Source: a virus (lineage: Duplodnaviria; Caudoviricetes). From it: a stretch of DNA of 38,734 nucleotides. How positions within the stretch are numbered: position 1 is the first letter of the stretch; the number at the start of each line of letters is the position of its first letter. The stretch lies in IMG/VR virus record IMGVR_UViG_3300014201_000016, positions 1 to 38,734 of that record; one strand, written 5' to 3'. The position numbers and the translations under genes are program-made. Under the pieces are notes generated by a model. The model had not been told where the DNA came from and made no database searches. It saw nothing but the letters and a program-made list of their open reading frames with translations. Positions 1-38,734 of the stretch are shown here, piece by piece.

Positions 1-124
1 CGCTGCCGCCAACACTACCTACGCTGCTGCCAGCGCTGCAAGAAGTCAGTGCTATGAGCGCATGGCTGAGAAGCTACTGGAGCTGATGGCTGAGTGTCCT
101 AGAGAGTGGTTGCGATGGGAGTAG
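1..124 (+). CDS. C-terminal part of an alanine-rich protein (5' partial)
   Basis: The frame starting at base 2 reads AAANTTYAAASAARSQCYERMAEKLLELMAECPREWLRWE* (TAG 122-124), just before the ATG at 129. Confidence 0.6.
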   Translation, partial: AAANTTYAAASAARSQCYERMAEKLLELMAECPREWLRWE

Positions 125-128
125 CAGC

Positions 129-383
129 ATGAACGATCCCTTCGACACTAGTTACGACTTCGAGAAAGAGGCTTATATGGACTCAGAAGCTGATTCTCTG
201 AACGATATGGCTAAGGTTAGAGAGACCATCTCGCAAGCCATCTCGACCATATCTGAAGCAAAGGAAAAGCTAATGAGATTGCGAGAGGAGAACACCAAGC
301 TCAAGACTCAATGCGAACTCTATCGCGCTATAGCTAAGATTAACCATGACACCATCGTGAAGCAGAGAATGGATGAGCGATGA
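129..383 (+). CDS. hypothetical coiled-coil protein
   Basis: 84-aa ORF, GGAG upstream, ATGA overlap with the next ORF. Confidence 0.65.
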   Translation: MNDPFDTSYDFEKEAYMDSEADSLNDMAKVRETISQAISTISEAKEKLMRLREENTKLKTQCELYRAIAKINHDTIVKQRMDER

Positions 384-547
384 TGTGGGACGATTATGAC
401 GTGATAGGTATCTATTGCATTCTGGTACTTCTCACTTTCTATGCCATGTATGAGCTTTATTGTTACTTGGATAGAAAGCGCAGACAGAGAATGCTGAGAG
501 TGAAGTTTAGGTTCTGCAGGGAAGTAGGATTTAGGGCGAGAAAGTGA
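380..547 (+). CDS. small single-pass membrane protein (55 aa, not in ORF track)
   Basis: MMWDDYDVIGIYCILVLLTFYAMYELYCYLDRKRRQR...: hydrophobic stretch followed by a basic tail; overlaps both neighbours by 4 nt. Confidence 0.6.
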   Translation: MMWDDYDVIGIYCILVLLTFYAMYELYCYLDRKRRQRMLRVKFRFCREVGFRARK

Positions 548-867
548 TCGATGAATCTAAAATGGAGCGAGCACTTCAGTTTCTTGCTGAGACTGACGAG
601 AAGGCTGCCAGCCTCAAAGCTGACGTAGCTCGTACTGAATACGTCGCCAAACTCAGAGAATCCAGTGCCTATCTGACCGCTTCAGGGGAAACAGTGAAGG
701 AGAGAGAATCCATAGCTAAGACCGCTCCTGACGTACAGGAAGGCTGGGACTTGCATTTCAAAGCAATAGCAGAGTTTGAGAAGGTGAGAGCGAGAAGGGA
801 AAGAGCGGTATTGGTTTGTGATCTCTTTCGCACCCTTGCCGCAAACCGTAGAGCGGGGCAGGTATGA
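544..867 (+). CDS. helical phage protein, possibly UvsY-like recombination mediator
   Basis: 107-aa all-helical ORF (TVKERESIA...WDLH...FRTLAANRR) coupled to a Ref-like nuclease; the family call is tentative. Confidence 0.5.
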   Translation: MIDESKMERALQFLAETDEKAASLKADVARTEYVAKLRESSAYLTASGETVKERESIAKTAPDVQEGWDLHFKAIAEFEKVRARRERAVLVCDLFRTLAANRRAGQV

Positions 868-1208
868 ATGAAGAACGCTATAAAGCTCTCTTTTCCCTTG
901 GCTGTCTTCCCTGTCGGCTAATTGGGGCAATAGTCCAATGCGGGAAGACTGAGATTCATCATCAGAATCTGGGTGGACACGCAGGACAGAAAAGACTCGG
1001 TGATGATTTTACGATTCCTTTGGGAGAATACCACCACAGGGGCAAGATAACTTGGAACAAGACCAAAGCAGAGATGATCGAGATTTACGGCCCCTCGCTA
1101 GCCTATGGTTCTAAGCCATTTCATGAGAGATTTGGTTCAGATGCTGCTTTGCTTGAGAAGACGAATGAGCTTTTAAGGACGGCCTCTCAGGCTCTCAGAG
1201 CTCGCTGA
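864..1208 (+). CDS. Ref-like (RecA-dependent) HNH nuclease
   Basis: GCLPC...EIHH...GQKR.GDDFTIPLGEYHHRG...GPSLA...F...FGSD..LL pattern typical of the Ref family. Confidence 0.7.
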   Translation: MNEERYKALFSLGCLPCRLIGAIVQCGKTEIHHQNLGGHAGQKRLGDDFTIPLGEYHHRGKITWNKTKAEMIEIYGPSLAYGSKPFHERFGSDAALLEKTNELLRTASQALRAR

Positions 1209-1344
1209 TGTACGCCCTGACTGGGTGGTTGTCGAGAACACGCATCATCGGTGGCGAACTTGGGTGCCCGAGCTGCGGCGCATTCTTTGGGGAGTCGGGT
1301 ATGCCAGCCTGCCGCCGCCAACCTTACCTTGGAGTAGCCTGAAA

Positions 1345-1806
1345 ATGATTGTCATGAGCCGCCCCCTCACCCTTGAGACCCTCCTCAAGCGCGGCGCGTG
1401 CGCCGACCAGCGTCAGCGGTTCGCCGACACCTTCGGCAAGTCCGTGGACGTGACGCCGGAACTCTGCATGAGCGTAGCTGACCAGTTCGACTGGTCTTGG
1501 GCCGTGCGGTGTCTGCTCTCACCCGAGGCGCGGGCCGAGCACGAGCGCGTGTGCGCCCCGGCACGGGCCGAGTACGGGCGCGTGCGCGACTCGGCGCAGG
1601 CCGAGTACGAGCGCGTGCGCGACTTGGCGTGGGCCGAGTACGAGCGCGTGCGCGACTTGGCGTGGGCCGAGTACGAGCGCGTGCGCGCCGAGTACGAGCG
1701 CGTGCGCGCCGAGTACTGGCGCGTGCGCGACTCGGCGCTGGCCGAGTGCGAGCGCGTGTGCGCTCGCGAGTTCGGTCGGCTTTACGCGAACGGGGGTGCG
1801 GCATGA
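1345..1806 (+). CDS. 11-aa repeat protein, copy 1 (start ATG 1345 or 1354)
   Basis: GGAG at 1331-1334; N-terminal TLETLLKRGACADQ...FDWSWA domain followed by AEYERVRxxAx repeats; near-identical paralogue at 2286. Confidence 0.8.
   Translation: MIVMSRPLTLETLLKRGACADQRQRFADTFGKSVDVTPELCMSVADQFDWSWAVRCLLSPEARAEHERVCAPARAEYGRVRDSAQAEYERVRDLAWAEYERVRDLAWAEYERVRAEYERVRAEYWRVRDSALAECERVCAREFGRLYANGGAA
1534..1773 (+). repeat. tandem 33-bp and 21-bp coding repeats
   Basis: Unit core gccgagtacgagcgcgtgcgc; eight units, two of them shortened to 21 bp. Confidence 0.9.
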
Positions 1807-2135
1807 GCCGCCCCCTCACCCTTCAGGACGCCAACGTGCTCTTTTGTCGCCGGCTGCTCGGGATGACTCTCGATGAGGTGCGGCCGCTGACCACCCCGGC
1901 GGAGCGCAAACGCGCCTGGGTGTGGCACTCATCCGCGCTCGACCACTGGGAGTTTCACGGCCCCGACGGCTACTACTGGCACGGCCGCGCCGACAACGCC
2001 TATCACGCGCGGCAGCAGGGCTGGGCCGCTTGGCTTGAGCATCTGCACAGAGAGCACGTCGACATGGTCACCCGCCTACAGGGCACGCGCGAGCGCGAGG
2101 CGCAGGCTCTACGCACCGGAGGGTTCCGCTCATGA
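1803..2135 (+). CDS. hypothetical Trp/His-rich protein (110 aa)
   Basis: ATGA-coupled to copy 1; begins MSRPLTL with the same first 21 nt as the copy-1 ATG at 1354. Confidence 0.7.
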   Translation: MSRPLTLQDANVLFCRRLLGMTLDEVRPLTTPAERKRAWVWHSSALDHWEFHGPDGYYWHGRADNAYHARQQGWAAWLEHLHREHVDMVTRLQGTREREAQALRTGGFRS

Positions 2136-2285
2136 TCCGCGATCGACAATGGGTCTGCACCGAGCTCGCGCCGGTGTCGTTCCACACGGTAGCCACTTCG
2201 CGGCTGTCCGCCATGATGTTGAACCACGGGTTCGGAGTGTGCGGCACCCCGGGCCGGCGCTGGTCGCGTTGGCTGTGGTGATGTC

Positions 2286-2789
2286 ATGAGACTCACCCTT
2301 GAGACCCTCCTCAAGCGCGGCGCGTGCGCCGACCAGTGTCAGCGGTTCGCCGACACCTTCGGCAAGTCTGTGGACGTGACGCCGGAACTCTGCATGAGCG
2401 TAGCCGACCAGTTCGACTGGTCTTGGGCCGCGCGGTGTCTGCTCTCACCCGAGGCGCGGGCCGAGCACGAGCGCGTGTGCGCCCCGGCACGGGCCGAGTA
2501 CAAGCGCGTGCGCGACTCGGCGCTGGCCGAGTACTGGCGCGTGCGCGCCCCGGCGCTGGCCGAGTACGAGCGCGTGCGCGCCCCGGCGCTGGCCGAGTAC
2601 GAGCGCGTGCGCGACTCAGCGCTGGCCGATTACAAGCGCGTGCGCGACTCGGCGCTGGCCGAGTACTGGCGCGTGTGCGCCTCGGCGTGGGCCGAGTACG
2701 AGCGCGTGCGCGACTCGGCGCAGGCCGAGTACGAGCGCGTGTGCGCTCGCGAGTTCGGCCGGCTTTACGCGAACGGGGGTGCGGCATGA
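2286..2789 (+). CDS. 11-aa repeat protein, copy 2
   Basis: N- and C-terminal parts almost identical to 1354-1806; nine 33-bp units in a different order. Confidence 0.8.
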   Translation: MRLTLETLLKRGACADQCQRFADTFGKSVDVTPELCMSVADQFDWSWAARCLLSPEARAEHERVCAPARAEYKRVRDSALAEYWRVRAPALAEYERVRAPALAEYERVRDSALADYKRVRDSALAEYWRVCASAWAEYERVRDSAQAEYERVCAREFGRLYANGGAA

Positions 2790-2840
2790 GCTTCACAGAA
2801 CTGCAAAGGAAAGCGCTGGCACGCGCCGGTTTTCAGCGCT

Positions 2841-3161
2841 CTCGCTGGCTCTTGGATCACAGTCCTAGGAAATACCCTCAATATCAATACTGACGGTACA
2901 TTCTCGATCCTGGATGACGGAAGACTCTCCCAAGACAATACGGGTTGTTTATTCAGTGGCCAGATAGTGATTCTCGACCCGACGCAGAACGTCTACAGCG
3001 TGACTGCCACTACAAGTGATAATCCAGGAGGGGGGCAACCCTGCACTCAAGTCGGAGATAGCATTCAAGGGGTTTTAACGGTTCTACCCTCAGGTCAATT
3101 GGCTGGGGGAATCAGCGACTCCACAGGTCAGGTCATGACAAGCTTCGATACGAGTCCCTGA
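2841..3161 (+). pseudogene. 5'-truncated beta-rich exported-protein fragment
   Basis: Open frame LAGSWITVLGNTLNINTDGTF...GCLFSGQIVILDPTQNVYSV...* has no usable start at its 5' end and begins at the island boundary. Confidence 0.45.
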
Positions 3162-3270
3162 AAGCTCTCGGTGAGGTCCTTTCAGTTCATCAATCTCTAA
3201 CTGCAATACCTCCATCAGGAGCTCGAGGCGCTTAACCTCTCGCTCCAGATGACGGACTCTGTGTTCTAGG

Positions 3271-3582
3271 TTATGGGGTGACAATGGTCACCGTGGTGCC
3301 GGAGAGCTGAAGGGCCGCAGTGGTAGAGGTTGTATTGAAGGCCTGGACAATCGCAGGATAAGCAGTCCCGGCAGAATCTGTCGCTACGGACGACACAGAA
3401 CCTGCTCCTGCGGCAACGGTCAGGCTAGCCGAGGTCCAGGGAGTAGGAGTCTCGGAGCCGTTCAGGGTCACCGTCTGGGTGGCTCCCGAGGAGTCTGTAA
3501 CTGTGGCCACGACCTGGGCAATGGTGACGCCGGCCGGAAGGGCCGGACCCTGAAATACTTCGCTAATGGTGATGACGGACAT
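3271..3582 (-). CDS. small beta-sandwich-like protein
   Basis: 103-aa Thr/Ala/Val-rich ORF at the end of the late operon. Confidence 0.65.
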   Translation of the reverse strand: MSVITISEVFQGPALPAGVTIAQVVATVTDSSGATQTVTLNGSETPTPWTSASLTVAAGAGSVSSVATDSAGTAYPAIVQAFNTTSTTAALQLSGTTVTIVTP

Positions 3583-3584
3583 GA

Positions 3585-3776
3585 TTACTTTCCTTGAGCT
3601 TTGAGGGTTGCTACTAAGGCCACGGCGACGCTTTCCTCGACGCCGTAAGCAGTGAATAAGGCTTGAACCTGGGCGTCTGTCACCGCCGGTCCTCCAGAGA
3701 GTTCCTGCTGGATAAGGGCAAAGAGCTGCGGTGCAACATTCAGGAGAGCGGTGAGGATACTGGCTGCGGTACTCAT
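3585..3776 (-). CDS. small hydrophobic lysis-region protein
   Basis: 63 aa, ATGA-coupled to the upstream lipoprotein. Confidence 0.65.
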   Translation of the reverse strand: MSTAASILTALLNVAPQLFALIQQELSGGPAVTDAQVQALFTAYGVEESVAVALVATLKAQGK

Positions 3777-4126
3777 GGCGCTGGCACCTTGGCTATACAG
3801 GCATCAATGGTACTTGCCGTGCCCCCAGGCACGAGACAGGCGCTGATGGCGGTCAGAGAGGTCATGGCCGCTGTAAATGTGGCAGTGGCACTGGTAGCAT
3901 TCCCAGCATTGCTAGCCTGTTCTGCCACCACTAAAGCCGCTTCTACCGCATTGGTCGCCGTAATGACCTTGGCCAATTGAGTGCTCGAGATCGCACCGGA
4001 GTTTGCCAGAGATACCGCCGCTGTCAAAGCTGCAGTATTCAACTGAGCGGCGGTGGCAATGGATGAGGTTACCGTTGGGGTCGAAGCACAACCTGCGAGA
4101 CACAGGGTAAGGATTAGGTATCTCAT
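3773..4126 (-). CDS. lipoprotein (possible spanin-like role)
   Basis: True start MRYLILTLCLAGC at 4126 with lipobox LAGC; lies downstream of the endolysin. Confidence 0.7.
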   Translation of the reverse strand: MRYLILTLCLAGCASTPTVTSSIATAAQLNTAALTAAVSLANSGAISSTQLAKVITATNAVEAALVVAEQASNAGNATSATATFTAAMTSLTAISACLVPGGTASTIDACIAKVPAP

Positions 4127-4308
4127 CTCAGTGACCCCAGACTCCCTGAATCCACGACATTGAGTAACCAGACCAAGAGTATCACCCCAACGATGACATA
4201 AATAATCACCTTGAGGATCGGTGGGATGCCTGGGACCTGCTGGATGCCCCAGAGGATCAGTCCAACGATCGCTAGGACGATCAGAGCGACTAGAAGTAAG
4301 TGAATCAT
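4123..4308 (-). CDS. two-TM small membrane protein (61 aa)
   Basis: MIHLLLVALIVLAIVGLILWGIQQVPGIPPILKVIIYVIVGVILLVWLL; 4-nt overlaps with both neighbours. Confidence 0.75.
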   Translation of the reverse strand: MIHLLLVALIVLAIVGLILWGIQQVPGIPPILKVIIYVIVGVILLVWLLNVVDSGSLGSLR

Positions 4309-4574
4309 TTTGGTGTACTCGGTGAGACCTTGGGTAGATCGGAAGCCTTGTCCACTGCAACAATGCTCTTGGCTGCCGCAACAGTATTTGCTGTGGATTG
4401 GCCACGCCAAAACGTTAGGACCGCAATCGCCGCCGTATACCATTTGATCTGAGAGGCTGGAATGACGTTGCTCGAGAGCAGGATGGTTATTGTTCCTCCC
4501 GCGACACCAAGAATCCGGGTGAAACGGTCCTCGGTCCAGCTGTAGACATTGGTTAAGAACTGCCAGAATGTCAT
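4305..4574 (-). CDS. holin-like membrane protein
   Basis: Two hydrophobic segments; directly follows the endolysin. Confidence 0.55.
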   Translation of the reverse strand: MTFWQFLTNVYSWTEDRFTRILGVAGGTITILLSSNVIPASQIKWYTAAIAVLTFWRGQSTANTVAAAKSIVAVDKASDLPKVSPSTPK

Positions 4575-5006
4575 TTAAGTCCAACTCCCTGTAAAAAGTA
4601 CCGTTCCTGCCCAATCATAGCGCGATTTCAGTTGCGGTTCAGTCACTTGGCATTGATTCTGAGCCTCAGCCCAGTTTCCGGCCTGGATAGCCGCTATCAT
4701 TTTGGGGAAACCCCGTATCAAACCGTTGAAGCCGAGATTGAAGGCGAGTGTGATCAGGACTGCCTGTCTCGCGTCATCGAGGCCTATAAACCACGGTAGC
4801 TGATTCAGTGAGGCGTTCAGAGCGTCCACTTGCCACTGAAGGACCGATGACGCCAAGGCTATCGGCCAATCCCGGCAGGCGCAGCCAAATCCTATCGTGG
4901 GGACCCCTTGGGTAATGATTGGCATACCGTCGGAGTCGTCATAGACATTGGCTCTGAAGCCTTCGAGAGTTTGTAATTTAGCAACAGCTAGATCCACTGC
5001 ACTCAT
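4575..5006 (-). CDS. endolysin, GH24 phage lysozyme
   Basis: EGFRANVYDD...PTIGFG catalytic motif and RQAVLITLAFNLG...FPKM..AI..GNW.EA. Confidence 0.9.
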   Translation of the reverse strand: MSAVDLAVAKLQTLEGFRANVYDDSDGMPIITQGVPTIGFGCACRDWPIALASSVLQWQVDALNASLNQLPWFIGLDDARQAVLITLAFNLGFNGLIRGFPKMIAAIQAGNWAEAQNQCQVTEPQLKSRYDWAGTVLFTGSWT

Positions 5007-5248
5007 GGCGCTTTTCGTATCCCGAGGCTCAAAAGAATCTGATCCAGGCGAGCTCTATTCTCGGTGTGTTGTCGTTCCTGGTTCTCTTTCCAATCCCGGA
5101 TCTCATCCCGGAGATTAAGGAGCTCTGAGCGATCGACTTTGTCCCTGACGGTATCTGCAGTGCGTTTGACGAACATGACGATCAAGCCTCCGAGAAGCGT
5201 CAATAACGCATTCCAGATATTGTGTGCTATGGGTTCCGGGCCATCCAT
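5003..5248 (-). CDS. membrane-anchored coiled-coil protein (holin/antiholin candidate)
   Basis: One N-terminal TM segment plus coiled coil, coupled to the endolysin. Confidence 0.6.
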   Translation of the reverse strand: MDGPEPIAHNIWNALLTLLGGLIVMFVKRTADTVRDKVDRSELLNLRDEIRDWKENQERQHTENRARLDQILLSLGIRKAP

Positions 5249-5305
5249 CGGAAAATCCCTATAGAAGTCCTGGAGTTCTCTATAGACCGCTCCTTGGTCA
5301 TTCTC

Positions 5306-7450
5306 TTATCCGGTGATATTGACAGCAGGGGAGGACACATTGGTAACGATGATCGTGAGTACTCTGGAGGTCTCAGTAGCTATCGTGGCTACCAAAGAGA
5401 GATTACCGACCAGAGTTACACCGGAACCTGCAAGAATCGTCTCGGTGTGTCCTGTCGTGTTCTGAATCTCACACTGGAAACTCGATCCCACAACCGGAGG
5501 AGGAATGAACTGAGCCAGGATATTCGTTGCGGTATCTGTCGTATCGTTGAAGTTTCCCGACTGAGAGCCACCTCGAAGAATAATCCCGCTATAAAGTCCT
5601 GCAGCAGTGAGAGTTCCCGCTCCGACCGTGGATATGGTCGTAGTTGAAATAGACGGCGGAAAGGCATCCCAAGTCACTAGAGAGCCTGAAGTGGGTCGTG
5701 TATCCCCTCCTAGAGATGGCACTCCGTGAACGTTTACGGCTCCCCCGTACGTATTGGGGAATGAGCCGAAAGTAATAGCACTGCCACTGATTCCTGAGTC
5801 GGGTTGTATTCCTGTGACGTTTAGACGACAGGAAATCCCAGAAAATGCAGGAGCGGTAGTACTGATATACCAGTCTCCTCCAATCCAAGTCGCATTGCCT
5901 CCGTTCTGGTAGAAGCCATAATGGGTGAAGTCCTCCATGTGACAACCGATAAAGGTAGTCCCAATCGGACCACTCACAAAATAGCTTCTGTCTCCTCCTT
6001 CTCCATCACAGGTGATGAAACATCCCCCGGCATCATAATCCGCAATGTAATGTGCGCACCAATAGGTCGGAGTGATATCTGTTCCTTCATTCGCCATCCA
6101 GTCGACGAACCACGGACGGTTGGATGAGGTCATAGGTGCAGCAGTGGCAGCTACAGCGAAGTCCATGCAATTGATCCGGGTTGTATGATCCCCGCTCACC
6201 CACCCAAATCCTACGAACTGTGCTGCTGAGACAATGTTCTGGAACTTGGAATAAGCACTCCCTGTATTCTCAATACTGACCTGAAAATCATAGATAAGAC
6301 AGTTCTCTATAACTCCTTGGGGAGCGACGTTATATCTGATCCCCATGTACTGGGAGTTACTTGCAACTAAAGCAATGTTCTTGACCCCAACCCCTTGAGA
6401 GTAACTTCCATAGTTCGAGGTTTCCATGGCGTTTTCACCGACGGAGATCAGCTCGGTCATGCGGGTTCCGGCTGTGATTCCGGTAATCGACCAAGTAGAA
6501 GTATTCGTAGGCTGTGTCGTCCAAGGCCAGGAGACCGTCAAGACACCACTTCCACTCACGTAACTGTTAATAGGTCTAACCTGTCCCGAGCCTGTTCCCC
6601 CGGTGATCGTGATGTAGCCGTAATTGACTGTTAGACCCGTACTAATAGTGATCGTACTCGCCCCACCCGCAGAGGCAGTACCGTTATAAGCGGTCTGATT
6701 CACAAGCCAGAACCCTGAAGCGTCTATGGCGATGGATTGTTGAGTAGAACTCTTGTAATAGATCATCGCGCACTGCGGGGTGCTACCAGCAGCGGTCACC
6801 ACAAAGGCCTGCTGGATGGGTCCACAATCCTCTCCCACCAGATGCACATTGGAGTTCAGATACAAGGTGGAACTGACGATATATATCCCCCGAGGAATAT
6901 AAACCTCTCCGCCTTGGACTTGGCACTGCGCTTGAGTAGTTGGAGAGACGATGTAGCTGACAGAATTTATGGCTGATTGAAACGCAGTTGTGCTATCAGT
7001 AGTTCCAGTGGGATCAGCTCCGTATCTAAGAACATTACCGGAAGCGTACCAGTAATACGTCGGGGTGACTCCAGCAGTCTTTTCCTGGGTCGTCTGGGGA
7101 TATAAAACTCCCCCGATAATCGCTTGGGTTAATGCAGTGGGAAGATAAGTCCCCAGCATCACACTGAAGCCCTGGACGTTATCGACCGGCCATCCAGGAA
7201 TCTGATTTCCCGAAGCATCCGTCAGATTCAGCTTGTAGGAGAGCGTCGGATCGAGCCAGAGCGCACACTCCCCTCTCGAGTTGAGCACAATAGGATTAGT
7301 GTTGGGAGTTACCTCAGAAGAGGACGGATAAGTCGCTTGTGGAGTCGTGGTTCCAGCAATGTAGGAATAGAGCAATCCGCCGGCTAAAGGATTACCATTA
7401 TTGTCGAAAGCTTTAAAGACCGGAGTAGGAGCGAGTTGTGCAGTGGTCAT
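5306..7450 (-). CDS. tailspike with pectate-lyase-like beta-helix
   Basis: N-terminal virion-attachment domain (FDNNGNPLAGG...NPIVLNSRGE) and NVLRYGADPTGTTDSTTAFQSAIN...GGEVYIPRGIY beta-helix cap. Confidence 0.85.
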   Translation of the reverse strand: MTTAQLAPTPVFKAFDNNGNPLAGGLLYSYIAGTTTPQATYPSSSEVTPNTNPIVLNSRGECALWLDPTLSYKLNLTDASGNQIPGWPVDNVQGFSVMLGTYLPTALTQAIIGGVLYPQTTQEKTAGVTPTYYWYASGNVLRYGADPTGTTDSTTAFQSAINSVSYIVSPTTQAQCQVQGGEVYIPRGIYIVSSTLYLNSNVHLVGEDCGPIQQAFVVTAAGSTPQCAMIYYKSSTQQSIAIDASGFWLVNQTAYNGTASAGGASTITISTGLTVNYGYITITGGTGSGQVRPINSYVSGSGVLTVSWPWTTQPTNTSTWSITGITAGTRMTELISVGENAMETSNYGSYSQGVGVKNIALVASNSQYMGIRYNVAPQGVIENCLIYDFQVSIENTGSAYSKFQNIVSAAQFVGFGWVSGDHTTRINCMDFAVAATAAPMTSSNRPWFVDWMANEGTDITPTYWCAHYIADYDAGGCFITCDGEGGDRSYFVSGPIGTTFIGCHMEDFTHYGFYQNGGNATWIGGDWYISTTAPAFSGISCRLNVTGIQPDSGISGSAITFGSFPNTYGGAVNVHGVPSLGGDTRPTSGSLVTWDAFPPSISTTTISTVGAGTLTAAGLYSGIILRGGSQSGNFNDTTDTATNILAQFIPPPVVGSSFQCEIQNTTGHTETILAGSGVTLVGNLSLVATIATETSRVLTIIVTNVSSPAVNITG

Positions 7451-8793
7451 AGTCTACGAACGATCATGTAAGAGCCTATGCCTAGAACTGAGGTATTGGC
7501 GGGACCTGAGGTTTGTCCAGCAGTGACGGTCAAAGTCCCTGCAACACTCACAGTGATGACTCCTTCGGCGGTGAATGTATAGGTATTCGATATCCCAGAA
7601 CTGGCTATCGAGGCAAAAGTGGCAGGACTTGCGGATGTTCCGGCCGCTCCTGCAGTAACGGTTGGGCCCCCAGTGGCAACGGTAAATGTCGCCCCTCCAG
7701 CTACTGGAACGAGCCCAGTCCAGGTACTGGTCCCCCCGAACTGCAGGGATAACCCGTCCGAGGTTCCACCTGTTGAGTAAGTAACCGCTAGTACCTTGAC
7801 GGAATAAGTACCGATCTGATTCAAGGTGATCGACAGTCCCGTGGCTGCTTGAGCCGTGACGGTCGTGGTGAAAGCGGTCGAGAGATAAGAGTCATTACTG
7901 ACATTGGCAGATTGGTAAGTCAGAACCGTCCAGTTAGAACCCCCTCTGTACTGAGCCAGGAACCAGTCTCCGGGTGCCCCTTGGATGTTCGCAGAACCAG
8001 GCAGGATGAGGCTGGTGGCGTTATAAGTCAGGACTGGGGACCCGGTCAGGGTCACGCTATAGATCGGCGCCAGGAGGCTCGCAGAGCCCCCAAAGGAGGT
8101 AATCGTGGCATTACCTGTGACTTGAGCTACGTGGGAGGAAGCATTAGCTCCTAGGTCTGTCGTGGCGGCGGAGGCGAAGGGAGAGGACTGGGGGCCGAAT
8201 GTCCCTAAAGCCACACCATAAGAGGCCACGGGAGCGGCAAGTAAAATCCAAGCTCCAGCGTAATAGATCACCTCTGCCATCTGTCCTGCTACCAGCTGTC
8301 CGGCAGCCAAAGCAGAGCCGTTCAGATTGGTGATATTGATCACCCCTAAACCATTGACGTTTAGGGTCGAGCCTCCAGTGTTCGAGTTCGCAGGAACGAA
8401 ATAGAGGACTATGCCATTCGTCAGGGAGGTAAAGGAGGCCGTGAAGTTGACGAGATAGGAGTTAGCTGCTCCGGTATCGACTCCGCCAAAGAGGGTCAGG
8501 AGCTGGGAGACACTGACCTGATCTACCGGATACCCAGGAATCTGATTTCCACTGCTATCGGTAACATTGACCTTAATAAAGGTGTTGGGCGGCAGCCACA
8601 TGGAACACTCGCCCCTAGAATTCAGGACTATCGGATTCGGGTTGGTTGTGGCTCCCGTGGAATCGGTATAAGTCGGGGTCGGCGAAGTAGTCCCAGCTTG
8701 GTAGGTATAGACCAAACCGCCCGATAGAGGAACCCCGTTATTGTCAAAGAACTTCTGGACTAGGAGAGGAGCTAAAACTTCTATATTAGCCAT
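7447..8793 (-). CDS. second tailspike/tail fibre
   Basis: Shares its first ~90 aa with 5306-7450; contains a DTGAANSY...NTGGSTLNVNGLG fibre motif. Confidence 0.8.
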   Translation of the reverse strand: MANIEVLAPLLVQKFFDNNGVPLSGGLVYTYQAGTTSPTPTYTDSTGATTNPNPIVLNSRGECSMWLPPNTFIKVNVTDSSGNQIPGYPVDQVSVSQLLTLFGGVDTGAANSYLVNFTASFTSLTNGIVLYFVPANSNTGGSTLNVNGLGVINITNLNGSALAAGQLVAGQMAEVIYYAGAWILLAAPVASYGVALGTFGPQSSPFASAATTDLGANASSHVAQVTGNATITSFGGSASLLAPIYSVTLTGSPVLTYNATSLILPGSANIQGAPGDWFLAQYRGGSNWTVLTYQSANVSNDSYLSTAFTTTVTAQAATGLSITLNQIGTYSVKVLAVTYSTGGTSDGLSLQFGGTSTWTGLVPVAGGATFTVATGGPTVTAGAAGTSASPATFASIASSGISNTYTFTAEGVITVSVAGTLTVTAGQTSGPANTSVLGIGSYMIVRRL

Positions 8794-8802
8794 GATTGGC
8801 GC

Positions 8803-8847
8803 TATAATGACGAAGCCAGAAAAGCGCGTTAACGCTCATCTGGCTTC
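8803..8847 (+). promoter_or_regulatory. possible -10 box and leader hairpin of the counter-oriented cassette
   Basis: TATAAT at 8803-8808; 9-bp stem gaagccaga (8812-8820)/tctggcttc (8839-8847); -35 is poor. Confidence 0.4.
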
Positions 8848-8876
8848 TAACCACCAACGCAAGGATATTTGCATCA

Positions 8877-9158
8877 ATGGCTAAATCGAATCTTACCATT
8901 TCGGTCTCTCTTTTCCTTTCAGTATTGCTCGTAGGATGCGCTGCTAAGCCAACCATCTGGGATAAGCCCGGCGCTACTCAAGAAGCCTTCAGTCGAGATA
9001 AATACCAGTGTCTGCAAGAGACGGCTGATTCCGGTAATTACACCGCTGTCGGTCCTCTGATGTTCATCGCGATAGCTCATGATCAAGCCATGAAGCGCCA
9101 ACAGGCCATGTTTAATGCCTGCATGGAAGCGCATGGCTATGTAGCCGAGGCGAAGTAA
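8877..9158 (+). CDS. lipoprotein, superinfection-exclusion candidate
   Basis: Lipobox LLVGC; W.KPGAT...F..D..QC...FNACM.A.GY; opposite strand to the virion operon. Confidence 0.75.
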   Translation: MAKSNLTISVSLFLSVLLVGCAAKPTIWDKPGATQEAFSRDKYQCLQETADSGNYTAVGPLMFIAIAHDQAMKRQQAMFNACMEAHGYVAEAK

Positions 9159-9159
9159 C

Positions 9160-9321
9160 ATGATCTGGATATTCGCCGCCAACGCTGCCTACGCTGCTAG
9201 CGGCGCTGCTGGCTACGCCGCAGTGGTGCTGGTCCTATGCTTTCAGTGCCACAATATTATCCCAGGCACGGAATCTCCCGGGCGGAAAGAGATAGGCGTT
9301 AGCCATCGAGTGCTCTCATGA
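9160..9321 (+). CDS. small protein with an Ala-rich segment (53 aa)
   Basis: MIWIFAANAAYAASGAAGYAAVVLVLCF...; starts just after the lipoprotein stop and is ATGA-coupled to the next ORF. Confidence 0.4.
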   Translation: MIWIFAANAAYAASGAAGYAAVVLVLCFQCHNIIPGTESPGRKEIGVSHRVLS

Positions 9322-9437
9322 TCTGGTTATTCCTTCTCGGGATCATTGCTTTAGCGGTGTACAACAGAGGCTTTCGGAGAGTCTTACTCTGGACCTCTCC
9401 GATATGGATCGTCATGGCGTTGGTTGCGTGGGGCTAA
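9318..9437 (+). CDS. 39-aa two-TM membrane peptide
   Basis: MIWLFLLGIIALAVYNRGFRRVLLWTSPIWIVMALVAWG. Confidence 0.55.
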   Translation: MIWLFLLGIIALAVYNRGFRRVLLWTSPIWIVMALVAWG

Positions 9438-11334
9438 CGATATCGGAGAGCTTTGAGAGTCCAGCCCCCGGAGCTAGAACGCGCTTAGCAAAGTTCCGTT
9501 CTGCGATTCCCTTGATGACCGGCATCCCGAGCCCCATCGTCTTGGCATTGATCGCGGCTCCTCCGATCTCTTGAGCAACTCCGGTCGCTGCATTCCTCAG
9601 CACTCCCGATTTGGAGTAATTCACGAAATTACCCGGAGGAGGAACCTTGGCATTCGTAATAACGCGGCCTAGAGACTCTAGGGAGTTCTGCGTATCTGGA
9701 CTCACCAATGACTTGAGCTTCGGCCCAAGTTTCTGCAATGCTCGGTTATAGCCGTTAGCTGACACAGTCCCGTTAGGGGTTATGGCTGAATCTCGAATAG
9801 TGCTCAGGGCATGAGAAGCAACCGCTTGCTGTGCTTCTGGACCGAGTTTGCTCATCATCAGATCAAGATTAGCCTTGGGAGCTCCTAGAGCATACTTGTC
9901 CAGGAATTTATCAGCCAAAGGCGAAGGCGCACCGACCTTAGCTGAATCATTGACCGCTGCTTGATAGGCGGGATCAGCGTCCAGCGCATCGAACCTGGCC
10001 TTAGCTGCCGCTCTCGCGGAATTCGCTAATCCCTTCAGGCCTGCGGCTTGAGGAGAAAGTGGGAGCTGCTCGAGCTGATTGCGGATAATTCCAGACGCCG
10101 CTGCTTCACTTCCTCCATTTCTCTGGGCTTCGGCCAATCTTGTTCTGGCCGCCTCGAAACCCTCGAAATCCAGAGGCTCACCATCTCTCAGGCTATTGAG
10201 AAGTGATTTGGCAGCAGGAGGAACACTATCGGTCAAGTATTGCTTCTTGAGTTGTGCATCCACATTACTCAGGAACTGACCGGTATCTAGGGGTACGCTT
10301 CCGCCATTGGCATCCGTCAGAGCTTTGTATTTCGCACTGATATCAGCCTTGATCGGTTGATCGTAAGCCTTCAAGGCATCGACTGCGATCTGGCCATTCT
10401 GAATCGGATTGTTCTGGACCGTCGTCGGACCGGCTTCCTGACGAATGTTGTCCAGCGCGTCCGTCATCTGCTGCTCTTGATCAACCCTCCGTTTCATAAT
10501 TGCAGGATTGGTACTGTTCTGCTCATTGGAAAAGGTCGTCGGATCTCGTGTCGCCTGCCCCTCCATGAGCTGTACTCCGTGCTGTTCCGCCTCAATGTGG
10601 TTGGCCAGGGCATCCACATTCACCGCACCACCAGTCTTATTTGCAGCTTCGACCACAGCCTGCTGTAACTGGGGACTTGTTCCCTGGAGATTGGGGGCAG
10701 TAGCAGCCGCAGAGGTCGATAAGGGCGAACTCTGCGCAGTTCGATTAACGATCTCCTGAGGACTCAGGGGCGGATTGACAAAGTTTCGAACCGCATCGAC
10801 TCCTGTTCCGACCGCTCGAGTACCAGCACCAAGAGCGCTTCCAGCGCCTCTCGCTAAATCGCCAGCCGCTGCGAATTCCTCGTTAGCCCCAAATGCCTGT
10901 ACTCCAGTATCGGCAAGAGTAGCCAGAAGTGGGGAACCGGTATCCTGCTGGATAACATCTCCCACCCCTTTTCCAACGCGCCCAGGCCACGTTAGAGGGT
11001 TGTAGGGCGATGCCATAACCTCCTGGGTTCTGGGATTCATACCGGTAGTAAACCGCGCTTGAGTCTCCTTGATGTCTTGGGCGGCCTTCCTTAATCCCTG
11101 TCCTGTAGCAAGATCCCACAAACCCTGATATCCGGCCCCGACAGAGGCGAGTGTCCCCGTAACCGTGGAAAGACCGGCCTGGAGCGGGCTGAATGACCCT
11201 TTGTCCTGACTCTGTACCGTAGTCGATTTACCCGCAGCGGCAGCCGCCATGGCATCTCCCACCGGGTCAGACGACTGCGGGGCATATTGTCCAGCCGCAG
11301 AGGCCATAGCGTCATCTACCGGGTCACTGGCCAT
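9412..11334 (-). CDS. ejection (DNA transfer) protein, P22 gp16 position
   Basis: 640-aa Ala/Gln/Gly-rich helical protein, last of three internal-virion-like genes before the tailspikes. Confidence 0.65.
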   Translation of the reverse strand: MASDPVDDAMASAAGQYAPQSSDPVGDAMAAAAAGKSTTVQSQDKGSFSPLQAGLSTVTGTLASVGAGYQGLWDLATGQGLRKAAQDIKETQARFTTGMNPRTQEVMASPYNPLTWPGRVGKGVGDVIQQDTGSPLLATLADTGVQAFGANEEFAAAGDLARGAGSALGAGTRAVGTGVDAVRNFVNPPLSPQEIVNRTAQSSPLSTSAAATAPNLQGTSPQLQQAVVEAANKTGGAVNVDALANHIEAEQHGVQLMEGQATRDPTTFSNEQNSTNPAIMKRRVDQEQQMTDALDNIRQEAGPTTVQNNPIQNGQIAVDALKAYDQPIKADISAKYKALTDANGGSVPLDTGQFLSNVDAQLKKQYLTDSVPPAAKSLLNSLRDGEPLDFEGFEAARTRLAEAQRNGGSEAAASGIIRNQLEQLPLSPQAAGLKGLANSARAAAKARFDALDADPAYQAAVNDSAKVGAPSPLADKFLDKYALGAPKANLDLMMSKLGPEAQQAVASHALSTIRDSAITPNGTVSANGYNRALQKLGPKLKSLVSPDTQNSLESLGRVITNAKVPPPGNFVNYSKSGVLRNAATGVAQEIGGAAINAKTMGLGMPVIKGIAERNFAKRVLAPGAGLSKLSDIVSPTQPTP

Positions 11335-12850
11335 TCACCAGACCCATTAACGTTCGGCGCTTCTGGAGGAGTTCAGCCATACCCTTTCGACCTTCATCGG
11401 CCTCGATATTAGCGAGCTCCGCCTTGTCGCCACGTTTAAAGGCGTTCTCGTAGGCAAAGACTTGGGGATCGAAGTTCTGCGCCCAGGCCGATCTATAAGC
11501 CTGGTAGGCCCCGTAATTAGGGGTCTGGCCTGTTCCTACAACTCGATCCAATCCCGCCCTGTACGCCCCCGTAGCGCTCTGTAGAGCGTCTACGAACTTA
11601 GTCTTGTCCTTGATGACCTGGTTGTTGTACTGGGTATTTCCAGTGAACTGCTTAGCCGTTTCAAGCCCAGCATTGGTTGTCGGTAATCCCATGGTCTGGG
11701 AGGCTAAAGCGGCTTGCCGGTCTAGGAAGGCCCCTAGCTCCTGATAAGCAGAACCGGTTGGGAGACCCGCTGTAGCTGCGGCCTGATGGATGAATTCCGT
11801 TCCCTTACCAGTGCTAGTCTGATCCGCGAGACTCAGGATGCGTCTATTGATGTCTCGATTTACGGGAACCTGATCCCCAGCTTGCCGAGCAGAATCTATC
11901 TGGGCTTGGATGACCTTTTGATCCGCTACTGGCTGCCATCCTCCCGAGGGACTAGCCCCTGGCGGAGCGGTCGGGGGAGCCGCTCCGGAAGCAGGAGGCG
12001 CGCCGGGCTGTATAGGAATCGGGTTCAATCCATATTCGCCACCTATCGCCGCTGGGCCCCCTGTTGTGGGATTGGGAATAACTTGCGGTGGTAACGAATT
12101 CTTGACGCTCGTAATGGGTTGCTGTCCAGGCGAAAAACCTTCTGATGGGCTGACATTGAATAACTTGGTAGTCCCTCCTGCTGATACGGCCGTCGGTCTC
12201 GGGTATTGAGCCGCCTGTTGCTCTGAGGCACTCTGCCCGAGCATTTGGACCTGGGCGATAGCTCCGGCTAGATGTCCCTGTGGCACATTATCTAGCTGCG
12301 GCTTATAGATCGCCGCGATCCTAGCGGCATCGGGACTCAGCTTTGAGAAGTTAGCCAGGAAATTATCCGCCTTGGCCCTTCCAGCATTGATTCCAGTCTC
12401 GGGATCAGTCTGATCGGCCTGGACATCCTTGTCTTTGGCTAAAGCTCCAATCTGACTGGTAAAGGTCCCCAGAACCGTATTATTGAGCTGTGCCAGAGCT
12501 TGCTTGTTCTGAAGCTGTCCCTGTTTGATCTTCAGAAGATTATCGATAATTGCTGGTTTCCCAGGACCTGCATTCTTGAAGTCTGGACTCGAGAAAGCAC
12601 TTCCTAGATCGACTGTTCCATCATCATCGATATGCTGAGTCGGGTCCCAGTCCTTGAAGAACTGGGCAGATTCCTGCTGGCCCTGGGCTCCAATCTGGGC
12701 GGTCGTAGCGGTAGCTTGAGCGGTTTGTAATCCTGCCTGGCCGGTCTGTAAAGCTAACTGTTGCTGCTTGATCCCAAGAAGCGAAGAAATCGTGTTAAGC
12801 CCCTGCATCGGGTTCGGAGGCTGAACCATCGCACCTACGGGTGGGACCAT
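11324..12850 (-). CDS. ejection protein, P22 gp20 position
   Basis: 508-aa Gln/Ala-rich protein; synteny. Confidence 0.65.
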   Translation of the reverse strand: MVPPVGAMVQPPNPMQGLNTISSLLGIKQQQLALQTGQAGLQTAQATATTAQIGAQGQQESAQFFKDWDPTQHIDDDGTVDLGSAFSSPDFKNAGPGKPAIIDNLLKIKQGQLQNKQALAQLNNTVLGTFTSQIGALAKDKDVQADQTDPETGINAGRAKADNFLANFSKLSPDAARIAAIYKPQLDNVPQGHLAGAIAQVQMLGQSASEQQAAQYPRPTAVSAGGTTKLFNVSPSEGFSPGQQPITSVKNSLPPQVIPNPTTGGPAAIGGEYGLNPIPIQPGAPPASGAAPPTAPPGASPSGGWQPVADQKVIQAQIDSARQAGDQVPVNRDINRRILSLADQTSTGKGTEFIHQAAATAGLPTGSAYQELGAFLDRQAALASQTMGLPTTNAGLETAKQFTGNTQYNNQVIKDKTKFVDALQSATGAYRAGLDRVVGTGQTPNYGAYQAYRSAWAQNFDPQVFAYENAFKRGDKAELANIEADEGRKGMAELLQKRRTLMGLVNGQ

Positions 12851-12873
12851 GTCGACTATGGCTTTATCCTCCG

Positions 12874-13656
12874 CTAACCTGAGTTAGCAAAAGCGATCTG
12901 ATCGGGCGTCATAGCAGGCAGATTCTGGCTATTACCGCCGCCGTATAGCAGGGAGCCCAGAAGAGCTCCATTGATCCCGCTAGTGATCCCGCCCCCAATT
13001 GAACTCGTTGCCCCTACCGTACCTCCAGCCTGGGCTATGCCGATGTTAGAAGCGCTCTGGGCCTGTTGATTCGCGAGTGAGGTTCCCGATGTCGCTTCTT
13101 GACCAGCCGCTGCCTGACCGAGCTGCGCGACATTAGCCAAGCGGTTGTAGGTGTTCTGCTGTTGGGTCTGGTACTGACCGAAAGCATTGTTGAAAGCCGT
13201 ATTCGCATAGTTCTGATTAAAGCTGGTCAAGTCCTTCAATGCAGCCCCGGACAAAGCACCTTGGGAAGTCGCGTCCTCGTTCAATACTCCTTGCTGCCCT
13301 TGCTGCAACTGGAACTGATACGCAGGGCTGTACTGCTGCATGTATGCCGCAGTGAAGGGCTGGTTCAACGAACCATATCCCCCAGCAGGGGAGCTTGAGG
13401 CGGTCGGCGCAACTCCGCCCCCTCCTGCGGTCCCTGGAGTCCCGATACCTTGGAGGTAATTAAGCTGTCCTAGAGCCCCATAACCGCTCTGGAGGTATGG
13501 AGCCTCCTGACCGGTAATGGTATTGAACTCATTGAGCGAGATCGCCTGAGCGTTCTTGTCAGCGCTAGCTTCGGTACCAGCAGCGGACTCCGCCCCGGCT
13601 GCACTAATGCCACCTGCGACAATGGCCCCTCCCGCAATGGCGGCAGCTACGCACAC
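12874..13656 (-). CDS. ejection protein, P22 gp7-like
   Basis: Gly/Ala N-terminus, APYLQSG..AL, SPAYQFQLQQG, GALSGAALK.L..FNQNYA. Confidence 0.8.
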   Translation of the reverse strand: MCVAAAIAGGAIVAGGISAAGAESAAGTEASADKNAQAISLNEFNTITGQEAPYLQSGYGALGQLNYLQGIGTPGTAGGGGVAPTASSSPAGGYGSLNQPFTAAYMQQYSPAYQFQLQQGQQGVLNEDATSQGALSGAALKDLTSFNQNYANTAFNNAFGQYQTQQQNTYNRLANVAQLGQAAAGQEATSGTSLANQQAQSASNIGIAQAGGTVGATSSIGGGITSGINGALLGSLLYGGGNSQNLPAMTPDQIAFANSG

Positions 13657-14120
13657 AGTCTCTTCTCCATGACGATATCGTCTCCGACGTAACCCATTGC
13701 CTTTAACACCTCATAGACGGGTCCGTTGAAGTGGACCGGCCATCCAATGACTTCAGCTCCAGCTTCCCGCATTGCCTTTTCCCACTTGGAGATGGCTATA
13801 CCGGTATAGGAGCGATACTCAGGCTCGATATAGACCGAATCTCCTCCGCCTACCTTGATCTTCTTGTGATGGGCACTCTGATACACACAGCCCACCACAT
13901 AGCCTCTTAAGCCCTCATCTCTCAGAGTCACGACAATGAGGGACTTCTTATCGACCAGCTTTCGGTATTGTTCGAGATCAGGCTCGATATCGAACTCCCT
14001 GGAACCATAGAAAGCACAAGTCTCAGCCTTGAAGTCCGTACTTTCCTGCCAGCACTTCCTAGCAAGCGGTAGAAGTTCCTCGAACAGTTCCAGGGTGAAA
14101 GGCTCTACCTCGATCCTCAT
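13647..14120 (-). CDS. GNAT-fold acetyltransferase-like protein (P22 gp14 position)
   Basis: DSVYIEPEYR motif and GNAT-like C-terminus (EVLKAMGY); lies between tail hub and ejection genes. Confidence 0.7.
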   Translation of the reverse strand: MRIEVEPFTLELFEELLPLARKCWQESTDFKAETCAFYGSREFDIEPDLEQYRKLVDKKSLIVVTLRDEGLRGYVVGCVYQSAHHKKIKVGGGDSVYIEPEYRSYTGIAISKWEKAMREAGAEVIGWPVHFNGPVYEVLKAMGYVGDDIVMEKRLCA

Positions 14121-14455
14121 AGCGGCGCAAATGTCATTGTGGGAGCACCCGAATACGTCACGATCAAGATATCTCCAGCTCCCACCGGGAACATTCCGGA
14201 GGTTTGTCCGGTGATATATGCGGTACTAGATCGCGTATAGGTGACTTGAGAGACGCTTCCACCTTGGATGATTACCGTCCCTCCCCTCGGAGCCGTATAC
14301 GTGAAGGGAGAGGCTTTCACAGTAATCGTCGTTTCAGCAGAAGGAGGATTACCTGTGTGGATATCGTTCATGAAACGATAATAAGCAGCACTGGTTTCCC
14401 CTTTCTGGATCAGATTCTCTTTGTAAGTCGGGACAGCCCTCCACTGCCGAGTCAC
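14117..14455 (-). CDS. small tail protein
   Basis: 112 aa with SPFTYTAP...GD.L.VTYS.APTM C-terminus; follows the gp10-like gene. Confidence 0.65.
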   Translation of the reverse strand: MTRQWRAVPTYKENLIQKGETSAAYYRFMNDIHTGNPPSAETTITVKASPFTYTAPRGGTVIIQGGSVSQVTYTRSSTAYITGQTSGMFPVGAGDILIVTYSGAPTMTFAPL

Positions 14456-16215
14456 GATCCGTATTCCATGTAACAGGTAGCTCCAATAACGTCTCGAGCT
14501 ACAGGATCGGTGAAAGTCATCTCCCAGACTCGATCTCTGCCCTGGTTATGTCCCAGGAGATACCAAATGGCTCTGTTAGTGGTTTCTCCCGCAGCTCCTA
14601 TCGTCACCCACTGCTCATCGCTCCAAGTGAAACCACCGTCATCGGACCATCTCAACATGGCTTGAGGATTGACTCCTTGCCCTGACTGCAATCCCACACC
14701 AGGAGTGAATTCGATCTGGAGTTGAGAAAAGAATACTCTCTGACGGTTGTCCTTCTGCCACACGTGAGGACTACGACGTAGAGCCCTCAGAGGATTTCCA
14801 GCATCCGTGTAGTACTGGCGGCTCATCTGATGAAACTGACCAGTTTGATAATCCCCCACAATACGAACGTCAGCAAAATCCATGAAGCAATTACCACGGT
14901 GACGATGATAAGTACCCGTAGAGGAGTTATACGAGAGTCGTTTGTGCCACCCATACTTCCCTTGTGATCCTATCCATGTCGTGTAATCCAAGCACCATGT
15001 GATATCAGCGGTCGGGAAGGTCAGCATGTAGAACAAATGCCCTTCCTCTTCATACGCATATCCAATGGCATCGTTTATCACGGGATATCCTGAAATAGCG
15101 TGTTCCACGGCATGAGTTGAGACTCTCTGCCAGGAGTATTGATTGGTCGTAACGACTACGTTTTCACCCTGCTCGTTCTTCGCCAACCAGATCAATACAC
15201 TTCCCAATCGGGTCAATGAAGCGAAAGCAGAACAACCTATTTGAGGTCCTACTCCAGGGATTCTGGAGAAGTAGAAGTTCTGCAATCCCGATCCATACCA
15301 AACCTCAGAAGTCCTTTCTCCGATCAACCACAGTTCTCTGTTATTGGCCTGTAGGGTTATCAGATTGTCCGTGCTGGAGTCCTTCAAGGAATAAAAGGCG
15401 CCAGGCATGAGAATCTGATAAGCGGTGGGACCCGTCGTAAAAAACGTCCGGGTCCCGGGTTGGTTGAATATGAGCCACCCCTCGATAAATTCGACCCGCT
15501 GTGCACCCAAGAAACCAGGATCGGTGATCTGCCCGAAGGCAGGAATCGTCAATGTAATCGCTTCAGACGCATTGGTGTTCGTCGCATTGTTCGACATCGT
15601 CAGTGTCAACCCGATGGTATCGACCGACTTCACCAATGTATTCGCAGGGATATATCCTGACGCATCCGTCAGGATGCCACCGCTGGAGACTATGAGTCCG
15701 TTAGGTAGTGAACCAGGAAAGGTTACTGTGGGTAATCCACTCTGAACCCCTCCGGTAAAGGTATTTACATAGGGGGTTCCAGAGAGCAGATAGTAGTAAC
15801 AATAGGTTCCATCGACTATGACGGCATAGCCACCTAATCCGTTGACTAAGACTCCATTGTCTCTGATACACACCGGGCCGTTATTCGTCAGTAACGTTCC
15901 TACTTGTGTTACGGCGAACTGAGGTATCGAGGTCTGTGTCGCTGGAACAGTTACAGTGACCAGATAGACAATATTCGAGACCACAACGATGGCTTGTTGG
16001 CCACCTGGGAGAACCCAACATCCTCTGGCTTGGCCCATAGTCGTCGAGAATAGGGGATTAAGACCTGGCGCCCCCAGCATGGCAATGGGTTCTTTCGCCT
16101 TCGGCTCCGCAGACATCTCGACGTAGTAGTTGATCGCATCCTGGGCATCCTGGAGGGTCATCGGCATCTGACTGGAATCACCAACGAATCCGAAGTCAGA
16201 ACCCTGAAAGGTCAC
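14452..16215 (-). CDS. tail hub / DNA stabilisation protein, P22 gp10-like
   Basis: ELWLIGERTSEVW, IGCSA..S, YEEEGHLFYMLTFP...TW..D, PQAMLRWSDDGG.TWS, RDRVWE. Confidence 0.9.
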   Translation of the reverse strand: MTFQGSDFGFVGDSSQMPMTLQDAQDAINYYVEMSAEPKAKEPIAMLGAPGLNPLFSTTMGQARGCWVLPGGQQAIVVVSNIVYLVTVTVPATQTSIPQFAVTQVGTLLTNNGPVCIRDNGVLVNGLGGYAVIVDGTYCYYYLLSGTPYVNTFTGGVQSGLPTVTFPGSLPNGLIVSSGGILTDASGYIPANTLVKSVDTIGLTLTMSNNATNTNASEAITLTIPAFGQITDPGFLGAQRVEFIEGWLIFNQPGTRTFFTTGPTAYQILMPGAFYSLKDSSTDNLITLQANNRELWLIGERTSEVWYGSGLQNFYFSRIPGVGPQIGCSAFASLTRLGSVLIWLAKNEQGENVVVTTNQYSWQRVSTHAVEHAISGYPVINDAIGYAYEEEGHLFYMLTFPTADITWCLDYTTWIGSQGKYGWHKRLSYNSSTGTYHRHRGNCFMDFADVRIVGDYQTGQFHQMSRQYYTDAGNPLRALRRSPHVWQKDNRQRVFFSQLQIEFTPGVGLQSGQGVNPQAMLRWSDDGGFTWSDEQWVTIGAAGETTNRAIWYLLGHNQGRDRVWEMTFTDPVARDVIGATCYMEYGS

Positions 16216-17213
16216 ACGAACCCTCCATTGACTATGAACGAAGCGTCTGTGTGTCTGCTGTAGATGAGATCGGAGTCATATCTCAATGTAACTACAGGAT
16301 CGACGTTCAGGTTCTTGAGAAGCATCTTGGCTTCTTTGGCCTGAGTGATCAGTAGAGGACTCGGAGTCTTTCCGAACATCGGACACAGCTCCAGTCCCCA
16401 TAGCTTCTTTAGTGCTCGGTTGTATCCTTGGGGTAGATTAATCTGCTGAGTGAGACTCGTGAACTCAGCCAGGATGTAGTCGGTGAATAGATATGCTTGT
16501 CCTGTAATGGAAGGATTGGGATACACCCAGATCGTTCCATAAGGGAAAGTGGGTTGATACGCAGCTACATACGGCCAAGGCCCCGGAACAGTCTTCAGTC
16601 CAATTTCCTTGTAGCGCTCAAAGGACTGGAAGTCCAGAAAGTAATCTAATCCAGCCGCTGCAGAAGTAGTAATTCGGGTAAAGCTAGTCCGACACCTTAG
16701 AGGTCGCGGGATACAAAAATTACCAGGAACCGTATAAGTAAAAGTATCAATACTAGAAGTAGTAGCAGTGGCATTTGCACTCACCGTGACCGTATTGGCT
16801 CCGGCATTGACTGAAACTATGGTCGTTCCTGCAGGGAGAGCATTGTAGAAATCGGTAATGGTTCCACCTGTTTCCGCTCCCGATCCGTTGATCCCGAAGG
16901 TAATGTCCAAGGAGGCGACATTAGTCACTCCGGTGATGACTGGACTTCCCAGAGTGCAGTAACCTGCGAAGGGAGCAGAGGCAGTAGGATTTCCGACCGT
17001 GTACTGATACTGACCTGAAGTCCAGGTAAAGATGTTCTCGTTCTGCGTGAAGATGAAGGCTTGATCGTTGGATAAGGACTCCAGTAGATCATTGCCGGCC
17101 TGCATCGCAGTCGATGCGATCGTATTACTTACGGGTTGTCCAGGGCTATAAGCGTTGATGTTCAGCAGTGCGCCTAACATCAGATCATTAGCAGTAGTGG
17201 TTACATATCCCAT
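16212..17213 (-). CDS. head-tail adaptor (gp4 position) with inserted domain
   Basis: TANDL...AL..I...G, IWVYPNP, LPQGYNRAL...LELCP.FG. Confidence 0.75.
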   Translation of the reverse strand: MGYVTTTANDLMLGALLNINAYSPGQPVSNTIASTAMQAGNDLLESLSNDQAFIFTQNENIFTWTSGQYQYTVGNPTASAPFAGYCTLGSPVITGVTNVASLDITFGINGSGAETGGTITDFYNALPAGTTIVSVNAGANTVTVSANATATTSSIDTFTYTVPGNFCIPRPLRCRTSFTRITTSAAAGLDYFLDFQSFERYKEIGLKTVPGPWPYVAAYQPTFPYGTIWVYPNPSITGQAYLFTDYILAEFTSLTQQINLPQGYNRALKKLWGLELCPMFGKTPSPLLITQAKEAKMLLKNLNVDPVVTLRYDSDLIYSRHTDASFIVNGGFV

Positions 17214-17216
17214 GTG

Positions 17217-18398
17217 TCACATCGGAGGTTCGTTGTAAGCCGTTGCAAGTAGGTTATCCCCAACCACCGAGAACGTAATCGGCATCCCTTGGACTATGAC
17301 AGTGTTCGGTGCTAAGGACTGTGCAATCACAGTTCCTGCAATAGGACTCTTGGCCTTTACCTCGACCGGTGTCTGAGGGGCTAGACCTAGGAGTGCCGCT
17401 AGAGCCGTTGCAGTGTAATAGTCCATCCCGACGAAGTTCGGCATGCTGCCGGAAACAAACCACGTGAGATTGGCATTCCCTGGCGTCTCTACAAAAACCC
17501 CTCCGGAGGCCACCATGATATAAGCAGAAGCCCCGGAGAGAATTACGTTCTGTCCAAAGAGCGCGAACTGTCCGTAATTCGGATAGATACTCAGTTGTGA
17601 GATCGCTTGAGCACCGACGAAGTCGAAAGCTCCTGGATTCGCGAGTAACGTGAATCCAATCCCAGTATTCCAAGTGAGTGTCGCCGCTATGCCTGTGAGA
17701 GCAAACGATCCATAAGCACAGCTCAGACTGTAGTTGCTACTCGCCGTCGCATAGTACGTACATAGAGCTGCAGCCCATTTACCGCTGAAGGTCGTCGTGC
17801 CCCAACTGACCGTAACGGCTGAGGTCCCAGAGGACTGCACTTGATAGTCGGCGTCTCCACAGCTATCACTGGTATTGGATGGGTTGTAGAAGGACGTGAA
17901 CGTCCCAGGGCCCCCGGTAGGAGGGAAGGTCCCACCGTTTCCTAAAGACCCACCAGCCAGAACCGGGATTAGCACCTCATTCGCATTCGCCAGTGCGCTT
18001 GTGGGCCCAACGCTCGGCGTGGTGCTATTGGCCCCTCCGGTTGCCGTTTGATCCAGTGTGAGGGGAGGGAACTCTATGAGTTCCGTCGTACCATAAAGAT
18101 CAGCTTTGGTACCGCTGGGAATCGTAACGGTACAACTGTGACTCCCAGCCGTAGCGTTCGCGAGTCTCGCGAGAATGACGACCGCGAGGCCGCCTTCCTC
18201 GAAATAACCATCCTGGGTGTAAGTCGTCCCATCGCTGACTGTGAATCCACCACCGGTGGGCGCTGAGCCATCGGTGAATATCACGCTTGTGAGCGAGATC
18301 AGCGTATTGCCGGCGGTCACACCCGTCAGAGATGCAGTTGCCGTATAAGTGTGAGCAAAAGTCGCAAGGGATGAGTTCTGGACCGGATTCAGACTCAT
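17217..18398 (-). CDS. virion protein with C-terminal PASTA-like domain
   Basis: Ser/Thr-rich beta protein ending MPNFVGMDYYTA...LGL...GTVIAQSLAPNTVIVQGMPITFSV. Confidence 0.7.
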   Translation of the reverse strand: MSLNPVQNSSLATFAHTYTATASLTGVTAGNTLISLTSVIFTDGSAPTGGGFTVSDGTTYTQDGYFEEGGLAVVILARLANATAGSHSCTVTIPSGTKADLYGTTELIEFPPLTLDQTATGGANSTTPSVGPTSALANANEVLIPVLAGGSLGNGGTFPPTGGPGTFTSFYNPSNTSDSCGDADYQVQSSGTSAVTVSWGTTTFSGKWAAALCTYYATASSNYSLSCAYGSFALTGIAATLTWNTGIGFTLLANPGAFDFVGAQAISQLSIYPNYGQFALFGQNVILSGASAYIMVASGGVFVETPGNANLTWFVSGSMPNFVGMDYYTATALAALLGLAPQTPVEVKAKSPIAGTVIAQSLAPNTVIVQGMPITFSVVGDNLLATAYNEPPM

Positions 18399-18405
18399 TT
18401 AAGTC

Positions 18406-19911
18406 TCAGTACACGCTCGGATAAGCAGTATTCACAATCGGATTAGCCTGGATTGCAGGAATAACAGAACTCGCCCAATCAGCCGCGGAAACCCCGTTGT
18501 CAGAGCCAAATCCAGGCCCCATCATCCACCAATAAGCATGACCCGCGTTGTATTGGGTGTTCAGTGCCACACAGATATCCGAGGGCGTAAAGTTCGTCGG
18601 ATAGGGGGAACCTGCACCGGCCCCGGTCATATCCAAAGGCTCAATGTCCATCGAGAGTGATGAATAGGTCATCGGTGCCGGACTTATCGATGGCCAGTTA
18701 TTATTTCCCGGAACACTCAGGTTAAAAGCTGTCTGAATCGCTTGACTTGCGAGTCCGGGCATGAAAGCACATGTCGCTGTAGTGGGGGACCCAGTCAGCG
18801 CTCCGGTCCAGGTCGCGGTATTGCTCCCGTAGGTAAAGTTAACCGACCTGGTTTCACCATCATTGAATAGCACATTGAGGGTCGCTGAATTATTATTCGC
18901 AGTCCAATTTCCTCCCGAAGTGCACCACGAATTTCCGGTTAAGGTCAATGAAGTCGAACTGATCGAGCCAATTGGAAGCGTTTGGTAGTTGGTCTGAAAA
19001 GAGCTATTTCCCGCCGTATCAGAGCAACCGACCAGTACACCGTTCTGAAAACACCATTGCGTGAGATTGGATTGACTGATTCCTCCAAATCCATTCTCGA
19101 CCTGGACGTTGGTATGTAGAAACACACTCTTGCAATAGGCATAAAGAGATTGCATGGCATTACAGAACGCCGATCCATTCCCCAGGGTCGTTCCCGAATA
19201 TCCACCCAGAGTATCGGTCGAAATGATGGAGAAGGTCTCAAAATAAGGATTGTTATCGTATGCAGCAGCAAGAGCTGCTATCAGATTCTGTAGCGCGCTC
19301 ATGACGTTAGCATTGAGGAAGTTGGGGACTATTCCTCCGCCCTCTCCGGCCGATACTCCGTAAGGAGGGTTACCGGAGATCCCGGAACTTCCCATATCAG
19401 CATTTCCGTAACTGGAATTACTCAATATCCAGTTAGGAATATAGTTTCCAGCACTACTCCCAGACTGCCCGTTTAGATAGAGCATGAGTCGAAAGTATTT
19501 CCCTAACCCCTGACACTGGGCGAGACAGTTATCCAAATCAGTGATCGTTCCCTGCCCTGAGATCAGGGAGGTATTACCATTGAAGTTGTAGACTCCGGGA
19601 GTCGTCTGACTGACGAGATACCCCCACCAGACACCCAGTCCGATCCCTGTAACTCCAGAATACTGGATGCCGGTGTTTGCTCCAGTCCCGAAATAAGGCG
19701 AGATTACTGGCCATGCGTAAAACCCGCTTCCCGTGTTATTTGTGAAGCGGTGAATGGGGGTATAGATCATCCCATAGTGGCCTGGTTTCCACTTGACTAA
19801 GGAACTGCCTCCAGTCGTCAATGTTGCGGCCGGAGCCTCACAGGAGAATAAACCCCTGGAGCTTTGTACTTGATCCGGTCCTTGAGCGAACCCAATGGAA
19901 ATCCCGCTCAT
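18406..19911 (-). CDS. glycoside-hydrolase-like (TIM-barrel) protein
   Basis: KWKPGHY...WGYL....PGVYNF...LD..L...GK...L...P.W...ALAAAYDNNPYFE, resembling the N-terminal half of clan GH-A enzymes. Confidence 0.6.
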   Translation of the reverse strand: MSGISIGFAQGPDQVQSSRGLFSCEAPAATLTTGGSSLVKWKPGHYGMIYTPIHRFTNNTGSGFYAWPVISPYFGTGANTGIQYSGVTGIGLGVWWGYLVSQTTPGVYNFNGNTSLISGQGTITDLDNCLAQCQGLGKYFRLMLYLNGQSGSSAGNYIPNWILSNSSYGNADMGSSGISGNPPYGVSAGEGGGIVPNFLNANVMSALQNLIAALAAAYDNNPYFETFSIISTDTLGGYSGTTLGNGSAFCNAMQSLYAYCKSVFLHTNVQVENGFGGISQSNLTQWCFQNGVLVGCSDTAGNSSFQTNYQTLPIGSISSTSLTLTGNSWCTSGGNWTANNNSATLNVLFNDGETRSVNFTYGSNTATWTGALTGSPTTATCAFMPGLASQAIQTAFNLSVPGNNNWPSISPAPMTYSSLSMDIEPLDMTGAGAGSPYPTNFTPSDICVALNTQYNAGHAYWWMMGPGFGSDNGVSAADWASSVIPAIQANPIVNTAYPSVY

Positions 19912-20333
19912 GCAAGCTGCAATACACCGTTGGTCGCATCCAGGGTCACGGTAAAGGTATTACCAGAGGATAAATTGACTTCCGACCCATAATCCCAGTA
20001 TCCGACTAGATATTTATTTGCTGGCGTGGAGTCATAAATCACCACATAACGAAACTGAGCTATAGCCCCACCAGAAGCCGTCCAAGTAGGATTGGGAGCA
20101 CTTGCAATATATTTGTAAGTGCCTCCGCTCTGAGTTGAGGATGTCAGGGTAAGGGTAGCACCTCCAGTCGTGTACCCATTACCGTTAGCTATCTCTGAGA
20201 TACTGGAGAACTGGCTAAAGGTATTTGTGGGTGCAGAATCTGTTAGCGCAACTTTGAAAGTATCGGAACCGAAGTTAAATAAAGCATTCGCGAGATTTGC
20301 TACAAAAGGCTGGAACTTATTAAAAGAAGCAAT
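19908..20333 (-). CDS. virion structural protein, ATT start (141 aa, not in ORF track)
   Basis: (M)ASFNKFQPFVANLANALFNFGSDTFKVALTDSAP...FRYVVIYD...LVGYWDYGS...GVLQLA*; AGGAGG at 20349-20344; ATGA overlap with the next gene. Confidence 0.8.
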   Translation of the reverse strand: MASFNKFQPFVANLANALFNFGSDTFKVALTDSAPTNTFSQFSSISEIANGNGYTTGGATLTLTSSTQSGGTYKYIASAPNPTWTASGGAIAQFRYVVIYDSTPANKYLVGYWDYGSEVNLSSGNTFTVTLDATNGVLQLA

Positions 20334-20441
20334 TTTCCGAATTCCTCCTAGCTGAACCTATTATGTTTGCGAAGATTGTGTTCAGCTGGCACAACTTGCA
20401 AATTAAATGGAACATGTAGACCAGATACAGTCTTTCTAATT

Positions 20442-20783
20442 TTACTCCACCAACAATGTAATGACGTCACCACCGGTCCCTAGAGCCGTGGCATCAGCAT
20501 CTCCAGCCGCACCACTCACCATGTAATACATCGGACCCAACTGCACTAACGTTCTCTGGAGTATCAATCCCACAAAGGTCGTGGAGATCGGAATCGTAAA
20601 GATAGGACCCGTTGGAGCAATACCTGCGGTCGGAGCGTTATTCTGGTTACCCTTCCAAGTAATCCTTATGTAGTAAGTGGCTGCTTCTGCATTACTTGCT
20701 ACCACCCCACAAAATTCGGAGAAGCTCCCGATTTGAGTCCAGGTTGGAGTTGAGGTCCCAGTAGTGAAGTGAATGGGAACCAT
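20442..20783 (-). CDS. hypothetical virion protein
   Basis: 113-aa beta-rich ORF in the structural operon. Confidence 0.65.
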   Translation of the reverse strand: MVPIHFTTGTSTPTWTQIGSFSEFCGVVASNAEAATYYIRITWKGNQNNAPTAGIAPTGPIFTIPISTTFVGLILQRTLVQLGPMYYMVSGAAGDADATALGTGGDVITLLVE

Positions 20784-20787
20784 GGAT

Positions 20788-21132
20788 TTACTCTAAGGCA
20801 CCAGGCAGACTGGTATAGGGCAAAACATCGCAGCGCACGAGTTCCAGAATAATGGCTTGAGCTGCATTACCCGTCAGGTTGCCTGTCGTGCCATTGAACC
20901 AGGTAAAGGTCAGTACATTGGGAGTCGCACAATAACAATTGGTGATGAATAGCCCAGAGACTCCAGTACCCTGGACACTCCAGTCGAAGTAATCACCCGG
21001 AAGTACACCGTTTACCGTAACCGTCTGGTTGGCTGAAACCTGTGTATTGACGTTGGGAACCGGGACTGAAGGCAAGTAGAGCATGGTATCGATAATTTCG
21101 TTCCCACGAGAGATCTGAGTTGCACCTGGCAT
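20788..21132 (-). CDS. capsid decoration-like protein
   Basis: Directly after the capsid gene, GGAG RBS, QTVTVNGVLPGD motif. Confidence 0.65.
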   Translation of the reverse strand: MPGATQISRGNEIIDTMLYLPSVPVPNVNTQVSANQTVTVNGVLPGDYFDWSVQGTGVSGLFITNCYCATPNVLTFTWFNGTTGNLTGNAAQAIILELVRCDVLPYTSLPGALE

Positions 21133-21141
21133 AAGTACTCC

Positions 21142-21167
21142 AAAAGAAGGGCCTCCGAAGAGGCCCT
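21142..21167 (-). terminator. intrinsic terminator after the capsid gene
   Basis: Minus strand GGGCCTC-TTCG-GAGGCCC-TTCTTTT; preceded by a TGCCC-GTAA-GGGCA hairpin (21174-21187). Confidence 0.85.
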
Positions 21168-21194
21168 ATAAATTGCCCTTACGGGCAGAGGGAA

Positions 21195-22764
21195 TTAACC
21201 GTAGATGCGCAGTCCCAGTGATCGGTACAACGACGCTGGTCCATAGAGCACATCTGCCCTAGTCGGCTCAGAATCGTTATTGACCGTGTACTGGGTGACC
21301 ATGCGGATACTCATGCCGACGTCCTCATCGTCATAAGCACGAGCAGCCATCTCTACTCCTCGCGGGAGAGGAAGATCGGCAAAGGCCAACGCAAAGGCGT
21401 ACTTGTGGAATACTAGCCCTTGAGGGGTAACGGTTCCTTGAGTAGCCGAATTGTTGAACACAATGGCCGAACCGCTCACCGGAGCAGTGGTAACGTTCTG
21501 GAACTGACCGCCTGAGATAATCGCTTCCCCGATATTGAGCGTGCAATAGCCGTTAGAGTCTGAGGTATATACCCCAGTAGCGTTATTGAACGTTCCGTTG
21601 GGAAGGGTCGTCGGTGAGAAGTAGATTCCAGAGGTCGCAGCACCGTTCGGAGGAGTCCCGAAACCACCCGGGGGAAGGACTACGAACTGCTTCAAGGTCC
21701 GACCATATTGTCTGCGGTTCTGAGGATTGACCGGATAGACGGTGGCTATGGTAAAGATATCTCCAACGGTACAAACCGGTGAAGTAGCAGTGAAGCCCTG
21801 GACCGTCAAAGTTCCAGAAGCTGCCCAGCCCGTCGACAGAAGGGCACTGTTCGAATAGCCCGAAGTGGAAAGAGTCGCAAAACTCGCTGCCGTACCCGTA
21901 TTAGTACCAGTGGTAAAGGACAGAATATTCTGATCCTCCCACCAGTCCAAACCAGCATATTCCTTTGTTACGAGACCCTTCTCGTTGAATTCACTGATTC
22001 TCGCTTGAGGGTTAAACAATCCCTTCTGAGCATCCGTCACCGCAGACATGGTGATGGGATCAAGAACGCAGTTCTTCTCACCCTCAGTCGGACATGACTC
22101 TAACGCCAGGATCGCTCGAGCATCCGAGAATATCTTGTAGGAGGCCGGTTGAGTTCCAGCGGTTCCAAGAGCATTCGCGGTGTTATAGGTGTAATACTGG
22201 GCAGAATCGGCATCGATTCTATTCGCGACCGTAGCAATCTGCGGCTTCAGAATCCTCTTCTTGAACATATCCATGCTCAAGGCCAAATCCTGGGTCGTGA
22301 ACTGCACGTCCACGTGGTACTGATAATTCAGTACTACGGGAACATAGGTCTCGAAAGTGTCCTCGACATTCAGAGGAGGACCGTAAGTGCCGATGTAACG
22401 TGGGGGGCGTCGGATATTAACAGTGTTGCCGACCTTAGCGCCGGTCTGGGCAAACTCATTGCTATCAAGTTGTTACTGCCATCTCTGGCGGAGAGACCGC
22501 TTCGGGTCCCTCTCTGCACCTTCATCTATCCGTGCAGGTCAGACTATCGCTTGCCTTTTAAGGCCCCTCTCACTTAGTCGTTCAGGCTGCCTTGCGGCTT
22601 GCCCCTTGTTGCCCCATCGGGTTTCCAAGTCAATCAGAGAGGGTTTAACGTCAGCAGCTATGGGTTTACTGACGCTCCACACGATTCGCGATCACTAATT
22701 CGTTCTCTAGTACTACTAGAGCCTCATTAGTGATGTAACTCATCGTGAGAAGTTGTTGAGTCAT
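21195..22764 (-). CDS. major capsid protein, P22 gp5-like; spliced: exon 1 22764-22668, exon 2 22465-21195 (455 aa)
   Basis: Joined exons read MTQQLLTMSYITNEALVVLENELVIANRVERQ-Y-SNEFAQTGAKVGNTVNIRRPPRY..., ending ...FHKYAFALAFADLPLP...RADVLYG. Confidence 0.92.
22466..22667 (-). ncRNA. group I self-splicing intron, 202 nt, no ORF
   Basis: 5' exon ends in U and intron ends in G; P1 CGUCAGU/GCUGACG with U-G at the splice site; P3 CCCUCUC/GAGAGGG; P7 GACUA/UAGUC; P6a GCC-GCAA-GGC; P8 GCCU-UAAA-AGGC; three P9 hairpins; removal restores the frame. Confidence 0.93.
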
Positions 22765-22773
22765 ATCAATACC

Positions 22774-22998
22774 TTACGAGTGTATGTTGATGTTACTTGA
22801 ATGGCGCTTGCCGGACAAGATCATGCAGATCATTGAATCCGATACGCCTAACCAATCACCGATCACTCGCTGAGTACAGCCTGCAGCGCGCAGGTCACGG
22901 ATACGCTCGACGTCAGTCGCATTGAGGATTTGCGCCCTAGTACCTTGATGACACGCATGGCGCCTTTTGCGTATCATATCTTCTGAATTGTCGCTATT
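22774..22998 (-). pseudogene. C-terminal remnant of an HNH homing endonuclease (HTH tail)
   Basis: ...DNSEDMIRKRRHA...LNATDVERIRDLRAAGCTQRVIGDWLGVSDSMICMILSGK: end of an HNH domain plus DNA-binding tail, catalytic part missing. Confidence 0.65.
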
Positions 22999-23952
22999 TT
23001 AATGCTTTTTGCGCTTCGCTCGCTCGTAGTCTCTCAATTCCCTAAAGGACATCTTGGAAGGGTCAGTATTGACCGTTCCGGTTCCAGTAGAGGAAAGGGG
23101 AGTGATCGGAGGCGGTGCTCCACCACGCTCGACTACCTTCGGAGGTTCCGGCTCTTTGACCGGGGGTTTCTCAAAGGTGAGCTCGAGCTTGCCGATTTCA
23201 GCTATCGCTTTGATCGGCGGTAGTTTCGAGATGCGATCCACTGTCTCAGGATGAGTCGCTAGGTGATAGCTCACATCCGGACCATATTCACTCTCGGTGA
23301 TGTATTGAAGCACCGCATTAGGTAACCAAGCTTCACTCTTGCCGATGGCTTCGTGAAAGTCTGGATACTTCTTAACCGCAGCATCGACCCTGGACTTGAA
23401 TTGGGATTCAATCCGGGTCTTCTCTTGCTGCTCCCTTTCCTGTGCTTGACGCACCCGCTCATCTGCTACAGCCTTCTTCGCTGCAAAGTCCGCTGACGCT
23501 TCGGTAAAGTCAGTCCATCTGACTTGTCCCTTATCGTCCGTGAAATCCTTAATATCAGGTTTCTTTAACTCGGGTTCTTTCGGAGGAACCTTTTTAGCTT
23601 CTGTCAGCTCCTTTTCCAGAGCTGAAGCTCGCTCCTCAGCCAATCTTGCACGATCGTACTGATTCTTGGCGAAAGCTTCAGCATCAGCCTGAGCCTCTTG
23701 GGCTTCTTTCATCTGGCGATGCTTTTTGTTGATCTTCTTGCGGACATGTTCGGTCAGATCAATATCGTCAGGCTCTAAACCTTCGTCCTCAGCAGGGATC
23801 GGAGGTGGTAGTGGAGCAGGAGTCTCAGCCTTTTCCTGTGGAGGAGGTGCAGCTTTTTCTGCAGGCTTGATCTCTGGCTTATCAGGTAGTGTTTCATGCT
23901 TGCCACTCTCGATAAACTCCTGAAGTCCTGCTCCCGTAATTACCTTGGCCAT
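22999..23952 (-). CDS. scaffolding protein
   Basis: Charged coiled-coil protein, KYPDF...ESEYGPDVSYHLA.HP...EIGKLE, basic C-terminus; start ATG 23952 overlaps the upstream TAA. Confidence 0.85.
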   Translation of the reverse strand: MAKVITGAGLQEFIESGKHETLPDKPEIKPAEKAAPPPQEKAETPAPLPPPIPAEDEGLEPDDIDLTEHVRKKINKKHRQMKEAQEAQADAEAFAKNQYDRARLAEERASALEKELTEAKKVPPKEPELKKPDIKDFTDDKGQVRWTDFTEASADFAAKKAVADERVRQAQEREQQEKTRIESQFKSRVDAAVKKYPDFHEAIGKSEAWLPNAVLQYITESEYGPDVSYHLATHPETVDRISKLPPIKAIAEIGKLELTFEKPPVKEPEPPKVVERGGAPPPITPLSSTGTGTVNTDPSKMSFRELRDYERAKRKKH

Positions 23953-24524
23953 TATTTCCTCACCCAAGTAGCCGAGATATCGAATACTGCGTCCTTGTAA
24001 AACTGAATCGCAAAAGTCTGTCGCTCCTGGTTCTTCGATTGGAACTCAGGATGCAACGTATAACCCCAAGTGCATTCGAAGTTGCAGCTATATCCTTCAG
24101 GATTCCATTGGATATCATTGTCTGGAGCGTTCTCATCCCGCCATTTCTTGGAGAGATAGTAGAACCACATCTCAGACACCGGAGGCCATTGGTGGGTGAA
24201 ATCCCCATAAGCTCGGTTGGAAGCCCAATATGGCGTGATGACATAGGCCTTAGCCTCCTTCTGCATCACTCGGTGCATCTCATTGACGACTTTCACCCTC
24301 TGAGGTCCGGTGAAGTGCTCCATCGCATGAGACATGTGGACTTCTGCCACCGATTCATCTTCCCACGGCCATCTTTCAGTGAGATCACAGATTACGTCTA
24401 CTCCGGGGAAAGAGCGTCTATCGACTCCCGTGTAGCCTTCCTTTTTGTTCTTCCCGCAGCCCAAATCCAATCTCGTGATAGACTGCGGTTCAACCAATTT
24501 CAATGCTGAGCGACGTTTAGCCAT
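23952..24524 (-). CDS. class I SAM-dependent methyltransferase
   Basis: RLDLGCG motif I, D.VICDL...WPW.D.SV..V...H..EH, EMHRVM, DFTH. Confidence 0.88.
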   Translation of the reverse strand: MAKRRSALKLVEPQSITRLDLGCGKNKKEGYTGVDRRSFPGVDVICDLTERWPWEDESVAEVHMSHAMEHFTGPQRVKVVNEMHRVMQKEAKAYVITPYWASNRAYGDFTHQWPPVSEMWFYYLSKKWRDENAPDNDIQWNPEGYSCNFECTWGYTLHPEFQSKNQERQTFAIQFYKDAVFDISATWVRK

Positions 24525-24924
24525 GCCAATACTCCGAGTATGTAAAACCTGCGGACAGTCTTATTCTGCTCCGCCCTCTCAAAAACTCTTTTTCTGCTCT
24601 AATGCCTGCTACCACGTTGCCAAGAAAGGGGCAGGTAACCCCAAGTGGCGGGGCGGCAATTTCATCTGCGATGGTTACCGCTATATCTATGCCCCCGATC
24701 ATCCCAACGCGATCAAAGCTGGTTATATCGTGGAGCACAGACTAAATATGGAAAGGAAACTCAAGCGCCTTCTAACCACCAAAGAAGTCGTTCATCACAT
24801 CGATGGCAACAGACTCAATAATTCCATCGACAATCTCGTTCTCTGCCAATCCACTGGTCATCATTTCATTACCGAGCATCTATCAGAAAGAGACAACAAA
24901 GGCCGATTCTATCGTACTAAATAA
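24523..24924 (+). CDS. free-standing HNH endonuclease with N-terminal zinc finger
   Basis: CKTC...FCSNAC, NPKWRGG, EHRL.ME..L.R.L...EVVHHIDGNRLNNSIDNL. Confidence 0.88.
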   Translation: MPILRVCKTCGQSYSAPPSQKLFFCSNACYHVAKKGAGNPKWRGGNFICDGYRYIYAPDHPNAIKAGYIVEHRLNMERKLKRLLTTKEVVHHIDGNRLNNSIDNLVLCQSTGHHFITEHLSERDNKGRFYRTK

Positions 24925-24934
24925 TGTCGTTTCC

Positions 24935-25675
24935 CTACCACATAGTATCTTCGGGTCCGAAGGCACCTTCGAGGTCATGATGGCCCACTTTCACGCTGCA
25001 ATCGATCGCACATCGATAGCCGTATTTTCTAGCCTCGGACCAGAATGCTAAATCTTGTGTCCCCACACCTTTGTTATCGATTCCTGTATGAGTCTTGAAC
25101 CAAGGCTTGGCTAATCTCTTGTCGGTGAACATCTTCAGCCGCCAGAGATTGAAACCCATTCCAGTTCCATAGCACTCCACCAATCCACCTTTGGGATCGG
25201 GAGGCTGAGGTCTGTAGTTCAGGACCGGATCAGAGATATCTCCCCAAATCTGCGCGCATCCGCCTTCGCCTTTAGTGAAGTAGAGCCCTCCGATACAAGC
25301 ATATTCGGGATGCAATTCCATTTCATCGACTAATTTCACGACTCCATGACTCGGAGGAGCGTTGTCGTGTTCGACCGTCAAGATATATTCCCATTTCTTC
25401 AGCTCATCATTAGCCAAGATGTTCTCTATGGCTGTGGAATAAGCGTCTCCGACTTCCATACCCTGGGCGAGAATCTTCACTACTCCGTTATTCGGAGGGA
25501 AAGCTAGATTCCACCAGGAAAGCATGCATTTCGCTGATACTTTCTCAGCGGCAGGCAAGATTACGATAATCCTCTGTTTCTTCCACGAGGAGCCTTTGAG
25601 AAGCCTGGCTGTGGTCTTCTCAGGCTCTGCATTGTGCTTACCGCCGAAATCCGCCATGACGAACTGTGGTTTCAT
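24935..25675 (-). CDS. GT-A fold (GT2-like) glycosyltransferase
   Basis: YILTVEHD (DxD-like), IGGLYF, GTGMGF.L, PWF, TQDLAF...AR..GY....D..VKVGH. Confidence 0.8.
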   Translation of the reverse strand: MKPQFVMADFGGKHNAEPEKTTARLLKGSSWKKQRIIVILPAAEKVSAKCMLSWWNLAFPPNNGVVKILAQGMEVGDAYSTAIENILANDELKKWEYILTVEHDNAPPSHGVVKLVDEMELHPEYACIGGLYFTKGEGGCAQIWGDISDPVLNYRPQPPDPKGGLVECYGTGMGFNLWRLKMFTDKRLAKPWFKTHTGIDNKGVGTQDLAFWSEARKYGYRCAIDCSVKVGHHDLEGAFGPEDTMW

Positions 25676-25676
25676 C

Positions 25677-26351
25677 TTAAGTCCATAACCAAGTTGTTGC
25701 CCCAGCTACACTCGGTGCATCAAAGATAGCGGCAAACGCCATTAACTTACAGACGCTATTACCAGTAACACTAGACCCCACATTTTGGGTTCCAGTGGAA
25801 CTGAGAATTTCATGCGATGACAATCCTGGAGTCGTACCATCGACCAATCCAGTCCAACCGCTAATATCTGCAGTGCCAGTGGTCGCAGACAATGTTTCTC
25901 CACTAACGCTATTACAGTCATAAACCAATGCACTGATAATTGATGGTTGATTACTATTACTAGGAGAAACAGAGATAGATGTAGTACCAGTGGCTGCTTG
26001 AGCTGATGCATGCCCATCAAGTGGATTAATCGCCGCTCCACCAATCTCTCTAACCCATATTCCGACCTGACTGATCGAAGAAGAAAAAGTTACAGTAATT
26101 GTTGTCGATCCACTCGCGCAATTAGGAGCATAACCATGTGCTGCACTATCACCTTGATCACTATTATATTGAGTATCCAACGTCGTCCAGGTATTTACCC
26201 CATCGGAAAAGGTAAATGTGATATTCCCTAAACCAGTAGCAAAAGCATGCAAAGCACTGCCATTAGCTACATTGTTGGGAAGAGTAACTTGGATGCTTCC
26301 ATGATTACCCTCGTTATTAGAAGTCTGGGCCTCTTGCAAGACACTGAGCAT
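25677..26351 (-). CDS. Ser/Thr-rich virion protein
   Basis: Beta-rich; resembles the N-terminal half of 17217-18398. Confidence 0.65.
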   Translation of the reverse strand: MLSVLQEAQTSNNEGNHGSIQVTLPNNVANGSALHAFATGLGNITFTFSDGVNTWTTLDTQYNSDQGDSAAHGYAPNCASGSTTITVTFSSSISQVGIWVREIGGAAINPLDGHASAQAATGTTSISVSPSNSNQPSIISALVYDCNSVSGETLSATTGTADISGWTGLVDGTTPGLSSHEILSSTGTQNVGSSVTGNSVCKLMAFAAIFDAPSVAGATTWLWT

Positions 26352-27911
26352 CTAAGCCGTCACATTCACAAACACAACCGGAGCATAGTAATCCACTGCA
26401 TTTCCGCCCGATCCCGCACCAGATATCTGCGTTAAACCTATAGAACCAGGTAGAGCAGCTGAGGTCACCGAGAAGAATCCCTGTCCGGGAACAAACTGCA
26501 TACTGTTGACTTGCGTCTGTCCGATGAGACCTTGCAATTGGGGACCAGGCCCTAACGGTACAACAACATTGCTCAAACTCGCAGCATTGGTGTTCGTAAA
26601 GGTCGTGTTCGTCATCACACCGACGAATAGATCATATCCACCGGTATAGTTCACATTAATCGGTGCTGAAAAGCGTCTCATCCCGGAAATCGAAGCCGCT
26701 GAGTTATTACTCGAGTTGGTCCACTGATACGACTGAGAGCCACTGCTTGCAAGACTCAAGGTCGAACCATTGAGAGAATACAGCCCGACATAAAGGCTCA
26801 AAGCCTCAGCATCTGAAGACAATGCAATGGTGGACAAGGAGACTGAAGCGAAGATATCCGCTCTCGTAGCAGTGAACGGAAAAGCACCGGGTGCAGGATA
26901 AACCTGCACGCTTCCAAGACCATTCTGCGTCACCGTCGTATTGAGCGACGGAATCGGCTGAAAGAACGACAGTTGAACTAATTGAGCACCAATGGAGATC
27001 GTGCTCGCATTGACTGCGACTGAGACTAACCCTGTCCCCGAAAGCGATGAGGTCACAGGAACCGACAGTTGCACGCTGCCGTTACTGAATCCGACGGTCA
27101 TCGCTCCCAGACCATCGAAACTCACGGTTCGTGCATCAAGAGTCGTAGAGCTATTTTGAGTAGTGTTGCCTACTCCGTAGAGTCCTACGGTTTGATTGGT
27201 CTGGGTCGGAACTGTATAGGAAGCGGTAATACTCGCCGCGGAAGCTCCAGTGGACACTCCAAAGGTCAAGCCATTGGAGTTCTGAAAGGTCATTCCCGTG
27301 ACGGTATTACTATTCCCTGCTCCCCCTGAAACAGCTAGCGCTGAGATCAATCCAGCTGTTACAGGAACGGTATAGGAGCCCGTAACGGTGACGACAGAGG
27401 CTCCAGTTGAAACCCCAAAAGTAAGTCCGTTGGAGTTCGAGAACGTGATACCAGAGACTTTGCTCTGACTGTTCCCAGCTCCTCCCGAGACATTCAGCCC
27501 AGAAATCAATCCTGCGGTGACAGGAACCGTATAAGAAGCTGAGATTCCATTAGCCCCGGAGGAGCCAAAGCTCACTCCATTGGCATTCTGGAAAGTCAGA
27601 GTTCCCGAGGAATAACTGCTATTACTGACCGAAACCGCAACCCCACCAACTCCTGCGGCCGATGCTGTTATCGTCTGACCGTTAATCCCAAAAGTGACGC
27701 CGTTAGCATTGGAGAACTGAGCGGTCCCCGAGGTGATGGAATTGACTCCATCAAAGAGCGCAACTCCCCCTCCAGGGCCTCCACCGAGAGCTATAACAGG
27801 CCCTGTGGGCCCTATGAGGCCTGTGCCAGCGGTGTTATTCCAAGCCGCATAAGGCCCTCCTGCGACATTCCCCGTGGTCTGGGTCGCAGGTCCTGGATTG
27901 ACGGCAGTCAC
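26352..27911 (-). CDS. repeat-containing fibre-like protein
   Basis: Four F(S/Q)N(A/S)NG(V/L)(T/S)FG units and repeated SYTVP; C-terminal domain paralogous to 28341-29066. Confidence 0.75.
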   Translation of the reverse strand: MTAVNPGPATQTTGNVAGGPYAAWNNTAGTGLIGPTGPVIALGGGPGGGVALFDGVNSITSGTAQFSNANGVTFGINGQTITASAAGVGGVAVSVSNSSYSSGTLTFQNANGVSFGSSGANGISASYTVPVTAGLISGLNVSGGAGNSQSKVSGITFSNSNGLTFGVSTGASVVTVTGSYTVPVTAGLISALAVSGGAGNSNTVTGMTFQNSNGLTFGVSTGASAASITASYTVPTQTNQTVGLYGVGNTTQNSSTTLDARTVSFDGLGAMTVGFSNGSVQLSVPVTSSLSGTGLVSVAVNASTISIGAQLVQLSFFQPIPSLNTTVTQNGLGSVQVYPAPGAFPFTATRADIFASVSLSTIALSSDAEALSLYVGLYSLNGSTLSLASSGSQSYQWTNSSNNSAASISGMRRFSAPINVNYTGGYDLFVGVMTNTTFTNTNAASLSNVVVPLGPGPQLQGLIGQTQVNSMQFVPGQGFFSVTSAALPGSIGLTQISGAGSGGNAVDYYAPVVFVNVTA

Positions 27912-28171
27912 CGGCCATCCTCTTTGGCCGCGATCTCAAGTTGAGGTAGAAGAGCTCCAGACTTATCCAGAGGTTTACCGGTGTGTCTCGTTTCGACCAC
28001 GGATAGCTCTGCTTGAGTATTCACAGCTCCTTGAGAAGCTGGAGACAGAGCGCTTTTACCCTCCAGACACTTCACCTCAGCTTGAGGGATTAGAGGTTGA
28101 GACGCGGATAGAGGTAAAGCCGTCCTTTGGCTCTCCAAAGCATCCTCATGTCCGCAGAGAGGACATCTCAT
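27908..28171 (-). CDS. hypothetical protein with N-terminal CxxC
   Basis: MRCPLCGH; GGAG RBS; 4-nt overlaps at both ends. Confidence 0.5.
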   Translation of the reverse strand: MRCPLCGHEDALESQRTALPLSASQPLIPQAEVKCLEGKSALSPASQGAVNTQAELSVVETRHTGKPLDKSGALLPQLEIAAKEDGR

Positions 28172-28344
28172 TTATTCCTCTCCAAAGGCACATCCCTCCA
28201 TTCTCCACCCTCATATCCGTCTCGCTTCCAGAACTGCTGTAACGCAAGCCAGGTTCTAACTTCTGAAGTCGTGATGTTCTCGCGTTCCACGAATCGGAGC
28301 TGCGCCGTCGGATACCAGTTACCGGGACGGCGCTTGTTCTTCAA
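28168..28344 (-). CDS. small phage protein (TTG start, 58 aa)
   Basis: PTAQLRFVER...LQQFW...EWRDVP; TTG overlaps the upstream stop, AGGA RBS. Confidence 0.55.
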   Translation of the reverse strand: MKNKRRPGNWYPTAQLRFVERENITTSEVRTWLALQQFWKRDGYEGGEWRDVPLERNK

Positions 28345-29066
28345 TAGTTCCTCAGCACAAAGGCGTAGTTGCCTGCAATTCCACCACTGATACCCGTCTG
28401 AGCGACCTGAGTGCTTGCAATAGTCAGAGGCAGAGCTCCGGAGGTCGTCGTGTAAACGCCCTGGAAGTAGTTCAGACCCTGAGCACTTGAAGTAACCGCC
28501 GTGATCTCGGCGTAATTCGTCGCACTTAGTCCCAGTCCGCACTGATGCGACATCGAGAATCCCAGAGCTGTCGTCGAAAGACCCACACTGGATTGACTCG
28601 TGGACATGTTAAAGGCGACGTAGTACTCACCTGGAGACATATTAATGTTGATGGGAACTGAAACCGGTCTCAAACCCGCAGTAATGAACTGAGTGTTTCC
28701 AGCGGTTCCAGAAGCATAACTATAGGTCGTCTGGGTAGAGCCCCAGGACAAAAGCGATGCTGCAGTCGTGGAACCCGCAGTGTTAGTGCTCAAGAAAGAA
28801 CTGTAGACACCGGCGTTAGCCGTGATTGCGATTGCAGCGGTTGCAGTCGTCGCAGCAGAAGCTGCGATGATATTGAGCAACGCATCCATCCGGGTTGCAG
28901 TGACCGGATAGTTACAAGGGAAATAGTTGAGAAGAATATCTCCGTTCACCGCTGCAAAGGTGACGGTAGAAACCTGGTTCGGCCAGACTACTCTTTGTAG
29001 AGGACCGGTAGATACATAAAGTTCGGTATTCGGGATACCGGCAATTGCTGGGCCTGGATTGGCCAT
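28341..29066 (-). CDS. Ser/Thr-rich virion protein
   Basis: Follows the portal; AGGAG RBS; begins MANPGPA. Confidence 0.75.
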   Translation of the reverse strand: MANPGPAIAGIPNTELYVSTGPLQRVVWPNQVSTVTFAAVNGDILLNYFPCNYPVTATRMDALLNIIAASAATTATAAIAITANAGVYSSFLSTNTAGSTTAASLLSWGSTQTTYSYASGTAGNTQFITAGLRPVSVPININMSPGEYYVAFNMSTSQSSVGLSTTALGFSMSHQCGLGLSATNYAEITAVTSSAQGLNYFQGVYTTTSGALPLTIASTQVAQTGISGGIAGNYAFVLRNY

Positions 29067-31205
29067 TTAAGTCTCCTGAGATTGGTTTTCGCCCTTCTTC
29101 AGAGCGTGCTTGGCGGCCTCAATGTCATATTTGCCGCCGACATGGGTATCTAGAATCTTGCCTGCCGCGCCAATCTCGGCCACTGCGATACTTGCTTGTG
29201 CCTTCGTATGGGTATCGTGCATCTTGGTTTGAGCCTCGGTCACGATATCCGCACGCTTGGTCTGTTCCGTGAGTGCGTGTCGCTGCGTTTCCGCCTGTTC
29301 CTGCATCTGAGTGATGCCGCCCTTGTACTTCAGTTCTAACTGAAGATGCTGAATAACCTGTTGAGCCTGGGTCAACTGTTGCTGCATTGCCGTGACAATG
29401 CCTTGAGCTTCTTTAGGAAGCTGCTTAATGGCCTGTTCTAGCCCTTGTGGGGTGAGCGGAGCCAGACGATCAGCCAGATCGTCAGCCCCAGCAAAATCCA
29501 TATTACGAACGATGAGATCAGCCCCCACTTTAGCAATGGGCTCGGCGAGAGGGGTCTTGAGTAGATCAAGCATGGCTTCTGCCCCTTCCAACCGTTTCGT
29601 CTCATATCCTGGCCCTGTATCCATGACGACGTCATATCTTCCTACCGTCACGTCGTTCTTGATGATGGTTAAGGTCGGGTCCTGAGGATTCGGAGCTCGC
29701 TCATTGATCTTCACCATCTGAGGGACCCCGTCTTCTCCCACAATCCTCTGCATCCTCTCCTCGGAGTAATAGTGAGGGATGAGATCGAGCAGAATCCGCC
29801 CCGTATGAGCTATTGCTCTGGTCTGATTGTCGTAGTACTGGAAATGACTGATATCTGAAAGAGTCTGTCTGCGTTCCAGAGCGACGCCGGAAACAACCTC
29901 ACCAGGCTTATCCTGGCCGGGCTCATGAGGCATTCCCGCGAGGGCCATCAAGTCCTTGCCTGCACTCTCTGCCGCCCCCACGAAGCCCGCGGGGATTGCT
30001 ACAGGCTCGGTTCTGATGGGGGGCGGCAGAGGTGTTTTGGTGCCATCCGGTTGCTCGAGGAAGGCCGGATTGTAGACCAGAGCCTTATAGGGCTTCTGGT
30101 TCGCATCGTTCCACTCGTTATGACCGTCGAAATGCTCTGCGGTCCCTAACCATGGGGCCAGGGGGGCGAGAGCTATGGTCTCAGTCTCCTTCGTTCTCCA
30201 ATAGTTGTACATCCTCTGGGCATCCATCATGTCCATGACCATGCCCCGCCGTCGCACCTCACCGTTGAGGTCTAGACGGTTCCCTTCACAACGGACTATG
30301 GGAATCCAGTGACCGGGTAGTTCTACCTTTTCGACTACGGTCGTACCGTTGATGCGATACCACTCGATCTGTCTGCGATAGGTGGGACGCTTGATGTCAT
30401 CCCCCCTAAGATTCTTTGCAACACCTCCGTGGCGCTCGGGAACATAGAGGCTTTGATAGACAGACCCTCCTGATTGGAGCTTGAGGAGCGTGTCCTTTTT
30501 CTTGGCGATCCGGAAGTATTCAGCAAGCCGGATTTGCTCCTTGGTTTGCCAGTCCTTGAATTCATCCCCTGTTGCTCCTTCTCGCCATTCCGTTTGTTCA
30601 TCATCCGGATACTTACGCTCATACTCTGATCGCTTCATCATCTCCGAGACGATGCACCATTCCATATCCTCGCCCGAGGGTTGGATAGAGGCTGGATCGA
30701 TATAAACAGTAAAGGGATTCATGACCGGCAGCAAAATCAGCTCCTGCTGATCGACAGAATCCTTCACCCATTCCGATAAGACTCTCCAGTATCCCCAGCC
30801 GATCTTGACCGAGAATTCGCCCCCGGTGTCATACGCCACTCCAGCGTGACTATGAGTCTCGATGTGGCGGATGAGACCGGAAATCTTCCTCGCTATATCA
30901 ATATCAGCCCCTTCCCCCACCGGATGCACTTTGATCCGGGGTCTCTGCTGTCTCATGTTATTCACCACCCGTCGCACCATGGTACGGGTGTGATTGATGG
31001 TCAGAGTGGGTCGGCGAGATATCTTACGGAGATTGCAGAGATCATCCGGCCATTGTTGGCCATCCTCGAACTGCAGGGCTAGAACAGCGTTGTTTCTGTT
31101 CTCACCCTCTGCTTGTTGTGCAATGCGCAATCGGTCTGCACATTCAGCGAAGATTTCAGTATCTGTTATGGCTTCTTTGTGGGATTCGGCCGGGATTATG
31201 GGCAT
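29067..31205 (-). CDS. portal protein, P22 gp1-like
   Basis: F..GQQWP...RPTLTINH...VVN..RQ.RP.IKV.P, DAQRMYNYW, SGVAL..RQ, GRYDVVMDTGPGY.TKR.E. Confidence 0.95.
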   Translation of the reverse strand: MPIIPAESHKEAITDTEIFAECADRLRIAQQAEGENRNNAVLALQFEDGQQWPDDLCNLRKISRRPTLTINHTRTMVRRVVNNMRQQRPRIKVHPVGEGADIDIARKISGLIRHIETHSHAGVAYDTGGEFSVKIGWGYWRVLSEWVKDSVDQQELILLPVMNPFTVYIDPASIQPSGEDMEWCIVSEMMKRSEYERKYPDDEQTEWREGATGDEFKDWQTKEQIRLAEYFRIAKKKDTLLKLQSGGSVYQSLYVPERHGGVAKNLRGDDIKRPTYRRQIEWYRINGTTVVEKVELPGHWIPIVRCEGNRLDLNGEVRRRGMVMDMMDAQRMYNYWRTKETETIALAPLAPWLGTAEHFDGHNEWNDANQKPYKALVYNPAFLEQPDGTKTPLPPPIRTEPVAIPAGFVGAAESAGKDLMALAGMPHEPGQDKPGEVVSGVALERRQTLSDISHFQYYDNQTRAIAHTGRILLDLIPHYYSEERMQRIVGEDGVPQMVKINERAPNPQDPTLTIIKNDVTVGRYDVVMDTGPGYETKRLEGAEAMLDLLKTPLAEPIAKVGADLIVRNMDFAGADDLADRLAPLTPQGLEQAIKQLPKEAQGIVTAMQQQLTQAQQVIQHLQLELKYKGGITQMQEQAETQRHALTEQTKRADIVTEAQTKMHDTHTKAQASIAVAEIGAAGKILDTHVGGKYDIEAAKHALKKGENQSQET

Positions 31206-31265
31206 CTAGCTGATCTAATGTACGATGGCGTACATAACTTGATTTTCCCTATGATAGGCTTTCAG

Positions 31266-31325
31266 AGCTAGCAACGGATGACCCCCGGGGTGGCCGGGTA
31301 GCGCACCGAGACTGCCCCGGGGGTC
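31266..31325. promoter_or_regulatory. hairpin motif, copy A
   Basis: AGCTAGC, then 11-bp stem GACCCCCGGGG/CCCCGGGGGTC enclosing GGTAGCGCACCGAG. Confidence 0.6.
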
Positions 31326-31329
31326 CACT

Positions 31330-32778
31330 TCAAGTATCCATCCAGGAAAGACCATCGTGTCTCGGAGGGATACTCAAGATAGGCTCCTGGACTTTAGATC
31401 GCTGAATCTGAGGCGGTTTAGCAAACTCCAATCCCCTCCCAATGAGGCTGCATACGTCCACGCCATCATCGTATTTCCCTGCTGGAAATCTCATCAGCTG
31501 CCCCATAAGGGTTGGGAGCCAGGCGGAATGCGTCGGCATAAAGACATTCCCCATCGCCGCACGAGCCTGAAATGCTCTTGCGCGCACAACCTTGTCCGCA
31601 ATCGAGGGCAGCCATTCGAGCCTGCAGGGAGTGAGCCGCTCGGACATGCGCCTCTTCAAGAACGGCTCTATAGCTTTGCGGATTGGACCTGATTCGCCGA
31701 ACCAGATCAGGGGTTGCCATCGGGCTATCAGGTCGCACTGTCGCTCGATCCAGACGTTAGATGCAGCTTGTTCTCGCCACCAGTCAAGAACATACAAATC
31801 CCCATTGTGGTCGAGTCCGAAAATACCATGCTCAGTGTAGTCCCCTCCGCCTTCAGTGACAGCGTAGTCACTGGCTCCGTAGATGTGCATGGTTTGGGGG
31901 GCTGTGGCGTATTCGTTGAAGTGCTCTCGTTTGAAGTAGTCTCCATCTTCAGGAGCAGGGTCTTGCTGGTAAAGAGCATTCCAAGCCCTGACATCCATCC
32001 TTGCGGTTTTAACCATTTCATCCGTAAACCACTCGGGCCACAGTCTCTCGCCTTCCTTTCGTCCCAGAGGATCATTCTCTACTGCGAGCATGGGAAGCTT
32101 CAGGATTTCCCATCGGTTTCCCTCTCGCTCGAGGATTCGTCCTGAGAGATCAGCTTCATGCCATCGGGTCTGGATAACAATCTGCGGAGCTCCAGGAAGA
32201 AGCCGCGTGAGGAAATCATTGAGATACCAGTCCCAATGTTTCTCTCTGACACGCTCCGAATCCGCTTCTTCCCTACTCTTGACAGGGTCGTCGATAAGGC
32301 CGAGACCAGCTCGCCTTCCTGCGATAGCACTACCGATACCAGCAGCGAAGAATTCTCCCCCTTTCTCATTCTCCCAACTTCCCGCTGATTTACTGTCTTC
32401 GTTACAACCAAAACCAAAGACGTTCCGATAGCGATTGCTCGCTACGATGTTCCTTGCTCGTCGGGAGAATCGTTCGGCGAGTTCTGTCGTGTTTGAAACG
32501 CCCAGGAGCGGAGTACTGAAATGTCTTCCCATGTAATAGGGCGGGAAGAGAACGGAAGCATACGTGCTTTTAGCTGAGCCCGGAGGCATCCAGACCATGA
32601 GTCGCTCGAGTTCCCCCCTGACAATAGCCTCAAGGCGTTCGATAAGAAGCTTGTGGTGCCTGGAAGGGGATGGAGTGATTCCAAGATATTCAATGAAGCT
32701 CGCCAGGCTCTTCGCCGCCTGTCGGCGCGCTAGAAGTTCCGATGCGGCCTCCTGTGGCGATAGAGGCGAGCTCAGCAT
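31330..32778 (-). CDS. terL: terminase large subunit
   Basis: MPPGSAKS Walker A, LIDDPVK Walker B, QTRWHEADL, ALYQQ.P, SDYA, FP.GKYDD.VD; exact start uncertain. Confidence 0.95.
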   Translation of the reverse strand: MLSSPLSPQEAASELLARRQAAKSLASFIEYLGITPSPSRHHKLLIERLEAIVRGELERLMVWMPPGSAKSTYASVLFPPYYMGRHFSTPLLGVSNTTELAERFSRRARNIVASNRYRNVFGFGCNEDSKSAGSWENEKGGEFFAAGIGSAIAGRRAGLGLIDDPVKSREEADSERVREKHWDWYLNDFLTRLLPGAPQIVIQTRWHEADLSGRILEREGNRWEILKLPMLAVENDPLGRKEGERLWPEWFTDEMVKTARMDVRAWNALYQQDPAPEDGDYFKREHFNEYATAPQTMHIYGASDYAVTEGGGDYTEHGIFGLDHNGDLYVLDWWREQAASNVWIERQCDLIARWQPLIWFGESGPIRKAIEPFLKRRMSERLTPCRLEWLPSIADKVVRARAFQARAAMGNVFMPTHSAWLPTLMGQLMRFPAGKYDDGVDVCSLIGRGLEFAKPPQIQRSKVQEPILSIPPRHDGLSWMDT

Positions 32779-32983
32779 CGCTGAGTTCAGTTGCGTCACG
32801 GATCGTAAACTCTCCGATGACCTCGCTGGGAATTAGCCGGCCATATAGCTTATAGAACTCCGTCAGATTCTCTCTTGCCCAATCTGCCATTGCTGCTGTG
32901 CCACCGAGTCTCGTGAATACAGCAACAATGTTCTCTTTGACTTGAGCGCCTAATCTATTCTTTGCACCTAGGGGTCTAGCCAT
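32690..32983 (-). CDS. terS: terminase small subunit
   Basis: RPLGAKNR...VF..LGG...M..WA.EN..EFYKLY.RLIP; directly upstream of terL. Confidence 0.7.
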   Translation of the reverse strand: MARPLGAKNRLGAQVKENIVAVFTRLGGTAAMADWARENLTEFYKLYGRLIPSEVIGEFTIRDATELSDAELASIATGGRIGTSSAPTGGEEPGELH

Positions 32984-33006
32984 AATTTACTGCTTAAGCA
33001 GATGAT

Positions 33007-33243
33007 TTACCTTGTACTCGGCCAGCGATCGAATCTCGGCTGATAAACCGTTACTCCACCTGAATCATTGGGAATCTCGAAATGTCTTCCCATGTTCTCT
33101 TCCCTCTGCGTCAAGGTATCAATCTGTTCCAGGATTGAGAGTAACTGCTTCTGGACTTCTTTCATGCTGTTCTGCAATAGAAATACGTCTTGCTCTAGTT
33201 TCTCGATCCTGGGAATGACTTTGGGTGGGCCTCTTTTGGACAC
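33007..33243 (-). CDS. hypothetical coiled-coil protein
   Basis: 78 aa, GAGG RBS, GTG start. Confidence 0.55.
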   Translation of the reverse strand: MSKRGPPKVIPRIEKLEQDVFLLQNSMKEVQKQLLSILEQIDTLTQREENMGRHFEIPNDSGGVTVYQPRFDRWPSTR

Positions 33244-33353
33244 GAAACCTCACATTCAATGGAAAAGCCATTGAAACCAGAGCTTTAAACCTCTGTTTGC
33301 ATTCAAGACAAAATGTTAAATATTCAGGACACTCATGACCGCATTGTAAACAT

Positions 33354-33761
33354 CTAGGGGTCGAGAATAGCGGCAACATCGTCTTCGGTGCAGACAACGT
33401 GCTCTTTGGTTCCCCAGATGAATGTTTTGTGGAGATAGCCTTCAAGCTCTAATCCACCGAGCTCTACGATGTCTCCGACTTTGACCTGGGTCGGGACGAA
33501 ATGCTTACTGAGCCACCTTTTGGTCCTCTTCCCTTTCCGACCGTCGTATTTCCAGCCGTATTTTCCGGGACCCACGGCTTTGACTTTGCCCCTAAGTGTT
33601 CGGCCACGGTAGACGACGCTGATAATGTCACTGGGGCGCCATTCAAGCGGTTCAATGATGATCTGATTAAGTATCGGGCGTAAGCTTGAGGACTCAGGGA
33701 TAACCTCGGACGATTCATTGCCGATTCGAGTCCCAGCAACAACCGGACCACCAAAGCTCAT
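33354..33761 (-). CDS. GroES/Cpn10-like co-chaperonin
   Basis: LRPI.NQIIIEP...G.VKAVGPG...P..VKVGD.V...EDDVAAIL. Confidence 0.85.
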   Translation of the reverse strand: MSFGGPVVAGTRIGNESSEVIPESSSLRPILNQIIIEPLEWRPSDIISVVYRGRTLRGKVKAVGPGKYGWKYDGRKGKRTKRWLSKHFVPTQVKVGDIVELGGLELEGYLHKTFIWGTKEHVVCTEDDVAAILDP

Positions 33762-33910
33762 GATTTCTTACGGCTTTTCTGCTTTTTCTCGGCATACTCG
33801 GAATACGCAATAGCGGCCCTCTGCTTCTGAGGCCACTTCTGGTCTTTCTTCGCTCCCATGAAGCGGGAAATATATTCGCTAAGGGGCTCGCCCTTATTTG
33901 GGGTTGGCAT
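33758..33910 (-). CDS. small basic phage protein (50 aa, not in ORF track)
   Basis: MPTPNKGEPLSEYISRFMG...WPQKQRAAIAYSEY...; ATGA-coupled to the GroES-like gene. Confidence 0.7.
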   Translation of the reverse strand: MPTPNKGEPLSEYISRFMGAKKDQKWPQKQRAAIAYSEYAEKKQKSRKKS

Positions 33911-33945
33911 AGTCCCTAATTAGCCACGCCAAATGCTCAATAGCC

Positions 33946-34272
33946 TTAGGCATTGTTCTTCGTGGGCTCTACAGTCTTCTTGGACTGAGTCACATCCGAA
34001 GGATCGGTAGCTTTCGTGGAATGGACATTAGACTGATCGACAATTGTCGGAATCTTGACCTGCATTCCAGACTTTCCACCGACATAGTTATATCCAGGTC
34101 CATGACCTCCGGGTCTGAAGCCTGAGGCCTTTCCAGGCTCACCAGCGCCTAGAATCTTGCCTACCTGTCTTGCCCCATTGGTTAGCTCGAAAGCCTTCTC
34201 AGGACGGCCTGAGGAGGTATTCTCGCGGCCGTTGAATCGAGGTTGATTACCGTTTGGGACCCTGGAAGCCAT
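33946..34272 (-). CDS. hypothetical basic, Gly-rich protein
   Basis: Start MASRVPNG at 34272 overlaps the upstream TAA (TAATG). Confidence 0.6.
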   Translation of the reverse strand: MASRVPNGNQPRFNGRENTSSGRPEKAFELTNGARQVGKILGAGEPGKASGFRPGGHGPGYNYVGGKSGMQVKIPTIVDQSNVHSTKATDPSDVTQSKKTVEPTKNNA

Positions 34273-34469
34273 TAACCGAGCTCTCTGACCTTTGAGTGAT
34301 CCGTGCAATCGGAGTCTTTGGGGAGTCGAAATACCACCCCATCCTGATGGCCGCGTTCGCCGGCGTGGTTGTGATCCTCGATTCCTGCAACGGACTTCGG
34401 ATGACCCGATTCCTTCTTCATCCCCTTGTGGCTCGACTTGTTTTCGCCTCCCGGCGGCATATTGGGCAT
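34272..34469 (-). CDS. hypothetical protein
   Basis: 65 aa, GAGG RBS. Confidence 0.55.
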   Translation of the reverse strand: MPNMPPGGENKSSHKGMKKESGHPKSVAGIEDHNHAGERGHQDGVVFRLPKDSDCTDHSKVRELG

Positions 34470-34478
34470 TGAATTTCC

Positions 34479-34865
34479 TCAAGTGACAGAGACACACTCT
34501 AGCCGTTTATTACTCTCCAATTGTCTGACAGTCAAGCCGTATATGCGATGGTACAATATTCGGCGTGCACGACTGACCTTCACACGTAGCGCATTGACGC
34601 TCCAGCGCATCGTCTTGGCCTTCTCGTAGATGTTCCAGTATCCCCCAGAGGGCTTGAGATTAACGGCGTAGAAGACCTGTAATGCGGCCTGGTGCGATTC
34701 TGAGAGTCTCAAGATATGGTAGTGGACCTGCCAGACGGTCTTGGGCATCTCGGCGCAGAGGATTTTGTGGCCCGCCGGCTGATCGGACCAAGTGAGGGTA
34801 TGGCTGGCTTGATGGGGGAGACCCAGGTCCATATGATGACGCTCGTACCAGTCGCCCCATCTCAA
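34479..34865 (-). CDS. Q-like late regulator / sigma-region-4-like protein
   Basis: WG.W N-terminus, I..L.......L...Y, C-terminal HTH-like KA..M..S...L...VSRAR; sits just before the packaging genes. Confidence 0.6.
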   Translation of the reverse strand: MRWGDWYERHHMDLGLPHQASHTLTWSDQPAGHKILCAEMPKTVWQVHYHILRLSESHQAALQVFYAVNLKPSGGYWNIYEKAKTMRWSVNALRVKVSRARRILYHRIYGLTVRQLESNKRLECVSVT

Positions 34866-35269
34866 GAGCCGGCCGTGCAGTTCCTGGTACTCGAGCGAGA
34901 CTCGGATAATCCCTCTCCCTTTCCCTCAGTATTCCATAATCCAAGAGCTCGCTCAATCCACTGTAGAGCTTCCCCGGACTTGATTTGACTCGGTGCAACA
35001 CGAATTAAGCGCCAGCCTAAAATGGCTAATTCGGCGAACTTGCAGTTGTCCTCGAGTACCCCTGCCCCCCTAACGTGACGGCCTCGAGTCCACAAACCGC
35101 CATCCACCTCGATAGCTAATTTCTGTTCCACGTAAGCAATATCCAATCTCCATTGCCTCTTCGGATGAAACTTAAATTCACACACGAATCCAGAGAGTAA
35201 AGGATTAGCGTGTTTAAGTTCCCAGGCTAGTTGATCGGCTTTATCGACTCTCACGAATTCTCCAGACAT
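34862..35269 (-). CDS. PD-(D/E)XK-family endonuclease
   Basis: EFKFHPKRQWRLDIA...KLAIEVDGG...GRH.RG.G...D..K...A..LGWR. Confidence 0.8.
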   Translation of the reverse strand: MSGEFVRVDKADQLAWELKHANPLLSGFVCEFKFHPKRQWRLDIAYVEQKLAIEVDGGLWTRGRHVRGAGVLEDNCKFAELAILGWRLIRVAPSQIKSGEALQWIERALGLWNTEGKGEGLSESRSSTRNCTAGS

Positions 35270-35369
35270 ATTCAGCCCCCTTTCCCATCCGGATCCCAAC
35301 TCCGTGGTGGTACTTAGGCTCCCCAACTCATATTGTTCCTTTAGTGAATCAATGGCATACTGTAGTCCA

Positions 35370-35422
35370 AGCTAGCGTATCCGAGGGCCATCACCAGGTA
35401 GCGCACTGAGCTGGTGGCCCTC
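35370..35422. promoter_or_regulatory. hairpin motif, copy B
   Basis: AGCTAGC, then stem GAGGGCCA.CACCAG/CTGGTGGCCCTC carrying GGTAGCGCACTGAG. Confidence 0.6.
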
Positions 35423-35451
35423 ACTCTAGACATACTCCAACCCCTTTCCGG

Positions 35452-35778
35452 TCATGCAATCCTCTTCCTTCTTTGATGTTTGAAATGCTGTCTTATTAGG
35501 GAACACATTTCATCGAGTGATTTGCACTGCGGCAATCCTCGAATGATGTATGCAATTGGACCGTACTGAAACCATTCTCCATTAGCCGCATATCGATTAA
35601 GTAATTTGTGAAGCACGGCTTCCGTCTGTTCTGCGGCTTTCTCACTTTGACACAGAATTTTAAATAGCATCTTCAGCTTTACAGGATTACCTACCTGAAG
35701 ATCATTCATACGGTCTCGTGGGTTATTGGCTTTCCCAATCTTCACGTACTGATTAGCCTGTATAGCATAGACGTACAT
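35452..35778 (-). CDS. GIY-YIG (T5orf172/MUG113-like) nuclease
   Basis: YVYAI.....VKIG.A.NP.DRM.DLQVGNP...E..LH..L......GEWF; GGAGG RBS before ATG 35778. Confidence 0.85.
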   Translation of the reverse strand: MYVYAIQANQYVKIGKANNPRDRMNDLQVGNPVKLKMLFKILCQSEKAAEQTEAVLHKLLNRYAANGEWFQYGPIAYIIRGLPQCKSLDEMCSLIRQHFKHQRRKRIA

Positions 35779-35792
35779 AGATCCCTCCATGA

Positions 35793-36064
35793 CCCCCCCA
35801 CCCCCCATAATCAAGGGGTTAGGAGGGGCGACCTCCCTGCTTTAGTTTAGACTCGCGCCTGGATATAAGCCCCCAGCGAGTAGTCATCGATGAGGGTCAG
35901 GTGACTAGCCCATATACTTTCGTGCCTCAGACGGGTCCGAAAGCTTGGCCGGGTTGACTTTGGATGTCCGTTAGGCAGAATGTGCCTATCCGGATGCGCC
36001 GCTATCGCTCCGGCCCGGCTGTCAACCGGACCTACGCCCCCTTGGACATAATCCCTGGGGGCGT
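35793..36064 (-). ncRNA. candidate ~270-nt structured RNA ending in G6-T-G7
   Basis: No ORF; many stems (GGTCCG/CGGACC, GTTGAC/GTCAAC, CCGGA/TCCGG, TAGGCA/TGCCTA, ACTCG.CTGG/CCAG.CGAGT); promoter directly upstream. Confidence 0.65.
35954..35981 (+). promoter_or_regulatory. possible antisense sigma70 promoter
   Basis: TTGACT (35954-35959)-16 nt-CAGAAT (35976-35981); -10 imperfect. Confidence 0.45.
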
Positions 36065-36071
36065 TTCTTTT
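36034..36071 (+). terminator. intrinsic terminator on the plus strand
   Basis: ACGCCCCC/GGGGGCGT 8-bp stem with inner GGA/TCC, followed by TTCTTTT. Confidence 0.7.
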
Positions 36072-36097
36072 ATAGTCCTACAGTTTGAGGTAATCAA
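36069..36097 (-). promoter_or_regulatory. sigma70 promoter
   Basis: Minus strand TTGATT-17 nt-TATAAA. Confidence 0.7.
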
Positions 36098-36156
36098 GTC
36101 TGACATAAACTCGGGTTTGACTGTTCCATTAGCGCTACAGTAGACTCATTCTAAGC

Positions 36157-36579
36157 ATGCTTTGTATCAGAGGCGTCCTCACCGGTTACCGGCCCGAGCT
36201 GAGGCGCCTCATTTGCTGGACTGAGGACTGGCGAGTCTATTCGGCAAACTCCCACTCGCCACAGGAGCCACAAAATCCAGCGTCCGAAGGCGCCGGGCAT
36301 GCCTACTCCAATTACGAGATGAAGCTTCGCGTTTTCGCGCTTGAGAGCCTTGTTCTTTCGACATGCGTGTCAATAAAGCGAGGTGGGGGCGGATTAACTC
36401 TAAAAGCCGGACAAGATCAGGCGAAGGCGTGGATCGAGCGGCAAGCTTTCGACTTGGAAAAGGAATTACAGCAATCCGAGATTTGGAAGTCTTTACCGGA
36501 GCCGAAGCATCTAACCGTCGAGCTTTTCCGCGCCGAGCTTTCTGACTTGGCATCACGAGTTGGTCACTCCAATGGTTAA
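36157..36579 (+). CDS. hypothetical protein (start uncertain)
   Basis: 140-aa ORF overlapping the next plus-strand gene; only the C-terminal half looks protein-like. Confidence 0.4.
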   Translation: MLCIRGVLTGYRPELRRLICWTEDWRVYSANSHSPQEPQNPASEGAGHAYSNYEMKLRVFALESLVLSTCVSIKRGGGGLTLKAGQDQAKAWIERQAFDLEKELQQSEIWKSLPEPKHLTVELFRAELSDLASRVGHSNG

Positions 36580-36727
36580 GAAAAAGCAGCCTAAAGACAC
36601 CCCCGAGCAGCAGCACACGCGCTTTGTCGAAGCGGCTAAGAAAGCTGAAGCCGATGAAGCGCCGGATGCTATGGATAAGGCGTTCAAGAGGATTGCCTTG
36701 GAGAAGAAGGCCCCACGGAAGCCATAG
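36572..36727 (+). CDS. small helical protein (51 aa, not in ORF track)
   Basis: MVKKKQPKDTPEQQHTRFVEAAKKAEADEAPDAMDKAFKRIALEKKAPRKP. Confidence 0.7.
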   Translation: MVKKKQPKDTPEQQHTRFVEAAKKAEADEAPDAMDKAFKRIALEKKAPRKP

Positions 36728-37625
36728 TGGTCCTTTTCATGTATCCGTCTATTAGCGATCGTCGGACATTCGCTAATGCGCCCGGTTTGTAGCGCATGAT
36801 AGTAAGTCGGTCCCTTTTTCCAGAAGGGGTCGTGCCATCGTCCTGTGAAATAGGTTTGCCTTCTCGCGTTTTAATTTCCCTAACTCCTTGCGAGAGCGCT
36901 AGGAAATCTCCAGCCATCAATGGATCGCATTCTTCTTTGGCAGCAAATGTAAGTTCACCAAGTAAATCGTATTCTGATCCCTTAAGATCCCTTTTTATCT
37001 CGTTAAAAATCCGCAGCGCATCGCCTGCATTCTTGTGCCCACTTTCCAGAACGCAATGCAAGGTAGGTAACTGACCACGATGTTTCCGACGCGCCGCCTC
37101 GACAACGAAATGCATGAGGCAGTTATGTACGCATATTCCGTACTTGCTATCTAGGCGCAGTTTTTTTGGCTTCTCACCAGTTTTGTACTCGGCCTCATAT
37201 GCAGCGTTATCGAGCACCGCAACCGCGCTTTCCATAAAGGCATTACTGGTTAGTTCGTATAGAGCCTCGACCAGCGCAATACATTTCTCGTTACTCCATC
37301 CTTTAAATTCGCCGGTCTTGTGTTTAAATTTCCTGGTGTGGAACACCTTGAAGCCGTATTCCCTCTTGATGATCCGGTAGGCTCCTTCGAATGCTTCCCA
37401 TTGACGAGCGCTCGCCATAGCGCCGCCGACCACGGTAACCGGCGACCCGTCGTGCGTATGGCCCTCATCAAGGTAGCCAGTAATGATCACAAATAGACGC
37501 TCAGCCTCCCACCTGTGGGCAATAGCAACGCAAAGTTCACGCGCAAACGACAACCACCTAAGGCCGCTATCATCATAGCGCCTCTGGTTTGCGAAGTGTA
37601 ACGTCGCCTTATTCTTTGCTGCCAT
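36684..37625 (-). CDS. DUF3800-like RNase H-fold protein (start may be further downstream)
   Basis: GYLDEG.TH....VVGG......W, FH, V.E.G, K....PL.A.DFLA. Confidence 0.75.
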   Translation of the reverse strand: MAAKNKATLHFANQRRYDDSGLRWLSFARELCVAIAHRWEAERLFVIITGYLDEGHTHDGSPVTVVGGAMASARQWEAFEGAYRIIKREYGFKVFHTRKFKHKTGEFKGWSNEKCIALVEALYELTSNAFMESAVAVLDNAAYEAEYKTGEKPKKLRLDSKYGICVHNCLMHFVVEAARRKHRGQLPTLHCVLESGHKNAGDALRIFNEIKRDLKGSEYDLLGELTFAAKEECDPLMAGDFLALSQGVREIKTREGKPISQDDGTTPSGKRDRLTIMRYKPGALANVRRSLIDGYMKRTTMASVGPSSPRQSS

Positions 37626-37785
37626 TTCCCATGGCCTTAAGAAGCTTCTGCAGCGTCACATAGCTAGGCTTAAATTCTCCCTTGATGAGATAATGCAGCG
37701 TTCTAAGGGATATTTGAGTAGCCCTCGATACTTCCGCCACACCAGTTGACCGTATATAGCGCTTAATCTCATCGATCTGCGTCAT
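37609..37785 (-). CDS. Cro/XRE-type HTH regulator (58 aa, not in ORF track)
   Basis: MTQIDEIKRYIRSTGVAEVSRATQISLRTLHYLIKGEFKPSYVTLQKLLKAMG; first gene at the strand divergence point. Confidence 0.85.
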   Translation of the reverse strand: MTQIDEIKRYIRSTGVAEVSRATQISLRTLHYLIKGEFKPSYVTLQKLLKAMGNGSKE

Positions 37786-37791
37786 TCCCCA

Positions 37792-37852
37792 ACTATACGC
37801 TTAAAATAATTCTCCGCAAGCTATTGCATCCTGCAAAGGATTGCAGTAGCTT
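37792..37852. promoter_or_regulatory. divergent promoters with operator-like inverted repeat
   Basis: Minus: TTGCGG-16-TATAGT ending 6 nt before the HTH ATG; plus: TTGCAT-17-TAGCTT; imperfect palindrome AAGCTA-TTGCA-TCCT...AGGA-TTGCA-G-TAGCTT (37818-37852). Confidence 0.7.
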
Positions 37853-37876
37853 ATCGGCCATGGATGCGGAGGGCTA

Positions 37877-38080
37877 ATGGACGATCCACAAGGCAACGAG
37901 CAGCTAGGCGAGCAAGAGCGAGCGCTCCTGGATGCTGATCCGGGATATATCGAGTGGCTGGAGAGCTTGGATAAGCATATGGAAGTCTATGAACGCTGTC
38001 ATGGAACTGGTCTCGTCACCCTCCATGGTCTCTATTACGGTGGCGATGCCGATGATCAACCCTGTCCGGAGTGCAAATAA
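37877..38080 (+). CDS. small acidic early protein
   Basis: GGAGG RBS; partial zinc-finger tail (ERCHGTG...CPEC). Confidence 0.6.
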   Translation: MDDPQGNEQLGEQERALLDADPGYIEWLESLDKHMEVYERCHGTGLVTLHGLYYGGDADDQPCPECK

Positions 38081-38083
38081 ATC

Positions 38084-38734
38084 ATGAATGTCAAAATAAA
38101 CGAAGCCCTAGCGCGCAAGGTGCTGGGTATTGTCGATGCGGGCCTGGTGCATGGGTTGGGCAAACCCGAGCCCGGCAAGATGTGCGTCGAGGCTGCGGTC
38201 AACTACGCCTTGGGTGCCCCTCACGGCGATGCCCCGGCTTGCGTCGCACCGACTTTGCGTCTTTTGAAGATTTATCTCAATGACTCACGCTGGTCCTCAG
38301 ATGCCGCGCGCACCAAGGGACTACGACGATTGGCTATTGCTCAGCTCGGCAGTGCCGCTGCATTGGATGAGCCAGAATTCGCACGTCGAGTCGTACGTCT
38401 TGCAATTCAGAAAGTTGTCCCGCAGGCGTTGAGAGCAGCAGCAAAGATTGCCACGGGTGAGCACCAGGTCGAGCTTTTGCGAGCCGCTAAGGCGTGTGAA
38501 GACGATCCCACACGCGTGAATGCAGTGAGCGCGAGCACCGCCAGCGCCACCGCCAACGCCGCCTACGTCGCCAACGCCGCCGCCAACGCCGCCGCCGCCA
38601 ACGCCAACGCCTACGTCGCCAACGCCTACGCCAACGCCGCCAACGCCGACGCCACCGCCGCCTACGCCGCCACCGCCACCGCCGCCGACGCCGCCCACGC
38701 CGCCTCCGCCGCCACCGCCGCCTACGCCGCCGCC
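38084..38734 (+). CDS. protein with alanine-rich repeat region (3' partial, not in ORF track)
   Basis: MNVKINEALARKVLGIVDAGLVHGLGKPEPGKMCVEAAVNYALG.PHGD.P.CV...LNDS.WSSD.AR.KGLRRLAIAQLGS..., open to the window end. Confidence 0.85.
   Translation, partial: MNVKINEALARKVLGIVDAGLVHGLGKPEPGKMCVEAAVNYALGAPHGDAPACVAPTLRLLKIYLNDSRWSSDAARTKGLRRLAIAQLGSAAALDEPEFARRVVRLAIQKVVPQALRAAAKIATGEHQVELLRAAKACEDDPTRVNAVSASTASATANAAYVANAAANAAAANANAYVANAYANAANADATAAYAATATAADAAHAASAATAAYAAA
38534..38734 (+). repeat. degenerate (GCC)n coding repeat
   Basis: 67 consecutive codons ending in C, mostly GCC with AAC/TAC/ACC/GAC/GTC/CAC/TCC/AGC. Confidence 0.9.

What the first reader, a model, noticed from the sequence alone, without database searches (positions are those of the whole stretch)
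22466..22667. Minimal 202-nt group I intron in the major capsid gene
Seen: the capsid frame stops at TAA after 32 codons. Excising 22667-22466 joins T+AT into Tyr and gives a 455-aa coat protein. P1 with the U-G splice-site pair, P3, P6a, P7, P8, P9 hairpins and terminal G are all visible; there is no P2 and no ORF. Knowledge: classic phage group I introns are mostly in DNA-metabolism genes (T4 td, nrdB, nrdD; SPO1 polymerase), and this size is close to the very small Azoarcus tRNA-Ile intron. Inference: output of the most abundant virion protein depends on splicing, a possible checkpoint. Automated annotation truncates this gene.
Basis: partly seen in the sequence, partly recalled or inferred. 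Interest (0 to 1): 0.85.

Follow-up and report, generated by a model that had tools for sequence, protein, structure and literature searches.

The report
Tiny spliced intron in phage coat
A 202-base group I intron interrupts the coat-protein gene of an uncultured wetland phage, one environmental RNA sample shows it removed exactly as predicted, and it likely cuts itself out as a harmless passenger; introns in phage coat genes are already known, so this is a well-supported but fairly ordinary case.

Summary
Confirmed. Removing 22667-22466 restores a 455-aa P22-type coat protein; 71 of 80 viral homologue loci are continuous across this codon. The insert has a full group I core without P2, supported by covariation in 19 relatives. 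One metatranscriptome holds a contig that skips exactly these 202 nt; four DNA runs from other samples do not. This is one low-depth contig with 30 nt on its short side.

It is neither unique nor regulatory on present evidence. About 220 IMG/VR stretches share its core, mostly in capsid genes where the host could be named (32 of 41). Many are 202-225 nt long. Spliced capsid introns are published (LittleE; crAss-like phages predicted), and this scan has reported similar ones in at least 48 other genomes.

New here: three unrelated intron cores occupy this same site in related phages. The small ORF 10 nt upstream of the coat gene is a decapitated free-standing HNH endonuclease, intact in relatives. 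Best reading: a selfish, ORF-less, likely self-splicing intron in a decaying homing hotspot. A checkpoint role is unsupported.

The parts
22668..22764 (-). Coat gene exon 1 (32 codons plus 1 nt; ends in the splice-site U)
22466..22667 (-). 202-nt ORF-less group I intron; starts AA (forming in-frame UAA with the exon U), ends in omega-G
22647..22676 (-). P1: exon 22676-22668 paired with the internal guide 22655-22647, 9 bp including the U-G pair; no P2 follows
   Evidence: guide G invariant in 19 of 19 aligned introns
22565..22643 (-). P3 (22643-22636 with 22573-22565) enclosing P4, a 3-bp P5, P6 and P6a
   Evidence: 7 of 8 P3 pairs show changes on both sides; P4 was fixed by my search pattern and is untested
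22541..22581 (-). P7 with the guanosine-binding G-C pair and bulged C (22581-22575 with 22546-22541); P8 at 22564-22553
   Evidence: 2 of 6 P7 pairs and 3 of 3 P8 pairs show changes on both sides
22466..22537 (-). 3' domain: P9 with 12-nt loop (22537-22514), P9.1 (22512-22491), P9.2 with GNRA loop (22489-22478), conserved GTAACA (22476-22471), omega-G 22466
21195..22465 (-). Coat gene exon 2 (P22_CoatProtein PF11651, E 9.5e-25; PHROG 283 major head protein, E 5.9e-53)
22774..22977 (-). 67-aa ORF: C-terminal HTH remnant of a free-standing HNH endonuclease whose nuclease domain is deleted; lies between scaffold and coat genes
22999..23967 (-). Head scaffolding protein gene (PHROG 8865), upstream context

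Best explanation
The 202-base insert is a group I intron in the coat gene of a P22-like phage; one environmental RNA sample shows it precisely removed, it likely excises itself by the standard guanosine-initiated two-step reaction, and it most likely persists as a near-neutral selfish passenger, not as a regulator. Shown: boundaries, restored reading frame, core helices, and a spliced RNA form. Inferred: the 9-bp P1 sets the 5' site at the U-G pair; the P7 pocket binds first a free guanosine and then the terminal G; ribosomes on unspliced RNA stop at the UAA that spans the splice site and so stay out of the ribozyme. The intron has no nuclease gene, so it probably arrived by homing driven in trans. 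The candidates are the neighbouring free-standing HNH endonuclease, now reduced to its DNA-binding tail, or a lost intron-encoded ORF. The 5' end of this coat gene is a hotspot repeatedly invaded by unrelated introns and nucleases.
For: Frame and homologues: (71 of 80 viral loci continuous across codon 33; 4 carry an insert there; 5 could not be counted). Structure: (19 introns, 40 pairs, 96.6% of cells paired, 23 pairs with changes on both sides, 0 of 500 shuffles as high, slid controls 40-48% paired). RNA: (run X2, one 201-nt contig, depth 3.86, no other letters, skips 202 nt at 22464/22667 with 1 nt of ambiguity; no joint in DNA runs X1, X3, X4, X7). The nearest of 146 compared loci differs at 36 of 201 nt over that span, so the contig comes from this phage population. 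Selfish history: the same site holds three unrelated cores, namely this type, L014/L015 (about 262 nt), and L005/L055/L278 with an HNH-like ORF in P6a plus ORF-less L209. The upstream remnant is 54-59% identical to intact HNH proteins at the same position in L008 and L037; 70 of 74 relatives have no large insert there. In-frame stops at the 5' junction and a need for upstream translation are described for bacterial group I introns (PMC3073962, passages).
Against: The spliced form is one low-depth contig in 1 of 3 RNA runs laid, with 30 nt on its short side, just under the tool's 31-nt rule for bridging. The DNA runs are from other samples than X2, and cover of the junction by X3, X4 and X7 was not visible (table cut), so an intron-less sibling in that sample is not excluded. 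X2 also holds an exon1-intron contig (depth 2.9), which may be precursor RNA or DNA. Protein-free self-splicing was not tested. Rfam's group I model scores the intron below threshold. P10 is 1 bp in the normal register. The intact free-standing HNH sits beside intron-less coat genes in 3 lineages and beside introns at other sites in 1, so it does not depend on this intron. A stop at the junction is not a family rule: 3 of 14 well-supported relatives have it at the junction, 9 only 55-90 nt inside.
Confidence: 0.85

Rival explanations
1. [quoted passage not shown]
For: Coat synthesis does require splicing. The family favours capsid genes: 32 of 41 named hosts among 87 flanking frames, in five PHROG families. 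T4 intron splicing is reported to follow host growth state (title in the reference list of PMC3073962; paper not read). Unspliced exon1-intron sequence is present in the RNA run.
Against: 71 of 80 homologue loci lack any insert at this site. Unrelated introns, some with a homing nuclease, occupy the same site. The RNA has no extra domain that could act as a sensor. LittleE's capsid intron is described as efficiently spliced (PMC3706429). The capsid bias may partly reflect a search pattern drawn from a capsid intron.
Confidence: 0.08
2. The intron is real but needs a host or phage protein (RNA chaperone or trans-acting maturase) because it lacks P2 and a canonical L9 tetraloop.
For: No P2, 3-bp P5, short P8, 12-nt L9, weak P10. 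The L2-P8 and L9-P5 tetraloop contacts of Azoarcus (recalled) cannot form in the usual way.
Against: The same minimal build recurs in many unrelated phages (15 P2-less introns of 202-225 nt). 10 of 19 aligned relatives have a GNRA L9 in the same frame. P9.1 and P9.2 could supply other contacts.
Confidence: 0.2
3. The joined RNA contig comes from an intron-less sibling phage, and the intron-bearing allele is inactive or uses an internal start.
For: One contig, low depth, no paired DNA from the same sample; RNA libraries can carry DNA (X2 covers 28 of 30 bins of a 19.5-kb stretch). An internal GTG gives a 372-aa ORF.
Against: No joined form in four DNA runs; X1 spans the intron in one 13-kb contig. 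Core pairs are intact and match the family consensus. The first 83 residues that an internal start would drop are among the best conserved (88-100% over residues 1-32 in split homologues).
Confidence: 0.07

Closest known systems
Mycobacteriophage LittleE capsid intron and BAKA/Optimus tail intron (Pope et al. 2013, PMC3706429; passages read)
   Same: Intron in a major capsid gene, exon U and terminal G, removed at RNA level (RT-PCR, N-terminal sequencing); BAKA's 265-bp intron is ORF-less.
   Different: LittleE's intron is 819 bp with a nuclease ORF, in a siphovirus; no sequence match to this intron was seen in the phage collection. Here: 202 nt, P22-type coat, full core modelled.
Group I introns in MCP genes of crAss-like phages (Yutin et al. 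2021, PMC7886860; passages read) and the Tuc2009 capsid intron (known only from its citation in PMC3706429)
   Same: Capsid genes split by group I introns, often several, which confuses annotation.
   Different: The crAss introns were found through encoded protein domains; this one is ORF-less and belongs to a family that Rfam RF00028 misses.
Azoarcus BH72 tRNA-Ile intron, IC3, 205 nt (PMC3895272; passages read)
   Same: About the same size; complete catalytic core.
   Different: mRNA rather than tRNA host. Azoarcus keeps P2 (recalled), whereas this intron drops P2 and spends the length on P9.1 and P9.2. No sequence comparison was made.
Cyanophage S-PM2 psbA intron with free-standing F-CphI, collaborative homing (PMC6083498, PMC3984707; passages read)
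   Same: ORF-less intron next to a free-standing endonuclease gene.
   Different: Here the neighbour is an HNH-HTH protein that has lost its nuclease domain, its target is unknown, and intact copies also flank intron-less coat genes.
Jug phage group I introns (PMC12880540; passages read)
   Same: Short phage introns (reported mean about 206 nt) with splicing supported by metatranscriptome reads.
   Different: Examples given are terL, nrdD and polymerase genes of gut jumbo phages; the lengths there come from covariance-model hits.

Membership tests
Group I intron | U-G pair at the 5' splice site within P1 | tested here: met
   9-bp P1; guide G invariant in 19 of 19
Group I intron | Terminal omega-G at the 3' splice site | tested here: met
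   G22466; boundary fixed by homologues and RNA joint
Group I intron | P3-P7 pseudoknot with guanosine-binding G-C pair and bulge in P7 | tested here: met
   P3 7 of 8 and P7 2 of 6 pairs with changes on both sides, P7 100% paired
Group I intron | P4-P5-P6 domain | tested here: met
   P5, P6 and P6a covary; P4 pairs form but were fixed by the search pattern, so carry no covariation evidence
Group I intron | Precise removal from RNA | tested here: met
   one contig in RNA run X2 skips exactly 202 nt; absent from four DNA runs; single low-depth observation
Group I intron | Guanosine-dependent, protein-free self-splicing | not testable with these tools
   needs an in vitro assay
Rfam RF00028 Intron_gpI | Score at or above 50 bits | tested here: not met
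   15 bits, E 0.16. A relative, L298, scores 40.3 bits. PMC6125680 notes that this single model covers the subtypes poorly.
Subgroups IA/IB/IC (GISSD) | Best score against subtype covariance models; peripheral elements such as P2, P7.1/P7.2, P5abc | not testable with these tools
   subtype models not available. Seen directly: no P2, no P7.1/P7.2, no P5abc. Subtype left open.
Mobile (homing) group I intron | Encodes its own endonuclease | tested here: not met
   no ORF in the intron; other introns at the same site do carry one
Collaborative homing pair | Adjacent free-standing endonuclease gene | tested here: inconclusive
   only the C-terminal HTH remains; intact in relatives
Collaborative homing pair | Endonuclease cuts the intron-less allele at the insertion site and the intron confers immunity | not testable with these tools
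   target unknown; intact gene also lies beside intron-less coats in L008, L212-L214 and L215

The most novel reading that the evidence does not exclude
This intron stands for an undescribed, capsid-preferring subgroup of minimal group I ribozymes (about 195-225 nt, no P2, half of them with a non-GNRA L9) that fold by contacts different from Azoarcus and are the smallest natural complete self-splicers. Capsid sites such as codon 33 are re-colonised by swapping whole catalytic cores behind a site-specific P1 guide, helped by neighbouring free-standing HNH nucleases that then decay.
Probability: 0.25. Interest if true: 0.55.

Novelty: new member of a known kind. Interest (0 to 1): 0.33.

Why it matters
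Practical: gene callers record a coat protein missing its first 83 residues, and Rfam misses the whole family, so capsid genes of many soil, peat and freshwater phages are mis-annotated. The family offers many natural ribozymes at or below Azoarcus size, of possible use for structure work and RNA circularisation. Evolutionary: one codon carrying three unrelated intron cores, with and without nucleases, beside a free-standing nuclease in intact and decapitated states, is a compact natural series for studying the homing cycle in a structural gene. None of this overturns current views.

Tried and rejected
Rfam scan of the whole window: no group I hit. A model built from 19 relatives found no second intron of this kind in the window or its record. 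BLAST against 50,697 annotated phages gave 22 records, only 4 with real core matches; none of the three regions opened had an intron annotated. A scan of GTDB genomes, made to see whether the family sits in rRNA or tRNA (which would help assign a subtype), gave 13 stretches, none with an rRNA or tRNA match. My first automatic splice-site caller mis-called several ends, including this intron (206 nt), and was replaced. Of its 41 calls only 21 met the support filter; the 195-nt (L114) and 201-nt (L130) calls did not and are tentative. L210 was a chance pattern match and was dropped. RNA runs X5 and X6 showed no joint. X5 has a contig that ends at 22465 with 6 unlaid letters, too little to count. 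Depth differences between genes in X2 were not used. An in-frame stop at the junction as a family-wide rule was tested and rejected. A strict link between the free-standing HNH and introns was tested and not found. Literature: one four-term search returned nothing; searches showed no paper on introns in P22-type coat genes or on this family. That is six searches of open-access text only. The group I database of PMC11835236 (passages read, supplements and database not opened) may already list these introns.

Full report
OBSERVATION. The window is a 38.7-kb virus record, about 95% complete, with terminase, P22-like portal, scaffold, coat, head-closure, DNA-ejection and lysin genes on the minus strand. 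The coat frame starts at 22764 and stops at TAA after 32 codons. Removing 22667-22466 gives a 455-aa open frame. Exon 2 alone matches PF11651 from profile position 40 and PHROG 283 from position 39, so the profiles' N-termini are missing from it. Of 33 frame-keeping T/G excisions only the proposed one reproduces the homologous peptide. Among 80 viral loci fetched with exon 2 (the best 80 of 159), 71 run continuously across codon 33, all with Tyr there; 4 carry an insert at that codon; 5 were not countable because they were truncated, frameshifted or split elsewhere. The protein collection holds the 372-aa internal-start product, so the truncation claim is right.

STRUCTURE. Rfam misses the intron on the whole window and gives RF00028 15 bits on a short stretch. 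A pattern from its P4-P6 region finds about 220 stored stretches in IMG/VR (estimate; 121 fetched) and 13 in GTDB. I aligned the window intron with 18 compact P2-less relatives chosen by eye and counted pairs on a hand-drawn structure. 96.6% of 757 cells pair and 23 of 40 pairs change on both sides; none of 500 shuffles reached this, and slid controls pair at 40-48%. P3 (7 of 8 pairs), P5, P6, P6a, P7 (2 of 6), P8 and P9.1 all covary. P4 is invariant because the search pattern fixed it. The structure was drawn from these sequences, which favours it over the slid controls. P1 is 9 bp with the U-G pair and is followed by P3 after 3 nt, so P2 is absent; P7.1/P7.2 and P5abc are absent too. L9 is a 12-nt loop. 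P10 is weak. The subtype could not be assigned. A model from this alignment finds no second such intron in the window and 176 matches, some partial or duplicate, in 94 loci.

RNA EVIDENCE. Fourteen public runs hold part of the locus, five of them RNA. I laid 3 RNA and 4 DNA runs. Metatranscriptome X2 has a 201-nt contig, depth 3.86, with no other letters, that joins 22464 to 22667 with one letter of ambiguity: a skip of exactly 202 nt. X2 also has an exon1-intron contig (depth 2.9). None of DNA runs X1, X3, X4, X7 shows the joint, and X1 (possibly the source of this DNA) spans the intron in one contig. The closest of 146 compared loci differs at 36 of the 201 positions, so the contig is not from a known intron-less relative. 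Limits: one contig, 30 nt on the short side, no paired DNA, junction cover in X3, X4 and X7 not visible, and contigs cannot give splicing efficiency.

SIZE AND HOSTS. Of 41 compact introns called by script, 21 passed the filter (P1 of 6 bp or more, 25 open codons on both sides). They are 202-262 nt long, and 15 without P2 are 202-225 nt (the window intron is among them, and some calls for P2-bearing introns are unreliable). Two weaker calls are 195 and 201 nt. Azoarcus is 205 nt (PMC3895272). GISSD IB4 and IA3 alignments start at 203 and 205 nt (PMC6125680), and Jug phage introns average about 206 nt (PMC12880540). So this intron is at the lower edge of known sizes but has many peers. Of 104 distinct family matches, 87 had an upstream frame long enough to scan: 32 hit major head proteins of five PHROG families, 5 ribonucleotide reductases, 3 tape-measure proteins, 1 a homing endonuclease, 46 nothing.

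THE SITE AND ITS NEIGHBOUR. Codon 33 carries three unrelated cores in related phages: this type; L014/L015 (about 262 nt); and L005/L055 and L278 (about 680-690 nt, 179- and 187-aa ORFs in P6a, the former HNH/endonuclease VII-like by PHROG) with the ORF-less L209. Their P1 guides resemble each other, as pairing with the same exon demands; core swapping is possible but untested. The gap between scaffold and coat is 234 nt here, while 70 of 74 relatives have 73 nt or less. The 67-aa ORF in the gap is 54-59% identical to the C-terminal HTH of an HNH endonuclease found intact at the same position in L008, L037 and L212-L215; DNA alignment shows the nuclease part deleted right behind the scaffold stop. 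Intact copies flank intron-less coats in three lineages and a coat with introns at other sites in one, so collaborative homing as described for S-PM2 (PMC6083498, PMC3984707) is plausible but not shown.

MECHANISM. Shown: boundaries, core, one spliced RNA form. From established group I chemistry (recalled): guanosine bound in P7 attacks the U-G site, then the exon's 3' OH attacks after the terminal G. Inferred: the UAA spanning the splice site releases ribosomes before the core, as described for bacterial introns (PMC3073962); the intron spread by nucleases acting in trans and now persists because splicing makes it cheap. The checkpoint reading has no positive support, and the patchy distribution argues against it.

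COMPARISON AND VERDICT. A preference of phage group I introns for nucleotide-metabolism genes is still stated in recent work (PMC12350094), but capsid introns are in print: LittleE with RT-PCR and protein evidence, Tuc2009 by citation (PMC3706429), and crAss-like MCP genes (PMC7886860). For all papers named I saw search listings and matched passages, not whole texts or supplements; PMC11835236's database was not opened and may list this family. Earlier notes of this scan report similar introns in at least 48 other genomes; they pointed me to PMC3706429 and are not independent support. Verdict: a real group I intron, a new member of a known kind, with unusually good in-situ support and an instructive neighbourhood. 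Interest 0.33.

Noticed in passing
window 22774-22977 (-): Decapitated free-standing HNH endonuclease: the deletion runs from the scaffold stop codon to just after the HNH motif, leaving a 67-aa HTH ORF that might still bind DNA. Intact copies at the same position in L008, L037, L212-L215.
   Followed up: partly
window 22662-22656 and 22463-22457 (-): P10 is 1 bp in the normal register, but guide and 3' exon pair at 6 of 7 positions if the first two exon bases are skipped. The exon uses an AGC serine codon, found in 7 of 96 distinct intron-less junctions.
   Followed up: partly
alignment A1, P9: Two L9 types in one family: GNRA tetraloop in 10 of 19, and a longer loop with conserved ends in 9 of 19 including this intron; unexplained.
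   Followed up: no
L081, L083, L087, L091, L110, L136, L140, L147, L209, L037: P22-type coat genes with two to three or more introns at other sites (near codons 45-49, 86, 108, 206, 395, 423-435), some separated by micro-exons.
   Followed up: partly
L203 (GenBank MW202674.1), L202 (OR420741.1), L204 (OR395405.1): Unannotated members of this intron family in public phage records: a coat gene annotated as two CDS plus a spurious ORF, and a ribonucleotide reductase of cultured Roseobacter phage CRP-118 annotated as two CDS. The cultured phage would allow a direct splicing test.
   Followed up: partly
L133, L290, L291: The same intron family sits in tape-measure genes, including records titled Bacillus pumilus and Siminovitchia (likely prophages).
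   Followed up: no
L088, L093, L106, L162, L186, L190: Relatives with long AT-rich inserts in P6a that look like genes on the opposite strand; others (L089, L099, L107, L188, L195) have 100-250-nt inserts that look like decayed ORFs.
   Followed up: no
L012, L013, L014, L037, L060, L227, L259, L275, L284: A second, more distant HNH gene lies shortly downstream of the coat gene in several relatives.
   Followed up: no
window 23952-27911 (-) and 17217-18398 (-): Methyltransferase- and glycosyltransferase-like genes between portal and scaffold genes, and a PASTA-domain protein among the virion genes.
   Followed up: no
window 22568-22640, runs X1, X3, X4: Loose contig ends show other phages with related introns in the same wetland samples.
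   Followed up: no

What the first reader, a model, noticed from the sequence alone, without database searches (positions are those of the whole stretch)
31215..35422. Repeated hairpin motif with conserved loop and different stems, each followed by a micro-ORF
Seen: two intergenic sites (31266-31325, 35370-35422) share AGCTAGC, a 6-7-nt spacer, and a long stem of unrelated sequence carrying GGTAGCGCACYGAG. On the transcribed (minus) strand, loop GCUA could pair with UAGC downstream (pseudoknot). Each site follows a stop codon and precedes a tiny ORF: MYAIVH* (31235-31215, just before the SD-less portal ATG) and MSWGA* (35331-35314). Inference: an unrecognised cis-regulatory RNA (antitermination, processing or translational control) or the leader left by deleted mobile nuclease genes.
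Basis: partly seen in the sequence, partly recalled or inferred. Interest (0 to 1): 0.7.

Follow-up and report, generated by a model that had tools for sequence, protein, structure and literature searches.

The report
Phage opposite-strand promoter plus hairpin RNA
This uncultured phage carries two, probably three, copies of an uncatalogued hairpin that also occurs in four related phage lineages, and each copy sits just behind a predicted promoter on the strand opposite the genes, so it is likely a small antisense RNA that would damp the phage's own early-to-late genes.

Summary
The repeat is real and is more than chance would give. It is a 17-nt cap (3 bp, a bulge, 1 bp, 8-nt loop) on a variable 10-14-bp stem. 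A probable third copy lies at 36170-36210. Four other phage lineages carry it (L025/L039, L321, L658, L668); Rfam has no match.

In 7 of 7 independent copies the best sigma70-like promoter on the PLUS strand (opposite the genes) ends 32-67 nt before the cap (0/150 and 0/300 shuffles; mean 8.8 bits against 3.9 for the same DNA on the gene strand). No search used the promoter. L039 lacks it. All 7 copies fold the same cap on that strand. AGCUAGC is then the predicted 5' end of a ~60-nt RNA; relatives have a second hairpin there instead. The micro-ORFs are largely the reverse complement of promoter boxes, and the pseudoknot is at chance level.

Best reading (0.42): an OOP/aQ-like cis-antisense RNA cassette against the cro-to-late mRNA. 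Rivals: a put-like leader, a trans-acting or decoy RNA, a sense-strand element. There is no transcript evidence, no terminator directly behind the hairpin, no proven target, and the host is unknown.

The parts
31199..31226 (+). Site 1 distal sigma70-like promoter (predicted): -35 TGGGCA 31199-31204, 16-nt spacer, -10 TACGAT 31221-31226; overlaps the portal start and MYAIVH on the other strand
   Evidence: 6.0 bits, best of 260 nt; alone not significant, P=0.31
31231..31260 (+). Site 1 proximal promoter (predicted): TG-extended -10 TAGGCT 31255-31260, 33 nt before the core, same spacing as site 2 and copy 3
   Evidence: 4.5 bits, third best; weak
31266..31272 (+). AGCUAGC block, predicted single-stranded 5' end of the site 1 RNA
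31280..31325 (+). Site 1 hairpin; core 31294-31310, loop GUAGCGCA 31298-31305, bulged A 31309
   Evidence: -37.0 kcal/mol, z -4.8 on plus; -32.8, z -3.3 on minus
31215..31328 (-). 37-codon GTG-started open frame from 1 nt after the terL stop to 9 nt before the portal ATG; MYAIVH is its tail; may keep terL-portal coupling
   Evidence: translation not shown
35333..35361 (+). Site 2 promoter (predicted): -35 TTGTTC 35333-35338, 17-nt spacer, TG-extended -10 CATACT 35356-35361; overlaps the SD of MSWGA on the other strand
   Evidence: 8.2 bits, best of 260 nt; P=0.068 alone
35369..35376 (+). AAGCUAGC block, predicted 5' end of the site 2 RNA
35383..35422 (+). Site 2 hairpin; core 35394-35410, loop GUAGCGCA 35398-35405
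   Evidence: -25.5, z -3.9 on plus; -20.4, z -1.7 on minus
35314..35331 (-). MSWGA* micro-ORF; likely incidental to the plus-strand promoter
36034..36072 (+). Intrinsic-terminator-like hairpin and U-tract 653 nt after the site 2 core; may end the site 2 transcript or one from the promoter-like site at 35954-35981
36117..36146 (+). Copy 3 promoter (predicted): -35 TTGACT, 18-nt spacer, -10 TAGACT
   Evidence: 11.8 bits; P=0.011 alone
36153..36210 (+). Probable third copy: AAGCAUGC 5' block (36153-36160), hairpin 36170-36210, changed loop UUACCGGC
31330..32799 (-). Terminase large subunit; its 3' end is what the site 1 RNA would run antisense into
29067..31205 (-). Portal protein, no SD-like word upstream
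35452..35814 (-). T5orf172/MUG113 (GIY-YIG-like) gene that a site 2 transcript would run antisense into
37609..37785 (-). Cro-like HTH gene heading the minus-strand transcription unit in which all three copies are embedded

Best explanation
The repeat is a conserved hairpin that lies just behind a predicted promoter on the strand opposite the phage genes, and it is likely transcribed as a small antisense RNA that would pair with the overlapping cro-to-late mRNA and lower expression across that gene junction. Shown: the hairpin, its homologues, and promoter-like boxes at a fixed distance on the plus strand. Inferred step 1: host sigma70 polymerase starts about 6-7 nt after the -10 box. This gives a ~60-nt structured 5' part in the window (AGCUAGC tail plus one hairpin) and ~90 nt in relatives (a first hairpin with a C/U-rich loop containing GUCACUG, plus the same hairpin). 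Inferred step 2: the 8-nt loop meets the complementary loop of the sense mRNA, the bulge and single-stranded tail help the duplex extend, and the duplex is cut by RNase III or blocks the ribosomes that relay from the upstream stop to the next gene. This is how lambda OOP and aQ RNAs are described to work. The 3' end is undefined: no U-tract follows the hairpin, so the RNA is either processed or is the 5' end of a 0.5-1.1-kb antisense transcript.
For: Promoter: the -10 box ends 32, 35, 56, 59, 59, 63 and 67 nt before the core in 7 of 7 independent copies; 0/150 whole-region shuffles and 0/300 20-nt block shuffles did this. On the same 110 nt, the antisense strand beats the sense strand in 7 of 7 (mean 8.8 vs 3.9 bits; 0/1000 local shuffles). 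5 of 7 score 8 bits or more, against a genome background of 1.6%. The promoter was in no search query. Two spacing classes match two RNA forms: 32-35 nt for the window type (site 1 has a weak 33-nt site), 56-63 nt where a first hairpin is present. Folding: all 7 unconstrained folds share the apical structure on this strand, while site 1 and L025 fold the cap in another register on the gene strand. The antisense strand is more stable in 4 of 7 by 1-5 kcal/mol and less stable in 3 of 7 by 0.8-1.9. Homology: G004 (L321), found by the motif alone, shares portal, scaffold and capsid genes with the window. CAGTGACG follows the core in L025, L321 and L658 without having been in their queries. G001 and G003 are identical over 119 nt spanning the element while the flanks are about 50% alike. 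Antisense-strand terminators lie 553-1111 nt further on in 4 of 8 loci (no background computed). Precedent: OOP and aQ RNA (PMC12197685, passage).
Against: No transcript data show strand or ends. L039 has the RNA part but no promoter there (2.6 bits; sense 5.9). Site 1 and L025 promoters are not significant alone (P 0.31, 0.20). There is no U-tract after the hairpin. A purely cis-antisense RNA need not keep its sequence, yet 10 of 17 core positions are invariant in 7 of 7, which points to a protein or trans partner. The predicted RNA does not cover the start codon of the next real gene, although the promoter boxes overlap it at site 1 and L658. The weight matrix used recalled E. coli frequencies, the host is unknown, and the distance pattern was noticed before it was tested on the same loci.
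Confidence: 0.42

Rival explanations
1. Put-like leader: the plus-strand promoter is real, but the hairpins act in cis on RNA polymerase or a host factor and let a leftward transcript read through into cI, the left operon or inserted genes, as HK022 putL does right behind pL.
For: Two predicted hairpins of about 90 nt directly behind a promoter in 4 lineages; putL is about 70 nt, two stem-loops, just downstream of PL (PMC9378689, passages). No terminator follows the hairpin. The invariant cap is shared by phages with unrelated virion genes (G001 shares no structural gene with the window), which suggests a host partner. Copy 3 lies upstream of same-strand genes at about 36310-36727. L025 has TTAY repeats at a 10-bp period around a weak -35, like an activator-dependent pRE-type promoter (recalled).
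Against: No likeness to the HK022 cro-cII (putR) gap (P 0.10-0.95; model finds nothing in L669); putL was not compared. Window copies have one hairpin only. Sites 1 and 2 point into antisense sequence with no gene to express. No copy behind the leftward-operon promoter in the window, G004 or G010.
Confidence: 0.2
2. Trans-acting small RNA or decoy: a free-standing RNA gene inserted at gene junctions, whose loops pair with distant phage or host mRNAs or whose invariant cap binds a host protein.
For: Core conservation exceeds what cis pairing needs. Distribution is patchy: 1 of 44 terminase-related records, many of them fragments, three copies here. The copy 3 loop pairs over 10 nt with the start of the 519-aa gene at 27907-27916 (0/40 shuffles; 1 of 14 tests). 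The loop complement sits at codon 1 of the next ORF in G003. P1 C4 has a loop with UCACU, also present in the first-hairpin loop of the four relatives.
Against: Loop and block complements are not enriched in 6 genomes. 11 of 14 seed tests against start regions gave P at or above 0.05, two of them at exactly 0.05, and one gave 0.025 on a doubtful ORF. No host genome was available to search.
Confidence: 0.18
3. One reading: a cis element of the minus-strand (gene-strand) mRNA that controls processing or the translational relay to the next gene.
For: Every copy lies at a gene junction of the cro-driven unit. GTG-started frames next to the upstream stop stay open across the hairpin in site 1, site 2, L025 and L321 (joint P about 0.005, post hoc). 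Site 1 and L658 share an AUG-bearing hairpin and MYA-starting micro-ORF (2 places in 1.12 Mb).
Against: It does not explain the plus-strand promoters. The shared MYA 9-mer lies at the predicted start site of the antisense RNA and is not significant after 28 comparisons (P=0.019). The three reading frames are all used. The pseudoknot is at chance level. Forcing the block unpaired does not change SD accessibility at site 1. No boxA (2 or more mismatches).
Confidence: 0.13
4. DNA-level or catalytic role: a cruciform or single-stranded DNA signal, or a self-cleaving RNA.
For: Both strands fold, and DNA energies are nearly symmetric. It lies upstream of replication genes in L025 and L668.
Against: Fixed spacing to a promoter fits an RNA. 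No ribozyme family matches. The window has no recognisable replication gene near any copy.
Confidence: 0.05

Closest known systems
Lambda OOP and aQ RNAs, P22 sar RNA (cis-encoded phage antisense RNAs; PMC12197685, passage)
   Same: Own promoter on the strand opposite the cro-driven operon (predicted); short structured RNA complementary to the mRNA it lies in; position between cro and the replication or nin-type genes in several carriers.
   Different: No terminator directly behind the hairpin; a conserved cap on freely varying stems; the same module at up to three unrelated junctions in one genome, one between terminase and portal; an exchangeable 5' domain.
C4 antisense RNA of P1/P7 (Rfam RF01695; PMC5320573, passages; AF234172 annotation)
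   Same: Small phage RNA with exposed loops and no terminator of its own; UCACU in a loop.
   Different: No three-stem junction, no a/b target pair up- and downstream, opposite strand to the operon rather than inside the same transcript, no Rfam hit.
HK022 put RNA (PMC9378689, passages)
   Same: Two stem-loops of 70-90 nt directly behind a promoter (four relatives); found near cro.
   Different: No sequence likeness to the putR region; opposite orientation to putR; window copies have one hairpin; no copy at the leftward-operon promoter.
Lambda nut site (boxA-boxB; J02459 annotation)
   Same: In L025 the element starts 6 nt after the cro-like stop, where lambda has nutR 24 nt after cro.
   Different: No boxA, a 40-45-nt bulged hairpin rather than the 15-nt boxB, and evidence for the other strand.

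Membership tests
Any Rfam 15 family | Covariance-model match at or near the gathering score | tested here: not met
   No match over any copy: window E<=1, 31150-31400 E<=10, L311/L489/L310, L668/L658
OOP/aQ/sar-type cis-antisense RNA | Own promoter on the strand opposite the target operon | tested here: met
   Predicted only: 7 of 7 independent copies, L039 excepted
OOP/aQ/sar-type cis-antisense RNA | Own intrinsic terminator defining a short RNA | tested here: not met
   No hairpin-plus-U-tract closer than 553 nt in 8 of 8 loci
OOP/aQ/sar-type cis-antisense RNA | Overlap with the translation start or coding end of a regulated gene | tested here: inconclusive
   Site 1 RNA reaches the terL stop and the GTG of the relay frame, not the portal start
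OOP/aQ/sar-type cis-antisense RNA | Represses the overlapping mRNA (RNase III decay or translation block) | not testable with these tools
   Needs experiments
C4 antisense RNA | Three stem-loops with a' and b' single-stranded regions | tested here: not met
   Predicted folds have one or two side-by-side hairpins unlike P1 C4
C4 antisense RNA | a and b target sites in the same transcript | tested here: not met
   Best matches to P1 a2/b2 or their complements carry 1-3 mismatches at scattered places in 7 of 7
C4 antisense RNA | Released by RNase P | not testable with these tools
   Feature from PMC5320573
HK022 put | Two stem-loops directly behind an early promoter | tested here: inconclusive
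   Predicted in L025, L321, L658, L668; window copies have one hairpin
HK022 put | Sequence likeness to put | tested here: not met
   cro-cII gap of AF069308, gene-strand comparison, P 0.10-0.95; two-strand model search of L669 negative; putL not compared
HK022 put | Binds the beta' zinc-binding domain and suppresses termination | not testable with these tools
   Feature from PMC9378689
Lambda nut site | boxA next to the hairpin | tested here: not met
   Best match 2 mismatches (site 1), 3 in the other six; gene strand only
Lambda nut site | Phage N-type protein | not tested
   No dedicated search; no protein of 40 aa or more was shared by all carriers
DUF3800-associated RNA motifs (PMC5737381) | Consistent neighbourhood of a DUF3800 gene | tested here: not met
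   DUF3800 at 36684-37625 in the window has no homologue in G001, G003, G004, G010 or G049
Self-cleaving ribozymes | Conserved pseudoknot and catalytic core | tested here: not met
   Loop-to-downstream pairing at chance level; no Rfam ribozyme hit; cleavage itself not testable

The most novel reading that the evidence does not exclude
A portable promoter-plus-RNA module of a soil/wetland phage group that is not a base-pairing repressor at all. Its invariant cap would bind a host machine (RNA polymerase, as a new put-like class, or a defence protein, as a decoy). Its self-complementary loop centre (GCGC in six copies, CCGG in copy 3) would let copies kiss, making activity depend on RNA concentration, with copy 3 forming an orthogonal channel (self-pairing -7.5 to -10.3 kcal/mol, cross-pairing with sites 1/2 -1.8).
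Probability: 0.12. Interest if true: 0.85.

Novelty: new variant of a known kind. Interest (0 to 1): 0.6.

Why it matters
Few phage-encoded small RNAs are known outside enteric model phages. This is an uncatalogued family with predicted promoters and start sites, a fixed cap, an exchangeable 5' domain and reuse at three unrelated junctions of one genome, including terminase-portal. It is short enough to test directly. If cis-antisense, it shows a reusable damping module for early-to-late expression. If put-like or a decoy, it would be a new class of RNA acting on host machinery. It is also a caution for genome reading: micro-ORFs and SD-like words can be the reverse complement of a promoter.

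Tried and rejected
Collection scans and rows dropped (kept = stem of about -23 kcal/mol or better and not inside a conserved coding region):
- 0 hits.
- 3 of 66 kept (L006/L025/L039, identical in the element, counted once).
- 0 of 79.
- 1 new of 34 (L321).
- (metagenomes): 96 loci; 2 are the window's own contig (L411, L412; excluded), 0 others.
- (GTDB): 0 of 45.
- 120 loci, scan cut; only re-finds.
- 15 matches in 12 of 44 terminase-related records; 1 kept (G010). L610 rejected as coding; L616 left out as probably coding.
- 1 new of 34 (L668). L638 rejected as coding; L651 not confirmed.
- GTDB samples: model R2 on 151 genomes gave 2 hits of 34-36 bits, both coding or antisense to coding, so this short model gives false positives. 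The two-block pattern hit 1 of 401 (coding) and 0 of 401.
- INPHARED blastn with three queries: no homologue; two hits inspected and rejected.

Host not identified.

RNA runs: X1 holds half the sampled words. Its contigs cover parts of 29.5-38 kb thinly and none listed spans a hairpin. Contigs give no strand or ends, so this is not used as evidence.

Readings rejected: stop-codon read-through or a conserved peptide (all three frames used); gene-strand intrinsic terminator (at most 5 T in 8 nt); SD switch at site 1; shared GCCAU word (chance level); ops/JUMPstart (resemblance recalled; the GGTAG word is broken in L321, L658 and L668). The first boxA test used the wrong 8-mer and was redone.

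Not in print as far as searched: paper searches found no description. In Fremin 2023 (PMC10690425), supplements 3-6 held none of the motif words. Its files 1-2 and mmc1-3, which probably hold the alignments, could not be read and may contain this motif.


Full report
Setting. The window is a whole 38,734-bp contig of a P22-like podophage: terminase 32799-31330, portal 31205-29067, scaffold, capsid and ejection genes, all on the minus strand. A Cro-like HTH gene (37785-37609) heads this unit and a leftward operon runs on the plus strand. The closest cultured terminases are under 50% identical. The host was not identified.

Observation. Both sites are as described. The shared core is 17 nt, CCRGGTAGCGCACYGAG, expected 2.4e-5 times as a second copy (post hoc). 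It folds as three pairs closing an 8-nt loop, a bulged base and one more pair, on stems of unrelated sequence. A covariance model from four sequences found a third candidate at 36169-36211 (18.5 bits, E=0.034). Its flanks resemble site 2, but sequence alone does not make it significant (27 vs null maximum 31). I treat it as probable because its promoter and 5' block (AAGCAUGC for AAGCUAGC) later fell into register. Rfam has no match.

Homologues. Eight viral scans (seven DNA patterns and one terminase search), one metagenome scan and one GTDB scan gave four further lineages: L025 (with L006 and L039; 3 of 66 loci), L321 (1 new of 34), L658 (1 of 44 terminase-related records) and L668 (1 new of 34). 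All other rows were dropped as chance or coding and are listed under Tried and rejected. Members were chosen partly by stem stability, so the stem covariation (10 of 14 pairs with two-sided changes, covariation score reached by 0/500 shuffles) is partly circular. The four cap pairs hold in 28 of 28 cells with one two-sided change (73/500). Independent checks: L025, L321 and L658 carry CAGTGACG 18-26 nt after the core without having been asked for it; G004 and G010 share portal, scaffold and capsid genes with the window; G001 and G003 share a 119-nt identical run over the element. On the gene strand the element lies 6 nt after a Cro-like gene (L025), one small gene after it (L658, L668), or further down the same unit (L321 and the window). 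No copy was found in the leftward operons of the window, G004 or G010.

The gene-strand reading. The pseudoknot is not supported: the best loop-to-downstream pairing has P 0.29-0.92 in 7 of 7. There is no boxA, no U-tract and no likeness to the HK022 putR gap. All three frames are used, so it is neither coding nor a read-through signal. Two results favour this strand. GTG-started frames next to the upstream stop are open across four copies (joint P about 0.005, post hoc). Site 1 and L658 share an AUG-bearing hairpin found at only those two places in 1.12 Mb (pattern drawn from those two). The first may simply show that an insert must keep translational coupling; terL abuts the portal in L067, L068 and L073. 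The second has another explanation, below.

The opposite strand. An earlier scan note on another phage (e1-5324036; its claim not checked) and the better plus-strand folds of both sites (z -4.8 and -3.9 vs -3.3 and -1.7) prompted a promoter test. A plain consensus scan put the best antisense-strand hit 44-55 nt from the stem in 5 of 8 loci. With a weight matrix (recalled E. coli frequencies) the best hit in 260 nt ends 32, 35, 56, 59, 59, 63 and 67 nt before the core in 7 of 7 independent copies; 0 of 150 shuffles did so. Controls for local composition agree: 0 of 300 block shuffles; antisense over sense on the same 110 nt in 7 of 7 (8.8 vs 3.9 bits); 0 of 1000 local shuffles; 5 of 7 at 8 bits or more against 1.6% background. 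Against this, L039 has no such promoter, and site 1 and L025 are weak alone. L025 has TTAY repeats at a 10-bp period around its -35, which recalls activator-dependent promoters (recalled). The predicted starts put AGCUAGC, AAGCUAGC and AAGCAUGC at the 5' ends of ~60-nt RNAs in the window. In relatives a first hairpin with a C/U-rich loop takes that place. All seven fold the same cap on this strand. MYAIVH overlies the distal -10 box and start region, the SD of MSWGA overlies the site 2 -35 box, and the 9-mer shared with L658 sits at the predicted start site.

Mechanism. Shown: structure potential, conservation and promoter-like boxes. Inferred: transcription, pairing and effect. The simplest target is the mRNA in which the cassette lies, as for lambda OOP (RNase III decay of cII mRNA) and aQ RNA (PMC12197685, one passage). 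A small GC-rich loop, a nearby bulge and a single-stranded tail are the usual anatomy of kissing antisense RNAs (recalled). I give this 0.42. It does not explain why 10 of 17 core bases are invariant or why no terminator follows; the nearest same-strand terminators are 553-1111 nt away in 4 of 8 loci. A put-like leader (0.20) fits two hairpins right behind a promoter (PMC9378689, passages) but not sites 1 and 2, which point into antisense sequence. A trans-acting or decoy RNA (0.18) fits the conservation and patchy spread. Its only positive leads are the copy 3 loop against the start of the 519-aa gene (0/40 shuffles, 1 of 14 tests) and a loop complement at codon 1 of the next ORF in G003; overall there is no enrichment. 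Loop positions 2-5 are self-complementary in 7 of 7, with a double change in copy 3. That is a single event and only a lead.

Comparison. It works most like OOP, aQ or sar RNA but fails the own-terminator feature. It is not C4: P1 C4 has three stems and a/b targets (PMC5320573, passages), and only UCACU is shared. It is not nut (lambda annotation) and not shown to be put. It is not a DUF3800 motif (PMC5737381, passages). Other papers seen: PMC2864571 (passages), PMC3177189 (passages), PMC7390762 (passages), PMC8191782 (abstract and outline); none describes this motif. PMC10690425: supplements 3-6 were searched without a hit, and the large alignment files could not be read.

Verdict. A real, uncatalogued RNA module in five phage lineages, probably read from the strand opposite the one proposed (about 0.8 across the three plus-strand readings), function untested. 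New variant of a known kind; interest 0.6.

Noticed in passing
window 35815-37625: No recognisable replication initiator between the Cro-like gene and the late region. Instead there is a DUF3800 gene (36684-37625, minus), two small plus-strand ORFs (about 36310-36579 and 36572-36727) and a ~490-nt stretch (35815-36300) with no clear gene.
   Followed up: partly
window 35954-36072 (+): A promoter-like site (35954-35981, 9.8 bits) followed by a strong terminator-like hairpin (36034-36072) could define a second, ~85-nt plus-strand small RNA next to the DUF3800 gene.
   Followed up: no
window 27907-27916 (-): The start region of the 519-aa gene is complementary over 10 nt to the copy 3 loop.
   Followed up: partly
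window 34479-34901 (-): A Q-antiterminator-like ORF by position and recalled appearance, with no PHROG or Pfam hit and no ATG/GTG start behind its SD-like word (possible non-standard start).
   Followed up: no
window 1225-1806 and 2286-2789 (+): Two paralogous ORFs with 11-residue helical repeats (RAEYERVRDSA-like); they give weak false hits to the RNA model.
   Followed up: no
L025 1890-1950 (G001 about 1395-1450): Four TTAY repeats at a 10-bp period around the weak -35 of the antisense promoter; replaced by unrelated sequence in L039, which instead has the loop complement at codon 1 of the next ORF.
   Followed up: partly
window 31218-31235 and L321 about 1440-1460: Both have a perfect 7-8-bp hairpin with the same G-CCAU-C loop, 64-65 nt from the core, overlapping the predicted promoter.
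   Followed up: partly
L067-L111 after terL: The terL-portal junction is an insertion hot spot in relatives: direct coupling in L067, L068 and L073, an HNH-like gene in L070, other ORFs in L071, L075 and L093.
   Followed up: no
P0043, P0071, P0078, P0117: Close terminase homologues with intein or LAGLIDADG-type Pfam domains.
   Followed up: no

Follow-up and report, generated by a model that had tools for sequence, protein, structure and literature searches.

Introduction

Replication of ColE1 depends on host RNA polymerase, a persistent RNA-DNA hybrid, RNase H and Pol I, and is controlled by a three-hairpin antisense RNA directed against the 5' end of the long RNA (PMC5043065, PMC8683028). 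RNA-based plasmid origins of Vibrionaceae, MRB (pB1067) and CLV, have also been described (PMC3035462, PMC5703827, PMC5737381), and a 488-bp homologous core is given for the MRB origin (PMC3035462). RNA-based prophage origins as such are already published for mycobacteriophages: those of the cluster A phages RedRock, Alma and LadyBird lie beside parABS (PMC7157519). In lambda, the OOP RNA is antisense to the 3' end of cII and its promoter overlaps the start of O (PMC3349717, PMC6022878), and the C-terminal part of the O protein is the proposed P-binding domain (PMC6022878). A split G tract in the transcribed strand, as at CSB II, can hold an RNA-DNA hybrid (PMC3488243), and T4 primes from R-loops (PMC3016281).

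The window, which is the whole stretch of viral DNA that was analysed (38,734 bp, also the entire assembly), was the subject of an earlier note that proposed a ColE1-like origin in it. The observation as a whole was confirmed: the locus carries a conserved two-RNA element, both RNAs being predicted. The sequence comparisons indicate that the element is real and conserved, and it most likely represents a new RNA-primed origin family of tailed phages. No report of an element of this kind in the O/P slot of lambdoid phages was found in the literature searched, which included few subscription papers.

Layout of the element in the window

The window encodes P22-like portal, coat, scaffold and terminase proteins (Pfam, PHROG). 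Both of its ends lie inside one kind of Ala-rich repeat gene, so that it is probably near-complete and nearly a closed circle; about 1.6 kb may be missing, because the same Q-like protein is found on a 40,345-bp contig. The words of the window were present at a fraction of at least 0.27 in four sequencing runs, all of them wetland metagenomes. The features of the region are as follows.

37609 to 37785, minus strand: Cro-like HTH gene (HTH_3 and repressor PHROGs, weak)
36069 to 36097, minus strand: promoter-like site of the long (primer-like) RNA, TTGATT-17-TATAAA (sequence)
36034 to 36071, plus strand: hairpin and T-rich tail, predicted antisense terminator (stem-loop III; folds)
35987 to 36071, plus strand: predicted antisense RNA of about 85 nt (fold z -3.17, three hairpins; ends predicted)
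35954 to 35981, plus strand: antisense promoter-like site, TTGACT-16-CAGAAT (sequence scan)
35891 to 35934, minus strand: conserved core of the long RNA, a 5-bp closing stem around an ACGAAAG loop and a second hairpin
35793 to 35806, minus strand: G6-T-G7 tract, predicted R-loop nucleation site (sequence)
35452 to 35788, minus strand: GIY-YIG-type endonuclease gene, T5orf172/MUG113 (Pfam PF10544, PF13455; PHROG homing endonuclease)
34479 to 35326, minus strand: downstream nuclease-like and Q-like genes (PHROG 503, function unassigned there)

The minus-strand boxes TTGATT (36097-36092) and TATAAA (36074-36069) were read directly from the sequence with a spacer of 17 nt, and the long RNA is predicted to start near 36062-36066. 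The plus-strand boxes TTGACT (35954-35959) and CAGAAT (35976-35981) are 16 nt apart. In the folds, the hairpin at 36034-36064 is followed by the T-rich tail and is also the first hairpin of the long RNA. The G6-T-G7 tract (35806-35793) is the single match in the window, compared to 0.03 expected. Both promoters and the G tract were thus found where the earlier note had placed them, and the predictions bore out the stem-loops that it had claimed for the antisense RNA and the terminator beside the start of the long RNA. The sense strand, 281 nt, folded with -123.5 kcal/mol (z -3.44). Prefix folds predicted that the first hairpins re-pair with downstream sequence as the long RNA lengthens, a behaviour that an antisense-sensitive switch would need. 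The stretch had been called ORF-free, which does not strictly hold: a 59-aa plus-strand ORF (35964-36143), for which Pfam and PHROG gave no match, overlaps the element.

The single signals of the element are each weak. A promoter scan of 33000-38734 listed five promoter-like sites against 4.1 expected and did not call the sense promoter, whose last -10 position lacks the T. The element's terminator was not called by a terminator scan, a crude sliding fold ranked the element 5th among 56 segments, and the cumulative GC skew showed no turn singling out the site. The element stands above chance because it is conserved in relatives.

The locus had been set between the Cro-like gene and the nin/Q-like genes; this order holds, but about 1.5 kb with a DUF3800 gene follows the Cro-like gene. 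The cassette between Cro-like gene and element (window 36157-37625) consists of the DUF3800 gene facing a 55-aa ORF, and it is absent in L001, L003 and L048, three of the relatives described below. The label of the gene that had been called Q-like is based on its position, and no Pfam or PHROG family match was obtained for it. The endonuclease gene has a Shine-Dalgarno sequence directly past the tract and a likely start at 35778. It is missing at the same place in relatives and gone in a strain variant, and is regarded as a passenger, possibly a homing endonuclease.

Relatives of the element

Copies of the element were found in the window and in eight other phage records, with two more (L004, L007) counted provisionally. 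L001 and L003 were reached by searches with the Q-like protein and the terminase, and L048 through the 5' motif; in these three, the element lies directly after Cro/HTH genes. L113 (genome G001) was found with a Q-like profile, and its slot has an 18-nt core in common with the window. A search with this core returned seven viral loci, of which L144, L145, L148 and L149 have further common sequence; the remaining three were dropped as chance matches. When the window was left out, a profile of L001, L003 and L048 recovered it at E 1.6e-15 in 296 kb and a profile of L113, L144, L145, L148 and L149 at E 9e-8 in 296 kb. These values are optimistic, since the 18-nt core had served to find L144, L145, L148 and L149, and the 5' motif to find L048, which makes the conservation of both motifs a product of the search. 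The window itself is mosaic, with a 5' module that aligns with the first of these groups and a core that aligns with the second.

L004 and L007 have the same layout and core as judged by eye. The covariance-model search that the earlier note had suggested placed L004 at the top of 383 kb, though with an E of just 0.14, and did not find L007; with the model weak for one and silent for the other, both copies are provisional only.

Wider scans were also performed. A scan for AGTCAA plus a G tract gave 61 loci, the sole true element among them being L072, which is L003. A metagenome scan gave 24 loci; two of them, L116 (L003) and L127 (the window), are real, and a third, L125, is weak, with E 0.001 and no tract. 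A relaxed core scan gave 30 loci, four of them known and none new. Among 301 genomes of the order of G001, only G001 and the chance match L196 were obtained. Rfam gave no match for the window or the copies (best E 0.51, unrelated), and blastn against phages and plasmids gave chance matches only. Similar G tracts were also seen behind HNH genes and opposite long ORFs, on their antisense strand. Other ORF-free phage stretches with split G-tract ends (L053/L089, L058, L088, L052/L073/L087/L093/L099) are unrelated by profile.

Conserved anatomy and covariation

With promoter anchors set by hand across the 11 copies, a sense promoter-like site (TTG-17/18-xA, scoring 7-10/12) was present at the start in 10 and absent in L145. 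In seven of the 11, including copies with barely alignable 5' parts, an antisense -35 lies 142-147 nt from the sense -35. Six of these seven sites score at least 8/12, a level reached by 28 of 644 background stretches of 120 nt. Antisense sites of 7/12 occur at other distances in L144 and L007, and the promoter scan found none in L148 and L145. The antisense strands of eight copies were folded; z ranged from -2.4 to -4.2, and every one has a terminal hairpin, the stem sequences of which differ. Three hairpins within about 85-90 nt were found in six of the eight (window, L001, L003, L048, L113, L149).

The core is common to the window, L113, L144, L145, L148 and L149, and provisionally to L004 and L007. 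In its alignment, 93% of cells are paired and G-U pairs are retained. By statistics that ignore relatedness, the covariation score of 0.349 was reached by none of 500 shuffles, with slid controls at 0.02-0.15, and double changes were seen in 3/9 pairs, a count matched by 107/500 shuffles and therefore alone not significant.

Every copy ends in a G-rich or purine-rich tract. The G run is split in the window, L001, L003 and L048, the tract is of the GAGGG-R-GAAAGGG type in L144, L145, L148 and L149, L113 has a single G6, and L004 and L007 have purine tracts. The distance from the sense -35 to the tract is 274-341 nt in the 10 copies with a sense promoter, and the RNA-DNA switch point may lie downstream of it. 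In L144, L145 and L149 (3/9 copies), the tract is followed at about 30-50 nt by paired DnaA-like boxes, against 0.06-0.10 single boxes expected per 300 nt; no pair was found in the window and five others (6/9). The gene after the tract varies between copies, and this speaks against a leader that serves a single gene.

The initiator slot

The element occupies the O/P slot of P22-like and lambdoid phages. PHROG scans, which may miss a diverged initiator, cover only ORFs above the size limits given and, with scanned regions overlapping by 1 kb, could miss a longer gene over a border, found no initiator, helicase, primase or polymerase in the window (66 of 66 ORFs of at least 100 aa), in agreement with the claimed absence of the first three. 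The same result was obtained for ORFs of at least 150 aa in G002 (91% complete, 32 ORFs), G003 (82%, 45 ORFs), G006 (66%, 40 ORFs) and G005 (37%, 34 ORFs), and for the 70 ORFs of at least 100 aa in a 41.9-kb insert in G001. G004, which is complete with terminal repeats, has no replication-family PHROG in 100 ORFs of at least 150 aa, and on the L001 and L003 contigs none was found in 15/24 and 12/21 ORFs of the 10 kb before the terminase. The same PHROG library does name initiators or primases in L006, L022, L025, L030 and L039.

Among 45 terminase loci, 15 could be classed by slot content. The five loci just named (5/15) carry a full initiator or primase in the slot, and L002, which is cut, a P-like gene as judged by eye. 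The element is in the slot in L003, L004, L007 and L010 (4/15). In another four (L015, L018, L021, L043), a promoter and an ORF-free stretch precede a short gene with a C-terminal-only match to initiator families, and L011 has an ORF-free stretch with neither element nor C-terminal initiator gene. In L007, the provisional copy is followed by a gene that matches only the C-terminal part of an initiator family. The C-terminal-only sites are L007:5400-6415, L015:1690-2633, L018:5028-6333, L021:4629-5515 and L043:1980-3522. Homology to the element was not seen in the ORF-free stretches of L011, L015, L018, L021 and L043; those of L021 and L043 have an end motif in common. Possibly, L007, L015, L018, L021 and L043 represent further RNA-origin families that keep a helicase-recruiting domain.

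In the terminase tree, in which the saturated branches of L148 and L149 were ignored, the element-bearing L004 is sister to the initiator-bearing L030 (100/99), and the window groups with L002, L010, L003 and G001 (100/99). Read informally, these positions suggest that slot contents were exchanged more than once.

An early protein of about 200-225 aa, with no Pfam or PHROG match, is conserved in L001 (3631-4308), L003 (4600-5265) and L113 (6122-6718) and was not found in the window. Its structural neighbours are all below threshold, and several are OB-fold proteins; DUF3127 is among them. G006 carries both the element and an integrase (L145 / L163:2840-3075 and 6362-7447). Its copy, L145, lies directly after a small gene and has DnaA boxes and no promoter and antisense module. 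In this one case, the lack is as expected if copy control matters only to non-integrating phages.

Comparison with described systems

The element resembles ColE1 in having no recognised initiator, convergent promoter-like sites, a predicted three-hairpin antisense RNA over the 5' end of the long RNA, a predicted terminator beside its start and a G tract. Moreover, a perfect DnaA box lies shortly past the ColE1 origin, as does a box pair downstream of some element copies. However, the predicted antisense RNA is about 85 nt long compared to about 110 nt in ColE1, and the distance from start to tract is about 260-275 nt compared to 550 nt to the ColE1 origin. ColE1 is a small multicopy, usually mobilisable plasmid, whereas the element lies in the O/P slot of 38-65-kb tailed phages, beside genes such as the P22-like portal, coat and terminase of the window, and no Rop or relaxase match was found.

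Local alignments of the nine copies with ColE1 did not exceed shuffles. Neither the nine-sequence profile nor the covariance model matched ColE1, and the model also found nothing in pB1005; Rfam gave no match to ColE1 RNA I (RF00106), and plasmid blastn gave none. The description of the locus as ColE1-like therefore holds for the layout, with its predicted antisense hairpins and no recognised initiator; it does not extend to sequence or profile homology. A resemblance to parts of ColE1 RNA II was not above shuffled controls and was discarded. A search of the phage collection with the ColE1 origin returned 11 records; nine are 81-94% alike, five of these being only 1.5-5.3 kb long, and they were judged to look like vector or plasmid DNA. 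The other two correspond to a stretch of 83 bp between genes of Salmonella phage SE2 (L199:3001-3083), which matches the 5' part of the ColE1 origin at 78%.

MRB/CLV and PAGEV share with the element an ORF-free origin, a terminator flanked by A/T runs, a short negative-acting antisense RNA and a long RNA. The MRB RNA I has 68 nt and two stem-loops, and the MRB RNA II 465 nt (PMC3035462), in contrast to the three hairpins predicted in about 85 nt here. No plasmid blastn match was obtained, and the element is set apart from pB1067 by description, not by sequence. The PAGEV motif (RF03037) was not found at E<=10 in the window or L149, nor at the gathering score in 12 loci. By every test run, the element is not a member of ColE1, MRB or PAGEV.

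The cluster A mycobacteriophages are likewise tailed temperate phages with a non-coding RNA replication region, exchangeable with repA or integrase cassettes (PMC7157519). Their origins are used by the prophage, and lytic growth is normal when they are deleted; the available portion of that report describes no antisense control RNA (PMC7157519). In the phages studied here, unlike those, neither par genes nor other replication genes were found.

Lambda oop/ori is similar in map position, in its short self-terminating antisense RNA and in a link to replication silencing (PMC3349717). Lambda differs in needing O, P and iterons and in that OOP targets cII. The antisense target of the element is non-coding, and the window gave no match to cII or O. 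OOP is a possible ancestor of the antisense module.

The tract formula at the mitochondrial CSB II is G5-6AG7-8, and T4 encodes its own replisome. Antisense control is not part of either system, and several element copies have a purine tract with short G runs. The proposed CSB II-type tract is seen as G6-T-G7 in the window and in similar form in L003, L048 and L001, but not in L113, L144, L145, L148 and L149. A hybrid quadruplex as at CSB II is thus possible for the window tract, not for all copies, and because G6-T-G7 is not universal it is not a family-wide mechanism. A hammerhead reading of the core was rejected, the hammerhead consensus not being matched by eye.

Interpretation of the element

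The reading preferred here, with a probability of roughly 0.65, is that the element is an RNA-primed, antisense-controlled origin that works like that of ColE1 in phages without a found initiator gene. It is favoured because the layout is that of ColE1, the site is the usual one for an origin and the genomes show no other means of initiation. The comparative support drawn from the sequences appears real and comprises the two-promoter geometry, the three-hairpin antisense RNA, the slot exchange, the lack of replication genes in complete or near-complete relatives and the DnaA boxes of 3/9 copies. In the scheme that we infer, which includes both transcripts, the R-loop, RNase H/Pol I priming, helicase loading and copy control, host RNA polymerase would make the long folding RNA from the minus-strand promoter. 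This RNA would stay hybridised at the G tract as an R-loop and prime DNA synthesis, with RNase H and Pol I acting at the element and the host helicase being loaded there. The antisense RNA of about 85 nt would block priming as copy number rises, and long RNAs that do not end up as primers would continue into the nin/Q-like genes.

The possibility was considered that the element is an OOP-like antisense regulator together with a structured leader from which the rightward early operon is read. The short RNA would then destabilise or attenuate the nin/Q-like transcript, and replication would start elsewhere through an unrecognised protein or site. The lambda oop RNA is indeed described as a self-terminating antisense transcript of 77 nt that lies at the cII-O junction, the same map position (PMC3349717, PMC6022878), and the long RNA leads straight into the Shine-Dalgarno site at 35788. 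However, the scan called no terminator on the sense strand within 35793-36070, about 200 nt separate the antisense target from the first ribosome site, the downstream genes vary and the window has no cII or O gene here. Four relatives with full initiators do not show the two-promoter geometry, although the hairpin detector used also missed the true hairpins of L004 and L007. Such a regulator would account neither for the missing replication genes nor for the tract or the DnaA boxes, and this explanation is considered unlikely.

An origin that is not primer-based is also improbable, more so than the regulator. Transcription would then open the DNA, the helicase would be loaded by host DnaA or by a small protein of the phage, either the C-terminal-only initiator or the OB-fold-like early protein, and the folds would be signals in single-stranded DNA or the R-loop. 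The DnaA-box pairs in 3/9 copies, the C-terminal-only initiator genes past the ORF-free stretches of L007, L015, L018, L021 and L043 and the early protein of about 220 aa in L001, L003 and L113, with several OB-fold proteins among its sub-threshold neighbours, are consistent with this; comparative folds cannot separate RNA from single-stranded DNA (PMC5737381). The window, on the other hand, lacks a DnaA pair, a C-terminal initiator piece and a gene at the place of the early protein, and the G-U pairs retained in the core also count against it.

Very improbable is an element without a replication role, be it an RNA for superinfection exclusion or immunity, as in P4 CI or P1 C4, or a mobile non-coding cassette that the neighbouring endonuclease spreads. 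In its favour, the ORFs of the window included no recognisable gene for a CI-like repressor opposite Cro (Pfam, PHROG), alleles swap with sharp borders that include the endonuclease gene, and the window combines the 5' module of one group with the core of the other. Against it, Rfam, C4 families included, gave no match at E<=10, relatives carry the element without the endonuclease, and module swapping is expected of incompatibility determinants too.

If the element is an RNA-primed origin, a prophage living as a plasmid is conceivable, with the odds somewhat against it; this step is weaker because an integrase is present in one member (G006) and partition genes were not found, Pfam and PHROG scans of the window having matched neither ParA nor ParB. 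It may be mainly in lytic growth that the origin is used. More tentatively, and on balance doubtfully, the initiator protein of a lambdoid/P22-like lineage could have been replaced stepwise by RNA. A structured primer RNA under antisense control would first have assumed the recognition and opening of the origin, with only the C-terminal, helicase-recruiting part of O kept (L007, perhaps L015, L018, L021, L043), and this part would later have been lost as well. Were that true, tailed phages of up to 65 kb would replicate, lytic cycle included, without a replication protein of their own, and the swappable antisense modules would be incompatibility groups.

Many environmental lambdoid genomes have no recognisable replication gene, and a 300-bp RNA element would, if the RNA-primed reading is true, be a testable explanation. 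It would also carry RNA-primed, antisense-controlled replication beyond small plasmids and the prophages of mycobacteria to the main origin of lambdoid phages, link lambda OOP and transcriptional activation to ColE1 priming, and could provide compact new replicons for soil and wetland Proteobacteria.

Strain variant, metagenome runs and the G001 insert

In run X1, a 270-nt contig at a depth of 3.7, compared to 10, represents a minority allele that swaps 35324-36033 for 210 other bases. The 710 bp replaced comprise the antisense promoter, the core, the tract and the endonuclease gene; the promoter and hairpin are kept. Runs X4 and X7 diverge at the same point with loose ends, in which 30 bases of what is likely the same allele are visible. 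These form a hairpin; a short run of purines precedes it on the sense strand and could mark where another tract ends. A scan for the variant allele gave no matches. The variant suggests homing or module exchange at 35324-36033, and represents either a swapped primer module or proof that the element is dispensable; the latter would follow if the variant has no equivalent element.

The RNA run X3 gave eight scattered contigs, one of which (245 nt, 35877-36121) crosses the promoter, and X8, also an RNA run, gave no contig on the element. Because such contigs carry neither strand nor ends and may be DNA, they are no evidence of transcription.

A whole 41.9-kb relative, circularly permuted, is present at G001:C1:2,564,001-2,605,982 (L141, L142, L150, L151). 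G001 is an alphaproteobacterial assembly, and the insert lies in a pyridoxal-kinase-like gene (labelled by eye). It splits the host gene and a phage gene, has a 33/34-bp flanking repeat and has no integrase. Since it may be a misassembly or chimera, or an unusual insertion, G001 was set aside as host evidence.

Two further regions of the window were noted. The early-left region encodes two paralogous proteins with 11-residue repeats, in addition to the Ala-rich gene at the contig break (1225-1806, 2286-2789, 38084-38734). Between the portal region and the scaffold gene, 23952-25675 holds a methyltransferase gene, an HNH endonuclease gene on the opposite strand and a gene of 246 aa of unknown function.
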